Shown one piece after another: positions 1 to 64,000 of a stretch of 64,000 nt of DNA. Below the pieces are notes generated by a model. That model worked only from the letters and a program-made list of their open reading frames with translations, was not told the DNA's origin and did no database searches. Positions within the stretch are counted from its first letter, which is position 1; the number at the start of each line of letters is the position of its first letter. The stretch lies in assembly GCA_017936565.1 (NCBI GenBank), contig JAGBFG010000012.1:2254-66253 (forward strand), in the 5' to 3' direction. The DNA comes from Clostridia bacterium (GTDB lineage: Bacteria > Bacillota > Clostridia > Oscillospirales > CAG-272). A program made the position numbers and the translations under genes.

Positions 1-1233
1 GAAATCGCACTTTATGACATTGACGCGGAGCGCTTAGAAGAATCCTTTTTGTTAATAGACACGATGAACAGCCGCTTCAACGAGAAGCGCGCCTCTGTAA
101 AGAAATATCTTGGCGTTGAAAACCGCAAGGCTGCCTTAAAGGGCGCTTCCTTTATTGTGAACGCCATTCAGGTTGGCGGGTACGAGCCCTCGACGGTCAT
201 TGACTTTGAAATTCCCAAAAAATATGGCTTGCGCCAAACGATTGGTGACACCTTGGGCATTGGCGGTATTTTCCGTGGGCTTCGCACCATTAAGGTTTTG
301 GACGATTTTGCCAAGGACATTGAAGAGGTCTGCCCTGACGCGCTCTTCTTGAACTACACAAACCCCATGGCGATTTTAACAGGCTATATGCAGCGCTATA
401 CAGGGGTAAAGACGATTGGTCTTTGCCACAGCGTTCAGGTTTGCGCTGACGCTATTCTCAGTGGTGTAGGTATGCGGGATAAATTAGAGGGACACAAGGA
501 GAAAATCGCGGGCATCAACCATATGGCTTGGCTGCTCGAAATTGCGGACAAGGACGGAAACGACCTTTACCCCGAAATCCGCCGCCGCGTCAGCGAAATG
601 ACCGCAAGCGGCGAAGCCAAGAGCGACCTTGTTCGCTTGGATTACATCAACAAGCTGGGCTATTACTGCACCGAAAGCAGCGAGCATAACGCGGAATACA
701 GCTCCCTTTACATCAAAACCCACCGCCCCGATTTGATTGAAAAGTTCCAAATTCCCCTGGACGAATATCCTCGCCGCTGTGTCGACCAGATTGAGAAATG
801 GAAGACCTTAAAGGGCACCCTGCTCAAAAACGGGGACGTGGAAAACGTCCGCTCCCGTGAATACGCCTCTCACATTATGGAAGCTATCGTCACAGGCAAG
901 CCCTACTGCTTTGGCGGAAACGTTATCAATAACGGTTTAATCTCTAATCTACCCAAGGACGCTTGCGTTGAGGTAAGCTGTGTGGCGGATAACACGGGCA
1001 TTCACCCGACGTACGTTGGCGAGCTTCCCTTACAGCTTGCCGCTATGAACAGCACCAATATCTATCCCCAGCTCTTAACCATTGAGGCTGCCCACACAGG
1101 CAAGAGAGAGACGCTTTACCAAGCCGCTATGTTAGAGCCGCACACCGCCGCCGAGCTTTCCACGGACGACATCGTCGCCCTTTGCGATGAGCTAATAGAA
1201 GCGCACGAAAAGAGTGGGTTCCCGATTTTATAA
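1..1233 (+). CDS. GH4 family alpha-galactosidase/alpha-glucosidase (MelA/AglA-like); 5' end lies outside window
   Basis: Frame of ORF 49..1233 stays open back to base 1 (EIALYDIDAERLEE...); GH4-type motifs GLCHSVQ and INHMAW; hairpin terminator follows. Confidence 0.85.
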   Translation, partial: EIALYDIDAERLEESFLLIDTMNSRFNEKRASVKKYLGVENRKAALKGASFIVNAIQVGGYEPSTVIDFEIPKKYGLRQTIGDTLGIGGIFRGLRTIKVLDDFAKDIEEVCPDALFLNYTNPMAILTGYMQRYTGVKTIGLCHSVQVCADAILSGVGMRDKLEGHKEKIAGINHMAWLLEIADKDGNDLYPEIRRRVSEMTASGEAKSDLVRLDYINKLGYYCTESSEHNAEYSSLYIKTHRPDLIEKFQIPLDEYPRRCVDQIEKWKTLKGTLLKNGDVENVRSREYASHIMEAIVTGKPYCFGGNVINNGLISNLPKDACVEVSCVADNTGIHPTYVGELPLQLAAMNSTNIYPQLLTIEAAHTGKRETLYQAAMLEPHTAAELSTDDIVALCDELIEAHEKSGFPIL

Positions 1234-1258
1234 GAGTGCAACTAGATCAATTTATAGG

Positions 1259-1289
1259 AAAAGGACAGAGAATTTTCTCTGTCCTTTTT
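1259..1289. terminator. Bidirectional hairpin terminator
   Basis: aaaaggacagag / ctctgtcctttt stem flanked by A-run and T-run, between convergent GH4 and abrB-like genes. Confidence 0.7.
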
Positions 1290-1321
1290 ATTAAGGTAAA
1301 AGCACGGCAAACAAATTTTAC

Positions 1322-1498
1322 CTAATCTTTATGCTCTTCCCTTTTCACAAGTATATATTCAGGATTTTTAATCAGTACACCCTCATTGGTAATTTGAATT
1401 TTCACTTCATTTTCAAGCTTGAACAATTTCCTCATTTCTATGGGAATACATATTCTTCCCATCTTATCTATTTCTCTTCTGATTCCGATTTTTTCCAT
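1322..1498 (-). CDS. AbrB/MazE/SpoVT-family DNA-binding protein (58 aa, below ORF-track cutoff)
   Basis: Own minus-strand translation MEKIGIRREIDKMGRICIPIEMRKLFKLENEVKIQITNEGVLIKNPEYILVKREEHKD fits the AbrB swapped-hairpin N-domain pattern (R-x-I-D-x-x-G-R-I-x-I-P); + strand ORF 1331..1531 is its antisense shadow. Confidence 0.8.
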   Translation of the reverse strand: MEKIGIRREIDKMGRICIPIEMRKLFKLENEVKIQITNEGVLIKNPEYILVKREEHKD

Positions 1499-1520
1499 AT
1501 AATATTTCCGTTTTTTTGGT

Positions 1521-1587
1521 TTGTCCTATGAAAGGACAACTTAATTTTGAAATTAGTATATCATAAAATATGTCTTATGTCAAGACA
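1521..1587. promoter_or_regulatory. Two related inverted repeats (TTGTCCT-N5-AGGACAA and TGTCTT-N5-AAGACA) in divergent abrB-like/xre intergenic region; probable operators
   Basis: Read directly: ttgtcct 1521-1527 / aggacaa 1533-1539; tgtctt 1571-1576 / aagaca 1582-1587. Confidence 0.5.
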
Positions 1588-1611
1588 AAATATACAAACG
1601 GAGATTGCACA

Positions 1612-1851
1612 ATGGCAAGAATGATTGACGGCGAGAAGAAAAATCTGATAGGTGGGAATTTGAAGCGCTTACGGCTGAAAGTAAAAATGAGTCAGCAGGC
1701 GTTGTCTAACAAGCTTGAACTGCTGGGAGTCTACATTTGCCGCGGCTCTGTTTCGAGAATTGAGGACTATTCGCGTACTGTCACCGACATTGAGCTTTTT
1801 GCCATTGCAGAGGTTCTTGGCGTTGACCCTAAGGAGCTGTATACAAAATAA
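1612..1851 (+). CDS. XRE-family helix-turn-helix transcriptional regulator
   Basis: IGGNLKRLRLKVKMSQQALSNKLELLGVYICRGSVSRIE is a typical HTH_3 pattern; ATG 1612 preferred over track start 1570 because GGAG lies 9 nt upstream. Confidence 0.85.
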   Translation: MARMIDGEKKNLIGGNLKRLRLKVKMSQQALSNKLELLGVYICRGSVSRIEDYSRTVTDIELFAIAEVLGVDPKELYTK

Positions 1852-1871
1852 GTTTTGCTTTATGTTCCAAA

Positions 1872-1973
1872 ATGAAATCAAGGCAGGGGGAGCCTGCCTT
1901 GATGAAATCTGCCCTTAGGCAGATGAAGTCCAAGGCGCGCCTTGGATGAAGTCTTCCCTTCGGGAAGATGAAA
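1872..1973 (+). repeat. Array of four sequence-divergent hairpins separated by conserved (G)ATGAA(A/G) junctions
   Basis: Hairpins 1878-1902, 1908-1923, 1929-1946, 1952-1968; ATGAAR at 1872, 1902, 1923, 1946, 1968. Confidence 0.6.
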
Positions 1974-2023
1974 AAAGTGCCGTCGGCAGTCCCCACTGTG
2001 TGGGGCGCCGACGGCATTTTTTT
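1971..2023. terminator. Bidirectional terminator between xre and isomerase genes
   Basis: aaaaaa-gtgccgtcggc...gccgacggca-ttttttt. Confidence 0.75.
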
Positions 2024-2864
2024 ACAGACCAAAGGTGTCGCGAAGGTAGTCGCGGCTGATTTTGGCGGCTTCAAGCTCGGTCATGCCGTTATAGGTTTTA
2101 TCCTGTTCCACGATGACGACCTCAACGCCTGCTTCCTCAGCGGCGGCAAGAATTTCGGCAAAGTTCTGTCTTCCCTGTCCGAGGGGACGGAACTCAAAGG
2201 CGTTCTCCTCGCGCGTGGGCTTCTTCATTGGCTTACCGTCAGCGCCGATTAAGTCGTAAACGGGGCCGCTGCCCAATTCCTTGCAGGTGAAGTCCTTTAA
2301 GTGCAACAGGTCTACCCGACCACTGAACTCTTTGATTTTATCAACGGGGTTGATGCCTGCGTAATGTACCCAGCAGGTATCAAGCTCGGGCTGGATACGG
2401 TCAGCGGGAACTGCCTCGAAAATATAATCGTGCAGATATTTGCCTTCGAATTTTTCAAATTCGAACTCGTGGTTATGGTAGCCAAGCCACATACCGTTTG
2501 CTTTGAGCAAATCGGCGATACGATTAAAGAGTGCTTTGGTTTCTTCCCATTGCTCAGAGCCTGCCAGCTTCTTTTGGTCATACCACGGAACAACAACGTA
2601 TTTCACGCCGAACGCCTTCAAGAAGGCAACCTTTTCCTCGGGGTTTTCGTTGAAGAAATCAAGACCCTGGTGAACGGAGATGCACTTCAAGCCGATTTTA
2701 TCCAAAATGGCTTTGATTTCCTCGCCGGTACGTCCGTAGTAGCCTGCAAACTCCACGTATTCGTATCCCATATCCTTGATTTTTTGCAGAGTTCCTTCAA
2801 AATCCTGCGCCATTGTATCGCGCACGCCATAGAGCTGAATACCAACCTTAAACTGTTTCATCAT
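2022..2864 (-). CDS. Sugar phosphate isomerase/epimerase (xylose isomerase-like TIM barrel)
   Basis: MKQFKVGIQLYGVRD...YEYVEFAGYY...LGYHNHEFEF pattern typical of AP-endonuclease-2/xylose-isomerase-like family; start chosen at ATG after AAAGGA. Confidence 0.8.
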   Translation of the reverse strand: MMKQFKVGIQLYGVRDTMAQDFEGTLQKIKDMGYEYVEFAGYYGRTGEEIKAILDKIGLKCISVHQGLDFFNENPEEKVAFLKAFGVKYVVVPWYDQKKLAGSEQWEETKALFNRIADLLKANGMWLGYHNHEFEFEKFEGKYLHDYIFEAVPADRIQPELDTCWVHYAGINPVDKIKEFSGRVDLLHLKDFTCKELGSGPVYDLIGADGKPMKKPTREENAFEFRPLGQGRQNFAEILAAAEEAGVEVVIVEQDKTYNGMTELEAAKISRDYLRDTFGL

Positions 2865-2900
2865 CTTTATTCCTTTCACTTGTTGTGTTATAGGACAAAA

Positions 2901-4298
2901 TTAGTTTCCCGCGTCTTCCACGAAAAGCTCACGGACAGCGGGGGTTTCTTCGGCAGGCTTATACTTCTCTGCCAAGAACTTGGCGGCAACCTGTGGGAAG
3001 AGAGCGTAGCTCAAAACGTCCTCAGGGCATTTGGCAAGCTCGCCTGCTTCTGCCTTTTGCTTTTCAAGCTCGGGCTCAATCAAATCGGCAGGACGGCAGG
3101 TAATAACCTCTTCATCGCCAATCGCTTTTTTACGCACTTCCTCGTTGACCTTACCGGGAACCTGCCCGTATTCGCCACGCAGAAGTCCCTTGGATTCCTT
3201 CGTTACCATTTTGTAGCGCTCGCCCGAGAGGACGTTGAGAACCGCCTGGCTTCCTACGATCTGGGAAGTGGGCGTTACCAAGGGGGGATAGCCGAAGTCC
3301 TCGCGCACACGCGGAACCTCTGCCAGAACCTCATAATATTTATCCTCTGCCTTGGCCTGCTTCAACTGAGAAATGAGGTTGGAAAGCATACCGCCCGGAA
3401 CCTGATAAAGAAGGGTGTTGGGGTCAACGTTGAGAACCTTGGGGTCAAGCGAGCCCTGCTCCTTGAGCTTTTGAGCAACCGCGCGGAAATGAACGGCTGC
3501 CTCTGCCAATTTGCCAAGGTCAAGCCCTGTATCTCTTTCTGTTCCCTTCAAGGTGGCAACCATCGCCTCGGTAGAGGGCTGAGAGGTGCCGTTTGCCAAG
3601 GGAGAGAGCGCGGTATCAATGATATCAACGCCTGCCTGGCAAGCCATAAGGTAGGTCATATCGCCCGTACCCGTGGTGTTATGGGTATGCAGGTGAATGG
3701 GAACATCCACCTTTGCTTTCAGGGCTTTTACAAGAGAATACGCGTCATAAGGCAAGAGAAGGTTTGCCATATCCTTGATACAAATGGTATCCGCGCCCAT
3801 ATTGACCAATTTCACAGCCAAATCCACGAAGTATTCCTCGTTGTGAACGGGGCTGATGGTATAGGAGAGGGCTGCTTCACAAATGCCGCCATACTTCTTG
3901 GTGGCAGAGATAGCCTTTTCCAGATTGCGCGTATCGTTCAAGGCATCAAAGATACGAATAACGTCGATACCGTTTTTGATAGAAAGACGAACAAACTCCT
4001 CTACCACGTCATCCGCATAGTGACGGTAGCCCAAAATGTTCTGCCCACGGAAGAGCATTTGCAGCTTTGTGTCGGGCATTGCGCGGCGAATGGCGCGCAA
4101 GCGCTCCCAGGGATCTTCTCCCAAAAAGCGCATACAGGAATCAAAGGTAGCGCCACCCCAGCACTCTACCGACCAATAGCCGATTTCGTTGAGCGCCTTG
4201 CAGGCGGGGAGCATATCCTCCAAGCGCATTCTGGTTGCCGCTTGGGACTGGTGCGCGTCACGGAGAATGGTATCCGTAATCAATAATTTATTTGCCAT
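2901..4298 (-). CDS. Carboxyltransferase (alpha/5S-type) subunit of biotin-dependent Na+ decarboxylase; lacks its own biotinyl domain
   Basis: LITDTILRDAHQSQAATRMR..., HLHTHNTTG motif of the HMGL-like/oxaloacetate decarboxylase alpha family; 465 aa ends before any AMKM motif. Confidence 0.85.
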   Translation of the reverse strand: MANKLLITDTILRDAHQSQAATRMRLEDMLPACKALNEIGYWSVECWGGATFDSCMRFLGEDPWERLRAIRRAMPDTKLQMLFRGQNILGYRHYADDVVEEFVRLSIKNGIDVIRIFDALNDTRNLEKAISATKKYGGICEAALSYTISPVHNEEYFVDLAVKLVNMGADTICIKDMANLLLPYDAYSLVKALKAKVDVPIHLHTHNTTGTGDMTYLMACQAGVDIIDTALSPLANGTSQPSTEAMVATLKGTERDTGLDLGKLAEAAVHFRAVAQKLKEQGSLDPKVLNVDPNTLLYQVPGGMLSNLISQLKQAKAEDKYYEVLAEVPRVREDFGYPPLVTPTSQIVGSQAVLNVLSGERYKMVTKESKGLLRGEYGQVPGKVNEEVRKKAIGDEEVITCRPADLIEPELEKQKAEAGELAKCPEDVLSYALFPQVAAKFLAEKYKPAEETPAVRELFVEDAGN

Positions 4299-4321
4299 AC
4301 TTTTCTTTCCTTTCCGTTATA

Positions 4322-5653
4322 TCAGAGCCAACCCGCAGACATCGAAATAAACGCGCCCGCTGCAATCGCGGAGCCAATAACACCTGCGACGTTTGGTCCC
4401 ATTGCGTGCATCAAGAGGAAGTTGGAAGGATTTTCCTTTTGCCCGACAGCCTGAGAAACACGCGACGCCATAGGAACGGCGGATACGCCCGCCGAGCCGA
4501 TGAGAGGGTTGATTTTCTTGCCCTCGGGCAAGAAAAGGTTCATAAGCTTCGCAACCAAAATACCGCCCGCAGTACCACAGCCGAAGGCGATAACGCCCAT
4601 AATAATGATGGCGATGGTCTTCAAATTGATAAAGGTAGCGGCGGTTGCCGTTGCGCCAACGGTAACACCCAAGAAGATAGTAACGATGTTGATAAGCTCG
4701 TTTTGCACCGTTTTAGACAGGCGCTCCGTAACACCGCTCTCACGGAAGAGGTTACCAAGCATCAAGCAGCCGACGAGCGAGGTCGCATCGGGCACTAAAA
4801 GCGCCACGAACACCGTCACGACAATGGGGAACAAAATCTTTTCGGTCTTGGAAACGGTACGCAGGGGCTTCATCACGATCATACGCTCTTTTTTGGTCGT
4901 CAGCGCTTTCATAATGGGGGGCTGAATGACAGGCACCAGCGCCATATAGGAATAAGCGGCAACGGCAATAGGCCCTAACAGGTGAGGTGCGAGCTTCGAG
5001 GTCACAAAAATAGCGGTAGGACCGTCGGCTCCGCCGATGATACCGATAGAGGCAGCCTCGAAGAAATCAAAGCTAAGCCCGGGGATATTCAAGCCGCCAA
5101 TGGAAACGGCGGCGGCAAAGGTCAGGAAAATGCCAACCTGCGCGCCAGCGCCGCAAAGCATAGACTTGGGGTTAGCGAGCATAGGACCGAAGTCGGTCAT
5201 AGCGCCAATACCAAAGAAGATAAGGCAGGGGTAAATACCAAGCTTTACACCGAGATACAAATAGTCCAAAAGGCCCGCGCTGATGTAAGTTCCGTGCAGA
5301 GTTGTACGGATGGTTTCCATCATGGTCTCGCTGACCAAAATCAAATCGGGATTCGCCTTGGCTTCCTCTGCGATGGCGGTAAAGTTGTTTACGTCAACAA
5401 CACCGCCGCCAAACAGATCCCAGTTCACGTGACCGCCCGCGAACAAAATCTCGTGGAACATTTCAGCGTCGGGAAGATTGGTCAAAAGCATACCGAAGGC
5501 AATGGGTAAGAGCAACAACGGCTCAAACTTTTTTACGATTGCCAAATAGAGCAAAACGCAGGCAATGACAATCATGACTGCAGCTTTCCAGTTGTCCCCC
5601 TGAAAGAGACGGGCAAAGCCGCTATTGGTAAAAAAACTCACTATGGCATCCAT
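4322..5653 (-). CDS. Na+-translocating decarboxylase beta subunit (OadB/GcdB/MmdB family)
   Basis: Polytopic membrane protein, FEPLLLLPIAFGMLLTNLP and GSAGVSAVPMASRV signatures; operon context. Confidence 0.9.
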   Translation of the reverse strand: MDAIVSFFTNSGFARLFQGDNWKAAVMIVIACVLLYLAIVKKFEPLLLLPIAFGMLLTNLPDAEMFHEILFAGGHVNWDLFGGGVVDVNNFTAIAEEAKANPDLILVSETMMETIRTTLHGTYISAGLLDYLYLGVKLGIYPCLIFFGIGAMTDFGPMLANPKSMLCGAGAQVGIFLTFAAAVSIGGLNIPGLSFDFFEAASIGIIGGADGPTAIFVTSKLAPHLLGPIAVAAYSYMALVPVIQPPIMKALTTKKERMIVMKPLRTVSKTEKILFPIVVTVFVALLVPDATSLVGCLMLGNLFRESGVTERLSKTVQNELINIVTIFLGVTVGATATAATFINLKTIAIIIMGVIAFGCGTAGGILVAKLMNLFLPEGKKINPLIGSAGVSAVPMASRVSQAVGQKENPSNFLLMHAMGPNVAGVIGSAIAAGAFISMSAGWL

Positions 5654-5687
5654 AACTGTTTTTACGTGTCCTTTCCTTTATCTCGGC

Positions 5688-6071
5688 TTATGCCAAGGTG
5701 CAAAGAACCGTGCCGGATTCAACGGATGCGCCCTTCGTCACGTTAACAGAAGCAACCGTTCCATCGGCAGGAGCCATAATTTCGTTTTCCATTTTCATTG
5801 CTTCGAGAACCATCAAAACATCGCCCTTTTTCACAGCCTGACCTGCGGCAACGTTCACGGAAAGAATGGTACCGGGCATGGGGCTTGCAACAGTGGTGCT
5901 ACCCTCTGCGGCAGGGGCAGCAGGAGCAGCGGCAGGAGCAGGGGCGGCAGCAGGAGCTACGGCAGGAGCGGCAGCAGGAGCTGCGGGAGCAGCTTTGATA
6001 TCATCCTTATTGATCAGTTCAATGGTGAATTCGTAAACTTTTCCATTCAGGGTTACTCTGTAAGCGTTCAT
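5688..6071 (-). CDS. Biotin carboxyl carrier subunit (biotinyl domain with Ala/Pro linker)
   Basis: EAMKMENEI biotinylation motif; AP-rich linker. Confidence 0.9.
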   Translation of the reverse strand: MNAYRVTLNGKVYEFTIELINKDDIKAAPAAPAAAPAVAPAAAPAPAAAPAAPAAEGSTTVASPMPGTILSVNVAAGQAVKKGDVLMVLEAMKMENEIMAPADGTVASVNVTKGASVESGTVLCTLA

Positions 6072-6090
6072 TATCTTATACCTCTTTTTA

Positions 6091-6381
6091 TTATTTAATT
6101 TCTTTTAAGGATACTACACGGATAGCGGAAACATCTGTTCCCAATTCTTCGGCAACTGCCGCGCTGAATGCCACAACCAACTCATCACGGTTGGGAATGG
6201 GTTGCGCTGCTTGGCTTGACGCGGGGTTTGCGACAGGGGATGTCGCTTGTGTCGGCGCTTGCGCTTCGGACTCATTCGGAATGAGCGCTTTGCAAAGCTT
6301 GCCCATCATCGCAACAATGGCAATCAAGCAAATCAATCCCAAAAACACAATAAAAAGACCGACAAAAACAACGGTTGTCAT
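6091..6381 (-). CDS. OadG-like gamma subunit of Na+ decarboxylase
   Basis: Single N-terminal TM helix, small size, first gene of the decarboxylase operon. Confidence 0.7.
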   Translation of the reverse strand: MTTVVFVGLFIVFLGLICLIAIVAMMGKLCKALIPNESEAQAPTQATSPVANPASSQAAQPIPNRDELVVAFSAAVAEELGTDVSAIRVVSLKEIK

Positions 6382-6505
6382 AGGAAGCCCTCCTTATTTT
6401 TATATTTATTTTAATTATTTTAATTGTAACCTTTTTCCATTTTTTTTGCAATGCGTTTTCTTTATGTTAACATAAAATTTACACATAAAAACGGCTTGAA
6501 AAGCG

Positions 6506-7027
6506 TCAGTCAATATAAGTGATATAGCCATTTTTTCGGGGCGGCGCTTCCCTTTTAGGCTCATTTGCATATCCAACCGCCAAATGACCGATGCCCTCAT
6601 AATCGCCCGCAATCCCCAAGGAAGCCAAAATCTCCTTGCCCCTCTCTGTTTCAAACTCTTCCTTGGCGCGATGAATCCAACAGCTGCCAAGCCCCTCGGC
6701 TTGTGCGGCGAGCATCATATTGCCAAGAACAAGACTGCCGTCATACAAATAGGTAGGGGCACTTTTATCTGCCAAGACGACGAAAATGACAGGGGCGTTA
6801 TAAAAGGGGTCTTGCTCTGTGCCCATTATAGCGGCATTCATCTTGGAAAGCTCATCCCGCAGGGCTTTATCGGTAACGGCAAGAATAATGGGAGACTGAC
6901 GGTTTCTTCCCGTTGCGGCGTAGCTACCCGCTTCGGCAATGCGTTTTATTTTTTCTTTGGGTACGGCGTCACTCTTATAAGAGCGGACACTGCGCCGCGC
7001 CAGGATGCTTTCCAAAACAGCAGACAT
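6506..7027 (-). CDS. Nitroreductase family protein
   Basis: MSAVLESILARRSVRSYK... classic nitroreductase N-terminus; ATG 7027 follows GGAG (track start 7132 rejected). Confidence 0.85.
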   Translation of the reverse strand: MSAVLESILARRSVRSYKSDAVPKEKIKRIAEAGSYAATGRNRQSPIILAVTDKALRDELSKMNAAIMGTEQDPFYNAPVIFVVLADKSAPTYLYDGSLVLGNMMLAAQAEGLGSCWIHRAKEEFETERGKEILASLGIAGDYEGIGHLAVGYANEPKREAPPRKNGYITYID

Positions 7028-7197
7028 AAAGGTCTCCTTTTCAGACTTTGCGAACTTTGTTATTATTTTATCAATTATTATTCTATCATACTCCTTCCTT
7101 TTTTGCAAGAGAAATACGCCAATTTTAGCCAAAAAACTTGCATTTTTTTTCCTTTTATGCTAAAATAAGGGCGTAAATAAAAAAGGAGCTTTGCTTT

Positions 7198-7872
7198 ATG
7201 GTGACCTTGGGAAACGATTGGGACGAAATATTGGCAAGTGAATTTCAAAAGGAGTATTATCAGCGGCTTCGACGCATTTTGGCAAGCGAATACCAAAAAT
7301 ACCGTATCTTCCCCGATATGTACGATATTTTCAATGCCTTTCGGTACACGCCGTACCACAAGGTAAAGGTGGTTATTTTGGGGCAAGACCCTTATCACGA
7401 GATAAACCAAGCCCACGGGCTTTCCTTTTCCGTGCCCGACGGCACGCCCCTGCCGCCCTCTTTACAAAACATTTTCAAGGAATTGGAGAGCGACCTTGGC
7501 ATTCCCCGCTCGGCAAACGGTGACCTTTCCTCTTGGGCAAGGCAGGGGGTGCTGCTTCTGAATGCGACCTTAACCGTGCGAGAGGGGCTTGCCAACAGCC
7601 ATCAGAGCATTGGCTGGGGGCAGTTTACCGACAGGGTCATTTCCTTGCTTAACGACTCCCCTTCCCCCATTGCTTTCCTGCTTTGGGGCAATTTCGCCAA
7701 GCAAAAGGCATCGGTCATTACAAATCCCCGACACCTGATTTTGACCTCGGCACACCCAAGCCCCTTATCCGCATCCCGCGGCTTTTTCGGCTCCCGTCCT
7801 TTTTCTCGCATCAATGCCTTTTTAGAGCAAAACGGGCTCTCGCCTATTGACTGGGCACGGACGACTGTATAA
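7198..7872 (+). CDS. ung: Uracil-DNA glycosylase
   Basis: VVILGQDPYH and HPSPLS motifs. Confidence 0.95.
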   Translation: MVTLGNDWDEILASEFQKEYYQRLRRILASEYQKYRIFPDMYDIFNAFRYTPYHKVKVVILGQDPYHEINQAHGLSFSVPDGTPLPPSLQNIFKELESDLGIPRSANGDLSSWARQGVLLLNATLTVREGLANSHQSIGWGQFTDRVISLLNDSPSPIAFLLWGNFAKQKASVITNPRHLILTSAHPSPLSASRGFFGSRPFSRINAFLEQNGLSPIDWARTTV

Positions 7873-7913
7873 ACCAAGAGCGTTTGCCAACGAACACGCG
7901 GCAAACGCTCTTT

Positions 7914-9350
7914 TCAGCTTCGGTAATACAGGCTATTTAAGAAGGCAAGCCTTTTTCGGTCTATGCTTTTAAGCTGCTCCGCTGTCATTCGGTAGAGCCA
8001 ATTTTCTTTGGCAGTACCCGGGGTGTTCATACGGGTATCAGCTCCAAAATAGAGCAGGTCCTGCATAGGAAATATCACAAGGTCCGCGGCGCTTGCAAGC
8101 ATCGTACGCAAAAGGAAGGTGTTATCCTTATCCCATCCTTCTTTTTTCTCATACCCGCAATAGTCAAGGGCTCTTTGCCTTGTTTCCTCTGCGCTTTCCA
8201 TCAGATAGCCAAGAAAGGTATTGTTGTCGTGCGTTCCTGTATAGGCGACACAGCTTTTTTCATAGTTGTGGGGCAGATGCCGCGTTTCCTCGCCACCTAA
8301 AAAGCCAAACTGCAAAACCCGCATTCCCAAGAAGCCGCTATAATCCAAAAGCGACTGGACGGAAGGGGTATTTTCCCCTAAATCCTCCGCGATGACAAGC
8401 TTGCCCGCGGCGCTTTCCTTCAACACGTCAACAAGCGCTTCTCTCGGTCCTTGCTGCCACGTGCCCTCTCTTGCGTTTGGCGCGCCGTAGGGCACCTGGT
8501 AGTAGGTATCAAAGCCACGAAAATGGTCGAGCCTGACCCCATCAAAAAGAGAAAAGATTTGCTCAACACGCGCTCGCCAAAAGGCAAAGCCTTCCTCTTT
8601 CATTTTTTCCCAACGGTAAATAGGATTGCCCCAGAGCTGCCCGTCCTCTGAAAAATAATCGGGTGGCACACCTGCCACTGCCAAGGGCAAATTATCTTCG
8701 TCTAATAAAAACAGCTGCGGCTCGGAAAAGACGTCTGCGCTCTCATAGGCAACATAAATCGGAATATCGCCAATAAGGGAGATGCCCTTTTGGTTGGCGT
8801 ATGCCTTTAAGCGCTGCCATTGCTTAAAGAAGGTATACGAAATAAACGCCCAAGTCTGATAGGTGGGAAAAGAAAAATGCTCCTTCGACCAAAGACGCCA
8901 GGGCTTGTTTTCGTTTGCCTCGCGGTATGCCATAAAGGAGCAAAAGCGATGCAGATACGGGTTTTCGTTGATAAAGGACTCAACGGCAGAAAAATCCTTC
9001 ACCCGCTCTGCCGCCTTAGCTAAAAGGGGCAACCGCTCCTTTACAAGACGCTCAAATTCCATTTTGTAGGGGGTCTTTTGCTTGGCTTGGTTTTTTTCCT
9101 CTTCGGTGATGAGTCCCTCGACATACAGCTGGTCAATATCGATAAAATAGGGGTTACAGCTGAACGCGGAAAAGGACTGATACGCTGAGGCGGTATCATC
9201 GGGAAGACAAAAGGGCAGGGTCTGCCAATAGGAAAAACCGCTTCCTGCCAAAAAATCCACAAAATCGTATGCGCCCTTGCCGAAATCTCCCGAGGAATAT
9301 TCCCCCGGCAAAGAGGATATATGGAGTAAAACGCCCGAAGCTCTTTTCAT
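7914..9350 (-). CDS. malQ: 4-alpha-glucanotransferase (GH77 amylomaltase)
   Basis: RASGVLLHISSLPG..., FRGFD, GTHDN motifs. Confidence 0.9.
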   Translation of the reverse strand: MKRASGVLLHISSLPGEYSSGDFGKGAYDFVDFLAGSGFSYWQTLPFCLPDDTASAYQSFSAFSCNPYFIDIDQLYVEGLITEEEKNQAKQKTPYKMEFERLVKERLPLLAKAAERVKDFSAVESFINENPYLHRFCSFMAYREANENKPWRLWSKEHFSFPTYQTWAFISYTFFKQWQRLKAYANQKGISLIGDIPIYVAYESADVFSEPQLFLLDEDNLPLAVAGVPPDYFSEDGQLWGNPIYRWEKMKEEGFAFWRARVEQIFSLFDGVRLDHFRGFDTYYQVPYGAPNAREGTWQQGPREALVDVLKESAAGKLVIAEDLGENTPSVQSLLDYSGFLGMRVLQFGFLGGEETRHLPHNYEKSCVAYTGTHDNNTFLGYLMESAEETRQRALDYCGYEKKEGWDKDNTFLLRTMLASAADLVIFPMQDLLYFGADTRMNTPGTAKENWLYRMTAEQLKSIDRKRLAFLNSLYYRS

Positions 9351-9474
9351 TTACAACCATTCCTTTCACATATAGATATGGCTTTGTTCTCTATCTTTTT
9401 GATTTTTGCTATATTGTTTTTACCCTTCTTTACTGTTTTATATTCACCATTCTCTTAAAAATATGCGCAAGCGG

Positions 9475-9503
9475 TTGACAAAATCCTGCTTTTTGGGTAT
9501 AAT
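9475..9503 (+). promoter_or_regulatory. sigma-A-type promoter of ssrA
   Basis: TTGACA 9475-9480, 17-nt spacer, TATAAT 9498-9503. Confidence 0.75.
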
Positions 9504-9521
9504 ATGATATACAAGTTATCT

Positions 9522-9914
9522 GGGGGTGTAAAGGTTTCGACGGGGATGTTGCGATATGATAAGCGTGGCGGGCTGAGTAATCCCGTTACAATGCTCAAAC
9601 TAAACAATAAACGACAACAGAACTGTTGCTTTGGCTGCTTGATTAACGCCTCTTTGTGAGGCTTAATCAGCGGTGCTGCGGTTTATTAACCGCCCGTTCC
9701 CCTTCCAAGTACCACGGTGGAAGGCTGAGCGTCATTTGAGTGGTGAACTTGCGCGGGTGTTTCGCCCTTGAACCCGCCAAGCAAAAAAGGGCTACCTTGA
9801 CCAAGAGCGTGTCTGTTCGCGCTTGCGATAGGGAAAGTTAAAAGCAGACTGTCCACGAAGAAAGTCATATTTAGATGTTCTCGGACACGGGTTCGATTCC
9901 CGTCATCTCCACCA
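9522..9914 (+). ncRNA. ssrA: tmRNA (transfer-messenger RNA)
   Basis: 5' GGGGGTGTAAAGGTTTCGACGGGG, 3' GGACACGGGTTCGATTCCCGTCATCTCCACCA; internal tag frame ...AAC GAC AAC AGA ACT GTT GCT TTG GCT GCT TGA (..NDNRTVALAA*, stop 9640-9642). Confidence 0.95.
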
Positions 9915-9962
9915 AAGCAAAAAGCGCCGCAAGGGCGCTTTTTGCTTTGGTGGAGATGACGC
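9915..9962 (+). terminator. ssrA terminator; stem extends into tmRNA 3' end
   Basis: aaagcaaaaagcgccgc-aa-gggcgctttttgcttt; outer arms cgtcatctccacc (9901-9913) / ggtggagatgacg (9949-9961). Confidence 0.8.
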
Positions 9963-10180
9963 CTTCGAGCACGGCATACGCTTAGTTTTCACCCCCCTTT
10001 TTCACCTCTATTCTCTTATCGCACCTTACTCTTCTTTTCGTTTTAAGTGCGGCGTATGCCGGGTTCGAGAAAACGCCGCTTTGGCGTCAAGCTCGCTTGT
10101 AAGCACTGCGGCGTTTTCCGCCGATGCCGCTCTTGGCGGCAGTCGGATTCCCGTTAAGCGCCGCGAGGGCGCTTTTCATT

Positions 10181-10209
10181 TTTGGTCATTTTTGGTCAAA
10201 ATTTGGTCA
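10181..10209 (+). repeat. Three direct TTTGGTCA repeats at 10/11-bp spacing
   Basis: tttggtca at 10181, 10191, 10202. Confidence 0.6.
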
Positions 10210-10343
10210 AGCAAAAGGAAAGCGAAAAATGCAAGTATTTTTCGTATATTCACATCTTTGCCGTGATTTTTTTTACAGAAACAGTTGTTTTGTTCAAAAA
10301 AGTGTGCTACAATATAGGCGATATGAAAAAAGGAGCTTGCTAT

Positions 10344-10724
10344 ATGAAAATTGCACTGATTGCGCACGACAAAAAGAAAAACGAGATTATTGAGCTTGCC
10401 AAGGAATACGTGGACGTTTTGAAGCGTCACGAGTTATATGCCACAGGTACAACAGGCACGCTGATTATGGGAGAAACCGGGCTTCCCATTCACAGAATGA
10501 AGAGCGGCCCTTTGGGCGGTGACCAGCAAATCGGCGCGATGCTGGCAAACGGAGAGCTTGACCTCATTATCTTTTTGCGTGACCCTTTGACCGCGCAACC
10601 GCACGAGCCTGACGTTTCGGCGCTTTTACGCCTTTGCGACGTGCAATCCATTCCCCTTGCTACCAACGCAAGCTCAGCGCGCGTGATGCTGGAAGCGATG
10701 AAAAACAGCATTTATTTCAAATAA
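10344..10724 (+). CDS. mgsA: Methylglyoxal synthase
   Basis: [12 protein letters not shown]...LYATGTTG...[11 protein letters not shown]...PHEPDV motifs; ATG 10344 follows AAAGGAG (track N-terminal extension from 10182 rejected). Confidence 0.95.
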
Positions 10725-10902
10725 CGCTTTCCTCTTACATAGGAAAAGGGGATGCTTCACTATTTGTGAAGCATCGAAAAGCAACACAAAAGGGTTGCTT
10801 TTCGTTTCCCGTGCGTTACAATTCCACGGAAATTGTAACGCACCCTGCAAATTTTCTGCAAAAAAACCGGCAATCTGCGCCTTTGTTGGAACAAATTGCC
10901 GT

Positions 10903-10935
10903 GGGGCTGAGTCATTCACTCAGCCCCTTTTTGTT
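10903..10935 (+). terminator. Rho-independent terminator
   Basis: ggggctgagt-cattc-actcagcccc followed by tttttgtttt. Confidence 0.75.
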
Positions 10936-11888
10936 TTATACGTGTGTTTCCTCTTTTATTTCTTCCTTTTCCCTCTTTTTGCCGAGCTTAGCGAAGAAAG
11001 GAAAGGTTAAGGGATAGAGTGCGCCCGCAAAAAGCACGATAAGGAAATAGCGAATGGCGTTTGCTGATGCGTGTCCACCCGTGATTGCATTACAGGGCGC
11101 CTTCAAGACGATACGAAGGGCGATAATAAGCCCAAGCCCCACGGCTAATTTGATAAGCTGAGCCCACCAGATAGCCTTGGTTTCATAATGTATGTAGGCT
11201 TGGTCCAACCAATAGACAAGACCAAAGCCCAGAACGGCGCCCAAAATGGTATAGGCGTTCTTAAAGGCGGATTTCAGATTTTCCGCATCGATATCGGGAG
11301 CAAAGGGATAAAGCTCCATAAAGAGCACAAAGGCAAGCGACAAAACGCCCATTCCGCCGATAAACCAATAAAACCTTGAAGGATTTTTTTGAAAATAACG
11401 GAACAGGGGCTCGAGCGTGAAAAACAGAACGCCCGCCATCAAAAGACTAAATGACACGTCGGCAAAGCTATGCACACCGAGATACAGGCGCGAGAAGGCA
11501 ACCAAGACGCAAAGGACAAGACACGGTATGACAATGACCTTTTCCGATGCCAATAGGCAATACCGCCGAAGGTGCCAACAGCCGTTTGCGTGTGGCCGCT
11601 GGGAAAGGAATAGCCTGTGGCGGCTTCCTTTGTGCCTTCCACCACAGAGAAGGACGGGTCCTTTACCCACGGGCGAGGAACGCGGCAAACGATTTTCAGA
11701 AATTGATTGACGATGACCCCCAAAAAGCCAACGGAGAGAATATAATACCCCTCAAATTTATCGACGCACCATATAAAAAACAAGGCGACTGCCAAATAAA
11801 TGACCTCTTCTCCAAATCGGGTGACGAGAGAAAAGAAGACATCAAAGACGGGGTTTCTGATAGAAGCGATGGCATATAAGACAGACAT
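10936..11888 (-). pseudogene. PAP2-family phosphatase (with extra C-terminal membrane domain) interrupted by a 1-nt frameshift near 11555-11562
   Basis: PAP2 motifs KIVCRVPRP and PSGH are in ORF 11439..11888; third motif SRLYLGVHSFADV is in overlapping ORF 10936..11688, a different frame. Confidence 0.8.
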
Positions 11889-11944
11889 AGCTCGTTCCTT
11901 TCTGAAACAGGATGTCTATATTATACGCTATAAGCGAAAAAAAG

Positions 11945-13396
11945 TCAAGAAAGAAAGCGCGAGCAGACCCTTGCCGCTTCTCTTCCGCACTGTGCTGCGA
12001 CAGGAAGCCCACCGGGAGATTTTTGCCACTGAGTTGCCAAAAAGGCGTTTTCAAACGGCTTAATACGACATCCCAAGCGATAAAGCAAGGCAGAGGGGGT
12101 TGTGGCAAAGCCAAGGAAGGCGCCGTTTTTGCTGTCAAAATAGCGTGAATAGGTGGCAGGGGTCCAAACGTCCAGCAAGGAAAGGCGGTCATACAAACAC
12201 GGATAGGCTTTTATCAAACGCTCCTTTACGAGCGCAGCGTACTCAGCCTTTTCCTCTTGATAGAGAGCTTTACTTTTCGAAAGGCGGGAAAAATACACCG
12301 TTCCCTCTTCCCGCAAAAACGTCAGCGTTTGCAAAACAACCTCATCGCCCTGACAAAAAACCTCATCATAGTCGTACACCTTGAATGCCAAGGTTTCCTG
12401 CCTTTCCCCTGCCACCTCAAAGGGCTCGGTTTGCAGGATAACCGTTCCGCTTGGATTATCCTTTGCCCTTTTCAGGCGAAACGCCGCTTGCACCGCCGAA
12501 TACGTCAGGTGCTTTTGATACATCTCCCGAAGTCCTTTGGGCGTAAAAGAGGAAGGCAAGAGTCTTCCAAAGGTGACAGAAGGGTCGATAGCGGCTATAT
12601 ACCCGTCGGCAAAATAGCGCTTTCCCTCAAAGCTTTCGGCGCATTCTATCCGCTTGGCACTATGCCGAAGCTCCTTGACGCACACCCCCGTTTCCAACCG
12701 ACCACCCAAGGACAAAAAACGCTCTTCCAACGCCCGAATGACGCTCTCCGTTCCACCCATGCACAAGGAAGCGTTCCCTGTCACAAAGGCGGCATATACG
12801 TAAATAAGAGAGAGCGCGCAAAATTCCTCGCCGATATACCCCACCATCATACTTCGCAAGAGCGGGTGGCGGAATTTTTGGGAGAGCTCTCCCAGAGTCA
12901 TCCTTACATACGGCAACAGCAGGGGGGAAACCAAAAAGGCTTGTAAACCTTGCTTTACCTTTTCTATTCCCGCTTTTTGGGGCATTTTTGCCGCTAAAAA
13001 AGAAAGAGCTTGAAAGAAGCGGCGAATTTCCTTTTCGTCCTCGGGAGAAAGAGCAAGCATTTCACTTTCCGTTCTTTTCGGGTTTTGCCAAAGAGAAAGG
13101 GTCTTCCCTTTTCCTTCAACACGGAACAAAAAGGGGGAAAAATATATCTGACTGTCGGGAGAGAGCACCCCCAAGGTTTGCCACATATGATAGAGGGCGG
13201 TATCCTTGCGGGTGCCCGTTAGCCAATGCAGACAGTTATCAATATAAAAGCCCTCGCGCCGCCAGCCCATCATACAGCCGCCAAGGCACTTGTTTTTTTC
13301 GAGCAGGGTTACCTCGTGCCCGTGAAGCAGGCTGTGTATCCCGGCGCTTAAACCGCTCATACCGCCCCCTACAACCAAAACCCGTCTTTTTCCCAT
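11945..13396 (-). CDS. NAD(P)/FAD-dependent oxidoreductase (phytoene-desaturase/amine-oxidase-like)
   Basis: VLVVGGGMSGLSAG...LLEKNKCLGG dinucleotide-binding motif; ATG 13396 follows GGAG. Confidence 0.75.
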   Translation of the reverse strand: MGKRRVLVVGGGMSGLSAGIHSLLHGHEVTLLEKNKCLGGCMMGWRREGFYIDNCLHWLTGTRKDTALYHMWQTLGVLSPDSQIYFSPFLFRVEGKGKTLSLWQNPKRTESEMLALSPEDEKEIRRFFQALSFLAAKMPQKAGIEKVKQGLQAFLVSPLLLPYVRMTLGELSQKFRHPLLRSMMVGYIGEEFCALSLIYVYAAFVTGNASLCMGGTESVIRALEERFLSLGGRLETGVCVKELRHSAKRIECAESFEGKRYFADGYIAAIDPSVTFGRLLPSSFTPKGLREMYQKHLTYSAVQAAFRLKRAKDNPSGTVILQTEPFEVAGERQETLAFKVYDYDEVFCQGDEVVLQTLTFLREEGTVYFSRLSKSKALYQEEKAEYAALVKERLIKAYPCLYDRLSLLDVWTPATYSRYFDSKNGAFLGFATTPSALLYRLGCRIKPFENAFLATQWQKSPGGLPVAAQCGREAARVCSRFLS

Positions 13397-13526
13397 CTTT
13401 TTTTCTCCTGTTTTTTTGCTTGTATATTTTTCCATTTGGGCAAAAAATATGCAGTTTTTTGAAAATTTGCTTGGTTTTTGGGAAAAACTGTGTTACAATA
13501 GAGAAAAACAAGAAAGGCATTTGACT

Positions 13527-14750
13527 ATGACGAAAGAACAAGAATATGCCCGCCTTTTAATACAGGTAGGTCTTAACGTGCAAAAAGGACAAAACGTTGT
13601 TATTCACGCGCCTGTGGATACCGCTCCCTTTGCGCGACTTTGTATGGAAGAGGCGTATGCTGTGGGGGCAAGGGACGTTACTGTTGTGTATTCCGATGAT
13701 GCCGTCACCCGTGCCCATTTTCTGAACGCCGAGGACGACGTTTTTGACGAAACACCCGCTTGGCGGTGCCATCTGATGAACGACTATGCCCGCGAGGGCG
13801 CGGCATGCCTTTTCATCGCCGCTTCCGACCCGATGAATCTGGCGGGCGTTGAGCCTATTCGCATTTTGCGAAACGCCAAAGCCAAGGGCAGAGATTTAGC
13901 GGAATTTTACCGCTTGGAAACGACCAACTTTTTCCCTTGGTGCATCGCTTCCGTACCGACAGAGGCTTGGGCAAAAAAGGTCTTTCCCGACAGCACACCC
14001 CAAGAGGCTATGCGTCTTTTGGGCGACGCGATTTACCAGACGGTGCGCATTTCGGGAAAGGGCGACAGCGTGGCGCTTTGGCGAGAGCATTTATCTATGC
14101 TGACGGCGCGTACCGAGAAGCTCAACGCCTACCGTTTTGTTTCTCTGCATTATAAAAACAGTCTTGGCACGGATTTGACCGTTCGCCTGCCCGAAGGGCA
14201 TCTGTGGCAATCGGGCGAGGACGTAACCCCCAAGGGACAGCGCTTTGTTGCCAATATGCCAACCGAGGAAATCTTCACAGCGCCCTTGAAAAACGGCGTT
14301 GACGGAATTGTTTACGGCGCAATGCCCTTGGTCAACAGCGGAAACATCATTGAAGACTTTTATTTCGTCATAAAAGAGGGCAGAATCGTCGAGGTGCACG
14401 CCAAGAAGGGCGAGGAAATCCTGAAAAACGCCATTTCGGTGGACGAGGGCGCCTCGTATCTTGGCGAGGTTGCTTTAATTCCCTACAATTCTCCCATTTC
14501 TAACCAAGGTATTTTGTACTACGAAACCCTGTTTGACGAAAACGCTTCCTGCCATCTCGCCTTTGGCGAGGCTTATCCTTGCTTGGAGGGTGGCGCTGAT
14601 ATGAGTGAGGAAGAATTAAAGGAGAGAGGTCTTAACTCCTCTTCTCAGCACGTGGACTTTATGGTGGGAACGGCTGACCTTTCTATTGTGGGTATCACCC
14701 ACGAGGGCGAAGAGGTCGTTGTCTTTAAGGACGGCGATTTTGCCATTTAA
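13527..14750 (+). CDS. Aminopeptidase, peptidase M29 (AmpS/PepS-like)
   Basis: MTKEQEYARLLIQVGLNVQKGQ...; C-terminal HLAFGEAY and DFMVG motifs typical of M29. Confidence 0.85.
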   Translation: MTKEQEYARLLIQVGLNVQKGQNVVIHAPVDTAPFARLCMEEAYAVGARDVTVVYSDDAVTRAHFLNAEDDVFDETPAWRCHLMNDYAREGAACLFIAASDPMNLAGVEPIRILRNAKAKGRDLAEFYRLETTNFFPWCIASVPTEAWAKKVFPDSTPQEAMRLLGDAIYQTVRISGKGDSVALWREHLSMLTARTEKLNAYRFVSLHYKNSLGTDLTVRLPEGHLWQSGEDVTPKGQRFVANMPTEEIFTAPLKNGVDGIVYGAMPLVNSGNIIEDFYFVIKEGRIVEVHAKKGEEILKNAISVDEGASYLGEVALIPYNSPISNQGILYYETLFDENASCHLAFGEAYPCLEGGADMSEEELKERGLNSSSQHVDFMVGTADLSIVGITHEGEEVVVFKDGDFAI

Positions 14751-14771
14751 GCAGATATCTTTTTTGCAAAT

Positions 14772-14810
14772 AAAAAATCCGCAAATCCAATGGATTTGCG
14801 GATTTTTCTT
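14772..14810. terminator. Bidirectional terminator
   Basis: aaaaaatccgcaaatcc-aat-ggatttgcggattttt. Confidence 0.8.
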
Positions 14811-14811
14811 T

Positions 14812-15768
14812 TTATCTGTCCTCTCGGAAATAGGGCAAGCCGAGAGAGGCAGGGGGTTGATTTTCCTTATCGTCGAAAATCGAGGTGACGATAAGTACCA
14901 CGATGGTGATAACGTAAGGAAGCATCTTGATGATTTCCTTTTGGGTGGAGGTGACGTTGGCAAGGACGAAGGCTACGATGTAGCAGCCGCCAAAGAGCAA
15001 TGCGCCGAGAATGCCAAGATGGGGCTTCCAAAGGACGAAGATAACCAAGGCAATGGCAAGCCAGCCGAAAGCCTCGATGATAGAGGCGTTTTCCCAGCTT
15101 CCCTTGATATAGTCCATAATGTAGTAGAAGCCGCCAAGACCAGCGATACCGCTACCCACCAAAATCGCCACATATTTATAGGCGGTAACGTTGATGCCCG
15201 CGGCATCGGCAGTTGCGGGGCTTTCACCAACCGCGCGCAGATGCAAGCCGACCCTTGTTTTATTCAAAACGAAGGTGCAGGCGAGGGCAACCGCAATGGC
15301 GATATAAACGAAGACGCCGTGCCCCAAGAAAATCTCGCCGAACCAGCCCAAATTCTTGGCAAAGGGCAAGGGAGAAGAGATGAGCTTTCCTGCGGCATCA
15401 AAATGAGTGCGATCCACAAAGGACATCAAAAAGTCCGTAGCGCCCGCGCCGAAGATGGTAATAGCAAGACCTGTAATGTTCTGGTTACAACGCAGAGAGA
15501 CGGTCAAGAGGGCATAAATGGCGCCCGTTGCCGCGGCGAAAATAACGGAAAAGACAAGAGAAAACAAAACGAGCAAGAGCCACGAGGGGTTTCCATTGGC
15601 AATTCCCATATAGAGAGAAGTGCCAAGGCATCCGCCTGCGGTGCCCATACACATAATACCGGGAATACCGAGGTTCAAATGCCCTGCTTTCTCGGTGATG
15701 ATTTCACCAACACATCCAAAAAGCAGGACGGTGGCAATGGAGATTGCCGAAACAAGAAAGGTAATCAC
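14812..15768 (-). CDS. ABC transporter permease (BMP/nucleoside uptake system)
   Basis: Polytopic membrane protein; 4-nt overlap with upstream permease; operon with BMP binding protein. Confidence 0.85.
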   Translation of the reverse strand: MITFLVSAISIATVLLFGCVGEIITEKAGHLNLGIPGIMCMGTAGGCLGTSLYMGIANGNPSWLLLVLFSLVFSVIFAAATGAIYALLTVSLRCNQNITGLAITIFGAGATDFLMSFVDRTHFDAAGKLISSPLPFAKNLGWFGEIFLGHGVFVYIAIAVALACTFVLNKTRVGLHLRAVGESPATADAAGINVTAYKYVAILVGSGIAGLGGFYYIMDYIKGSWENASIIEAFGWLAIALVIFVLWKPHLGILGALLFGGCYIVAFVLANVTSTQKEIIKMLPYVITIVVLIVTSIFDDKENQPPASLGLPYFREDR

Positions 15769-16898
15769 AGCGGCTTTCCTCCTTCCGTTTTGGTGCTTCG
15801 CGCTTCGGGCTTGCGGAATTTCACCTCATAGGTGATGAAGAAGCTGCAAGCGATAACGCAGAAATAGACAAGACCGATAACGATGTTGGCGATACTGTCG
15901 TTGGTGAAGCCAAAGGCGCTACGCACCTCCATCATACCCTTATCCACAAAGGCGATAAAGCCGCAGGTGCCCATCATAATTAAGGGGTTGAAGGCGGCAA
16001 GCCAGGTTGCCATAATGGCGGTGAAGCCCATATTATTGGCAGAGGCGGTGGAAACCGTGTGCTCAATAGACCCTGCCACAAACAAGCCCACAACGCCGCA
16101 CAGGGCGCCCGAGATAATCATAGTACGAATAATAACCTTCTTGACGTCAATACCGATATACTTAGCGGTATTGGGGCTATCGCCGACAACGGAAATCTCA
16201 TAGCCCTGCTTGGTATATTTCAGATATACAAACATCAAAACCGCCAAGGCAAAGAAAACGATGATAGTCAAAAGGTACTTACTACCGAAGAGATTGGGAA
16301 AATGACCGTTTGGCAGGGGATACAAAACGCCCGAGCCCGACTTGACCCAGATAGAGATGAACATAGCCACAAGACCCGAGGCGATGTAGTTGAGCATCAG
16401 GGTGAAAAGCGACTCATTGGTATTAAAGAGCGCCTTAAAGATGGCGGGCAAAACACCCCAGATGGCGCCTGCCAGAATACTTGTCACCGTCATCAGAATG
16501 ATGACGAGAAAATCGGGGATTTTACCGCCGAGGTAGTACATACAGGCAACAGCCGCAAGACAGCTCACCAAAATCTGCCCGTTACCGCCAAGGTTCCAGA
16601 ACTTCATCTTGAAGGCGGGAACCAATGCAATCGCAACGCCAAGAAGCAGAGCGGTATCCTGCAAAAGCAACCAAATTCGACGGGAAGAGCCAAAGGCGCC
16701 GCCGAACAGCGAGGAGAAAAACTGCAAGGGATTCTTGTCCGAGAATGCGGAGCAGATAATGCTGGAAAGTAAAAGGCTACCCACAATGGCGATAGCATAT
16801 ATCAAAATGACCTTTCCAACGGGCAACGTATCACGCTTTACCAAGCGAAAGAAAGGCTCTTTTTTTACCTGCGCTTGTTTTTTCTGTTGGTTATCCAT
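15765..16898 (-). CDS. ABC transporter permease (BMP/nucleoside uptake system)
   Basis: Polytopic membrane protein in the same operon. Confidence 0.85.
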   Translation of the reverse strand: MDNQQKKQAQVKKEPFFRLVKRDTLPVGKVILIYAIAIVGSLLLSSIICSAFSDKNPLQFFSSLFGGAFGSSRRIWLLLQDTALLLGVAIALVPAFKMKFWNLGGNGQILVSCLAAVACMYYLGGKIPDFLVIILMTVTSILAGAIWGVLPAIFKALFNTNESLFTLMLNYIASGLVAMFISIWVKSGSGVLYPLPNGHFPNLFGSKYLLTIIVFFALAVLMFVYLKYTKQGYEISVVGDSPNTAKYIGIDVKKVIIRTMIISGALCGVVGLFVAGSIEHTVSTASANNMGFTAIMATWLAAFNPLIMMGTCGFIAFVDKGMMEVRSAFGFTNDSIANIVIGLVYFCVIACSFFITYEVKFRKPEARSTKTEGGKPL

Positions 16899-16929
16899 AT
16901 CACTTAACGCTTAAAAGCTTCCTTTCCTT

Positions 16930-18639
16930 TTATTCTTTGACGGAGTCCGTTTTGGTCATCAAAAGACCAATCTCGTCCTTCTCTGCCGTGCGGGCGTCCA
17001 AAATTCCCGTGACCTTGCCGCCCGAAACGACCATAATGCGGTCACAAAGCGAAAGCAGCACGTCCAAATCCTCACCAACGAAAATAACGGCAACGCCATT
17101 CTTCTTTTGCTCGGTCAAGAGGTTATAGATTAGGTAAGAGGAATTGATGTCAAGACCGCGCACGGGGTATGCCGCCATCAAAACCTTGGGTCCTGCGGCG
17201 ATTTCTCTGCCGACCAAGACCTTTTGCACGTTACCGCCCGAAAGCTTACGCACGGCGGTATGCGTGCCGGGCGTGACAACCTTCAAGCTCTCAATAATAT
17301 CGTTTGCCAGCTCCTCGGGCTTCTTTCTGTCTACGAACAGGGAATGACCGCGGCGGTAGCTGCGGAGCATCATATTGTCAATGATGTCCATATTACCGAC
17401 AAGTCCCATACCGAGTCTGTCCTCGGGGACGAAGGAGAAGCGAACACCCAGCTCCTTGATTTGCAGGGGCGTTTTCTCGCGCAGGTTAATAACCTCATCC
17501 TCCTTGAAGAAGATTTCGCCTGCTTCAACCACCGCCTTGATGGTCTTTCTGTGAAGGGGCTTACCGTCCTCGTCCTTGCCGTCAAAATCTCTGCCGTCGG
17601 CATAACGCAGCATTCCCTCTTCTGCAAGCTCCATTACGCGCTCAAAGCTTTTATGGAAGAAGGTAATGGGCTTATCCTTTTTGGGATTGTAGTAGGTGAC
17701 GCTTCCGCTATCCAGATGATGAAGACCCGCAATAGATTCCAAAAGCTCGCGCTGACCGCTGCCCGCGATGCCCGCGATACCGAGAATTTCTCCGCTATAC
17801 GCCTCAAAGCTGACGTTATCAAGCACAAGGTTGCCCTCGGGACCCGTCATCGTTAAGCCGTCAACATCCAAGCGAAGCGCGGGGTTTTCGGGAAGAGGTC
17901 TATCAATATTGAGGGACACCTTCTGCCCCACCATCATATCCGCCAATTCCTTCTCGCTGGTTTCGGCGGTGTTGACCGTGGCGATATGCGCGCCTTTGCG
18001 AAGCACCGCTACGCGGTCAGAGATTTCCATAACCTCGTTGAGCTTATGGGTGATGATAAGCACCGACTTTCCGTCCGCCCGCATAGCGCGCAAGACGCCA
18101 AAGAGGCGGCGGATTTCCTGAGGTGTGAGGACGGCGGTAGGCTCGTCCAAAATCAAAATATCCGCACCCCGATACAGCACCTTGATGATTTCCACCGTTT
18201 GCTTCTCGGAAACCGACATTTCGTGAATTTTCTTATCTAAATCTATATGGAAGCCGTATTTCTCGCTCATTTCGGAAATACGGGTTTTTGCCGCTTTTAT
18301 ATCGTATTTTTCGTCTTCCCCCGTACCGAGTACAATGTTTTCGGCGGCAGTAAAGACGTCTATCAGCTTAAAGTGCTGATGGATCATACCGATTTTATAG
18401 GAAAACGCGTCCTTGGGGGAGCGAATGGTCGCCTCTTCCCCGTTGATGATAATTTTTCCCTCATCAGGGTAATAAATGCCCGCAAGCATATTCATCAAGG
18501 TGGTTTTTCCGCAGCCGTTCTCACCGAGAACAGAGAGAATTTCCCCTTGCTTTACATCCATAGAAACATCACAGTTAGCCACTACCTTACCAAAGCGCTT
18601 GGTAATGTGGCACAATTCAACAACCGTCTTTTTATCCAC
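16930..18639 (-). CDS. ABC transporter ATP-binding protein with two fused NBDs
   Basis: Walker A GENGCGKTT and GIAGSGQRE, signature LSVSEKQ / LSGGNVQK, Walker B ILILDEP. Confidence 0.9.
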   Translation of the reverse strand: MDKKTVVELCHITKRFGKVVANCDVSMDVKQGEILSVLGENGCGKTTLMNMLAGIYYPDEGKIIINGEEATIRSPKDAFSYKIGMIHQHFKLIDVFTAAENIVLGTGEDEKYDIKAAKTRISEMSEKYGFHIDLDKKIHEMSVSEKQTVEIIKVLYRGADILILDEPTAVLTPQEIRRLFGVLRAMRADGKSVLIITHKLNEVMEISDRVAVLRKGAHIATVNTAETSEKELADMMVGQKVSLNIDRPLPENPALRLDVDGLTMTGPEGNLVLDNVSFEAYSGEILGIAGIAGSGQRELLESIAGLHHLDSGSVTYYNPKKDKPITFFHKSFERVMELAEEGMLRYADGRDFDGKDEDGKPLHRKTIKAVVEAGEIFFKEDEVINLREKTPLQIKELGVRFSFVPEDRLGMGLVGNMDIIDNMMLRSYRRGHSLFVDRKKPEELANDIIESLKVVTPGTHTAVRKLSGGNVQKVLVGREIAAGPKVLMAAYPVRGLDINSSYLIYNLLTEQKKNGVAVIFVGEDLDVLLSLCDRIMVVSGGKVTGILDARTAEKDEIGLLMTKTDSVKE

Positions 18640-18720
18640 GGTTTATCCTCCTACAAATAAGGCATAAGGGTTGCCGCTTGAAAAGCGGCAACCCCAAGCT
18701 TTACATAAATAAATGAAAAA

Positions 18721-19914
18721 TTATTGAACCTCGGTAATACCGTCGATACGGATATCGAAGTAAGGAGCGGAACGGAAGGTGCTTTCGTCAAAGAAGGTCA
18801 CGCCGTTCTCGGTCTTGATAACGTTGGTGTCAGCTGTGAAGCCTGCATCGGTGTCAACGTCAGCCATATACTCGGTCAAGTGGTCGCCTTTAACGGTGAA
18901 CTTGGAGCAGTCAAATACCTTCAAGCTGCCGTCCTTCAACTTAGCGGCAATCTCGTCAAGCTTTTCCTGAGTGCCTTCAGCGGCAGCAGCGCCAAGAGCG
19001 GTGATCTTAACAGCGCCGTTTGCAAGAGTACCGGTCCAGTCGGTGTCGATGTCCTTGCCGTTGATGACGCAATCAAGCATATACTCGAAGTAGGGAACCC
19101 AGTCAATTCTGGACGCGATAACGAAGGTGTTTTTGCCGGTTGCTACGTTGTAAGCAACGTTGGGAATGTTTCTCTCTTCGCAAGCGGTGGGAGCACCCAT
19201 AGAGTCAGCGTGCTGAGAAATGAGCTTGCAGCCGTTGTCAATCAGAGCCAGAGCGGTGGTCTTTTCAGCTGCCTCGTCATACCAGGAGTTGGTGTAACGA
19301 ACTTCCATAGTAGCGTTTGCAACTACGGAGCGAACGCCAAGGAAGAAAGAGGTGTAGCCGGAGACAACCTCTGCATAGGGCCAAGCACCTACGTAGCCGA
19401 TTTTAGCTTCCTCATCAGCGATAGCACCGTCATTGTCGGTGTCGTAGAGCTCGAGAAGCTTCAAGCCTGCGGCAACGCCTGCAAGATATCTGCCCTGATA
19501 GATAGAAGCAAAGGAGTTCTGGAAGTTGCTAACGTTCTCGGTGTGAGCCATAGTACCGGTAGCGTGGCAGAACTGCACGTTGGGGAATTCCTTAGCGGCT
19601 TGGAGCATAAAGGGCTCGTGGCCAAAGGAATCGGCAAATACTACGTCATAGCCCTGGTCAGCAAAGTCAGCTGCCTTGTCGTAGCAAATGGTCTTCTCAT
19701 CGATGTCGGTGATGTAGGTGTACTCAACACCCTTTTTTTCGCAAGCGGTCTTGAATGCGTCGATGAAGTTCTTGTCGTAGGTAGAGCTGTCACCGTGCAA
19801 GCAAATCAAGGCTGCCTTAACAGTGTCGTTGCCACCGCCGCAAGAGCCGAGCGCGAGACATGCGCCGAGAATCATCACGAGCGCCAGAACCAGAGATGCG
19901 ATTTTCTTGAACAT
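18721..19914 (-). CDS. BMP-family (PnrA/Med-like) ABC substrate-binding lipoprotein
   Basis: Lipobox LALGSC after signal peptide; BMP family pattern; operon context. Confidence 0.85.
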   Translation of the reverse strand: MFKKIASLVLALVMILGACLALGSCGGGNDTVKAALICLHGDSSTYDKNFIDAFKTACEKKGVEYTYITDIDEKTICYDKAADFADQGYDVVFADSFGHEPFMLQAAKEFPNVQFCHATGTMAHTENVSNFQNSFASIYQGRYLAGVAAGLKLLELYDTDNDGAIADEEAKIGYVGAWPYAEVVSGYTSFFLGVRSVVANATMEVRYTNSWYDEAAEKTTALALIDNGCKLISQHADSMGAPTACEERNIPNVAYNVATGKNTFVIASRIDWVPYFEYMLDCVINGKDIDTDWTGTLANGAVKITALGAAAAEGTQEKLDEIAAKLKDGSLKVFDCSKFTVKGDHLTEYMADVDTDAGFTADTNVIKTENGVTFFDESTFRSAPYFDIRIDGITEVQ

Positions 19915-19969
19915 TTTTCTGTTCCTCCAAAAAAGTTTTTTTATTTTATGCGTTAAACGCTATAAAACC

Positions 19970-20542
19970 TTAACAAAAAACGATGCCGTCCTTTTTGCTC
20001 ATCGAGGCTATCTTCGCCAAGGACTCCACGCGAATGCCCTCGGCTCTTAACCCGTCGCCACCGCCCTGGTATGCCTTTTCAACGGCAACCCCTGCGCCAA
20101 CCACCGTTGCCCCTGACGCCTTGGCAATTTCAAGCAAGCCCTCCAAGGCGCTTCCCTTTGCCAAGAAATCGTCAATAAGCAAAAGCCTGTCATTTTTATG
20201 TAAATATTCCTTGGAAACAACCGCCTCTACCACAACACCGTGGGTATAGGATTTGACTGTTCCCTTATATACGTCAGAAGCAACATTGGCGCTCTTCGCC
20301 TTTTTAGCGAAAACCACGGGAACGTTAAAATACTGCGCTGTCAAAGCGGCAATCGCGATACCCGACGCCTCAATCGTTAAAATTTTGTTTACACCCGCAT
20401 CACGGTACAGCCGATAGAACTCCTTGCATATCTCGCTCAGGAAAGGCACGTCCAGCTGCTGATTCAAAAAGCTGCCGACCTTAAGAACGTCGCCGTCAAG
20501 CACTATACCGTCCTTTTGAATTCTATCCTCCAACAATTTCAT
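19970..20542 (-). CDS. xpt: Xanthine phosphoribosyltransferase
   Basis: MKLLEDRIQKDG...KILTIEASGIAIA...LLIDDFLAKGSA PRPP-binding motif; ATG 20542 follows GGAG. Confidence 0.95.
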   Translation of the reverse strand: MKLLEDRIQKDGIVLDGDVLKVGSFLNQQLDVPFLSEICKEFYRLYRDAGVNKILTIEASGIAIAALTAQYFNVPVVFAKKAKSANVASDVYKGTVKSYTHGVVVEAVVSKEYLHKNDRLLLIDDFLAKGSALEGLLEIAKASGATVVGAGVAVEKAYQGGGDGLRAEGIRVESLAKIASMSKKDGIVFC

Positions 20543-20564
20543 ACCGTTCTCCTTAAAAAACAAA

Positions 20565-20695
20565 AAACAGACACATACGCTTCACACCAATATAGACTCC
20601 TCGCATCATTTAAGCAAGGATTGATACCAATAGTCGCGCATACAAGGCGGCGCGGTAGAAACATTCGGGCCGTTCATCCGAATTTATATTGGGGC
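20565..20695 (-). promoter_or_regulatory. Purine riboswitch (guanine/xanthine class) with expression platform
   Basis: Minus strand reads ccaatataaa-ttcggatgaacggcccgaa-tgtttctacc-gcgccgccttgtatgcgc-gaCtattgg: P1/P2/P3 with conserved TTTCTACC and C at the ligand-pairing position; U-rich tract precedes the xpt RBS. Confidence 0.88.
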
Positions 20696-20848
20696 CTCGT
20701 CCTTATTACTGATATGAAACATTGTCTGTTCCACGGTATTATTATACATAATGCGACAAAAAAAATCAAGAGGAAAATGCAAAATATTTCAATATTTTTT
20801 TATTTTCGCCATATTCCACAAAAAAGGGGAAAATCCATTTCAAAATAC

Positions 20849-21655
20849 TCATTTCGCGATGGAAATAATCAGTCTGATTTCCTTTTCCTCTTCTTCCTTC
20901 CTGCTTTTCACCGAAATGCCACATCCTCTGACAATATCCATTGCCCGCTCCACAGAATTATAAAACAGGCGCAAGTCACGCATAGCACCGCGAAAGCGCT
21001 TCTTTTTTCTTGTCGGCTCTCCGTTTTTTGCTCTGTCTTCAAGGATGTCCTCTACCATTTTTTCGGCGGCAGCAACGTTGCATTTTCCCTCTATCATTTT
21101 ATCGAGCGTCTTTTCCCACAGCTCCTCGGGAAGACGAAGCAGGGCTCTTGCGTGGCGCTCGGTCAGTCCTTCGGCTAAAATTTTTTCTCTTATACCGTCG
21201 TGCAGGCGCAAAAGCCGCAGCTTGTTCGCCACCTGAGACTGACTGACCGAGAGCCGCTGTGCGATTTCTTCCTGTGTCAGCCCGTAGCCCTTGGCAAGCT
21301 GCTCCATTGCTCCTGCCACCTCAAACATATTCAAGTCCTCACGCAACAAATTTTCCACCACCGCAAGCTCAGCACTCGCCTTTTCGCTGACCGTATACAC
21401 GATACACGGCACAAGCTCGCATCCAGCCATAACTGCCGCGCGCAAGCGCCGCTCTCCCGCTATCAGCTCATAGGTATTTGCCACCTTCCTCACGGAAAGG
21501 GGCTGCAAAATGCCATAGCGCTTGATGCTGTCCGCCAAGGCGAAAAGCGCCCCCTCGTCAAAGGCTTGTCTTGGCTGGGCGGGATTGGCGGTGATGAGGG
21601 CGACGGGGATTTGCGTCACCTCTTCCTTCCCTTTTGCTTTTTTCATCCATCTCAT
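20849..21655 (-). CDS. ParB/Spo0J/Noc-family DNA-binding protein (no adjacent parA)
   Basis: GILQPLSVRK...YELIAGERRLRAA ParB box; HTH LTQEEIAQRLSVSQSQVANKLRLL. Confidence 0.85.
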   Translation of the reverse strand: MRWMKKAKGKEEVTQIPVALITANPAQPRQAFDEGALFALADSIKRYGILQPLSVRKVANTYELIAGERRLRAAVMAGCELVPCIVYTVSEKASAELAVVENLLREDLNMFEVAGAMEQLAKGYGLTQEEIAQRLSVSQSQVANKLRLLRLHDGIREKILAEGLTERHARALLRLPEELWEKTLDKMIEGKCNVAAAEKMVEDILEDRAKNGEPTRKKKRFRGAMRDLRLFYNSVERAMDIVRGCGISVKSRKEEEEKEIRLIISIAK

Positions 21656-21975
21656 ACTTTTTTTCCTTTCTTTTTTAGGAGCAAACGACAAAAATCGACA
21701 CCCCTTTTCCTTGGAAATAATCCTTGTTCTTAGCATAGCACGGTTAAAAAAAGAAAAAAGTCTAATTTCGGGGAGAAACGCAGGGTTTTACCATACAAAA
21801 AGCTCCTTCTTTTGCCTTTCTTTTCTGTTTTTCGTCTTATTCAAAGCCAAAAGGACACCATTTTTTGCTTTTCACAAAAAATGGTGTCCTTTCTCATAAA
21901 GAATTGACAAAATCCTTTTTTTCCTTTATAATAAAGGGTAATCAAGCGAAAGCACAGCGGGAAGGGGGAAAAGGA

Positions 21976-22485
21976 ATGGCGGGCGCTTATATTATGACCG
22001 AGGACAAAAACCTTTACCGTTGGCTGACCCTTTTGCTCGAAGAGGCGCAAATGCCACTTACCGACTCCCACAGCGCCACACTTTTTTTGGTGGATTTAGA
22101 CACTTGTCCGCAAAAGGAGCTTCCCTCTGCCGCTTTGGGCTTTTCCCGCAAAAAGACCGAGGCGCCCTTCCCTGTGCTTCTTCGTCCTTTTGACGAGGAA
22201 GCGGTTTTGCGTTTTTTGCGCAGCCACAGGGAAGAAACGCCCTTTCCCGCCTTTACCCCCACGGAAGAGCTGCTGTTTACGCTCTTGAAGGAAGCCAAGG
22301 GAGAGCCTGTTTCGGCAAGGGAGCTGCTCTTGAAGGCGTTTGGGGAAGAAGAGGCGGAAAACATCGGTCTTCTTCACGTATATATTCATTATTTGCGTAA
22401 AAAAACAGAAAGCGACGGGAAAAAGCGTATTTTTGCCCATCGCGGAAAGGGGTATAGCTATAAGGATGTTGACCATTTACCGTGA
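21976..22485 (+). CDS. Winged-helix (OmpR/PhoB-type) DNA-binding protein with short, degenerate receiver-like N-terminus
   Basis: C-terminal LHVYIHYLRKK...IFAHRGKGYSY trans_reg_C pattern; N-terminus has LFLVDLD but lacks the N-terminal acidic pair. Confidence 0.65.
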   Translation: MAGAYIMTEDKNLYRWLTLLLEEAQMPLTDSHSATLFLVDLDTCPQKELPSAALGFSRKKTEAPFPVLLRPFDEEAVLRFLRSHREETPFPAFTPTEELLFTLLKEAKGEPVSARELLLKAFGEEEAENIGLLHVYIHYLRKKTESDGKKRIFAHRGKGYSYKDVDHLP

Positions 22486-25400
22486 GGGCTTATCCTCTTC
22501 CTCTGCTTGCGCTGACCTCATTGCAGGGTGTGTTGCGAAAAAAGAAAGGTGCATTCTGCTTGTTCCCGAGCAGCAAACGGTTTTAGCCGAGGCAACGCTT
22601 GCCCGTCTTTTGCCAAGTGACGCCCCTTTGTTTTTTGAGGTTTCTAATTTCACCCGATTAGCCAACACCGCCTTTCGTATGAAGGGGGGGCTTTCCTACC
22701 GATACGCGACGCCCGCGGCATCGGCATTGATGATGTGGAAAACGCTGGATGCGCTGCTTCCGCTTTTGAGCGCATCCTCTGAAAAAAAATCCACTATTTT
22801 CAAGGTGAAGGAGCTTTTGCGCGCCAACAATGAGATGTACGCCTTGGGGATAAGTCCCGAGGATTTGTCCTTGGCTGCCAAAAGACTTTCCCAAGAGGAG
22901 CAGCTTGGCAGACGCATACAGGATCTTTCTACCGTTTTGTCTGTTTTTCGCGGCGCGTTAAGAGAAAAATACGGCACCGCGGCAGAGGATTTGGATTCTC
23001 TTTATCACCTCTTAGCAGAGCATCCTCTTTTTGAAGACACCCATTTTTTCATACAGGGCTTTACAAGCTTTACCATGCAACAGTACCGCATTATAGAAGA
23101 GCTTTTGCGCGCCTCTGCCCTTTCTGTCTTTTTGCCTTATCCCGTTTTAGAGAACAAGCAGCTCTGCTTTTTAGAGGAAGAGGACACCTATCGCACTCTT
23201 GTGCAAACGGCGCGCAAAATCGGCGTTTCGTATCAGACGGAAACGCTCCCTGCCACCGCGCACAAGGTTTTTGCCTTTGCCGAGGAAAATCTCTTTCGCG
23301 CTGACAGAGCCGCCCCCTCTTTTAAGGAGAAAAACGGCGACTTTTTCCGCTTTTATTCCGCAAGCACGCCTTTTGAAGCGGCAGACGACATTGCCGTTAA
23401 AATCAAGCGGCTTGTGCAAGAGGAAAACGCCCGCTACCGCGATTTCACCGTAATAGCCCGTAAGGGTGAGGATTATCGCGGTATTTTAGACACCGCCTTT
23501 GAAAAATACGGCATTCCGTTTTTTATGTCAGAGAGAACGGACCTTTCTGCCTTTGAAATCATCAAAATGATTTCCTCTGCCTACGCCATTTTGTGCTATG
23601 GCTATCAGAGAAGCGACGTGATTACCTATATGAAGTGTCGCTTTGCGGGCATTAACGACGAGGACGCCGATATTTTTGAATTATACACGGAGAAGCTTGG
23701 CATTCACGGCGCTTTGCTGGCAAAGGAAGAGGACCTGACGCTCAATCCCGACGGCTACACCGCTTCCCTTTCGGAAAGAGGGGCGTTTGTTTTGGAAAGA
23801 GTCAACGACGTGAAAAAGCGTCTGTTTGCTCCGCTTCACCGCTTGGAAGAGGCAATCAAGGGCGGGGCATCCGCCAAGACGCACGCCGAGGCGCTCTTCC
23901 GCCTGTTAGAGGATATTCACGCCGAGGAGCAACTGCAAGGGCGCGCGGAAAGAGCGCTTTTGGAAGGACGGCGAGCGGAAGGGCAGATTTTATCCCGCCT
24001 GTTCCAGACCATTTGCGACACGCTGGACACGGTGGTTGAAAATTTAGAGGAAGAAACGCTGTCCACCGAGCAATTTTCGGAGATTTTGTCCTTGCTGTTC
24101 GCCACGGTGGATTTAGGGCAAATTCCCGTTTCAGAGGACGCGGTTTTAATCGGCTCCGCGGATATGCTGCGGGCAGAGACAACCCCCTTTGTTTTCCTTA
24201 TGGGCGCAAACGAGGGAGAGTTTCCCTCTGAAATTCACGACAGCGGATTTTTCCACGAAGCCGAGAGAGATCGCTTAAAGGATGCGGGGCTTACCCTTGC
24301 GAATGATTTGAGCATCCGCGCCTCTCGCGAGCAATTCTGCTTTTTACGCGCCATAGCGCTGGGGCAGGAAGCCGTCTTTTTACACACCTTCCGTTTTAGC
24401 GCCGCAGGTGCCCCTCTTCGCCCCTCTGCCGCATACACGCGGCTTTTGGGACTTTACGAGGACTCAAAGGAAGAAAACGCTTCTTCTCTTCCCCTTGAAG
24501 AGCGCATCTACAACGCAAGGTCCGCGGATGAATACCGTTTGTCAGCAGGGGCACGTCCTTGGCAGAGGCGATTGATTTGGCAACGGGGGAAGACTCCTTG
24601 CCCGAGGTTCCCGTGGCAGACCTTTACTGCCACGTATCAGAGGAGCTGGCGCAAGCGCTGTTCCCCGACAGAATGCATCTGACCCAATCCCGTATCGATA
24701 AATACGTTGACTGTCCTTTTGCATATTACGGCTCTTACATTCTTCGCTTGGATGACAACAACCGCGTGAAGATGGACAGCCTCAGCATTGGAAATTTAAT
24801 TCACGCCTTGCTCGAAGCCTTTTTAGACCTATCTAAAAAAGAGGGCAAGGAAATCGGGAGTATGGATAATGAGAGCCTACGCCGCTTGATGAAGAAAGCA
24901 GCCAAGGCGTATGAGGATGCCGTTTTCCCGCAGGAAAAAAACGATTTCTCTCCCCATTTGAAGCATCTGCTGATACGACTGCAAAGAAGCGCGTTTTTAA
25001 TGGCAGAGGAGCTGAATGACGAGTTCGCCGAGAGCGATTTCAAGCCGATTTTCTGGGAGCTTTCTATGGGAGAAGAGGGCGCGCCCGACCCATTGGTATT
25101 TCCCATTACCGCAGACAAGAAAATATCCATTCACGGAAAAATAGACCGTGTTGACGCCTACAAGGACGAAGAGGGCACCGTGTATTTGCGTGTTGTCGAC
25201 TACAAAACAGGCGCCAAGACGTTTTCCTTGGAAAAGCTGAAAAGCGGAAGAAACGTCCAACTTCCCCTATACCTTTTCTCTTTGTGGAAATCCAGAAATC
25301 CCGCCTTTTTGAAGGAGCTTGGCATATCCCCCGAGGACAAGGTGCTACCCGCGGGCGCGTTCTATATGCTCACCTCCCCCAAGGGCTTGCGCTTGGGCGC

Positions 25401-25740
25401 TCCCTTGGACGAAGCAGAGGTGCGCCAAAGGGCGCAAGCGGAGCTGACGCGAAACGGATTTGTGCTTGACGATGAAAAGGTCCTATACGCAATGGAGCAT
25501 AGCGCCTCTCGCTATACCAAGCAAGGAAAGGACGGGGTTCGCAAGCCGACAGGCCCTGCCCTGTCGGCAACTGAAATGGGAGAGCTGGCGGGCACCTTGG
25601 CAGATATTGTGACAGGCATTGGCTCCCGTATGCAATCGGGAGAAGCCTGCGCTACCCCAGCGAGTCCCAAGGAAGCGGGGCGAGACCCTTGCGATTTTTG
25701 TTCCATGAAGCCCTTTTGCCGTAAGACAAAGGTCAACTGA
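22466..25740 (+). pseudogene. addB: AddB/RexB-like helicase-nuclease subunit, split by a 1-nt frameshift between 24532 and 24560
   Basis: ORFs 22340..24682 and 24559..25740 are collinear halves; C-terminal PD-(D/E)XK region (VVDYKTG) and Fe-S cysteines C...CDFCSMKPFC; G4 run at 24548-24551 is the likely indel site. Confidence 0.8.
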
Positions 25741-25826
25741 ATGAGGGACGAAAAGCATCTGTTCTTTGATTAAAAACAGAAAAGGTTGGGTATACTCCTT
25801 TTATCAAAACAAAGGAGATGTTCGAT

Positions 25827-26282
25827 ATGACACTAACGCAAAAAGAAACCTCGCTTCTGAAAGACATGCAGTCCCAAGAAAAGCTCTGTATAGAGAAGTA
25901 TCAGAAATACGGTGAAGAGGCAAAATCGAGCGAGCTTTCCGCCCTGTTTTCCGAGCTGACAGCGCACGAACAGACGCACCTACAAACCATCACCGCTATG
26001 TTGGATGGAAACACGCCAACGGTAAGCAACACGCCCTTAGAGGCAAACGACACGCACTGTGTGGCTTGTCATTATGAGAGCGAGGCTGACCGAAAGGCAG
26101 ACGCCTTTCTCTGTCAGGATGCCTTGGCTATGGAAAAGCACGTTTCTTCCCTTTATGACGTGGGCGTGTTTGAATTTTCAAACCCCGCGCACAGAAAAAT
26201 GCTCAACCACATCCAGTCCGAGGAGCAGCAGCACGGTCAGCAGCTGTATGCCTATATGAGCCAAAATCAGATGTACGGATAA
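25827..26282 (+). CDS. Spore coat protein F-like (Coat_F / ferritin-like) protein
   Basis: LTQKETSLLKDMQSQEKLCIEKYQKY...ELTAHEQTHLQ...EEQQHGQQLYAYM pattern; ATG 25827 lies 9 nt after GGAG. Confidence 0.7.
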   Translation: MTLTQKETSLLKDMQSQEKLCIEKYQKYGEEAKSSELSALFSELTAHEQTHLQTITAMLDGNTPTVSNTPLEANDTHCVACHYESEADRKADAFLCQDALAMEKHVSSLYDVGVFEFSNPAHRKMLNHIQSEEQQHGQQLYAYMSQNQMYG

Positions 26283-26313
26283 CAAGGGGCTGTCTCGCTT
26301 TTTGCAAGACACC

Positions 26314-26342
26314 AAAAAGGAGCCGATTTCGGCTCCTTTTTT
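26314..26342 (+). terminator. Rho-independent terminator
   Basis: aaaaaggagccg-attt-cggctcctttttt. Confidence 0.8.
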
Positions 26343-26542
26343 GCCCCTGTTCGTTTCGCTTTTTACGAAAAGCGTAACGAACGCACATTTTTTCAAAGAA
26401 AAATTCCTCATTTTGCGTCTTTTTTGATGTAAAATGACGCGGGCTGTCTCTTTCACGAGACAGCCCGTCTTACGTTCAACGGTAGTAACCTTGCGTATAA
26501 TCTAAAAATTAAAAAAAGAATGAAAAAAAATGAGAAACCCTC

Positions 26543-26571
26543 TTGACAAAATCAAACTGTTGCGGTATAAT
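26543..26571 (+). promoter_or_regulatory. sigma-A-type promoter of tRNA-Leu
   Basis: TTGACA 26543-26548, 17-nt spacer, TATAAT 26566-26571. Confidence 0.75.
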
Positions 26572-26581
26572 ACCATTGTTC

Positions 26582-26665
26582 GCGAGAGTGGCGGAACTGG
26601 CAGACGCGCACGTTTGAGGGGCGTGTGGTTTATCCATACGGGTTCAAGTCCCGTTTCTCGCACCA
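26582..26665 (+). tRNA. tRNA-Leu (anticodon GAG), CCA encoded
   Basis: Hand-folded cloverleaf: acceptor GCGAGAG/CTCTCGC, anticodon loop TTGAGGG, long variable arm, T-loop GGTTCAAGTCC. Confidence 0.9.
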
Positions 26666-26671
26666 AACAAG

Positions 26672-26716
26672 AATAAAACGAACCTTGATAAAAAGTCAAA
26701 GTTCGTTTTATTTTTT
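26672..26716 (+). terminator. tRNA-Leu terminator
   Basis: aaaacgaac...gttcgtttt followed by attttttac. Confidence 0.7.
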
Positions 26717-26801
26717 ACAAGAGATTATTTCGGCTTAATTGTTAAGTTGAAATAGTCAAATATTCAATGATAAAAGGCGAGAATTTTTCTCGCCTTTTTG
26801 C

Positions 26802-27794
26802 TTATTTTGTATAAAGTTCCACAAGTTTATCTATTGCCTTTTCGCTATAAAAACCCGTTTTCTGACTTTTTGCGTTTAATGGGTTGAGCAATCTTACCAT
26901 ATACCACTCTTTATTTTCCTTAACTAATTTTAAGTAATTATAAAACTGACTATTCAATTTAATATCGGGAAGTTTTTCTTTAATTTTTCTTTTTAGTTCT
27001 TCGTAAGAATAAGGATATTTTTGTTTTATCAATTCAGTTTCATCTACTCTAATTGCAGGAGCGTTAGGATTGTCAGTAAATCTGTATTCTTTTGTCAATG
27101 CAACAGCATCATAATTAGTCGGGTCTATTGCTGCAATTATATCAGCGTTAGATATGTTTTTCACACTATTTACAAACATACTAAAACCAACAACGATTGA
27201 TTCAGTAACACCGTCGTCATTTAATTTTTTTATTGTTTTTATTACGTCGCCCATAAATGTATTGCTAATTTTGTCTGCAGGCTTTTTATTAAGATATTCA
27301 ACTGGTTCAAAAGGCAACTTAAAACCTATAGGTAGTATTATTAAATTTTCATTATCGGCTATTTCACGATGAAAATACTTTTCAAGAAAGGCATTGAAAT
27401 TAAGAGTTGCTTTTGATAACAACATAAAAATTATAGGGTCAAGTTCACTTTCAAAATAGTGAGTATTATTATTTCTATATTCCGAAAGCAAAAACAAATT
27501 TTCTTTCACGGAATTGAAATTTTTATTACCTTCCGTTTTGTTTATATGTTCGTGAACATAAACTAACGCCTTACTAAAATTAATCGTGTGATTTTTATCG
27601 GTAAAAATCAACTTTTTTCCTATATATTTATATACGTAGGCTTTTAAGGCTAATTCCCACGCATTTATAACTAATAAAGTGGCGGTTGGATAACGATAAG
27701 GAATTCGCGGTTTATTGTGTATTTCAATTCCTGCAAATATAGCAGATTCTGCCGAATCTATTAAACTTTTAACTACGTTTCTCTTTCTTGCCAT
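26802..27794 (-). CDS. DUF3644-like protein with Rx4H (HEPN-like) motif; R-M-associated, function unknown
   Basis: N-terminal AESAIFAGIEIHNKP...INAWELALKAY (AWE motif recalled for DUF3644); EYRNNNTHYF gives R107-x4-H112 (27459-27476); ATG 27794 follows AAAGGTGG; own promoter and terminator. Confidence 0.6.
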   Translation of the reverse strand: MARKRNVVKSLIDSAESAIFAGIEIHNKPRIPYRYPTATLLVINAWELALKAYVYKYIGKKLIFTDKNHTINFSKALVYVHEHINKTEGNKNFNSVKENLFLLSEYRNNNTHYFESELDPIIFMLLSKATLNFNAFLEKYFHREIADNENLIILPIGFKLPFEPVEYLNKKPADKISNTFMGDVIKTIKKLNDDGVTESIVVGFSMFVNSVKNISNADIIAAIDPTNYDAVALTKEYRFTDNPNAPAIRVDETELIKQKYPYSYEELKRKIKEKLPDIKLNSQFYNYLKLVKENKEWYMVRLLNPLNAKSQKTGFYSEKAIDKLVELYTK

Positions 27795-27822
27795 TATGCC
27801 ACCTTTTAATATTATTTTATTT

Positions 27823-27851
27823 ATTATACAACATTTAGGGTTAAAAGTCAA
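27823..27851 (-). promoter_or_regulatory. sigma-A-type promoter for the DUF3644-like gene
   Basis: Minus strand TTGACT (27851-27846), 17-nt spacer, TATAAT (27828-27823). Confidence 0.65.
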
Positions 27852-27938
27852 GGCTCCTCATATCTTGTGTTTATTGCGATAAATTTTACACAATATATCG
27901 TAGAATATAAAAGCCGAGAGAATTTCTCGGCTTTATTA

Positions 27939-28673
27939 CTAATTTTTTAACCTGCCCATTATGATATGGTATGTACGTTTTAGAAAATCTTCGTAGTTAT
28001 TATAAATAACGCTATCGTCAAACGGGTCTTTTATCTTGTCAGAATAACTCATTAAATCGCTATCATTTATTACGCTACGATAATAATCAGCGTAATCGGT
28101 AGAGTTTCTAAAATAATAGTTCAATGCTTTTTCTTTTAACTTTATAAGAACAACGAGCGTTTTGTCGGGCGTATGAAAAAATATGCTGGGGTCATCTTTT
28201 GATAATGCTAAATATTTATCCAAATTATGTTCAGAAATAACGTCGTAACGCTTAAATTCGCCACCATTACTATAATAGGGGACTTTTTCAAAAATTATAA
28301 AAACTTGAAAATATGGAATAGAGTTTGCACGGATATTTGCTGTTTCGCCCAACATATTTTCAAAGTAGTTATTGCTGTTTTGAGAATAATTTCTCATTAC
28401 AAATTTTACGGCATATCCAGCAACTGGTTTACCATTTTTTAAGATAGTAATATCTACATTTTTAGGATAATAACGTCCGTTTATACTACCTTCTTTATCG
28501 TTTCCATATCCTTGCGACCTGATTGTAAATTCTTTACCTAAAAGATTTTCTAAATCCGTTGCTATATGTCCGTGTAAAGTCTTTAATTTAGCGGTGCTTC
28601 GAGATGTACCAACAGATAAATATGTCGCAAAAGATTTTTTAATAACTTTTAAAAATTCTTCATTTGTCATCAT
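27939..28673 (-). CDS. Putative type II restriction endonuclease partner of the adjacent methyltransferase
   Basis: ATGA start/stop overlap with the MTase gene; candidate nuclease core E61...D74(VDITI)...A88-V-K90 then [15 protein letters not shown]; no family recognised from memory. Confidence 0.55.
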
Positions 28674-30121
28674 TGTAAAAGGCCCCCATCGTATGCTAAT
28701 TTATAGTCTAAATATGCCTTTATATCTTTTGAAGAAAAAGTGTAATAACCACCGCTTTTATATTTGCCAAGTAAAGAAATGTAGGTTGAAAATTCTTCGT
28801 TTAATAATATTTCAGATATTTTAGACAAACTCTGCTCATTTCCTATTAGGTATAAACCGCTATATACACCCGTACCTGCTGGAGCGGATATAATCTTCAA
28901 GTCTGCCGAAGTTCGTAGTAATGCGTTAATCGAAATTTTATTTTTATAAGTATCGTTTATAGCCTGACTGCGACCAAAAGCAAACCAATAGGAATCAGCC
29001 TTATTTTCCAAACTGCGTTTTAATAATTTTGATTTGTTTTCAAGTAAATAGTTGTATAATTCCTTATCCTTAACTAAACTTTCTTCTACTACCAATTTCC
29101 CCTTTTGGTCATAAGGATAAATAATTTGCTTATGTTCTCCACGAGATGCTTTAATAACAGGAATAATATATTTGGACTTAAATTCAAAAGAGCCTATAAA
29201 TACGTCATCGCATAATGTTGCGTACCCATTTTTTACTTCTATATCGCAACGTCCCAAATTGAAAAATACTTTTTTTAACAACGATAAATTGCTTTTAGTA
29301 GAGAAGTAAAATTTTTGTGCAATATAATAATCATTTGGTGTTAGTGTTTCAACATAATACGGTATCAAATTCTTTTCATCAAATTGATAGTATTCTAATT
29401 TGTGAGAACAATGCTGTTTGTTAAGTATCACTATTGTCGTATATGTTGTTGCATTAAATGCCTGAAAATGTTTTAGGTCAACAAGTTTTTCAATTAAATT
29501 TTCTTGCACAAAATATTTGCGCATATAATTCCCTGCCAAACTATTAAAAAATGAACTTGGGGTAATATAACCGAGAATACCATTTTTATTTAGCATTTTT
29601 AGGCCAATTTCATAAAAAACGATATATAAATCGGTCATACCGTCTTGCGCAAAAGAAAACTTTTTTGCCATATCGAAAGAGGCGTCTAAATTATGAACTC
29701 TGACATACGGGGGATTTCCTAAAACATAGTCCATTTTTCCATTGAACTTATCTACCGTTAATGTATCGGAACAAAGTATATCCCACTCAATTTCAGTAGT
29801 TATTCCATAACGTTTTATAATCGAATTTAAGTTTTCTAAGCATTTCCTATGTTCGATAGGCTCAATTTCTATGCCGTGTATATAAGTTTCTAATTGATTT
29901 ATTAAATCTTCAAAAGCGACACTATTACTTATTGCAATATTACAGTACCTATCTACTATTTCACATAAAAAAGCACCGTCGCCACAACTATTATCGATGA
30001 CGTGCTTGTTTAGTATTGTTACTCCGTTATAGTGAGCCATATCAAGTATGTTTTTAACTATATAATCGGGGGTATAAACTCTACCTTTTGATTTCTTTGC
30101 AGTTTTCGTATTTGCAGGCAT
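28670..30121 (-). CDS. N6-adenine DNA methyltransferase (gamma class, TaqI/Eco57I-like) with C-terminal target-recognition domain
   Basis: [10 protein letters not shown], motif [13 protein letters not shown], motif IV LGNPPYV; ATG 30121 follows AAAGGAG. Confidence 0.9.
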
Positions 30122-30187
30122 ACATTTGATGCTCCTTTTGTGCAAGTAACGAGCATCAAACTTTGTAATTGATGCACATTTTTATTT

Positions 30188-30216
30188 ATTATACCAAACA
30201 TTTCATAAAAAGTCAA
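30188..30216 (-). promoter_or_regulatory. sigma-A-type promoter (extended -10) for the M-R operon
   Basis: Minus strand TTGACT (30216-30211), 17-nt spacer, TGgTATAAT (-10 at 30193-30188). Confidence 0.7.
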
Positions 30217-30227
30217 TGTGAACTGTA

Positions 30228-30386
30228 TTACTGAACGGCAATCGTTTCGTCCCATTTTGTTCCTGCTTTGATATTGTTATCTAACCAAACACGATACCCA
30301 TCCTTTTTCATTTGCTCTAAAATGGGATAGACCGTCTTCGCGTCTTTATGCGCATAGCTGATAAAAATATAGTTGTTTCCATTCAT
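30228..30386 (-). pseudogene. Truncated TIR-domain gene (first ~52 codons only)
   Basis: MNGNNYIFISYAHKDAKTVYPILEQMKKDGYRVWLDNNIKAGTKWDETIAVQ* matches the first third of TIR_2-type domains and stops 12 nt from the M-R promoter. Confidence 0.7.
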
Positions 30387-30548
30387 AACGCAGCCCTCTT
30401 TTTGCTTCTTCAAACTAATTTTAGCATATTTTGGCGCGGGTGTCAACATTGTTGAGAAAAAAGCCAAGCCGAAGCCTTGCTATTTCTTTTTGCTCATGCT
30501 ATAATGAAAAGGAGACCACAATTTCAGTAGAAATTTACAGGAGTTTGT

Positions 30549-31610
30549 ATGACAGACACAAAGGAATTAGCAAAACGGTTTCCCGGTAATCGCGTTATGA
30601 CGGATTGTGTAAAGAGGGGCTCCGTTATGGTTTTTGTTCCAAGATTTTACTTGGACGAGGTCATAGACGGCGCCGCGCATACGCCGCACCCCGCCTTTAT
30701 CGTAAACGGAAAAGAGCTTGACGGTATTTATATTTCCAAATTTCAAAACGTGATTGTGGATGGGCTTGCCTATTCCCTTCCCGACCAAGACCCCGCGACG
30801 CGCATAAGCTTTGATGATGCCATTTCCGCTTGCGTGGGAAAGGGCGAGGGCTTTCATCTGATGACGGCGGCAGAATGGTCGGCAATCGCTCTTTGGTGCC
30901 AGAAAAACGACCTTCTTCCCTTTGGAAACAACGACCTGGGGAAAGACGTTCGTGAAGAGACAGCCGTTGCCACGATTTCCTTCTGCAATGCAGAAAAAAC
31001 AGTTTGCCGCACGGCGACGGGAAGCGGTCCTCTCTCGTGGAGTCACAACGCGCGCGCCGATGGCATATACGATCTCAACGCCAACGTTTGGGAATGGATG
31101 GGCGGACTGCGCCTTGTTTACGGCGAGCTTCAGGTTTTGCCCTACAACGATGCCGCCTGCTCCCGATACGAGCTTTCCGCTGACTCCGCGCATTGGCGCG
31201 CCATTGATGGAAAAAACGGCGGATTTTTGATTCCCGATGGGAAGGGCACCACCCAAAACAGCGTTAAGCTTGATTTTATAGACAACCGCTGGGTTTTCGT
31301 TTGCGACACACCTTCAAGCGCAAGCGAGGAATTCCGCTCTTGCAGCTTTGCTTGCGTTTCGGCAGATGACTCTGTTTGCGAGAAGGCAAGAGAGCTTTTA
31401 TACGCATTAACCTGCCTTCCCTGCCGCAATGACACGAACAAAGAGGTTTCTCTTTTCGCAAGCAACGGAAGCGCAGAGCGCATTCCGTTTCGCGGCGGGC
31501 GCTGGGGGCAGGGTCTCAATTCGGGACTGTTCAAAACCTGCTTTGACGATCCGCGCACCTATGCGGGAGATGCTGTGGGCTTTCGCTCGGCATATTACGA
31601 GATTTCATAA
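30549..31610 (+). CDS. FGE-sulfatase/SUMF1-domain protein (formylglycine-generating-enzyme-like)
   Basis: HLMTAAEWSAIALW, ANVWEWM and GFRSAY motifs typical of the FGE-sulfatase fold. Confidence 0.75.
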   Translation: MTDTKELAKRFPGNRVMTDCVKRGSVMVFVPRFYLDEVIDGAAHTPHPAFIVNGKELDGIYISKFQNVIVDGLAYSLPDQDPATRISFDDAISACVGKGEGFHLMTAAEWSAIALWCQKNDLLPFGNNDLGKDVREETAVATISFCNAEKTVCRTATGSGPLSWSHNARADGIYDLNANVWEWMGGLRLVYGELQVLPYNDAACSRYELSADSAHWRAIDGKNGGFLIPDGKGTTQNSVKLDFIDNRWVFVCDTPSSASEEFRSCSFACVSADDSVCEKARELLYALTCLPCRNDTNKEVSLFASNGSAERIPFRGGRWGQGLNSGLFKTCFDDPRTYAGDAVGFRSAYYEIS

Positions 31611-31629
31611 ACAGATGGGGGGATTTTTG

Positions 31630-32190
31630 ATGAAAAAGCTTATGTCTATATTATTTGCGGTATGTATTTGTCTTTCTGTTTGCGGGGCGCTTTCTTCCTG
31701 CGAGGGGCAGCAAAAAACAACCGTAACGGAAGCGGAATGGAACGCCGCCTTTGAAGCGGACAACGTGACTGTAGAGGGCTTTATCACGGAAAGGGACGAG
31801 CAGGAATCGCTTTTGATGAAAATAACCAAAGAGGCGATATACACCGAAAACGACGGATATATCTCGTTTGTGAAAAAGTTAGAGGACGGTTGGCATTTTT
31901 ATAAAAACGGACAATTCGGCTCTGTGGTGAACGGGGTTTCCGCTTCTGTTCGCTTTGCTATGCAGTCCTTCCATCTACCCGAATACGCGAGCTTTATTTT
32001 CGATGAGGAAACGAAATCATACGTTTATATCAACCAAGGCACCTCGGGCTTTTATCAATTCAACGTATATTTTGAGAATGGCGTCATCGTTAAAATTGAG
32101 GGTCGTGAGGATAGAGGAAGCGTCACCCATTCCTTCCTTTTCAAGAATTACGGAGCAACCGTGGCAGAGATGCCAAGCGAAAATGAATAA
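31630..32190 (+). CDS. Lipoprotein of unknown function
   Basis: MKKLMSILFAVCICLSVCGALSSC signal peptide and lipobox; ATG 31630 chosen within track ORF 31429..32190. Confidence 0.65.
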   Translation: MKKLMSILFAVCICLSVCGALSSCEGQQKTTVTEAEWNAAFEADNVTVEGFITERDEQESLLMKITKEAIYTENDGYISFVKKLEDGWHFYKNGQFGSVVNGVSASVRFAMQSFHLPEYASFIFDEETKSYVYINQGTSGFYQFNVYFENGVIVKIEGREDRGSVTHSFLFKNYGATVAEMPSENE

Positions 32191-32264
32191 AGACCAACAA
32201 AAAAGAAGCGTAAGTTAACCTGACGGGTTTGCTTACGCTTTTTTATTATATTACGGCAGTACGC

Positions 32265-33116
32265 TCAAAAGCCGAGTGCGAAGAAGGCAGCCCACAAGGT
32301 ATAGACGCCGTAGGAAAGCGTATCGGGGTCTTCCTCAGCGGTGACGACCTCGTAGCCCATTTCGTTTTGCTCCCAAGAGCGAATGCGCTCATCCGATATG
32401 CCAAAGACACCCTTTAAGTGCTCCCCTTCCTCACTTCTTTTGCGGATTTCAAAGGTCACGATATGCCCAAGCTCGTGGAAAAGGACTTCGATTAAGCGCT
32501 CAAAGTCCGAAAGCAGCTCCTCTCTTACGGTGATTTTCCAATCCCAGCCTGCCAGCCCGTCAACCATAACGCCCTCAAAGACCAAGCCCGGCACAAAGGA
32601 CAGTTCTACCTGTTTGACGGTTAAAACTCGACAGGCGTCGTATACCAAGGCTTTACATCTTTCCTTGCGGGCTTCGGTATCAAGCTCTTCCCAAGGAGAA
32701 AGCCCCAGTCTTGTCAGATGATATTCTGTCAAAAGGGCGCATTTCATTTCCATAGCGGTGTAGGCGTTTCCATCGGGTGAGCGATACGCCATAATACGGT
32801 CATAGATGGGAAGACTTTGCAAATCGCCCATAGCACCGTTATCCTTTTGCAATGCCGCTTTTTTCCAAAGGCTACACGCCTGCGGCAAAAAGAGGTCGCC
32901 TGCGTGATGAAAGTACATACGCGCAAGCTCGTCCATACTCCACACGTCCCCCGCCGCGGCACCGTTCTGCAACAGGTGTATGACTGCGGGCAGCTGATGC
33001 TGCAAGCCGTCTTTTTCCTGCATCATTCTCGCCAGCGTCCACAGCTCGCGCCCGCTTCCCCCGTGAAGCGTTTGCTTCAAGAAGGAGATATTGGATTTTT
33101 TGAAGATGGTTTTCAT
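32265..33116 (-). CDS. Hypothetical protein with HExxH (HELGH) metallopeptidase-like motif and Sel1-like N-terminal repeat
   Basis: VLFHELGHIV motif; AAAGDVWSMDELARMYF Sel1-like segment. Confidence 0.45.
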   Translation of the reverse strand: MKTIFKKSNISFLKQTLHGGSGRELWTLARMMQEKDGLQHQLPAVIHLLQNGAAAGDVWSMDELARMYFHHAGDLFLPQACSLWKKAALQKDNGAMGDLQSLPIYDRIMAYRSPDGNAYTAMEMKCALLTEYHLTRLGLSPWEELDTEARKERCKALVYDACRVLTVKQVELSFVPGLVFEGVMVDGLAGWDWKITVREELLSDFERLIEVLFHELGHIVTFEIRKRSEEGEHLKGVFGISDERIRSWEQNEMGYEVVTAEEDPDTLSYGVYTLWAAFFALGF

Positions 33117-33135
33117 ATGCGTTCTCCCTTTTCTC

Positions 33136-34842
33136 TTACATACTGCTTGTTTCGTTTTTCGCTTGCTCTATTTCAAGCAAGGGGGCGTAAACAAGGGGAT
33201 AGAGCCCCGTTACGCTATCCTTTTCCAGATACCGACAAAGTATCGCGCAATTTTGCGTGGGTAACAGCGCAACGGAGCGGCGCTCCGCCTTTTGCGCGGG
33301 AAAGTGCTTAGCAAAGTAAAGACGCGCCTTTTTCAAGCGGCTGTCCTGCCTTTGCAAGACGCGCGGCAGACACCGTGAGGAATTCCAAGAGAGGAAGTCC
33401 TCTGTCATATAATCCCGCAGCCTTTTTTCGCAAACGCCCGAGAAGGATATCCATTTCTGATACAAGGCGGTATACTCGCCGTCAAGCGTATGCTCTTTGA
33501 CAAGGGCGAGTGCTCTTCCCGTTTCCACGAAGAAGGAAAAGGGGGAAAAGAAGGGCAAGGAAGAAAGGTAGGCAAGCGTTTTTCCAAAGCGCATACTGTT
33601 ATACACGCGCTCCGTTCCCTTCTCTGCCAAGTGAATGGTTTTCATATCTTCTTTGGTCAGCCAAGGCGTTTCTGTTACCTCATAGGGCGCTTTTTCGGTA
33701 TAGGTACAGGGAAACTCCTCCCGATTTTTCCGCATCGGCGCGCCGTGAAGCAATTTCAAAAAGCCGAGCTGCAGCATTTCGCAAGACAGCCTGTATGCCT
33801 TATCAAAGCTTTGCGCGAAGGCTTCCAAACCCTCATAGGGAAGCCCGGCTATTAAGTCTATGTGTGTATGAATGCCTGGAATTTCCCGCAAGCGCCTAAT
33901 ATGAGAGCAAAGGCGTTCTGTAACGGGTGGGCGGTGAATTGCCTTTAAGGTCTTTGCGGAAAAGGACTGCAAGCCCACCTCAAGCTGAAAAAGACCGTAA
34001 GGGGCACTTTCAAGCAGAGCGAAGGCTTCCTCGTCCAAAAGCTCACCCGCGATTTCAAAATGAAAGCGCATTTCCTTGGGATATTTTACCCCATATCCTT
34101 CCATCAGAAAGCGCCATATTTCCTTGGCTCTTTCCAAATGGGCATTAAAGGTTCTATCCACGAATTTGACCACGCGACAACCGCTGTCCGCTAAGGAAAT
34201 CAGGGCGGGGAGTATTTTTTCGGTATCAAAATATCTGACCCCTTCCAGCCGCCCTGACAGGCAAAAGGCGCAAGAAAAGGGGCAACCGCGGGATGCTTCA
34301 AAATAGGCAATCTTCCCCTTTACCGCTTCCAGATACCCATACGCATAGGGCAAAGGCGGCGTTTCCTTTCCAACGTAGGGGCTTGCTATATGAAAAGCAC
34401 TTCCCTCTCGGTAGGAATAGCCCAAGACGGCGCTTTTATCTCCGTTTCTTTGGAGCGTATCCGCAAGCAGCGCTATGGGATATTCTCCCTCGCCTGAAAG
34501 GACCCCGTCTATTTCCTTATGCTCTGACAAGAGCTTTTCGGCGCAAAAAGACGCCTCAGGTCCCCCGAGCACAATGACCGTCTTTGGAAAAAGACGCTTT
34601 ATGGCGGGAAGCAGAGAAAAGATTTTCTCGATATTCCAGATGTACGCGCAAAGGCCGAGTATATCGGGGCTATCCTTCTCTATTTCTGCCAATATATCCT
34701 CATCCTTTTCATTGACGGTGGAAGAGAGGATGCGACAGGTATGCGTTTCCTTCGCATAGCAAGAAAGCCCTGCCGCCAAGGAATAGGGGGCAGGGGATAC
34801 ATGAATATATTGGGAATTCAGCGAAACAAAAAGTATATGCAT
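33136..34842 (-). CDS. B12-binding radical SAM protein (DUF4080-type C-terminus)
   Basis: N-terminal B12-binding-like region, ASRGCPFSCAFC CxxxCxxC motif. Confidence 0.8.
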   Translation of the reverse strand: MHILFVSLNSQYIHVSPAPYSLAAGLSCYAKETHTCRILSSTVNEKDEDILAEIEKDSPDILGLCAYIWNIEKIFSLLPAIKRLFPKTVIVLGGPEASFCAEKLLSEHKEIDGVLSGEGEYPIALLADTLQRNGDKSAVLGYSYREGSAFHIASPYVGKETPPLPYAYGYLEAVKGKIAYFEASRGCPFSCAFCLSGRLEGVRYFDTEKILPALISLADSGCRVVKFVDRTFNAHLERAKEIWRFLMEGYGVKYPKEMRFHFEIAGELLDEEAFALLESAPYGLFQLEVGLQSFSAKTLKAIHRPPVTERLCSHIRRLREIPGIHTHIDLIAGLPYEGLEAFAQSFDKAYRLSCEMLQLGFLKLLHGAPMRKNREEFPCTYTEKAPYEVTETPWLTKEDMKTIHLAEKGTERVYNSMRFGKTLAYLSSLPFFSPFSFFVETGRALALVKEHTLDGEYTALYQKWISFSGVCEKRLRDYMTEDFLSWNSSRCLPRVLQRQDSRLKKARLYFAKHFPAQKAERRSVALLPTQNCAILCRYLEKDSVTGLYPLVYAPLLEIEQAKNETSSM

Positions 34843-34876
34843 ATTGGTCCTTTCCGCATCGCGCGAAGGGGTTAGG

Positions 34877-35794
34877 TTATTTCAAGAAGCCTTGGATAAT
34901 CTGCTCCTCTGCTTCCTTTTCGCTGAGCCCCAAGGTCATAAGCTTAATTAACTGCTCGCCCGCAATTTTACCGATGGCTGCCTCGTGAATCAAGGATGCG
35001 TCAACCGACGCGGCGGTAATTTCGGGAATGGCGCTGACAGAGGCGTTATCCATAATAATGGCGTCGCATTCGGTATGACCGTTGCAGCGGTTGTTGCCCT
35101 TGATGTGCGAATAAAACACCTGCTTGGAGTTATCCTTGGCAACCGAGCGGGAAACGACGTTGGCAGAGGAGTCCTCGCCGTTCAATTCCACGACAAAATC
35201 TGTTTTGGCATACTGGCTGCCGTGCGTCATCAGCTTTTCACGAATAACCAAGGAAGCTCCCTTGGCAAGACGGGCTTCTGTTTTGCGGTCTGTGGAATCA
35301 ACGCCCTTGATTTGCGCTGTTTCCATTTCCATTCTGCCGCCCTCTTCTATTTCGACAATCGTGGTGGGGTTCATCAGGTTTTTGCCGTTACCGTCCCCCT
35401 CTCCGTAGTGCTTTTCCACATAGCGCACCTTGGCGTTTTTGCCTACGTAAAAGGTATGAATTCCGTCGTGCTTGGAGTCGCCCTCGCCGCTATTGTGAAT
35501 GCCGCAGCCTGCAACGATGAGAACGTCACAATCCTCACCGATGTGAAAATCGTTATACACGGTTTCGGTATAGCCCGATTTGCTCAGCAAAACGGGGATG
35601 TGCATGCTTTCATTTTTTGTTCCCGCCTTGATATAAATATCAATGCCGTCCTTGTCCTTCTTGGGAACTATCTCGATATGCTCCGAGGACCTTCTGCCGA
35701 CAAGCTCTCCGTCCTGTCGGATGTTGTACGCGCCTTGCGGAATTTCGTGCAAGTCCGCTACCGCCTCCAACATTCTTTTTTGTATCGCATCCAT
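34877..35794 (-). CDS. SufB/SufD-family Fe-S assembly protein
   Basis: Beta-helix-like repeat sequence ending LIHEAAIGKIAGEQLIKLMTLGLSEKEAEEQII, typical of SufBD. Confidence 0.75.
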   Translation of the reverse strand: MDAIQKRMLEAVADLHEIPQGAYNIRQDGELVGRRSSEHIEIVPKKDKDGIDIYIKAGTKNESMHIPVLLSKSGYTETVYNDFHIGEDCDVLIVAGCGIHNSGEGDSKHDGIHTFYVGKNAKVRYVEKHYGEGDGNGKNLMNPTTIVEIEEGGRMEMETAQIKGVDSTDRKTEARLAKGASLVIREKLMTHGSQYAKTDFVVELNGEDSSANVVSRSVAKDNSKQVFYSHIKGNNRCNGHTECDAIIMDNASVSAIPEITAASVDASLIHEAAIGKIAGEQLIKLMTLGLSEKEAEEQIIQGFLK

Positions 35795-35848
35795 TTGGCG
35801 TGTTCCTTTCATATTTGGGTATTTTGCGAAATTGAATATTGCGCTTTT

Positions 35849-36577
35849 TTAGGTGGTGATTTTATCCAAAAGGGTTTTACAGGTGCCTGACGAGCAAAGT
35901 AAATCGGGCAGGATTTCTTCCTTTGTGCCCACCTTTTGCAGTTTTCCGTTGGCGATTACCACAATTTTATCGGCGATATTCAAAATTCTCTCCTGGTGAG
36001 AGATGATTAAAATGGAGCCCTTATACTGATCGTGCATTTTTTCAAATACGGAGATTAAATTGTTAAAGCTCCAAAGGTCAATGCCCGCTTCCGGCTCATC
36101 AAAGACGGAAAAAGGAACGGCTCTTGCCAAAACGGTGGCTATTTCAATTCTTTTCAGCTCGCCGCCTGACAGGCTGGCGTTGATTTCGCGGTTGATATAG
36201 TCTCTGGCGCAAAGCCCGACCTCAGACAAATAGGCGCAGATTTCCGCGACGCTCAATTTTCTTCCTGCCGCTAAGGTAATGAGGTCGGAAACGGTGATGC
36301 CCTTAAAGCGCACGGGCTGCTGGAATGCGTATCCTATTCCCTTTTGCGCGCGCTCGGTGACGGAAAGATGGGTGATATCCTCGCCATTGAAGAGAATTTG
36401 CCCCGAGGTGACGGGATAAATGCCAACAATGACCTTTGCCAAGGTGGATTTTCCGCCACCGTTTGGTCCTGTTATGGCAACGAAGCCATCCTCTATTTTC
36501 AAATTGATGTCTTGCAAAATTTCTTTTGTGCCTGTTTCCGTATCTACTTCATAGGAAACGTTTTTTAGTTCAAGCAT
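35849..36577 (-). CDS. SufC-like ABC ATPase
   Basis: Walker A GPNGGGKST, signature LSGGELKR, Walker B FSVFDEPE. Confidence 0.8.
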   Translation of the reverse strand: MLELKNVSYEVDTETGTKEILQDINLKIEDGFVAITGPNGGGKSTLAKVIVGIYPVTSGQILFNGEDITHLSVTERAQKGIGYAFQQPVRFKGITVSDLITLAAGRKLSVAEICAYLSEVGLCARDYINREINASLSGGELKRIEIATVLARAVPFSVFDEPEAGIDLWSFNNLISVFEKMHDQYKGSILIISHQERILNIADKIVVIANGKLQKVGTKEEILPDLLCSSGTCKTLLDKITT

Positions 36578-36637
36578 TCCTTTAACCTTTCTTTTGCTTT
36601 ATACTGCTTTTGTCATTATGATACAGAAAAGGGCTTT

Positions 36638-37441
36638 TTAAGCAAAAGGCGAATAAGACTTTATTACGCCGAATTTACAAGCTGCTATACATTTTCCGCA
36701 CCCTGTGCAAAGGCTGTCGTCTATGACGGCAAGCCCGCCCTCAAAACGAATGGCGCCCGCCTCACACACCTTGGCGCACATCTTACAGCCAAGGCAGCCT
36801 GTCTGACAGACCTTTTTGGTTTGTGCGCCCTTATCCTTGTTAGAGCAAGGAACGTAGGCGCTCTCTTTTTCCGATACCATTTCAATGATATGCTTGGGGC
36901 AAGCCGTGACACATTTGCCGCATCCCTTACACAAGGAAGGCGTAACAAGCGCAACGCCCCCGCAGATAGAAATGGCTTGCTTATCACAGGCACCAACACA
37001 GTCGCCATAGCCAAGGCAACCGTAGATACAGGCGCTGTCGCCCCCATAGAGCATAGTGGCGGCGTGGCAAGAGGAAATACCCTCATAGATGCTTTTCTTA
37101 CCCTTGGCATCATAAAAGCCCTGGCACCGTACTCTTGCTTTTTTAACAGCCACCTCACCCGCGGCAACGCCAAGAAGGGCGGCTATTTTTTGAGCGGTTT
37201 CGTTTCCGCCGACGGGGCATCTGGTGGTTTCGGTTTGTTTATTTTCGGCAAGAGCGGCGGCATACCCCGAGCAGCCCGAAAAGCCGCAAGCGCCGCAGTT
37301 GGCGCCAGGAAGAATGGCGCAAAGCTCCTTTACCGTTTCATCCTCTTCGACAGCAAAAAAGCGATTTGCCAAAACCAAAAACGCACCAAGTAGCAAGCCT
37401 ATGCCTGAAACGATCAGAACCGCAAGTAAAATTGGATTCAT
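36638..37441 (-). CDS. rnfB: Rnf complex subunit B (polyferredoxin)
   Basis: N-terminal TM helix, CGACGFSGC motif, multiple CxxCxxCxxxC ferredoxin motifs. Confidence 0.9.
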   Translation of the reverse strand: MNPILLAVLIVSGIGLLLGAFLVLANRFFAVEEDETVKELCAILPGANCGACGFSGCSGYAAALAENKQTETTRCPVGGNETAQKIAALLGVAAGEVAVKKARVRCQGFYDAKGKKSIYEGISSCHAATMLYGGDSACIYGCLGYGDCVGACDKQAISICGGVALVTPSLCKGCGKCVTACPKHIIEMVSEKESAYVPCSNKDKGAQTKKVCQTGCLGCKMCAKVCEAGAIRFEGGLAVIDDSLCTGCGKCIAACKFGVIKSYSPFA

Positions 37442-37510
37442 AATTAGATTATACCTTTCTTTTTGGTACGAGGTCTGATGTGTATTTCAGACCTTTCCCT
37501 TTCGTGCTTT

Positions 37511-38116
37511 TCAGAGCAAGCCGTCCACAATTCCCGCAAAGCCTAAGAAGGACAATGCAACCAAAGCCGCCGCAATTAAGGTTATCGGCAGCCCGCGCAG
37601 GAATTTAGGAATGTCGGCATCCTCTAATCTTTCTCTTACACCCGCAAAGAGCACCATCGCCAAAAGATAGCCAACTCCTGCTCCCAAGGCATTGACAAGG
37701 GCGTGCAAAAAGGTGTAAGAGGGGTTTTCGGCGCTCTTCTCCAAAACCAAGAGGGTGACGCCCAAAACGGCGCAGTTCGTGGTTATCAGGGGCAGATAAA
37801 TGCCAAGAGCGCGGTACAGTGACGGAATGTATTTTTTCATCACGATTTCCACAAACTGTACCAAGGCGGCGATAATCAAAATGAAGACCACCGTTTGCAA
37901 ATATCCAAGCCCCAAGGGTTCAAGCACATATGTAAAGAGCGGGAAGGTTACCGCTGTTGCCAAGACAAGCACAAAGGTGACCGCAAGGCTCATACCGACA
38001 GCGGTATTCAGCTTCTTGGAAACACCGAGAAAGGGGCAAATGCCGAGAAACTTGGATAAAATATAGTTTTCCGTTAAGATAGCGGCGAGAAACACCGCGA
38101 GAAAGGATTTAAGCAT
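37511..38116 (-). CDS. rnfA: Rnf complex subunit A
   Basis: ILTENYILSKFLGICPFLGVSKK motif; start at internal ATG 38116. Confidence 0.9.
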   Translation of the reverse strand: MLKSFLAVFLAAILTENYILSKFLGICPFLGVSKKLNTAVGMSLAVTFVLVLATAVTFPLFTYVLEPLGLGYLQTVVFILIIAALVQFVEIVMKKYIPSLYRALGIYLPLITTNCAVLGVTLLVLEKSAENPSYTFLHALVNALGAGVGYLLAMVLFAGVRERLEDADIPKFLRGLPITLIAAALVALSFLGFAGIVDGLL

Positions 38117-38807
38117 TTCCACAGCCCTCTGCCTCCTCTTCCGATTGCTCTGCCTTGGCGCAGGTTTTTGAAAGCGGGCAAGCGGCACAGCCTATCTTCC
38201 CCTTTGCCTTCTTCTCTCCTTGCAGCTTATTGGCAAGTGAAATTAAAAGACCAAAGACGAAAAATCCACCTGCGGGCAGAATGAACACGGTAATGGGGGT
38301 GTAAAAGGATGGCAAAACAGACACGCCAAACAAGCACCCTGTTCCCAAAAGCTCACGTATCATTCCCATTAAAAGCATCGCGGCGGTAAAGCCGACACCC
38401 ATTCCCACTCCGTCTAACGCTGAAAGCAGGACGGGGTTTTTAGACGCGTACATTTCCGCTCTGCCAAGAATAATGCAGTTGACAACGATAAGCGGCAAAA
38501 AGATACCCAAGGACTTATCAAGCGCGGGAAGATACGCCTTTACCAGCATTTGCACGATGGTGACGAAGCCCGCAATGACCGTAATATAAGCGGGGATACG
38601 GACAGAGTCGGGAATAACCTTGCGAAGCAGCGAAATCACGCAGTTAGAGCAAATCAAAACCAAGGTCGCGGCAAGACCCATACCCAGCGCGTTGGAAGCG
38701 CCCGTGGTGACGGCAAGCGTGGGGCAGGTGCCAAGCAACAGACAAAGCACAGGGTTTTCCTTGACAATGCCCTTGGAAAAGGTCTGCCAAAGCGTTCCTT
38801 TATTCAT
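38109..38807 (-). CDS. rnfE: Rnf complex subunit E, with Cys-containing C-terminal tail
   Basis: ENPVLCLLLGTCPTLAVT motif; tail GCAACPLSKTCAKAEQSEEEAEGCGNA. Confidence 0.9.
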   Translation of the reverse strand: MNKGTLWQTFSKGIVKENPVLCLLLGTCPTLAVTTGASNALGMGLAATLVLICSNCVISLLRKVIPDSVRIPAYITVIAGFVTIVQMLVKAYLPALDKSLGIFLPLIVVNCIILGRAEMYASKNPVLLSALDGVGMGVGFTAAMLLMGMIRELLGTGCLFGVSVLPSFYTPITVFILPAGGFFVFGLLISLANKLQGEKKAKGKIGCAACPLSKTCAKAEQSEEEAEGCGNA

Positions 38808-39345
38808 CAGCGTTTCCTCCTTGGTGTATTTGGCGATAGGACGAGAGCGCCATATTAATCCCATCTACAACTGCCCGTGAGGAATAGGTGGCGCCTGTTT
38901 GGGCTTCCACGTTTTCCCCTAACGAGAAATATCCGTCAGGCTTTGTTAAGAACTGAGACAAGAAGCTCTCTTTTGTGACGTTCGCGCCAAGGCCCGGGGT
39001 TTCATCGGGGGCGCTCACCGAAACGCCGACCACACGCCCCTCGCAGTCAATTCCGACGATTGAGGTCACACTTCCACCATAGCCCTTGACGGCATTTATA
39101 AAGACGTAGCCCACAAGCACGCCGTCCTTATGCCCCGTATAGCCCTCTATTCCCTTTTGGGAAAGGGGAGTAAAGGTGTCTGCCGTTTGCAAGACCTGCT
39201 TTGTGGCGTTAAGAAGCGCCTCCTCCTCTGCCTTGGCAATTCTATCCTTGGTTACGGCATAGACGCCTGCCAAAAGGAAGGAAACCACAAGACAGATGGC
39301 GAAAAGAACGATAATGGGAGATAACGATTTTCTTGTATTTGTCAT
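38800..39345 (-). CDS. rnfG: Rnf complex subunit G (FMN-binding)
   Basis: N-terminal TM helix, GYGG and ETPGLG, and GATYSS flavinylation-type motif. Confidence 0.9.
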   Translation of the reverse strand: MTNTRKSLSPIIVLFAICLVVSFLLAGVYAVTKDRIAKAEEEALLNATKQVLQTADTFTPLSQKGIEGYTGHKDGVLVGYVFINAVKGYGGSVTSIVGIDCEGRVVGVSVSAPDETPGLGANVTKESFLSQFLTKPDGYFSLGENVEAQTGATYSSRAVVDGINMALSSYRQIHQGGNADE

Positions 39346-40259
39346 ACGCTGCTTTTTCCTCCTTTGCCAAAGGGCTTGCCAAAGGGAATGCGCTCAATGA
39401 GGGGGGTAGCTATATTCATCAGCACGATGGCATAGGAAACACCCTCGGGAAGATTGGCATACAGGCGAATGAGCATGGTCAAAAGACCGCACAGCACCGC
39501 ATACAAGACTCTGCCGCCCTTAGAGACGGGAGAGGTCACGTAATCGGTTGCCATAAAGACCGCGCCGAACAAAAGCCCGCCCGAAAGCAGGTGAAAGGGG
39601 ACGGATGCGCCCACCAAGAGAGAAAACAGCGCCGCTGTTCCTACATAGCAAACGGGAATGATGGGAGAAATGACACGACGGGCAAGCAGATACACCAAGC
39701 CAATCAGAATGGCTATCTTACAGGTTTCTCCGATACAGCCGCCGACTCTGCCTACAAACAAGTCCCAGAGCGCCGTTTGCGCAACGTCCTTGGCTAAGGG
39801 GGTTGCGGTGGTAACGGCATCGGTCATTTGCGCTGTGGTAAAGGCCGTCATTTGGGTGGGAAAGGACACCAGCATCACGATGCGGGCGGTAAGGGCGGGA
39901 TTGACAAAGTTGTTACCCAAGCCCCCGAGCATTTGCTTTACCACGACAATTGCCGTAACACATCCCACAAAAAGCAGGTGTATCGGCACGGAAACAGGCA
40001 TAATGAGTCCAAGCAGGACGCCCGTCACGGCGGCAGACAAATCTCCTATGGTTTGCTCTCTTTTCATAACGAGGCTGCAAAGATATTCCAGCGCCACGCA
40101 AAAGAGGGTAGAAAGCCCCACGACAAGCAAGCTACGAAAGCCGTAAAGCAGCACACCTGCCACCACACAGGGCAAAAGCGCGATTAACACATCTCCCATT
40201 ACGCGCCTTGTGGTTATGGGGGCGCGCAGGTGGGGAGAGGAACTAACATATAATTTCAT
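39342..40259 (-). CDS. rnfD: Rnf complex subunit D
   Basis: SSSPHLRAPITTRRVM... NqrB/RnfD pattern; ATG 40259 follows GGAG. Confidence 0.9.
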   Translation of the reverse strand: MKLYVSSSPHLRAPITTRRVMGDVLIALLPCVVAGVLLYGFRSLLVVGLSTLFCVALEYLCSLVMKREQTIGDLSAAVTGVLLGLIMPVSVPIHLLFVGCVTAIVVVKQMLGGLGNNFVNPALTARIVMLVSFPTQMTAFTTAQMTDAVTTATPLAKDVAQTALWDLFVGRVGGCIGETCKIAILIGLVYLLARRVISPIIPVCYVGTAALFSLLVGASVPFHLLSGGLLFGAVFMATDYVTSPVSKGGRVLYAVLCGLLTMLIRLYANLPEGVSYAIVLMNIATPLIERIPFGKPFGKGGKSSV

Positions 40260-40345
40260 AAAAATCTCCGTTCCGCCAAAGTAGACTTTTGATATACAAT
40301 GCAAAGGCATTGCTCGGTTACATTTACATAAGTGCAAGGAAATCC

Positions 40346-41686
40346 TTATCCTTTTTTGGCGTTCTTTTCTCGCAAAAGCGCTTTTCCTAATCGCATAGAC
40401 TGCACAAGCGGACGCTTAGCAGGGCAAGCATAGGCGCAGCTGCCACATTCCATACAGGTCATTTGCGACAGCCTTTCGAGCGCTTCGGTATCCTTTCTTT
40501 CGGTTGCCTTTTCCAAGCGCAAGGGGAAAAGACGCATCGGGCAAACGGACACACACCTGCCGCAATGGATACAGGCGGTGGTTTTGCCAAGGGTTGCTTC
40601 CTTCCTGGTTAAAACGACGACGCCGTTGTTGTTCTTTAAGATAGGAACGTCTGTGCTTTCTAAGGCGACACCCATCATAGGTCCGCCAAACATCACCTTG
40701 CCGACGTCCTCATCCGAGACCCCCACAAAAGCGAGCAGGTCAGAAACGGACGTTCCTAAGGGAACGATGACGTTTTGCTTATTTTTAACAGCGCCGCCCT
40801 CCACCGTCAATCTTTTGCTGACAAGCGGCATTCCCGTTTTGATATAGCGGGACAAGACGGAAATACTGGTAATATTCATCACGATACAACCCACATCCGC
40901 AGGAAGCTTGCCCTCGGGCACTTCTCTGCCCGTGGCGGATTTGATTAAAACCTTTTCCGCGCCCTGCGGATAGGACGTAGGCAAAGGAAGCACCCTTACC
41001 TCATCGTTATAGTCAACAGAGGAATCGGCGATTTTACGCAAGACCTCAATGGCGCGGGGCTTGTTTTTCTCGATACAGATAAAGACGCGGTGAATGCCAA
41101 GCATTTTTTTCACGAGGTAAACGCCGCTCATCACGTCCCAGGAGTTTTCTAAAATTTCTCGGTTATCCGAGGTCAGATACGGCTCGCATTCCGCGCCGTT
41201 GATGAGCAGGGTGTCTATTTTCTTGTCGCCAGGGCGAAGCTTGATATGCGTAGGAAACCCAGCGCCCCCAAGACCGACAAGACCGCATTCGCGCACAGCG
41301 CGGATAAGCTCTTCCTCATTCTCCACGGAAATGGGAGAATGCTCTATTTGCCGCATTTCACCGTCCGAGGCAATGACCACGGTTTCTACCACCGCTCCCC
41401 CCGCAAGACGCAAAGGAGCAATATCCGTCACCTCGCCGCTGACAGAGGCGTGAATCGGAACGGAAAAGGGCTTTTCGGAATCTCCGATTTTTTGCCCGAC
41501 CAACACCTTATCTCCTACCTTGACGCAAGGGGCACAGGGAGCGCCGATGTGCATTTGCATAGGCAGACGCACGTAAGCAGGCGGGGGCATTTTGACGGTG
41601 GGTGAGAGGGCAGTTTCCTTCAAATGCGGCAAGGAAACGCCACCGTCTGTACGGTATGGCTTTTCAGAAAACAGGGATTTTTTCAC
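40346..41686 (-). CDS. rnfC: Rnf complex subunit C
   Basis: GLVGLGGAGFPTHIKL NADH/FMN-binding motif, two CxxCxxCxxxCP clusters. Confidence 0.9.
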   Translation of the reverse strand: MKKSLFSEKPYRTDGGVSLPHLKETALSPTVKMPPPAYVRLPMQMHIGAPCAPCVKVGDKVLVGQKIGDSEKPFSVPIHASVSGEVTDIAPLRLAGGAVVETVVIASDGEMRQIEHSPISVENEEELIRAVRECGLVGLGGAGFPTHIKLRPGDKKIDTLLINGAECEPYLTSDNREILENSWDVMSGVYLVKKMLGIHRVFICIEKNKPRAIEVLRKIADSSVDYNDEVRVLPLPTSYPQGAEKVLIKSATGREVPEGKLPADVGCIVMNITSISVLSRYIKTGMPLVSKRLTVEGGAVKNKQNVIVPLGTSVSDLLAFVGVSDEDVGKVMFGGPMMGVALESTDVPILKNNNGVVVLTRKEATLGKTTACIHCGRCVSVCPMRLFPLRLEKATERKDTEALERLSQMTCMECGSCAYACPAKRPLVQSMRLGKALLREKNAKKG

Positions 41687-41729
41687 AAAGAAACTCTCCT
41701 TTATTTTTTTAAGACGAAAAGGCGCATAG

Positions 41730-42290
41730 TCAAGAGCCGTCCTTTTCCTTTGCCTTTTTCCACGCCCTTCGGACCACTGAAAGCGTGGCTTTCAGTATAA
41801 CGCCCGTCAAAAGACCGCAGGGCAAGGCAAGCAGTAGCAAAACAGGGGCATAATACAGCACCGCCTTGCCTAAAAGCAGCAAGGAAACGAGAAGCTGTGC
41901 TATGTTATGAGAAAGGGCGCCTGCCACACTGATAGAGGCAAGCCCAAGCCTTTCTTGGAAAAAGCGAAAGAACAACCACATCACAAAAGAGGATGCTATC
42001 CCCCCCGCAAGACTCATACAAAAGGCAACAACACCTCTGGCAGCGAGGGCAAAGAACGCTTTACAAAGAGCAATAAGCAAGGCGGGGAAAAGACCGTATT
42101 CCGCGCAAACAAACATCACGGCAATATTGGCAAGACCGGGCTTCACCCCTAAGGGCAAGAGGGGAGCAAACAAGCTCTCCAAAGACGAAAGCATAATGGA
42201 CAGGGCGGCAAAAATCGCCATTTTGGTCCAAAAGGGCGTATGACGGTAAAGGTGCGCGGTTGTTTTTTTATTCTGCTTATCCTGTGACAC
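41730..42290 (-). CDS. Gx transporter family membrane protein (heptaprenyl diphosphate synthase component I-like)
   Basis: Small polytopic protein, GLANIAVMF motif, conserved position next to the NusG-II and ApbE genes. Confidence 0.7.
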   Translation of the reverse strand: MSQDKQNKKTTAHLYRHTPFWTKMAIFAALSIMLSSLESLFAPLLPLGVKPGLANIAVMFVCAEYGLFPALLIALCKAFFALAARGVVAFCMSLAGGIASSFVMWLFFRFFQERLGLASISVAGALSHNIAQLLVSLLLLGKAVLYYAPVLLLLALPCGLLTGVILKATLSVVRRAWKKAKEKDGS

Positions 42291-42657
42291 CGTCTATCTC
42301 CCCCTTTCCGTCCAAAAGCACCCCGAAGCGAAGAGGCAGACAATGAATGCTGCTTCCCTTTCGGGTGATTTTACCGCTTTTGATACAGGTTTGATGCGGA
42401 CAGGGAGAGGAAAGGATTTCTGCCCCATCGGGATACAGGCATACGGTGATTTCCTTTCCGTCGACAAGGTATGCTTTAAGCAGGGGCTCTTTGGGCAGGG
42501 GAATATCCTCAACCACCTCGCCGTCTATAAGGACAAGCAGCGACGTGGGCTTTTCCTCGCTTTCCTGCAAGGCAAATATAATAAGGGCAGAAAGGAGAAG
42601 AAGGAGTAAAACAAGCGCATCCCATTTCCGAAACAGACGGATATTTGTGTCCTTCAT
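42277..42657 (-). CDS. NusG domain II-containing membrane-anchored protein (DUF1312)
   Basis: N-terminal TM helix; SSPCPHQTCIKSGKI...IHCLP motif. Confidence 0.7.
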   Translation of the reverse strand: MKDTNIRLFRKWDALVLLLLLLSALIIFALQESEEKPTSLLVLIDGEVVEDIPLPKEPLLKAYLVDGKEITVCLYPDGAEILSSPCPHQTCIKSGKITRKGSSIHCLPLRFGVLLDGKGEIDGVTG

Positions 42658-43682
42658 CGGTAAATCACCTCGAAATTCTCGACTTCAAGGCGCGAGGATA
42701 AGGAGGATGATGCGTAAACGCTTCCGCTTCGGCAAACGAAGATAGCCTCTGCCCCATAGGCTTGACAAAGGGCAAAGCCATCTTGCAAGCCAAGAATAAA
42801 TGCCGCGGTTGAGAGCATATCTGCCAAGGCACCGCTTGTGGCTATTACCGTGACGGATATAAGCTCGTTTTCAACGGGCAAGCCCGTTTTGGCATCTAAA
42901 ATATGATGATATTCCTTTCCCTCGTAAAAGAAGCGCTTTTCGTAGCTCCCCGAGGTGGAAACGAAGCCCTCGCGCAAGGAAAGCACTCCAAGCAAGGACT
43001 CTCTTTCTTGGGAAAAGGGGTTGCGGACGCCAATTTTCCAATCTCCCGTTTTTTTGCCGACACAGGCGATACTGCCGCCAACGGCAATAAGCCCTGTTTT
43101 TCCTTTTTCCTTTAAGTAGGACGCCAAGACGTCCGTCGCGTATCCTTTCCCTGCCGATCCCAAATCTATACCACCGCCGACAAGAGAAAACGCACCGTTT
43201 TCCCTTTGCGTAAGAAGAGCCCCTTGCGTTTCCAAAGCCGCATCTTCCAACGCCGCCAACGAGGGGGGCGCGGGATTTTCGGCGTCAAACTGCCAAAGGA
43301 CCGTTTCCTTTTGGGCGAGAACGGAAAAGCGCCCGTTCGTTTGCTCTTGCAATGAAGCCGCCAAAGCAAAGAGTCCTTGCAGATCTTCTGAAAGGAAAAC
43401 CTCTTCGCCCCCGTTGAGCTTGGCGATGGGGGAATGCGCTACGCGAAAGGAAATTTCGTTTTCGGTTTCCGCCAAAAGAGATACAAGCGCCGAGGCATCC
43501 TCATCGTCCTCCACGGTAAACACGGCAAAGGTGCCCATTCCGTAGGAATTGATTTGAGTATAGGCAGGGGCGCAGGAAAAAAGAGAAGGTAGCAGCAGCG
43601 AAAGAAGAGCAAAAAGCGACAAAAGGCGGGAAACGACGCAAAATCGGCGTTTCTTCCCTTCTTGCCAAGGCTTTTTGTTCAT
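42654..43682 (-). CDS. apbE: FAD:protein FMN transferase (ApbE), lipoprotein
   Basis: Lipobox LFSC; GSAGKGYATD, HHILDAKTG and ALADMLSTA motifs; ATG 43682 follows AAAGGAAG. Confidence 0.9.
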   Translation of the reverse strand: MNKKPWQEGKKRRFCVVSRLLSLFALLSLLLPSLFSCAPAYTQINSYGMGTFAVFTVEDDEDASALVSLLAETENEISFRVAHSPIAKLNGGEEVFLSEDLQGLFALAASLQEQTNGRFSVLAQKETVLWQFDAENPAPPSLAALEDAALETQGALLTQRENGAFSLVGGGIDLGSAGKGYATDVLASYLKEKGKTGLIAVGGSIACVGKKTGDWKIGVRNPFSQERESLLGVLSLREGFVSTSGSYEKRFFYEGKEYHHILDAKTGLPVENELISVTVIATSGALADMLSTAAFILGLQDGFALCQAYGAEAIFVCRSGSVYASSSLSSRLEVENFEVIYR

Positions 43683-43849
43683 AAGAGGCTTCCTTTCTTT
43701 TGGCGGGTTTTGAAGAATAAGCGCTGTTTTTTTCAGTAACAATGCTTATAAATCTTCACATTATATAATAGCATATATTACGATAAAAAGCAAGAGATTT
43801 TGACAACATCATATCGTTATTTTTTTGGCAAAAAAGTAGAAGAAAGCCC

Positions 43850-43878
43850 TTGACAAAAAGAAAAAAAGGTGTTATACT
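43850..43878 (+). promoter_or_regulatory. sigma-A-type promoter of the thrS leader
   Basis: TTGACA 43850-43855, 17-nt spacer, TATACT 43873-43878. Confidence 0.7.
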
Positions 43879-43884
43879 TCTTTT

Positions 43885-44057
43885 ATCGGAGCATGTCTGC
43901 CGTCAAGCAATCGTTTCAGAGAGTCAACGTCAAGGGCTGTGAGCGTGACACGAGGAGAGGGCAGGTACCGGCCGTGTACAATTTTATAACCAATGAAGTG
44001 AAACTTTCGGGTGGAACCGTGCTATGCACCCCGAATGCTTTCGCTTTTTTTGTTTTT
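43885..44057 (+). promoter_or_regulatory. T-box leader (tRNA-sensing riboswitch) of thrS
   Basis: AGAGAG box at ~43917; T-box sequence aaactttcGGGTGGaACCGtgc at 44001-44022; competing terminator ttcggg/cccgaa followed by a T-run; Thr codons (ACG at ~43948, ACC at ~43965) are candidate specifiers. Confidence 0.85.
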
Positions 44058-44083
44058 TATCCCAAAAATGAGAAAGGAAATTT

Positions 44084-46018
44084 ATGATGGCACATTTTGT
44101 TTTTCAAAACGGCGCGGCAATCAATATGGATTTGCCCGCAACGGTCTATGACGTCGCCAAGGAAGCAGGTCTTATTTCTCGCGATATCATCGCCGCAAAA
44201 ATAAATGGCGAGGTCGTTGAGCTGACCACGCCCCTTAAAGAAGACGCGCAAATCACCCTTTTGACCTTCAAGGACGCTGAGGGAGAGCGGGTATTCAACC
44301 ACACCGCCTCTCACATTTTAGCGCAGGCAGTCAAGCGCCTGTATCCCGATGTAAAGCTGACCATTGGTCCTTCCATTGAGCACGGCTTTTATTACGACTT
44401 TGATTCGCCCATATCCTTCACGCCCGATATTTTGAAGACGCTTGAGGATGAAATGAAAAAGATTGTGAAGGAAAATCTCCGCTTGGAGCGCTTCACGCTT
44501 TCTCGTAAAGAGGCTCTTGAAAAAATGGCAGATGAGCCATACAAATGCGAGCTGATTGAAAATCTGCCCGAGGGCGAGGAGATTTCCTTCTACCGTCAGG
44601 GCGAATTCACCGACCTTTGCGCAGGTCCCCACCTCTTCTCTACGGGTGCGGTAAAGGCGTTCCGCCTGCTCTCCTGCACGGGCGCTTACTGGCACGGTGA
44701 TTCTTCTCAAAAAATGTTACAGCGTATTTACGGAACGGCGTTCCCGAGCAAAGAGGAGCTGAACGCGTATCTTACCGCCCAAGAGGAAGCGAAAAAGCGC
44801 GACCACAACAAGATTGGGCGTGAGCTTGAATATTTCACCACGGTTGACGTGGTAGGACAGGGGCTTCCCATTCTGCTTCCCAAGGGTGCGCGCACCATTC
44901 AGCTGTTACAGCGCTTTGTGGAAGACGAGGAGCAGCGCCGCGGCTACCTTCTTACAAAAACGCCCTTGATGGCAAAGAGAGAGCTTTACAAGATTTCGGG
45001 GCACTGGGACCATTATCTTGACGGTATGTTTGTTTTGGGAGATCCCAATGACGAGACCAAGGAATGCTTTGCTCTGCGCCCGATGACCTGCCCCTTCCAA
45101 TACCAGGTATTCTTAAACAGAAAGCGCTCCTATCGGGATTTGCCGATGCGCCTTGGTGAAACCTCTACCCTTTTCCGCAACGAAGACTCGGGCGAAATGC
45201 ACGGTCTTATCCGTGTGCGTCAGTTCACTATTTCCGAGGGGCATCTCATTTTGCGCCCCGAGCAGCTGGCAGAGGAATTCAAGGGCTGCTTGGATCTGGC
45301 TCTTTATATGCTGGAAACACTCGGCTTGAAGGAAGACTGCTCCTTCCGCTTCTCTCAATGGGATCCTGCCCGCCGCGACAAGTACGAGGGCACGCCTGAG
45401 CAATGGAACGAGGCGCAAGACATTATGAAAACCCTTCTTGACGAGAACGGTATCGATTACAAGATCGGTATTGACGAGGCTGCCTTCTACGGTCCGAAGC
45501 TTGATATTCAAATCAAGAACGTCTTTGGTAAGGAAGACACCCTCATCACCATTCAAATTGATATGCTTCTTGCTAAGAAATTCGGTATGGAGTACACTGA
45601 CTCCGACAATCAACCCAAGACACCCTATATTATTCACCGCACATCCTTGGGCTGTTATGAGAGAACGCTGGCTCTGCTTCTTGAAAAATACGCCGGCGCG
45701 CTTCCTATGTGGATGGCGCCCACGCAAGCTACTATTCTTCCCATCACCTCGGAATTTGACGGGTACGCCAAGGAAATCCAAGCCAAGATGCAGGCCTTGG
45801 GTATACGTGTTGAGCTCGATAGCAGAAATGAAAAAATCGGCTACCGCATCCGCGAGGCGCAGCTCTCCAAGGTACCTTATATGCTGGTTGTCGGCGCCAA
45901 TGAAATGGCAGACGGCACCGTTGCCGTGCGCGCTCGCAAGGAAGGCGAGGGCGGCGTGATGACGGTGGACGAGATGCTTGCCAAGTTCACCAAGGAAATC
46001 GCCGAAAAGAAGCGCTGA
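44084..46018 (+). CDS. thrS: Threonine--tRNA ligase
   Basis: TGS domain start, class II motifs FRNEDSGEMHGLIRVRQF, full length 644 aa. Confidence 0.95.
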   Translation: MMAHFVFQNGAAINMDLPATVYDVAKEAGLISRDIIAAKINGEVVELTTPLKEDAQITLLTFKDAEGERVFNHTASHILAQAVKRLYPDVKLTIGPSIEHGFYYDFDSPISFTPDILKTLEDEMKKIVKENLRLERFTLSRKEALEKMADEPYKCELIENLPEGEEISFYRQGEFTDLCAGPHLFSTGAVKAFRLLSCTGAYWHGDSSQKMLQRIYGTAFPSKEELNAYLTAQEEAKKRDHNKIGRELEYFTTVDVVGQGLPILLPKGARTIQLLQRFVEDEEQRRGYLLTKTPLMAKRELYKISGHWDHYLDGMFVLGDPNDETKECFALRPMTCPFQYQVFLNRKRSYRDLPMRLGETSTLFRNEDSGEMHGLIRVRQFTISEGHLILRPEQLAEEFKGCLDLALYMLETLGLKEDCSFRFSQWDPARRDKYEGTPEQWNEAQDIMKTLLDENGIDYKIGIDEAAFYGPKLDIQIKNVFGKEDTLITIQIDMLLAKKFGMEYTDSDNQPKTPYIIHRTSLGCYERTLALLLEKYAGALPMWMAPTQATILPITSEFDGYAKEIQAKMQALGIRVELDSRNEKIGYRIREAQLSKVPYMLVVGANEMADGTVAVRARKEGEGGVMTVDEMLAKFTKEIAEKKR

Positions 46019-46035
46019 TTCAAAAAGAAAAGAAT

Positions 46036-46062
46036 AAAACCCGTCCGCAAGGACGGGTTTTT
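46036..46062. terminator. Bidirectional terminator between thrS and glyQS
   Basis: aaaacccgtcc-gcaa-ggacgggttttt. Confidence 0.85.
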
Positions 46063-46074
46063 ATTTAGAGTTTC

Positions 46075-47472
46075 TTAATACGCGATATGCTCTTCGATGT
46101 AGGTCTTCAATTCGGCAACGGGAACACGCACCTGCTCCATCGTGTCACGGTCACGGACGGTGACACAGCCGTCATTTTCGGTTTCAAAGTCCACGGTGAT
46201 ACAATAGGGTGTTCCTATCTCGTCTTCTCTGCGGTAGCGCTTACCGATAGAGCCCGTTTCATCAAAGTCCACCATAAAATAGCGGGAAAGCTCGGCATAG
46301 ATTTCCTCTGCCTTGGGAGAGAGCTTCTTGGAAAGAGGAAGGATGGCTGCCTTATAGGGAGCGAGAGCAGGATGCAAATGAAGCACCACGCGCACGTCAT
46401 TCTTTTCGGCATCCAAAACCTCTTCATCGTATGCGTCTACCAGGAAGGCAAGAGCCACACGGTCAGCACCAAGCGAGGGCTCTACCACGTAGGGCGTATA
46501 GCGCTCGTTGGTTTCGGGATCAAAATAGGTCATATCCTTGCCGCTATGGTTGCCGTGCTGGGTCAGGTCATAATCCGTTCTGTCGGCAATGCCCCAAAGC
46601 TCGCCCCAACCGAACGGAAACAAAAATTCAAAGTCGGTGGTGGCTTTGGAATAGAAGCAAAGCTCCTCGGGATCGTGGTCGCGCAGGCGGAGATTTTCGT
46701 CCTTCATACCGAGGTTGAGAAGGAACTTATGGCAATAATCCTTCCAGAAAGCAAACCATTCAAGGTCCGTGCCCGGCTTGCAGAAGAATTCAAGCTCCAT
46801 TTGCTCAAATTCACGGGTACGGAACACAAAGTTTCCGGGGGTAATTTCGTTGCGGAAGGATTTACCGATTTGCGCCACGCCAAAGGGGAGCTTGCGACGG
46901 GTGGAGCGCTGTACGGCAGGAAAATTCACGAAGATACCCTGCGCGGTTTCGGGGCGCAGATATACGGTATTGGAATTGTCCTCGGTAACGCCGATAAAGG
47001 TCTTGAACATCAGGTTGAACTTCTTGATATCGGTAAATTGCTTGCCACCGCAATCAGGGCAGGCAATGTCCTTTTCCTTGATATAGGCAGCCATTTCCTC
47101 AAAGGTCCAGCCGGCAGGATTGTCGTCCGTTCCGTTCTGGAAGGCGTATTCCTCAATCAACTTATCTGCGCGGTGACGCGCCTTGCATTGCTTGCAGTCC
47201 ATCAAGGGATCGGAGAAGCCGCCGACGTGCCCCGAGGCAACCCAAGCCTGCGGGTTCATAATGATGGCGCTGTCAAGCCCCACGTTATAAGGAGATTCCT
47301 GGACAAATTTTTTCCACCACGCCTTTTTTACGTTGTTCTTGAACTCCACACCCAAGGGGCCGTAGTCCCAGGAGTTGGCAAGACCGCCGTAAATTTCAGA
47401 GCCGGGAAAAATGAAGCCTCTGTTTTTGCAAAGCGCCACAATTTTGTCCATTGTTTTCTGTCTGTTATCCAT
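46075..47472 (-). CDS. glyQS: Glycine--tRNA ligase (homodimeric type)
   Basis: [24 protein letters not shown]..., [21 protein letters not shown] motifs. Confidence 0.95.
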
Positions 47473-47512
47473 TGTTTTGTTCCCTTCTTTTTTATCTATC
47501 GTCTTTATGTTA

Positions 47513-48832
47513 TTACTCTTTTACAATCGTTCCTTGTAAGCGCCCGTTCTTCACAGAAAGGGGTAAAACGGAGCAAAGAGCACCGTGCAAATTCTCTTGG
47601 GAGAACGCTTCCACCTCAAAAAACTCGTCCGAATGCCCTCGCCAAAGACCGCCTTTTTCCGTTTCAAACAAGACCTTTAAGGGCTCTGCCTTGAAAATTC
47701 TGTTTTGCTGTCTTTGTCGGGTCAATTCCTTGCCAAGCGCCGAAAGGCGCGCGCTTCTTTCCTTTTTGGTTTCCTCATCAATCTGCCCCTCAAAGGAAGC
47801 GGCAGGGGTGCCCTTTCGCGGAGAATAGGCAAAAACGTGCATATCGAGGAAAGCGGCTTGCCGCGCAAAGTCCATTGTTTCTTCAAAATCCTCTTGGGTT
47901 TCCCCGGGGAAGCCCACCATCATATCGGCAGTGAATTCCACTGTGGGTATCTGTTCTCTTAACGCAAGCACCGAAGAGAGCGCCATTTCTTTATTATACC
48001 GCCGCTTCATATTCCGCAACACCGCGGAAGAGCCGCTTTGCACCGAAAGATGAAAATGCGGAGTGAGCTTGGAAAGAGCTGAAAGGCGGTCTATAACGTC
48101 CATTTTCAGCCATTCGGGAGAAAGAGAGCCAAGACGGATACGGGAAACGGGGCTTTCCTTCTCTATTTTCTCCAACAAATCAATCAGCCCATAGGATGAG
48201 AAATCGGCGCCGTAGGAGGAGGTTTCAATGCCCGTTAAGACGACCTCTCTCGTGCCGCCATCACACAGCCCCTGTATTTCCGCTAAGATATCCTCTGCCC
48301 TTTTGGAGCGGACGTTGCCGCGCGCCAAGGAAATGGCGCAATAGGTGCAACGGCACTCGCACCCGTCCTCAATTTTAACGTAGGCGCGGGTACGGGGGGC
48401 ACTCTTAACGGTCATCGGCTCAAAAACGGCGTTTTCCAAGGGCAAAACGGAAGCGATGGGGAAAACTCTTCCCGAACTCTGTCGCTCAGCCAAAAGAGCC
48501 AGCGCTTTTTCGGGAAGGCGCATTTTGCCCTCTGTTCCTATCACGCAAGCGACGCCCCGAAGCCCCAAAACCTCGGAAGCCGACCTTTCGGAATAGCATC
48601 CCATCACCATAATAAGCGCCTCGGGATTCGTTCTGTTCGCGCGGCGAATGATCTGACGGGATTTGCGATCACTCTCGGCGGTAACGGTGCAGGTGTTTAC
48701 CACATACACGTCGCACACGTCCTTGAAGGAGCAAAGCTCAAACCCTGCCCCGACAAACGCCTCGGCGACTGCCTCTGTTTCATACTGGGAAACCTTGCAG
48801 CCAAGAGTGTAAAGTCCGACACGATATGCCAT
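47513..48832 (-). CDS. mtaB: MiaB-like tRNA methylthiotransferase (MtaB-type)
   Basis: LGCKVSQYE...NTCTVT UPF0004 domain, radical [15 protein letters not shown]-like C-terminus. Confidence 0.85.
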
Positions 48833-48865
48833 AACGCCTCCCCCGCAAGAATAGAGATTTTCCTC

Positions 48866-50086
48866 TTATTGCAGGATTACTTTCTTATAATTTTTCTTGC
48901 CGCGGCGCAAAACGATGCCCGTCTTTAAGGCCTCAAGCGAGAATGCGGCGCGGATATCGGTAACCTTTTCGCCATCAACCGTGACGCCGCCCTGCTCAAC
49001 GGCGCGGCGCGCCTCGGAACGGGAAGGAACCAGCTCTGCTTCTACAAGCAGTGTCAAAATATCTGCTTTATCCTCTGTCAAGACAGAGGCGGAAATTTCC
49101 TTGGTGGGAATATCGCCCGTGGCATTGCCACCAAACAGGGCGCGAGAGGAAGCGCGGGCTGCCTCAGCCTCAGCCTCGCCGTGAACCAGCTTGGTCAATT
49201 CATACGCCAAAATGTCCTTCGCGTCATTCAGCTGGCTTCCTTCCCAATTTGCCATCTTATCAATTTCTTCAAGCGGCAGGAAGGTCAGCATACGGATGCA
49301 CTTCAAGACGTCGTTGTCGCCCACGTTTCTCCAATACTGATAAAATTCAAAGGGGGTGGTTTTGTTGGGGTCGAGCCAGACGGCGCCGTTTGCGGTTTTG
49401 CCCATCTTTTTGCCCTCGGAGTTGAGAAGAAGGGTAATAGTCATTGCGTGCGCGTCCTCGCCGAGCTTGCGACGGATAAGCTCCGTACCCGCTAACATAT
49501 TGCTCCATTGGTCATCGCCCCCGAACTGCATATTACAGCCATAGTTCTGGAACAGATAATAGAAGTCATATGCCTGCATAATCATATAGTTAAATTCCAA
49601 GAAGGAAAGACCCTTTTCCATTCTTTGGCGGTAGCATTCCGCGGTCAGCATACGGTTTACGGAGAAGCAAGCGCCAACCTCACGCAGCATATCGATATAA
49701 TTTAAGGAAAGCAGCCAATCGGCGTTATTGACCATAATGGCTTTTCCGTCTCCAAACTCGATAAAACGCTCCATCTGCTTGCGGAAGCATTCACAGTTAT
49801 GGTTGATGGTTTCGGTTGTCATCATCGTACGCATATCGGAGCGCCCCGAGGGGTCGCCGATGTGCCCTGTTCCGCCGCCAATCAAAACGACAGGGCGGTT
49901 GCCCGCCATTTGCAGACGCTTCATCAGGCAAAGCGCCATAAAGTGACCGACGTGCAAGGAATCTGCCGTGGGATCAAAGCCGATGTAGAAAATCGCCTTT
50001 CCCTCGTTGATCATCGTTTCAATTTCTTCTTTATTGGTTACTTGGGCTATCAAGCCGCGGGCAACCAATTCGTCATAAATTTTCAT
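48866..50086 (-). CDS. tyrS: Tyrosine--tRNA ligase
   Basis: GFDPTADSLHVGH (HIGH) and KMGKT (KMSKS) motifs, S4 C-terminal domain; ATG 50086 follows GGAG. Confidence 0.95.
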   Translation of the reverse strand: MKIYDELVARGLIAQVTNKEEIETMINEGKAIFYIGFDPTADSLHVGHFMALCLMKRLQMAGNRPVVLIGGGTGHIGDPSGRSDMRTMMTTETINHNCECFRKQMERFIEFGDGKAIMVNNADWLLSLNYIDMLREVGACFSVNRMLTAECYRQRMEKGLSFLEFNYMIMQAYDFYYLFQNYGCNMQFGGDDQWSNMLAGTELIRRKLGEDAHAMTITLLLNSEGKKMGKTANGAVWLDPNKTTPFEFYQYWRNVGDNDVLKCIRMLTFLPLEEIDKMANWEGSQLNDAKDILAYELTKLVHGEAEAEAARASSRALFGGNATGDIPTKEISASVLTEDKADILTLLVEAELVPSRSEARRAVEQGGVTVDGEKVTDIRAAFSLEALKTGIVLRRGKKNYKKVILQ

Positions 50087-50192
50087 TGCAATCTCCATTC
50101 TGCCGCCGGCGCGGCACAAGTATTCGCTGAAATTGACAAAGCGAGCCGTGTTAAAATATATCTCTTCTATTATACGCTTTTGCGCGAGAAAG

Positions 50193-50948
50193 TCAAGAGA
50201 TTTTCAAGGGATTTGGGGTATAAATTTCACAAAAAACAGTTTCATCTATTTCTTTTACGTATTCGTTAAGCAAAAGCGCGCTGTGCCTCTCGGAAAAATA
50301 ATGCCCCGCTTCTACTGCGTTGATGGGGGAGTCTATCATAGCGTGGTATCCAATTCTGCCCGCAAGGTATGCATCTGCTCCTTTTTCGATGGCAGAAGGC
50401 AAAAAGTCCTTCCCCTCTCCGCCGACCAGAGCCACGGTTTTTACCTCGTCCTTGACAAAGCGGGTACAAAGGGCGGTGGTGCCTAACGCCTGTTTTACTC
50501 GCTCACAAAAGTCAGAAAAGGAGAGCGGCGAGGGCAAAACGCCAATTCTGCCAATGGCAGAGTCGCAAGATAAGCGCTTTACATCCTGTAAGCCGAGCAT
50601 ATTTGCCAAGGCATCGTTAATGCCGCCGTCTACCGCGTCAAGCCTGGTATGAAAAGAAAAAACGGCAATATCGGCATCGAGCAAAGCGATGACGCGCCGC
50701 GCCACTGCCCCATCCTCCGTTACGGAAGACAGCGGGGAGAAGACAAGCGGGTGGTGAGAGAGTATCAGGTCAAAGCCGCCCTTTTTGGCATAATCTACAA
50801 CCTCGTCCGTCACGTCCAAGACGCAGAGCACGCGCAAAACCGCCCGATCCATATTTTTGGCGCACATAACGCCGTCGTTATCCCACTCTTCTCTCAGTGA
50901 AGACGGGATTTTTTCTTCTAAAAAGCCGAAAAGCTCTCTTCTGTTCAT
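50193..50948 (-). CDS. Nif3-like dinuclear metal centre protein
   Basis: WDNDGV...ILSHHPLVF...EAGHYFSE NIF3 pattern. Confidence 0.85.
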   Translation of the reverse strand: MNRRELFGFLEEKIPSSLREEWDNDGVMCAKNMDRAVLRVLCVLDVTDEVVDYAKKGGFDLILSHHPLVFSPLSSVTEDGAVARRVIALLDADIAVFSFHTRLDAVDGGINDALANMLGLQDVKRLSCDSAIGRIGVLPSPLSFSDFCERVKQALGTTALCTRFVKDEVKTVALVGGEGKDFLPSAIEKGADAYLAGRIGYHAMIDSPINAVEAGHYFSERHSALLLNEYVKEIDETVFCEIYTPNPLKIS

Positions 50949-50988
50949 CCTTTTCTCCATTCCTTTGCGGCACCTTCGCAAAAGCCTT

Positions 50989-51702
50989 TTACTGCTCTTT
51001 TTTTATAGCCTGCCAAAAGGCAAAAAGACCTTGGGCGTAGGCTGTTTCCGCTTCGACCTCGTCAGAAAGACGGGGCGTTTGCTTCATATTTTCTATTTTC
51101 TTTTGCTGGGAAGCGCATTTGGCTTCCACATAGCGCAAGAAGGCGGGAGTATGTTCCTTTTGATAGAGCCCCTCTCCAAGCTCCGCTTCCAAGCGAGAGA
51201 GGGTCTTTTTCTCCCCTGTATAATGACAGCACAGGCAAAAATAACATTTTCCTTGGGCTTCTATGGCACGCTCCTCTTGTATGGCGAAGCCGTTTTCCGC
51301 CAAGAAGGAGCGCAAGGCTGCGTGTCTTGTCATGGGCTGCAAAACAAGTCGCACCCCTTTGTCCTTTATAAACTGCGCCCTTTGTAAAATAGAGGCGATA
51401 AGCTCGCCTCCCATACCGCAGACGGTAATATCCGTGATGCCCTTGTCTTCAAGCCCCTCTAAACCATCAGTCCGAACGAGGGTAATTTGCGACGCAAGCC
51501 CCTTTTCCTCTACGTGACGGCGGGCAAACTCCAAGGGCCCCTTGGCAACGTCCGTTGCGTAGGCTCTTTCAACCTTTCCGCACTCGCAAAGAAAAACAGG
51601 CAGGATGGCGTGGTCTGTACCGATATCGGCCAAAACCGCCCCCTGCCTGACGAAATCCGCGGCGGAGCGCAATCTTTCATCCGGCACCGCGCACTTTTTC
51701 AT
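50989..51702 (-). CDS. trmK: tRNA (adenine22-N1)-methyltransferase
   Basis: LADIGTDHAILPVFL...TDVAKGPL...ICGMGGELI TrmK pattern. Confidence 0.85.
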   Translation of the reverse strand: MKKCAVPDERLRSAADFVRQGAVLADIGTDHAILPVFLCECGKVERAYATDVAKGPLEFARRHVEEKGLASQITLVRTDGLEGLEDKGITDITVCGMGGELIASILQRAQFIKDKGVRLVLQPMTRHAALRSFLAENGFAIQEERAIEAQGKCYFCLCCHYTGEKKTLSRLEAELGEGLYQKEHTPAFLRYVEAKCASQQKKIENMKQTPRLSDEVEAETAYAQGLFAFWQAIKKEQ

Positions 51703-51703
51703 C

Positions 51704-51901
51704 TTACTTGCTCAAAAACGCGTTGATTTTGGCAATCAAGGCATCGGCATCGGTGCCGTGCGCGGCGCAAGCCTCCGCAATGGTTTCCGCGCGGGAGCAG
51801 GGGCATTCCAAGCAATGCATACCCATTTCCAAGAAATAAACGGAAACTTCCTTGTTCGCGTCCAAGATGTCTCCGATTACCGTATCTTTTGTAACGATCA
51901 T
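51704..51901 (-). CDS. DUF1858-domain small protein
   Basis: ITKDTVIGDIL...MGMHCLECP...ETIAEACAAHG pattern. Confidence 0.75.
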   Translation of the reverse strand: MIVTKDTVIGDILDANKEVSVYFLEMGMHCLECPCSRAETIAEACAAHGTDADALIAKINAFLSK

Positions 51902-52095
51902 TTTATTTTTTTCCTTTCATTTTTTTCTTTATTATACTCTTTTCAGGAAAAAAAGTCAATATTTTATAGGAAATTCTTGAAATGTGTATTTACAAATTTG
52001 CATTTTTGCGGTATAATATACGTAGATATAGGATTTTGCCCAAGGCAAAACGCCTTTTTTGTGAAATACATCCTTACGGAAGGACGGAAATCCCT

Positions 52096-53208
52096 TTGAA
52101 CATTGCATTAGAAGAAGCAAAGCACGATTTGTTGGCTATGCGGGAAGAGCTTAAAAAATTAGGAGACTCCTTACACATTGAAGAGCTGCGCTTGAAAGCC
52201 AAGGAGCTTGAGGAAATGACATACGCTGAGGACTTTTGGAACAACCAGGAGCGCAGCAGTAAGGTTTCCAAGGAGCTTGCCCAATACAAAGGTACCATTG
52301 AAGAATATGACGCGGTTTGCACCCGACTGGAAGACGCCCTGACCTTAACCGAGCTTGCCCTGGAAGAGGGGGATGACACGGTGCTTGACGAGGTTCTGGC
52401 AGAGCTTGACTTTATCCGCAAGGAAGAGGAAAGACAGCGCATTGAAATTCTGCTTTCGGGCGAATATGACCGCAACAACGCCATTGTTTCCTTCCACCCT
52501 GGGGCTGGTGGAACAGAGGCGCAGGACTGGGCATCTATGCTTTACCGTATGTATTGCCGCTGGGGCGAGCAGCATAATTTTAAGGTCAAGCTGCTTGATT
52601 GGTTGGACGGTGACGAGGCGGGGCTCAAAAGTGCCACCATTTTGGTTGAGGGTGTTCACGCTTATGGGTACTTGAAGAGCGAAAACGGCGTTCACCGTTT
52701 GGTTCGCGTTTCTCCTTTTGACGCATCGGGCAGACGGCAGACATCCTTCGCTTCGGTAGAGGTTATGCCTGAATTTAACGACGATGACAACACCATTGAA
52801 TTAAGAGACGAGGATTTGGAAATCACCGCCCACCGTTCCTCGGGGGCTGGCGGTCAGCACATCAACAAGACCGACTCGGCTATTCGTATCGTTCATATTC
52901 CCACAGGAATTGTGGTTGGCTGTCAGACAGAGAGAAGCCAGCTACAAAACAAAGAAACCGCCTTGAAAATGCTGAAATCCAAGCTGATGGAAATCAAAGC
53001 CAGAGAAAAGCTTGACAAGATTGAGGACATTCAAGGGGTGAAAAACAATATTGAATGGGGCTCTCAAATTCGCAGCTACGTCTTTATGCCCTACACCTTG
53101 GTGAAGGACACGCGCACAGGCTACGAAACCGCAGACGTGGGCGCGGTGATGGACGGTGACCTTGATGGCTTCATCAATGCTTATCTCAAAGAAAACGCAA
53201 AAAAATAA
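52096..53208 (+). CDS. prfB: Peptide chain release factor 2, contiguous ORF (no programmed +1 frameshift), probable TTG start
   Basis: SPF tripeptide (RVSPFD), GGQ (SGAGGQHINKT); alignment from memory with B. subtilis RF2 puts the N-terminus at TTG 52096; the track ATG 51982 overlaps the promoter. Confidence 0.9.
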   Translation: MNIALEEAKHDLLAMREELKKLGDSLHIEELRLKAKELEEMTYAEDFWNNQERSSKVSKELAQYKGTIEEYDAVCTRLEDALTLTELALEEGDDTVLDEVLAELDFIRKEEERQRIEILLSGEYDRNNAIVSFHPGAGGTEAQDWASMLYRMYCRWGEQHNFKVKLLDWLDGDEAGLKSATILVEGVHAYGYLKSENGVHRLVRVSPFDASGRRQTSFASVEVMPEFNDDDNTIELRDEDLEITAHRSSGAGGQHINKTDSAIRIVHIPTGIVVGCQTERSQLQNKETALKMLKSKLMEIKAREKLDKIEDIQGVKNNIEWGSQIRSYVFMPYTLVKDTRTGYETADVGAVMDGDLDGFINAYLKENAKK

Positions 53209-53241
53209 TTTATAAATCATATAAAGAAAGGGAGAATTATT

Positions 53242-53514
53242 ATGTTGAAAAATTCCAAATTTGCCGTTGCTATCACTTTATTTGTGCAATCTGTTGCCTT
53301 CTTTATTCTCTTTATCGTTGCTTGCTTTAAGAAAAAAGGTATTGCAGGCGCATTTCTTGCCATTGCCGTAGCAGAAGGAACGACAGGAACGCTTTTACTT
53401 GATATGTGCAAAAAGGAGATAGCCGCAACATCCGTGTCTATGGATGAAGAGGATTTGGACGTTGACGAGGCGACTCTTAACGACAGTCTTTCCCGCAGCG
53501 ACATTGAGGCTTAA
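53242..53514 (+). CDS. Small membrane protein with acidic C-terminal tail, unknown function
   Basis: Two predicted TM helices; RBS AAAGGGAG upstream; terminator at 53553-53581. Confidence 0.6.
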   Translation: MLKNSKFAVAITLFVQSVAFFILFIVACFKKKGIAGAFLAIAVAEGTTGTLLLDMCKKEIAATSVSMDEEDLDVDEATLNDSLSRSDIEA

Positions 53515-53686
53515 TATACACGGTAAATAAAGGCCTTTTGCCCTGTTTTTAGAAAAAACGGCAGTTAACTGCCGTTTTTTTCTTTGCCTTCCTTTATTTT
53601 TGACTTTCTTTTTTCTTTCCTTTTGCGTATACTAATAGTATCGAAAGGATTACATTTGCCCTTTGGCAAAGAAAGGATAGTCAGCG

Positions 53687-54301
53687 ATGGAAATTATTCG
53701 CATAAACGATAACAAGCTGAAGGTCATTCTCACCGAGCAGGATATGACAGACTATGCCCTCTCTACCGAGGAGCTGAATTATGACAACACCGAAACCCGC
53801 AGGGCCTTGTGGGAAATATTAGACGAGGCAAAGCAAAAAACAGGCTTTAACGCCGCCGCTGAACGCATTTTTGTGCAAGCCTATCCCGATAAAAAGGGCG
53901 GCTGCGAGATTTACGTTACAAAGTTCGGGGAAGGAGAACGAAGCGTTAAAAGAGAGGAAGGCAAACGGATCTTGCGCGGGCGAGTCAGTATTTTTGCCTT
54001 TGAGGATTTCAATATGCTTTGCGAGGTTTGCGCTAAAATTCACAAGAGAGGCGGCGTGTATGAAAGTGCTGTATTCTTTCACTCTCCCCTCTATTACCTT
54101 TTTATTAAAGAGCCCCTCTCCACCGCCATTTTCAGTCAAAGCAAGCTCTCCCCACTGAGCTTCGTTGAGGAATACACCCCCAGAGCCAAAAGCAATCTCC
54201 TTGGCGCTTACATAAGAGAGCACGGAGAATGTATTTTACCCAAAAACGCGATTGAGAGACTTGCTGCCTTCGGCGCGCCTGTAACGGCTAATACTGTGTA
54301 A
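53687..54301 (+). CDS. mecA: Adaptor protein MecA
   Basis: MEIIRINDNKLKVILTEQDM...RRALWEILDEA pattern typical of MecA N-domain. Confidence 0.8.
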   Translation: MEIIRINDNKLKVILTEQDMTDYALSTEELNYDNTETRRALWEILDEAKQKTGFNAAAERIFVQAYPDKKGGCEIYVTKFGEGERSVKREEGKRILRGRVSIFAFEDFNMLCEVCAKIHKRGGVYESAVFFHSPLYYLFIKEPLSTAIFSQSKLSPLSFVEEYTPRAKSNLLGAYIREHGECILPKNAIERLAAFGAPVTANTV

Positions 54302-54435
54302 TAATAACTGATAAAGCGATGAACATACGTATTTTCTTTGAAAATCTCCCTATTTTGCGCCTTTTTTTGCGCAAAATAGAGCGGACTGTCTCGAAAGACA
54401 GCCCGCTTTATTTTTAGGGGTTTGCGCTTTATAAT

Positions 54436-54891
54436 CTATTCATCAAAATTTGCCAAATTATAAATTCTTTTGCCTTTTCTTCTTGCGTGTTTATAGGTTG
54501 TATACGCTCCACCCCAAGCATGAGAAACGTAAGCCACAATATAATCGGATTTTTCCACCATATATTTGTTGCGATATGTGATCGCAAATCGTTTGGGTTT
54601 ATCCTCAATTTCAGGATAGATAATTAAATCATATCTTTTCTTTTGGTATTCCAAGTGGTTTTTCTGATATTCCAGAGTCAGATACGGAGTAACAAATATG
54701 AGCGAAATTTTGGGGTGCTTTTCCTTGTATTTCTTGCAGCAATTATATGCAAAATTATCAAAATCCCCGTAATCACCTAAATACATATCGGCGTATTGAT
54801 TTCCTACTTTTTCTTCCAAAAAGTCAAGTATTTTTTGCTCGTGTTCCTTTGATTTAGGAAACTGAGCGTGTCCGCAAAAAGCTATAATCAT
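54436..54891 (-). CDS. SLOG/DUF1273-like (DprA/LOG-fold) small protein in an AT-rich islet
   Basis: IAFCGH near the N-terminus and HAWGGAYTTYKHARRKGKRIYNL near the C-terminus resemble the DUF1273/SLOG pattern; ATG 54891 preferred. Confidence 0.55.
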   Translation of the reverse strand: MIIAFCGHAQFPKSKEHEQKILDFLEEKVGNQYADMYLGDYGDFDNFAYNCCKKYKEKHPKISLIFVTPYLTLEYQKNHLEYQKKRYDLIIYPEIEDKPKRFAITYRNKYMVEKSDYIVAYVSHAWGGAYTTYKHARRKGKRIYNLANFDE

Positions 54892-54906
54892 AGCTTCTTC
54901 TCTCTT

Positions 54907-54930
54907 ATTATGTAGGTGCACCTACATAAT
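54907..54930. promoter_or_regulatory. Perfect 24-bp palindrome (attatgtaggtg|cacctacataat), probable XRE operator; extra TGTAGGT-like half-sites at 54960 and 55009
   Basis: Read directly from sequence in the divergent SLOG-like/xre intergenic region. Confidence 0.6.
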
Positions 54931-55054
54931 ATAGCATACTTTTGAAAAAATCAAGAGTATGTAGGTATGCCTTCTTATAATTTTGTCAATTTCCTGGTAC
55001 ACTGTATGCGTAGGTAAATCTACGGAGTTAAATCTTCTTATCGGGGGTACCAAC

Positions 55055-55300
55055 TTGACTGTAAATGACGCTGTTGCAAAGCGGATTTCCAAGCTGCTGC
55101 GCGAAAAGGGTATGTCACAATATCGCTTGGAGCAAGAATCTGGAATACAGCACGGAAGTATGCAATGCATAATGAACGGACGAAACAAAACGGTAACGCT
55201 GAGCACCGTCATTATGCTGGCAAAAGGATTTGGTATGCCTCTGACTGCGTTTTTGGATGATGCTGTTTTCCGTTCAGAGAATTTAGAGATAGAACAGTGA
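55055..55300 (+). CDS. XRE-family HTH transcriptional regulator
   Basis: VAKRISKLLREKGMSQYRLEQESGIQHGSMQCIMNGR HTH_3 pattern; TTG 55055 after GGGGG preferred to track start 54983; terminator 55300-55330. Confidence 0.8.
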   Translation: MTVNDAVAKRISKLLREKGMSQYRLEQESGIQHGSMQCIMNGRNKTVTLSTVIMLAKGFGMPLTAFLDDAVFRSENLEIEQ

Positions 55301-55428
55301 AAGCCGCCTTGCGTATGGGCGGCTTTTTTGCTTTTTTACCTTGACTTTTTGTGGGAATGTTGTTATACTGTTTTTGAAAGAGACACCGATGACATACTTT
55401 TGAGAAAAAACAAAATCGGAGAAAAAAG

Positions 55429-55980
55429 ATGAACACTTCCCAAGCACAACCGAAAAAATTAAGGCTTGCCGCCATACTGCCGCAAAAGAGGGAGCTTTTG
55501 GCTGCTTTTTGCGCGGTTGCGCTCGCCGTTATACTGCCGCAGCTGTGCCATTTGATTGGGGGAAAGCCCCTTGGAAATATGCTCTCTCCTATGCACCTGC
55601 CTATTCTTTTTATCGGTCTTTTGTCAGGCGCCAAGGCGGGCGCCTTGGCGGGCTTTGCCGCGCCCTTGGTCAGCTTTGCCTTGACGGGAATGCCGCCTGT
55701 GCTCTCTTTGCCGTATATGGTCGTGGAGCTTTGTTTTTACGGATTGACAGCAGGCATTTTGAACGGAACAAGGCTGCCGTCTTTGGTGCGTCTTGTCTTT
55801 GCGCAGGTCGCGGGGCGTGTGGCTCGTTTTTTGGCGATGGGCATTGCCCTTCTCTTCTTCTCACAGACCTCGCTTTCCCCCGTTTCCATTTTCCTTTCCG
55901 TGAAGGAAGGAATTTGGGGATTGGCTTTGCAATGGCTTCTCATTCCGCCCTTGCTCTTTTGGGTGAAAAGAAAAAAATAA
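55429..55980 (+). CDS. ECF transporter S component-like membrane protein
   Basis: Six-helix small membrane protein with ILPQLCHL...MHLPILFIGLLSG pattern. Confidence 0.6.
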   Translation: MNTSQAQPKKLRLAAILPQKRELLAAFCAVALAVILPQLCHLIGGKPLGNMLSPMHLPILFIGLLSGAKAGALAGFAAPLVSFALTGMPPVLSLPYMVVELCFYGLTAGILNGTRLPSLVRLVFAQVAGRVARFLAMGIALLFFSQTSLSPVSIFLSVKEGIWGLALQWLLIPPLLFWVKRKK

Positions 55981-56033
55981 GAGGTCCTTTAACGAAATCT
56001 CTTTAAAAAACCGAAAAATCTTTCAAAAACCTC

Positions 56034-56062
56034 TTGCTTTTTGCAATATGTTGTGTTATAAT
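56034..56062 (+). promoter_or_regulatory. Promoter of tRNA-Trp
   Basis: TTGCTT 56034-56039, 17-nt spacer, TGtTATAAT (-10 at 56057-56062). Confidence 0.65.
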
Positions 56063-56075
56063 ATAGCAGTCGCAA

Positions 56076-56151
56076 AGGGGTGTAGTTCAGTTGGTAGAAC
56101 GGCAGTCTCCAAAACTGCATGTCCAGAGTTCAAGTCTTTGCGCCCCTGCCA
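56076..56151 (+). tRNA. tRNA-Trp (anticodon CCA), CCA encoded
   Basis: Hand-folded cloverleaf: acceptor AGGGGTG/CGCCCCT, anticodon loop CTCCAAA, T-loop TTCAAGT. Confidence 0.9.
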
Positions 56152-56187
56152 AACAAAAAGCACGCCTGTCGGCGTGTTTTTTGTTTG
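56152..56187 (+). terminator. tRNA-Trp terminator
   Basis: aaaaagcacgcc-tgtc-ggcgtgtttttt; outer arms include the tRNA 3' end ctgccaaac / gtttggcag. Confidence 0.8.
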
Positions 56188-56250
56188 GCAGGACGCAAGG
56201 TTGCGAAGAAATATGCCAAGGGTTACACCCTTGGTCAGAGGGCAAGTCTG

Positions 56251-56294
56251 AGAGAAGCAAGGTTAAAGCCTTGCTTCTCTTGCGCCCACTGCCA
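56251..56294 (+). other. tRNA 3'-half-like fragment (T-arm-like hairpin plus acceptor-CCA copy)
   Basis: gagaagcaagg-ttaaag-ccttgcttctc then ttgcgcccactgcca, compared with authentic tRNA-Trp 3' end ttgcgcccctgcca. Confidence 0.55.
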
Positions 56295-56336
56295 AAAATC
56301 GACAAGTTTCGACAGAAGCTTGTCGATTTTTACTTT

Positions 56337-56371
56337 TTCACTCTTCACTCTTCACTTTTCACTCTTCTCAT
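56337..56371 (+). repeat. Tandem heptad TTCACTC x4-5
   Basis: ttcactc 56337, 56344, ttcactt 56351, ttcactc 56358, ttctcat 56365; inverted gtgaa copies at 56396-56417. Confidence 0.7.
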
Positions 56372-56546
56372 ACGAAACTTGTCGATAGGGAATAGGTAAA
56401 AGTGAATAGTGAAATGGGGCTGATGTTGCTTTTCTCCTTTTAGTCGAAAAGCATTTATTTATATGTGGGTTCAAATCCATATCAAAACTACGAAAAATAT
56501 TTTTTTTGTCGCCCCTTCCAAACCAAAAGCAAGCCGAATATTTCAC

Positions 56547-56575
56547 TTGAAAGATTAACGCTTTTATGCTATAAT
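56547..56575 (+). promoter_or_regulatory. Promoter of the TIR-domain gene
   Basis: TTGAAA 56547-56552, 17-nt spacer, TGcTATAAT (-10 at 56570-56575). Confidence 0.65.
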
Positions 56576-56606
56576 AGCAAGCGAAAGAAATCAGGAGGGC
56601 AAGTAG

Positions 56607-57671
56607 ATGTCTGCTTATTTGGGCTTTGAGCCTACGAAAAATCCTATTTATTATTTTGTCAGCTACAACAACGAGGATGTCGAGCGCGTGGGAAGCATTG
56701 CGAAGACGATGTCGTATTCCGGTATTCATTTATGGTATGACCACGGGATTGAATACGGTGATAACTGGGAAACCATTATCGCGGAAAGAATCCAGAACGC
56801 GCAAGCCATCGTTTTGTTTTTTACAAAAGGTATTTTACAAAAGAGCCATTCCTACGTCCAAAAGGAATATAAAATGGCAACGCAATTTTACAACAAAAAA
56901 ATATATATCGTGATGCTTGACAGGATAGCAAACGAGGATGTTCCCGTAGACAAGGTATCCTGGTGGATTGACATCAACGAAAAACAGTGCATTGACGGTT
57001 TCAAGCACACGAGTGTTCCCTCTTTGGTGGAGGATTTTGCCCGCGCTCTTGGCATTCAGACGCACGAGGACAAAATGAACAAGGCGATTGAGCAGTACAA
57101 CGAGCTTTACCACGGCGGCAGAATTGCCGAGGCGGAAAGATGCTTATCCGAGTATTTACACGGCGTTTCCTTGTGGGGAAAGGTGCGACTGTTAAGCAAC
57201 ATTGTCCGCCAAAAAATGCCGGGCACGACGATTATTTCTCCCGCAAGGAAGGTAGAGGAAAAGCTGCAAAAGCCCTTATACACGCATATGAAGGAGCCGA
57301 AATACCAGTTCTTTGACTGCAAGCAGATTACCATAGAAAATGACGTATACACGGTTGCCAATGAATATTTGTTCCACCGCGGAGACAGAGGAGACGCGCA
57401 TATTATTTGGATATGGAAAAACGACGAGCTTATTCATACGGTAGGGGGACTTGTTGAGGCGACGGATTTAGGGGTCTATTGGGACTCGCAGGACCGCATT
57501 CTTTACGTTTCATACACCTCGGAAAGAGAAAGAGTCACCGATACTTACCAATATATCGGCAGCGATATTTTACCGGGTATCACAACGGTGGAGCTTTCGG
57601 GCGAAGAAATCGTTTGTACGAATTTTGATTTTTCTGAAAACAAGAGTTATCAATCAATAAAAAAAGGATAA
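56607..57671 (+). CDS. TIR-domain protein with ~210-aa C-terminal domain of unknown function
   Basis: YYFVSYNNEDVERV...HLWYDHGIEYGDNWETIIAERIQNAQAIVLFFTKG...SHSYVQKEYKMA fits TIR_2; candidate catalytic Glu87 at 56865-56867; RBS GGAGG. Confidence 0.8.
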   Translation: MSAYLGFEPTKNPIYYFVSYNNEDVERVGSIAKTMSYSGIHLWYDHGIEYGDNWETIIAERIQNAQAIVLFFTKGILQKSHSYVQKEYKMATQFYNKKIYIVMLDRIANEDVPVDKVSWWIDINEKQCIDGFKHTSVPSLVEDFARALGIQTHEDKMNKAIEQYNELYHGGRIAEAERCLSEYLHGVSLWGKVRLLSNIVRQKMPGTTIISPARKVEEKLQKPLYTHMKEPKYQFFDCKQITIENDVYTVANEYLFHRGDRGDAHIIWIWKNDELIHTVGGLVEATDLGVYWDSQDRILYVSYTSERERVTDTYQYIGSDILPGITTVELSGEEIVCTNFDFSENKSYQSIKKG

Positions 57672-57683
57672 AAGTAAGAGATT

Positions 57684-58709
57684 ATGAAGGCTAACGTAAA
57701 AGAAAAGGGGTTGTTTATACTGGGGCTTGCGATTTGCTTCGCTCTTGCTGCGGTATCTGTTTTTTTGGAGAGCCTGATTCCCCAAGGGTTTCTTGGCGCT
57801 TCTATAATCGCTTTGTTTTTGGGCGCTGTCATAAACAGCTTTTTTCACCCGATTTGGATAAAGCCATCGCTCAAATTCGCTTCCAAAAGGATTTTGAAGG
57901 TAGCCATTATACTTCTTGGCGCTTCCCTGTCCATTAACACTGTTATGTCTGTTGGCAAAATGACCTTTTTCGTGATGGTGTTCACGTTTGCTATGTGCTT
58001 TGGCGGCGGTTTTTTCGTTCGTAAGCTCTTCGGCTTGAACTGGAAGCTTGGCAACCTTATTTCCGCGGGAACGGGAATTTGCGGCGGTTCTGCTATCGCC
58101 GCTATTGCGCCTGTCATTGACGCGGACGATAAGGATATTGCCTTTGCTCTTTCCTCTACGTTTCTCTTTGATATGGTGATGATTGCCCTCTATCCTCTTA
58201 TGGGACAGGCGCTTGGTATGTCTGACATTGCTTACGGTATTTGGGCGGGAACGTCCGTCAATGATACTGCGAGTGTCGTTGCCTCGGGATATGCCTTTTC
58301 CGAAATCGCGGGCGATTTTGCGACGATGGTTAAGCTGACCCGCACCATTGCCATTATTCCTACGGTATTGGTTTTTGCTTTTATCGGTACTCGGTTAAAG
58401 CAAAAGGAGCTGAAGGAAGCCAACCAAGGAAAAAGGGTGAATGTAGTCAAGATTATTCCTTGGTTTATATGCGGCTTTCTGCTATTGGCAATCTTAAACA
58501 GCATAGGCGGCATCCCCCAAGCAGCCTCGGGTATTATCAAGGACACCAGCAAGTTTCTGATGGTTACCGCCTTGGCGGCTATCGGCTTAGGAACAAGCCT
58601 TCTTGATTTCAAGAAGGCGGGGCTAAGACCTATGTTCTATGGAATCGTGATTGATACGCTTGTGACCTTGACCGCGCTTGGCGTTATCTGGTGCATGGGC
58701 TTGATGTAA
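57684..58709 (+). CDS. yeiH: YeiH/UPF0324 family membrane protein (putative sulfate exporter family)
   Basis: Polytopic protein with SAGTGICGGSAIAA and GIWAGTSVNDT motifs. Confidence 0.8.
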   Translation: MKANVKEKGLFILGLAICFALAAVSVFLESLIPQGFLGASIIALFLGAVINSFFHPIWIKPSLKFASKRILKVAIILLGASLSINTVMSVGKMTFFVMVFTFAMCFGGGFFVRKLFGLNWKLGNLISAGTGICGGSAIAAIAPVIDADDKDIAFALSSTFLFDMVMIALYPLMGQALGMSDIAYGIWAGTSVNDTASVVASGYAFSEIAGDFATMVKLTRTIAIIPTVLVFAFIGTRLKQKELKEANQGKRVNVVKIIPWFICGFLLLAILNSIGGIPQAASGIIKDTSKFLMVTALAAIGLGTSLLDFKKAGLRPMFYGIVIDTLVTLTALGVIWCMGLM

Positions 58710-58850
58710 AATCATCTCAAAGCACAAGAAAACAGGCGGGTTTCTATTGACATTGCCCTACCTTTATGCTATAATGTTTCACGATAAGCGTAGCAGAAAA
58801 ACGACAAAAATTCTGCCAAAACAAGTCCATACATAACAGGAGCTTTTACT

Positions 58851-60359
58851 ATGAAAATCTTAAACGTGATGAACTTTGTCAGACAGTGTGAGCCTCGTAA
58901 GGAAGGTGTTGACCACCTGCTTTTCAACACCACCAAGGCGGAGCTTGAAATCGTCAATGAATACAAGATTGACAACACATTTTTGCTTCAATACGACGTT
59001 TTATGTGACGAAAAATACATCAAGCTTTTCAAGGAAAACGCAACCTCACAAACCGAGCTTGGTCTTTGGTATGAGATTGTAGAGCCCTTGACGACGGCGT
59101 GCGGTATGCCCTACAACAGCAAAGAGGGCTGGTCCTGGGACTGGCACATCATTCCCGGCTTTTCTATGGGCTATTCCGTGGAAGAAAGAGAAAAACTCAT
59201 TGATGAGGCAATGAGAAAATTCAAAGAGGCATTCGGCTACTATCCCGCAACGGTGGGAAGCTGGCTGATTGACACGCACACCATCAACTATCTGGTCGAG
59301 CATTATCATATTGAAGCCTTGTGCTGCTGCCGCGACCAAGTGAGCACGGACGCCTACACCCTCTTGGGCGGGTATTTCAATCAGGCTTACTACCCTTCCA
59401 AAAACAACGTATTCACGCCCGCGCAAACCCAAGAATGCAGAATAAACGTTCCGATGTTCCGTCTTTTAGGCCCCTCTCCCATACAAAACTACGACAACAA
59501 GAAATATCTCTCCGAAACGAGCCGAAAAATTGGCGGCTGTTGGACGATGGAGCTTTTCTGGTATTCAGGATACACCCCTGAGATTGTGGATTGGTTTTTT
59601 GAAAGCTATTACAAGAACGAGGATCTCGGCTTTTCCTACTGTCAAATCGGTCAGGAAAACAGCTTTGGCGCGTCAAGAGACCTGTCAAAGGCTCTCCGTA
59701 TGCAATTAGACAAGGCTGTGGCTTTAGACGGTGTAACCTTCCAGAAAATGAAGGATACGGGCAAATGGTTCAAGGAAACCTACAAGGACAAGACGCCCGC
59801 GACCTCCGTTGCGGCTTTGAGAAACTGGGATACGGTAGACGCGCAATCCGTTTACTATGATTGCCAGAACTACACCGCAAACATTTTCCGTCACAACAAC
59901 CAGATTTTCATTCGCGCCCTTTACCTGTTCGACGAGCGTGTAAAGGACCGATATTTAACCGAAAAATGCACCCGCTTTGACGCTCTTTACACCAACCTGC
60001 CAATTGTGGACACCGTGCTTGCCACGCCCGAAAAGAAGGAAGACATCGGTCTTCTCTTGGACGGCGACGCCACAGCCTTTACCGCGGAAAAAACAGCCGA
60101 GGGTGTTTTGGCTGTCAAATGGGGTGACAAGTCCGTTATTTTCTCGGAAGAGGGGATAACCGTTTGCGGTGTGGATACGCTGACCTGGTTCAAGGAGAGC
60201 CTGCAAGGTGAGGTATCCTTGCAAGATGGCGTTTTCCGCTTCTGCTACGAAGGAAACGCATATAGCTTTGTCTGCGAGGGCGGCATTGTTAAGGAAACGG
60301 AAGACGCCTATGTGATTGAAAAAGACGGAAAGGACATTGCATTTTCCTTCATTCGATAA
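58851..60359 (+). CDS. Hypothetical cytoplasmic protein (502 aa), possibly carbohydrate-active
   Basis: Strong consensus promoter at 58747-58775 and a good RBS; no family recognised with confidence. Confidence 0.5.
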   Translation: MKILNVMNFVRQCEPRKEGVDHLLFNTTKAELEIVNEYKIDNTFLLQYDVLCDEKYIKLFKENATSQTELGLWYEIVEPLTTACGMPYNSKEGWSWDWHIIPGFSMGYSVEEREKLIDEAMRKFKEAFGYYPATVGSWLIDTHTINYLVEHYHIEALCCCRDQVSTDAYTLLGGYFNQAYYPSKNNVFTPAQTQECRINVPMFRLLGPSPIQNYDNKKYLSETSRKIGGCWTMELFWYSGYTPEIVDWFFESYYKNEDLGFSYCQIGQENSFGASRDLSKALRMQLDKAVALDGVTFQKMKDTGKWFKETYKDKTPATSVAALRNWDTVDAQSVYYDCQNYTANIFRHNNQIFIRALYLFDERVKDRYLTEKCTRFDALYTNLPIVDTVLATPEKKEDIGLLLDGDATAFTAEKTAEGVLAVKWGDKSVIFSEEGITVCGVDTLTWFKESLQGEVSLQDGVFRFCYEGNAYSFVCEGGIVKETEDAYVIEKDGKDIAFSFIR

Positions 60360-60526
60360 GCACTTCTTTTGAAAAAAGGGGTTTTATCCGCAAAATGAAC
60401 AAAAACAGGTTTCTTCTTTTGGCGTTATTGACAAATTTGTTTTTTGCTCTTGACAGGCCTTGATTGATATGATATACTATATACGTTAAAGAATGAAAAT
60501 TACCGCTTTTATATGTGAGGTATATT

Positions 60527-60742
60527 ATGAAAAAGAAATTGCTTGCTTTTTTGGTTGTTGCTTTGGTTTTGTCCTCTTGCCTGTTTGCCTTTGCTTCCTG
60601 CAATGCTAACTTGGACGTGGACGAAAAAATGCCCGAAAACGGAGATGGCTCTTCTATCGTTGTCACCCCCGGGCTCGGTTCTGATGAGGACCCTGAGAAG
60701 AGCCAGGAAGAAAACGGCTGGTTCCTTGACTGGTTGTTCTGA
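60527..60742 (+). CDS. Small acidic lipoprotein
   Basis: MKKKLLAFLVVALVLSSCLFAFASC signal/lipobox. Confidence 0.6.
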   Translation: MKKKLLAFLVVALVLSSCLFAFASCNANLDVDEKMPENGDGSSIVVTPGLGSDEDPEKSQEENGWFLDWLF

Positions 60743-60852
60743 TAAAAATCCTATACGTATGCTTTGACAAGGGGGCCCTTTTGCCCCCTTTGTTTTCTTT
60801 TTGAAAAAATAGAGTGTCTATGCCGCTTTGGCATAGCAAAATGGAGCTTTTT

Positions 60853-61362
60853 ATGCGAAAACAAATCAAAAAAGATGCTCTGCCAGAAGGAAAATCGCAG
60901 CACGTTTCCTTGGCTGACCTGCTGCCCTTAATGGAAGAGGTCATAAAAGCGGGAAAGACCTTCCGTCTTTTTCCTATGGGAAACAGCATGCGCCCTTTAT
61001 TGCGCGAGGGAAAGGACTCTGTTCTTTTGGTATATATCTCTCCCCAAGACGTTCAAGGGAATGATATGATTTTATATCGCCGGGAGGACGGGGCTTTCGT
61101 GCTTCATCGGGTGGTGGCTGTGGAAAAGGACGGTACGCTGACTCTGCGCGGGGACAGTCAATACTACAACGAAACGGGCATTTCAAAAGAACAGGTGATT
61201 GCCTTGGTGCAAGGCTTTTACCGCGGCGGCAAATATCACGATTGTGAAAGCTCCCTTTATTATCGGTTTTACCTCTTTCGCCGCCGTCTTTCTTATCCGC
61301 TTCGCCGTTTTTCCTTCCGCGTTTCATCCTTTTTGCGCCGCAGGCTGACAAAAAGGCGCTAA
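60853..61362 (+). CDS. S24/S26-family (signal peptidase I/LexA-like) serine peptidase with strongly basic C-terminal tail
   Basis: MGNSMRP nucleophile motif, LHRVV, RGD; ATG 60853 lies 6 nt after GGAG. Confidence 0.7.
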   Translation: MRKQIKKDALPEGKSQHVSLADLLPLMEEVIKAGKTFRLFPMGNSMRPLLREGKDSVLLVYISPQDVQGNDMILYRREDGAFVLHRVVAVEKDGTLTLRGDSQYYNETGISKEQVIALVQGFYRGGKYHDCESSLYYRFYLFRRRLSYPLRRFSFRVSSFLRRRLTKRR

Positions 61363-61398
61363 AAGCATTTTTCCTTTTCTGAAAGGCTTGGTGATTTT

Positions 61399-61620
61399 AT
61401 GGAAAAAAATGAACAGCAAAAAAAGGGGCTTGCTCAAAAAAGCGCCCCTACCAACTGCGACTCTTGCTATCATTTTGTCTATGACGAGGATTACGGCGAA
61501 TACGCCTGCGAGGTTAATTTGGACGAGGACGAGATGCTTCTCTACTCGATGAAATCCTTTCGCGCCTGTCCTTATTATCAGTACAACGATGAATACATCA
61601 GCGTAAGAAAGCAAAATTGA
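61399..61620 (+). CDS. Small acidic Cys-containing (CxxC...C...C) protein, conserved hypothetical
   Basis: TNCDSCYHFVYDEDYGEYACEVNLDEDE...FRACPYYQ. Confidence 0.6.
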   Translation: MEKNEQQKKGLAQKSAPTNCDSCYHFVYDEDYGEYACEVNLDEDEMLLYSMKSFRACPYYQYNDEYISVRKQN

Positions 61621-61685
61621 TTTTTGCTTAAAAGAAAAATCTCTCAGCATCACCCGCGATAATGTCGGGGAACTGAGAGATTTTT

Positions 61686-63260
61686 TTATTTTTGCGGAAG
61701 CGTGTAGGTGTTGTTCTCGAAGATATACTTTGTTACCTCATCTAAATGATAAGAATACGAGACCATCCAACGCAAATAGGCTTCTCCTCCCTGGTCGGCG
61801 AACAGCTCCACGTATTCTTCCTTGCTGATGCCGTTATGTTCCGCGGCAAACGCTAAGTTGTCCTGATAAAGCTTTTCGTTTTCCTCTTCGGTCATACGAA
61901 GACCTACCTCTTGCGCGATGGCAAAAAGCAAAATGCGCGTGGCTATTTGCCCTTCCGCATACTCCGCGGCAAAATCGTGCAAGGATGAATATTGGTTGTT
62001 TGTGACATAGACAATATATTCATCTATATTGGCGTAGGGGAAAGCTATCCCCGCGCTCTCGGCTTCCGCACGTGCTGCTCCGTAATCTTCCCTTTCCACA
62101 GCACAAATATCGTCGTAATAGGAATTATATTCCTCTATGGGAATATGCTTTACCTTGTCTTGCAGGGATTCCAAAAGCGTAAACAGCAGTTCCTGCTTGA
62201 TTGCTTTATAGGCTTCCTCGTCAAGCTGCGCCTTCATTGCCTCTATGGCTTCGGCATAGAGGGCTTCGCTGTTTGTGGTTTCGGATTTGAAATTCTTGAT
62301 GATGCGCTGATAAAAGTCAAGATTCAAGGCGGGAACCTGCGCATTCAGATAATCCTCCACGAAGAAACGCAAATAAACCGTTTTGCCGTTGAGAGAAAAC
62401 CACGTTTCCCCTTCTTGCTGTTTAAAAAAGTCCTCGGGAACGGTGATGGGAACTGTCACAAGGGACTCCTCAGCCACCCAGTTGACTGTGACGGTGTAGG
62501 TAATGTCCATTTCGGTTCCGCCGCGACTGCCCGTGACGGTATGGGTAAAGATGTCCCCCACCTGCTTGCCTATTAAGGCATCAGCCAAGCCTTCAACGGC
62601 TGTATTGGTGGATGAGCCGTCGGGTATATGATGAACGGTATCATACCTTAAATGAACCGCCTTTGGACCTGTCGTTCCGTCTGCCCATTGGCTTGTAAAG
62701 GAAATACGCACCACCTCGCCCTTGGCAACGATACCATCAAAGCGGCGCGAAACAGGCTCTTGATTGGAAACAGCGTCGGAAACCTCTTTCAAATAGAAGA
62801 AATCAGGGGTGCTACTCCGCCATCCCTCAGGAAATTCGTAATAGCCGATGTCTATCGGCAGGCTATTACCATACAAATTGGACGCTATACATTCTCCCGT
62901 TTCGGTGGTTGCCAATTCGTAGTAAATATAAGCGGCATCCGAAAAATCAGGCTTTCCCGCATAGAAACGCTTTAATACCGAATTCCCGTTGATGTCGCTT
63001 TCTGTGGTGAATTCCGAATAATAAATTTGATAATACCGCAGCTTTTTAGCAGCCTCTTCATCGGTGGTAAAGGTATACTCCCCGGCCAGCGCCAAGCTCT
63101 TCCCTGTGAAATCGGAAAGAGAAAGAGAGGCATATTTTTTCATATCCGTTGTGACGTAGCTGAAATGCTTATCGCTACGAAATCTGCCACAAGCGCATAA
63201 GGAAACAAGCATAGACACCGTAAGTGCCCATACAGCGATATATTTGATTGCTTTTTTCAT
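61686..63260 (-). CDS. Lipoprotein with FKBP/trigger-factor-like (foldase-like) features
   Basis: Lipobox LVSLCAC; central G-x-V-x-I-x-F...G-x-x-V-G-D segment and helical C-terminus reminiscent of the trigger factor/SurA chaperone domain; ATG overlaps the upstream stop (TGATG). Confidence 0.5.
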   Translation of the reverse strand: MKKAIKYIAVWALTVSMLVSLCACGRFRSDKHFSYVTTDMKKYASLSLSDFTGKSLALAGEYTFTTDEEAAKKLRYYQIYYSEFTTESDINGNSVLKRFYAGKPDFSDAAYIYYELATTETGECIASNLYGNSLPIDIGYYEFPEGWRSSTPDFFYLKEVSDAVSNQEPVSRRFDGIVAKGEVVRISFTSQWADGTTGPKAVHLRYDTVHHIPDGSSTNTAVEGLADALIGKQVGDIFTHTVTGSRGGTEMDITYTVTVNWVAEESLVTVPITVPEDFFKQQEGETWFSLNGKTVYLRFFVEDYLNAQVPALNLDFYQRIIKNFKSETTNSEALYAEAIEAMKAQLDEEAYKAIKQELLFTLLESLQDKVKHIPIEEYNSYYDDICAVEREDYGAARAEAESAGIAFPYANIDEYIVYVTNNQYSSLHDFAAEYAEGQIATRILLFAIAQEVGLRMTEEENEKLYQDNLAFAAEHNGISKEEYVELFADQGGEAYLRWMVSYSYHLDEVTKYIFENNTYTLPQK

Positions 63261-63556
63261 CAGAGTAAATAGTAGGGCAGCTCTTCCGTCAAACGAATGG
63301 CGGGAATTTTTGCCGCTTCTTTCTTTTCAATTTTTGCCGCGGGCTCTGCCTTTTTCTCGGTGGGCTTTTTAGCGGCAGGCTTTTTCGTTGCGGGCTTTTT
63401 CGTTACAGGAGCCTTTGCGGATTTGGCGGCAGGCTTTTTGGGCGCTTCCGTCTTGACCTCTGCCTTCACCTCTACCTTGGCTTCTGCTTTTACTTCCTTT
63501 TTCGCTTCGGTCTTTTTACCCGAAACACGTTGAATGCTTGCTTTACCGACTGACAT
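63260..63556 (-). CDS. Small Lys/Ala/Pro-rich protein with conserved-looking C-terminal IPAIRLTEELPYYLL
   Basis: Start overlaps the parA-like stop by 14 nt; stop overlaps the lipoprotein start. Confidence 0.6.
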   Translation of the reverse strand: MSVGKASIQRVSGKKTEAKKEVKAEAKVEVKAEVKTEAPKKPAAKSAKAPVTKKPATKKPAAKKPTEKKAEPAAKIEKKEAAKIPAIRLTEELPYYLL

Positions 63557-64000
63557 AATCCAAAATCTCCTTTGCTAATGCGTAATATTCCTTGGCGCTT
63601 CTGCTGGCGCCCTTATAGGCAAGTACAGGTTGGGAACGGTCCTGCGACCACTCAATCGAGCTATCAACACGGATGTACTGCGAGAAAAGATGGACGTTTT
63701 CAAGCTCGCCCAAGGTTTCAAGCGTTTGCTTGAAGTAATTTTTTCTTTCGTCCGCCTTGGTCACGGCAATGCCAAGGGTTTGCAGGGTGGGGGAAATCTG
63801 CTTGACCTGGTCCATAAATTCAAACAGGTTGGCAAGACCGAAAAGCCCCCAAGGGCTTGCCTCTACGGGAATTAACACGTAATCCGAGGCGCACAGAATA
63901 TTCATCACCCAACCGCCAAGGGTGGGGGGAGAATCCAAAAGAATAAAATCATATTTACCCGACGCCTTCACTCTTTCCAAGCATTTGCGCAGGATAAATT
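63543..64000 (-). CDS. ParA/MinD-family ATPase; N-terminus lies outside window
   Basis: YDFILLDSPPTLG Walker B-region motif; frame open to base 64000. Confidence 0.85.
   Translation of the reverse strand, partial: FILRKCLERVKASGKYDFILLDSPPTLGGWVMNILCASDYVLIPVEASPWGLFGLANLFEFMDQVKQISPTLQTLGIAVTKADERKNYFKQTLETLGELENVHLFSQYIRVDSSIEWSQDRSQPVLAYKGASRSAKEYYALAKEILDYVSR

Follow-up and report, generated by a model that had tools for sequence, protein, structure and literature searches.

The open reading frame at 56607..57671 (+ strand) of the 64,000-nucleotide stretch of clostridial DNA analysed here (the window) raises the question of whether one gene can join a TIR effector to a sensor of its own, and whether such a protein would serve in defence. 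The ORF is a real, conserved gene. It starts with ATG and encodes 354 aa comprising a TIR domain, a helical linker and a family-specific beta domain; its position and all peptides quoted from it in the initial annotation are recovered in the translation. The product is 100% identical to P0001, deposited at NCBI as 'TIR domain-containing protein [Clostridia bacterium]' and derived from a Clostridia MAG. About 40 full-length homologues (36-67% identity) were found, all of them in mammalian-gut Clostridia, and conservation was counted on an alignment of 39 full-length homologues. A scan of NCBIfam with the protein gave no match, and its full-length AlphaFold model reached a pLDDT of 88.6. We propose a soluble, cytoplasmic protein of three parts, among which mean pairwise identity is 62% in the TIR domain, 46% in the helical linker and lowest, 42%, in the C-terminal beta domain.

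The N-terminal part (residues ~14-135; 56646..57011, +) had been read as a bacterial TIR domain, and this assignment holds. Pfam TIR_2 (PF13676) matches residues 17-126 with an E-value of 1.4e-13 and a score of 51.9 bits, the cut-off being 28, the family profile matched AbTir among PDB sequences (E 8e-6), and in Foldseek the domain superposed on AbTir (7uxu_A) with a target-normalised TM of 0.77 and an rmsd of 3.1 A. SARM1 (TM 0.61-0.71), RPS4 and Cat1 were matched as well, and the model superposes on solved TIR domains with their flavodoxin-like alpha/beta fold. Among solved structures, the NADases AbTir and BtTir are closest in sequence; closest in fold are AbTir, SARM1 and Cat1.

Glu87 (codon 56865..56867, +), put forward at the outset as the candidate catalytic residue, lies in the motif Y83-V-Q-K-E87. 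Its candidacy is strengthened by its conservation in 39 of 39 full-length homologues and in 49 of 50 sequences from the wider subfamily of this TIR, where position 83 is Y or F in 46 of 50. In the AlphaFold model Glu87 is the fifth residue of a predicted helix (83-94), and Y83 and E87 supply the aromatic residue at i-4 and, where helix C begins, the glutamate that characterise NADase TIR domains. The counterpart is presumably the W-x-x-x-E motif that holds E208 of AbTir and E642 of SARM1. From motif and helix register we infer that Glu87 would be equivalent to these two residues; against this, the ungapped HMM alignment to AbTir-type sequences places it 2 residues off the catalytic Glu. Sequence and model point to a TIR domain that is probably NAD-cleaving and of the immune type, and that would act as an NADase.

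Residues 137-200 (57015..57206, +) are modelled as a linker of four helices (137-148, 153-169, 173-186 and 189-200) with the consensus GRxxEAExYLxEYLHGxSLxGKA. An all-beta domain follows (residues 205-345; 57219..57641, +), modelled as seven long antiparallel strands with short turns between them; a domain-only model reached pLDDT 91.8 and pTM 0.84. The earlier observation that the C-terminal part matches nothing recognisable is borne out. Residues 205-345 had no match in Pfam, by sequence or by profile, and nothing recurrent appeared; their profile gave nothing below E 0.008 among PDB sequences (an echo of CGTase domain C), and Foldseek returned no significant match in PDB or BFVD. In a profile search of 1.84e9 representative proteins the domain was confined to this TIR family, carried by ~32 half-identity clusters and solely in fusion with this TIR module. 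Its signature motif, F256-H-R-G-D-R-G-D-A-H265 (57372..57401, +), identified from the alignment, occupies a beta-hairpin loop; F256, D263 and A264 are invariant, and H257, R258, G262 and H265 are at least 90% conserved. Sensor domains evolve fast. We interpret the confident autonomous fold, the occurrence with this TIR only and the faster evolution relative to the TIR domain as sensor-like, and the beta domain would then be a sensor whose modelled fold is without precedent in the searched databases.

Several known systems can be set beside the protein. The AbTir/BtTir structures (7uwg, 7uxu, 8g83, 7uxr) have FxSY..ED in strand A, WYD and the aromatic-x-x-x-Glu of helix C in common with the present TIR; however, identity is only ~18-19%, and their TIR lies C-terminal to a coiled coil, whereas the present TIR is at the N-terminus, with the linker and the unique beta domain after it. 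By architecture the protein may be likened to the single-protein TIRs of E. coli: TIR-II (TIR+TPR), TIR-V and TIR-VI, as well as TIR-IX, likewise join a TIR to a variable non-catalytic region in one gene (Wang et al. 2024, PMC11350192), and some close paralogues of the present TIR have the form TIR+TPR or TIR+Sel1. For these E. coli systems phage defence has been demonstrated and needs the TIR active site (PMC11350192), while only 37.5% of the TIR proteins assayed in the E. coli survey gave phage protection. The present family differs in its new, putative beta-fold sensor and in its hosts, uncultured gut Clostridia, and is known from sequence.

The top Foldseek matches of the full-length model were SPARTA TIR-APAZ chains (E 2e-6, ~380-430 alignment columns), in which the order of TIR, helices and beta-rich part is broadly the same. 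However, the query-normalised TM was only 0.31-0.33 with an rmsd of ~22 A, the superposition being convincing for the TIR alone; Foldseek with the C-terminal domain alone gave no significant match to an APAZ chain, and the Argonaute/PIWI family was absent among the neighbours of the annotated family loci. A SPARTA-like reading was rejected on account of the missing Argonaute gene and the low TM. The PADLOC SAVED_TIR model matched TIR residues 16-87 alone (E 5e-4), and no cyclase gene lies beside the family loci, which sets the protein apart from the TIR effectors of CBASS, Pycsar and type III CRISPR (TIR-SAVED, Cat1). Nor does the protein contain a P-loop NTPase domain as expected for the STAND/NLR type (Avs-like, TIR-NLR), residues 137-200 being four short helices.

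Candidate start signals precede the gene. A promoter-like site (TTGAAA-17 nt-TATAAT with the TG of an extended -10; 56547..56575, +) agrees with the consensus at 11 of 12 positions and in this sense, as a consensus match, confirms the extended -10 promoter noted before; a ribosome-binding site, AGGAGG (56593..56598, +), can be read 8 nt 5' of the ATG. Only 12 nt 3' of the TIR stop, as likewise noted, begins a gene for a PF03601/YeiH-family membrane protein (57684..58709, +; Pfam E 3e-68). A scan detected no terminator-like site between the two genes, and to judge by the sequence they are probably co-transcribed. YeiH is not a functional partner of the TIR protein. No other TIR homologue examined has a member of its family next to it, and the relatives examined have no TIR gene beside yeiH; homology to their DNA starts at 57677-57681, i.e., only at yeiH. 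YeiH is represented by >120 clusters at 83-88% identity as against 67% for the next TIR homologue, in line with a TIR distribution that is not core.

Among ~18 independent family loci no neighbour gene is conserved, except that four loci are mutually syntenic, four species holding the TIR gene in one slot. The full architecture occurs in ~11 of 185,579 species genomes. One TIR homologue is carried as cargo of a conjugative element, and one family copy, disrupted by an IS, lies beside another TIR gene. The distribution is therefore patchy rather than strictly core, and the lack of a conserved neighbour, the absence at yeiH, the conjugative copy and the tRNA-adjacent position in 4 of ~17 loci characterise the TIR gene as a self-contained accessory gene that relocates. 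In these 4 loci the tRNA stands directly upstream on the same strand and is a different one each time; a rough calculation with the tRNA density found in family loci puts the chance of such adjacency at <1% per locus.

In the window this tRNA is a tRNA-Trp (CCA) at 56076..56151 (+; ARAGORN, Rfam tRNA 63.8 bits), 455 bp upstream of the TIR gene and on the same strand, in agreement with the ~450 bp first reported; an Rfam scan of 54000-59000 returned this tRNA and nothing further. It is followed by five consecutive near-perfect hairpins (56145..56413, +), detected as inverted repeats and in a terminator scan, the first of which has a 22-bp stem, is terminator-like and precedes a T run. The array has a minimum free energy of -146 kcal/mol versus -80 for shuffles (z -13.3). 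The tRNA-like scars mentioned in the initial annotation are real insofar as the tRNA-Trp 3' end recurs in two degenerate copies on the same strand, TTGCGCCCACTGCCAAAA at 56280..56297 (+; one insertion relative to 56138-56154) and, from a repeat search, TGTCGCCCCTTCCAAAC at 56507..56523 (+), where 0.09 copies with up to 2 edits are expected per window. Both, however, lie upstream of the TIR gene and do not flank it. A delimited tRNA-Trp genomic island was rejected, the repeats being upstream rather than flanking and an integrase being absent among the neighbours.

Base composition gives little indication of foreign origin. The GC content of the TIR gene (0.44) lies at the 14th percentile of the window (mean 0.477, sd 0.051) and its GC3 (0.54) equals that of its neighbours, so that the lower GC once ascribed to it is marginal overall and vanishes at third positions. 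Horizontal acquisition is unsupported on this ground, GC3 being native. Phage or plasmid carriage led nowhere either: a plasmid search gave no match to the family, a phage search gave one weak TIR-only match and IMG/VR two contigs with TIR-only relatives, all restricted to the TIR. Another TIR locus had been reported from the window; a TIR is indeed encoded at 30228-30467 (-), but this ORF of 79 aa is a truncated fragment (TIR_2 model positions 1-45 only, E 6.9e-10) of a subtype unrelated to 56607-57671.

An association with defence islands proved weak. PADLOC matches among 139 neighbours of family loci were mostly to generic helicases or topoisomerases, with two strong ones, mad3 and a CBASS 2TM effector, that could belong to any of these loci, and clear defence-type neighbours occur in ~3 of 18 loci, a minority. 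The neighbours of the TIR gene in the window gave no PADLOC match. On the TIR protein itself, PADLOC defence models matched weakly (E 5e-4 to 2e-3) and in the TIR part alone, and the protein was not recognised as part of a known system.

We give a probability of about 0.5 to a single-protein sensor-effector, in which the beta domain would gate self-assembly of the TIR and NAD+ cleavage. This is suggested by the TIR fold, Glu87, the exclusive beta domain, the lack of a partner gene and the accessory distribution, as well as by module shuffling, tRNA adjacency and the precedent of the E. coli single-protein TIRs. The protein would act alone, in the manner of abortive infection or growth arrest. 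At rest, linker and beta domain would hold the TIR domains apart; binding of a trigger to the beta domain, most plausibly a phage component, would lead to self-association, upon which the TIR domains would pack head-to-tail and complete the active sites. The N-terminal TIR would then cleave NAD+, with Glu87 on helix C as the catalytic residue and Tyr83 as the aromatic residue one turn earlier, and hydrolysis or cyclisation of NAD+ would stop growth of the infected cell. In this scheme the NADase activity, the autoinhibition, the kind of trigger and the defensive outcome are conjectural. The gene probably encodes a stand-alone sensor for phage defence or stress, and the initial reading of a TIR-plus-sensor defence protein is partly supported, its defence role remaining presumptive.

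However, we also have to consider a non-immune, lineage-specific role, in which the protein would be a regulated NAD(P)- or nucleotide-processing or signalling enzyme (in stress, dormancy, sporulation or the envelope) with an endogenous ligand or protein on the beta domain. A sensor-effector has against it the weak PADLOC matches and further features that fit here: the weak defence-island signal, with neighbours mostly housekeeping or metabolic and few of true defence type, the native GC3, the four-species synteny and the likely operon with a housekeeping transporter. Sister proteins in which this TIR is combined with a membrane helix and domains of surface type also suggest signalling over phage sensing. 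We nonetheless consider this role rather unlikely. Patchy occurrence, in ~32 half-identity clusters of the 1.84e9 representatives and so few species genomes, argues against housekeeping, for which wider and stabler inheritance would be expected; and the absence from the same locus in close relatives, one copy carried by a conjugative element, another next to a further TIR gene, and the enrichment of tRNA-adjacent placement point in the same direction. Improbable, in turn, is a signal-producing TIR like ThsB of Thoeris, a TIR with accessory regions that senses infection, whose ADPR-derived product would be read by an effector elsewhere. ThsB models match weakly (Pfam ThsB_TIR E 0.09, PADLOC ThsB E 1.8e-3), AbTir-type TIRs produce cyclic ADPR isomers, a Sa_NUDIX gene adjoins the P0022 homologue, and 1.7 kb upstream, in a low-GC segment, a SLOG-like gene (54436-54921, -) might provide the effector. 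Yet its YpsA/SLOG match (E 0.0026) scores 18.2 in Pfam, below the cut-off of 27.7, it lies on the opposite strand, separated by the tRNA and by genes for an HTH protein and a transporter, and it has no counterpart in other family loci; a Thoeris-like pairing with it was rejected as not conserved. ThsB needs an adjacent ThsA effector (SIR2-SLOG or Macro/TM), and neither this nor any other SLOG, SIR2, Macro or further effector is conserved nearby in the ~18 loci, whereas the signal-based TIR systems known to us keep sensor and effector adjacent.

Two further roles appear highly unlikely. MyD88 is an adaptor of Toll-like receptors through TIR-TIR contacts, and a non-enzymatic adaptor of this kind, contacting membrane-anchored TIR-TM-LRR or InlB-repeat paralogues, would agree with the large paralogous set that has the same TIR and an invariant N-terminal LGFxP motif and includes single-pass proteins with LRR ectodomains. 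The near-invariance of Glu87 argues for catalysis and against such an adaptor-only role; moreover, a pattern-based, incomplete scan found no species-representative genome with both the beta-domain and the membrane form, and no membrane paralogue lies near the TIR gene in this window. Export of the protein as an NADase against competitors or the animal host, after the fashion of TcpB/BtpA/TirS or secretion-system NADase toxins, is just as doubtful. The hosts are gut bacteria, from which TIR NADases are documented (PMC9092222), and the conserved extreme N-terminus MSxYLGFxPT might conceivably serve as a tag for export. It is, however, not a signal peptide, packs against the TIR in the model (pLDDT 84), and is common to paralogues whose TIR, N-terminal to a membrane helix, is necessarily cytoplasmic; no immunity or secretion-system gene is conserved among the neighbours.

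Bacteria, plants and animals have the TIR domain in common as the enzymatic core of their innate immunity; the way it is switched on differs between systems. The 354-aa protein joins this known theme to a new candidate beta sensor, rather than representing a new type of system. TIR proteins that stand alone and carry uncharacterised extra domains are frequent, and defence by a single TIR gene is established, which lessens the protein's weight as a discovery. If gated as in the sensor-effector reading, this compact, apparently partnerless TIR with its novel-fold sensor would be a tractable case for a new activation trigger, and the family would extend the defence repertoire, as yet largely unexplored, of uncultured Clostridia from gut and rumen.

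In related MAGs this TIR module recurs at 45-64% identity, joined to TPR, Sel1, STAND-ATPase+TPR, VWA and LRR, and a Solobacterium paralogue carries AAA_16+TPR; such module recombination is the pattern of immune sensor families. Sister proteins combine a cytoplasmic TIR, a single membrane helix and LRR/InlB-repeat ectodomains. A literature search found no description of bacterial TIR-TM-LRR proteins, which is not proof of their absence, and these sister proteins are the more unusual lead compared with the 354-aa protein. One could go further and imagine a TIR receptor repertoire specific to gut Clostridia, with one N-terminal TIR and interchangeable sensors, some resembling Toll-like receptors in topology, in which the beta domain, a new fold from a propeller-blade-type repeat, would drive assembly by oligomerising and soluble and membrane forms would make up one immune or signalling network; we hold this to be quite improbable and speculative. 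The membrane forms would in that case be single-pass proteins with extracellular BspA-type LRR or InlB-repeat domains.

The TIR gene (56607..57671, + strand) encodes 354 residues from an ATG with an AGGAGG of ribosome-binding type 8 nt 5' of it, as read directly from the sequence, and a consensus match marks a promoter-like site, TTGAAA-17-TG-TATAAT, at 56547-56575 (+). The start codon is fixed by the N-terminus MSxYLGFxPT, which is conserved among the homologues. Database searches retrieved about 40 full-length homologues of 36-67% identity as well as a 100% identical "TIR domain-containing protein [Clostridia bacterium]", so that the gene is already annotated as a TIR protein by NCBI. The identification as a stand-alone bacterial TIR in the initial annotation is borne out by a Pfam TIR_2 match over the gathering score (residues 17-126, E 1.4e-13) and by the AlphaFold2 model (39 homologues as input, mean pLDDT 88.6), while PADLOC models hit the TIR part alone, and weakly (E 5e-4 to 2e-3), and NCBIfam gave no match. 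Three parts are distinguished in this model: an alpha/beta TIR domain (residues 16-130), four linker helices (137-200) and seven long antiparallel strands with short turns between them (237-341). Conservation drops along these parts in the family alignment, the TIR standing at 62%, the linker at 46% and the C-terminal domain at 42%.

AbTir and BtTir are the closest solved relatives of the TIR domain by sequence, and in Foldseek its model aligns structurally with AbTir (target-normalised TM 0.77, rmsd 3.1 A) and likewise with SARM1, plant TIRs and Cat1. Catalysis in such proteins depends on a W-x-x-x-E motif (W204/E208 in AbTir, W638/E642 in SARM1). It is mirrored in our protein by Y-V-Q-K-E, of which Glu87 is the fifth residue of a modelled helix beginning at Tyr83. 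Lack of conservation of Glu87 had been named as a possible objection; the residue is invariant across the family with TIR and beta domain and kept in 49/50 members of the wider TIR subfamily. Ungapped HMM alignments offset Glu87 from the AbTir-type glutamate by 2 residues, because the loop ahead of the helix is 2 residues longer in this family. The equivalence of Glu87 to the catalytic glutamate of AbTir and SARM1 is therefore an inference, but a well motivated one.

The C-terminal domain (residues 205-345) reached pLDDT 91.8 and pTM 0.84 when modelled by itself, on which basis it is predicted to be an autonomous fold. As initially suspected, it matches nothing recognised: a Pfam scan of 29 members returned only sporadic noise, a PDB sequence profile search only an echo of cyclodextrin glucanotransferase domain C (E 0.008), and Foldseek only pieces of beta-propeller enzymes in the PDB (best E 0.06, TM 0.3-0.4) and an uncharacterised phage protein in BFVD (best E 8.6e-3, query-normalised TM 0.42). 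A profile of the domain found just 32 matches among 1.84 billion representative proteins, nearly all of them proteins of 326-346 residues or their fragments; of the 10 scanned with Pfam, 8 contain TIR_2 and one more a degenerate TIR. One match (E 1.5e-4) stands apart, a protein of 385 residues in which "KVWKNGDLLYTL...SDGDIYTSG" is repeated six times; it suggests that the hairpins "IWIWKNDELIHTVGG...VYWDSQDRILYVSYT" may descend from a blade-type repeat. The family alignment displays a signature F256-H-R-G-x-R-G-D-A-H265, and Cys238 on the first and Cys337 on the last strand are both present in 31/39 sequences. SPARTA TIR-APAZ chains are the top Foldseek matches of the full-length model (E 2e-6, aligned over the whole length); this identity was rejected, as an Argonaute gene is never adjacent and the match has TM 0.31-0.33 and an rmsd of about 22 A.

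The same N-terminal TIR (45-64% identity, with LGFxP motif and Glu87 intact) is joined to many other modules in related MAGs: TPR, Sel1, VWA and ribosomal L7/L12 C-terminal-like domains (PF00542) (L7/L12 and VWA fusions: database proteins P0049-P0052; P0053, P0054, P0057), zinc-ribbon/TM2 and, in a MAG of Solobacterium (L037 8001-10469), a STAND ATPase (AAA_16) together with TPR. Such reuse of one effector module with many sensors is characteristic of immune or conflict receptors, and it is the main comparative argument for reading the beta domain as a sensor. Other sisters carry the same TIR, a single predicted hydrophobic helix at ~175-270 and then very large domains (L026 3090-9074; L028 1750-5847; L031 2129-4408; L030 8001-9536; L045 7908-9467; L041 2003-3541, the last with seven predicted helices in place of one). 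These surface-type domains are of BspA LRR_5/LRR_8 type (proteins of 1994 and 1365 aa), InlB B-repeat/PKD type (protein of 759 aa) or unassigned, and several MAGs possess two such paralogues. Since a signal peptide is absent, the LRR would face outwards and the TIR the cytoplasm, a topology that would resemble Toll-like receptors. Our literature searches for bacterial TIR-TM-LRR proteins found no description of them, and we consider these membrane-anchored sisters a more surprising lead than the beta-domain protein.

Every host of the TIR plus beta-domain family is an uncultured member of the Clostridia (Eubacteriales, Oscillospiraceae, Acutalibacteraceae, Ruminococcus), sampled from the gut of ruminants, deer, yak or humans. 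Only ~11 of the 185,579 genomes that represent species have the full architecture; the plasmid collection contains no member of the family and the phage collections essentially none. In the window the gene is preceded by tRNA-Trp, 455 bp upstream, and followed by yeiH, which begins 12 nt downstream, both as initially described. Neighbours vary among ~18 independent loci and elsewhere include uvrBA, an AraC regulator with Sa_NUDIX, a ROK kinase, GDPD and PGA_cap. The neighbourhood comparison proposed in the initial annotation took the form of an all-against-all BLAST of 139 neighbours and revealed no family common to different loci outside one group of four species (L022, L023, L024, L025), in which the TIR gene occupies one syntenic slot between a 576-aa gene and a 121+486-aa gene set. 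The TIR proteins of L022 and L023 are 96.7% identical and their flanking proteins 83% and 69%, which may point to a recent exchange of this gene or to exceptionally strong constraint on it. PADLOC matches among neighbours are mostly generic (topoisomerase to DpdF, VirB4 to mad8, UvrB to PbeA/DinG) and count against a simple defence-island picture. The single RTasNUDIX match in the pooled scan is probably the Sa_NUDIX protein (PF18167) at L009 8042-9262 (-), which together with a 130-aa unknown protein lies directly upstream of, and divergent from, the homologue P0022.

Several observations indicate that the TIR gene is accessory. A conjugative element that encodes topoisomerase III, a DUF3991/Toprim primase, a VirB4-like ATPase and TrbL carries one homologue as cargo. 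Another, 65% identical, from a human gut metagenome (L057 4924-7744), is truncated after residue ~240 by an IS just beyond it, which has a 255-aa transposase/integrase-like ORF on the other strand. The immediate upstream neighbour of this homologue is a 328-aa protein that combines two tandem TIR-like segments with an LRR-like tail, and L058-L061 share this arrangement. The closest species-representative homologue adjoins a protein of 999 residues whose C-terminus is SspH/mad8-like. More than 120 YeiH clusters show 83-88% identity, whereas identity to the next TIR homologue is 67%; in relatives yeiH is not preceded by a TIR gene, and homology to them at the DNA level starts at 57677-57681, just 5' of the yeiH start. 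At L054 2048-7026 (YeiH 85% identical) the tRNA-Trp-to-yeiH interval is instead occupied by genes for a 358-aa LRR_5 protein, a protein of 158 aa and a PBP_like_2 protein, and is therefore a variable slot. A tRNA (Trp, Leu-UAA, Ser-UGA or Gln) immediately precedes the TIR homologue in the same orientation at 4 of ~17 loci, a placement with an estimated chance below 1% per locus given the tRNA density of the fetched loci. A strictly core and vertical distribution, which would have spoken against the initial proposal, was thus not seen, with relatives lacking the gene and a copy in a conjugative element.

The tRNA-like scars reported by tRNA-Trp were recovered as near-copies of its 3' end (16-nt query, <=2 edits, 0.09 expected per window) at 56280-56297 and 56507-56523, on the tRNA strand just downstream of the tRNA; further copies lie at 46870-46884 (+) and 7803-7817 (-). 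The claim of lower GC than the neighbours was not confirmed: the difference is marginal (gene 0.44, window mean 0.477, sd 0.051), and GC3 equals theirs at 0.54. This native GC3, the position of both nearby copies upstream of the gene instead of on both sides, and the lack of an integrase at the locus in the window argue against a simple island at tRNA-Trp. The 300 nt past the tRNA (56140-56440, +) form five consecutive near-perfect hairpins (MFE -146 vs -80 kcal/mol in shuffles, z -13.3), among them a TTCACTC-repeat hairpin and a 22-bp terminator-like stem starting within the tRNA 3' end; an Rfam search of the array gave no match.

The TIR protein pairs an established enzymatic module with a new fold, the putative sensor, and its host range is narrow; stand-alone TIR proteins with uncharacterised extra domains are common. 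We give a probability of about 0.5 to a self-contained sensor-effector, for which abortive infection would be the most likely setting. The beta domain together with the helical linker would gate self-association of the TIR, assembly would complete the active sites, and the cell would be arrested by NAD+ cleavage that depends on Glu87. Single-protein TIR defence dependent on the active site has experimental precedent, and only 37.5% of the tested TIR proteins were protective (PMC11350192). A non-immune physiological role is unlikely, and production of a ThsB-like signal for an unlinked effector more doubtful still. We regard it as very improbable that the protein serves the membrane paralogues as an adaptor without enzymatic activity, and equally so that it is an exported effector.

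A second TIR locus exists in the window at ~30.2-30.5 kb, as initially noted. Within 28670-30467 (-), a cut-off TIR gene (79-aa ORF, 30228-30467) covers only TIR_2 model positions 1-45, is of a different subtype ('YIFISYAHKD') and is closely followed by a gene for an Eco57I-like type II DNA methyltransferase (491 aa; PADLOC MTase_II E 3e-146), with an FGE-sulfatase-like gene on the other side. A 161-aa gene at 54436-54921 (-) has strikingly low GC (0.35, GC3 0.34) and looks recently acquired; it matches the YpsA SLOG family below threshold (E 0.0026), is divergently paired with an XRE/HTH_26 gene (54983-55300, +) and has no counterpart near other TIR homologues. The window also contains a tmRNA (9522-9914, +; tag DNRTVALAA) and tRNA-Leu(GAG) (26582-26665, +). 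Past its downstream end (~63.5 kb onward), same-strain contigs carry a glycyl-radical-enzyme/BMC microcompartment cluster with PFL-like, radical SAM activase, BMC and EutP members.
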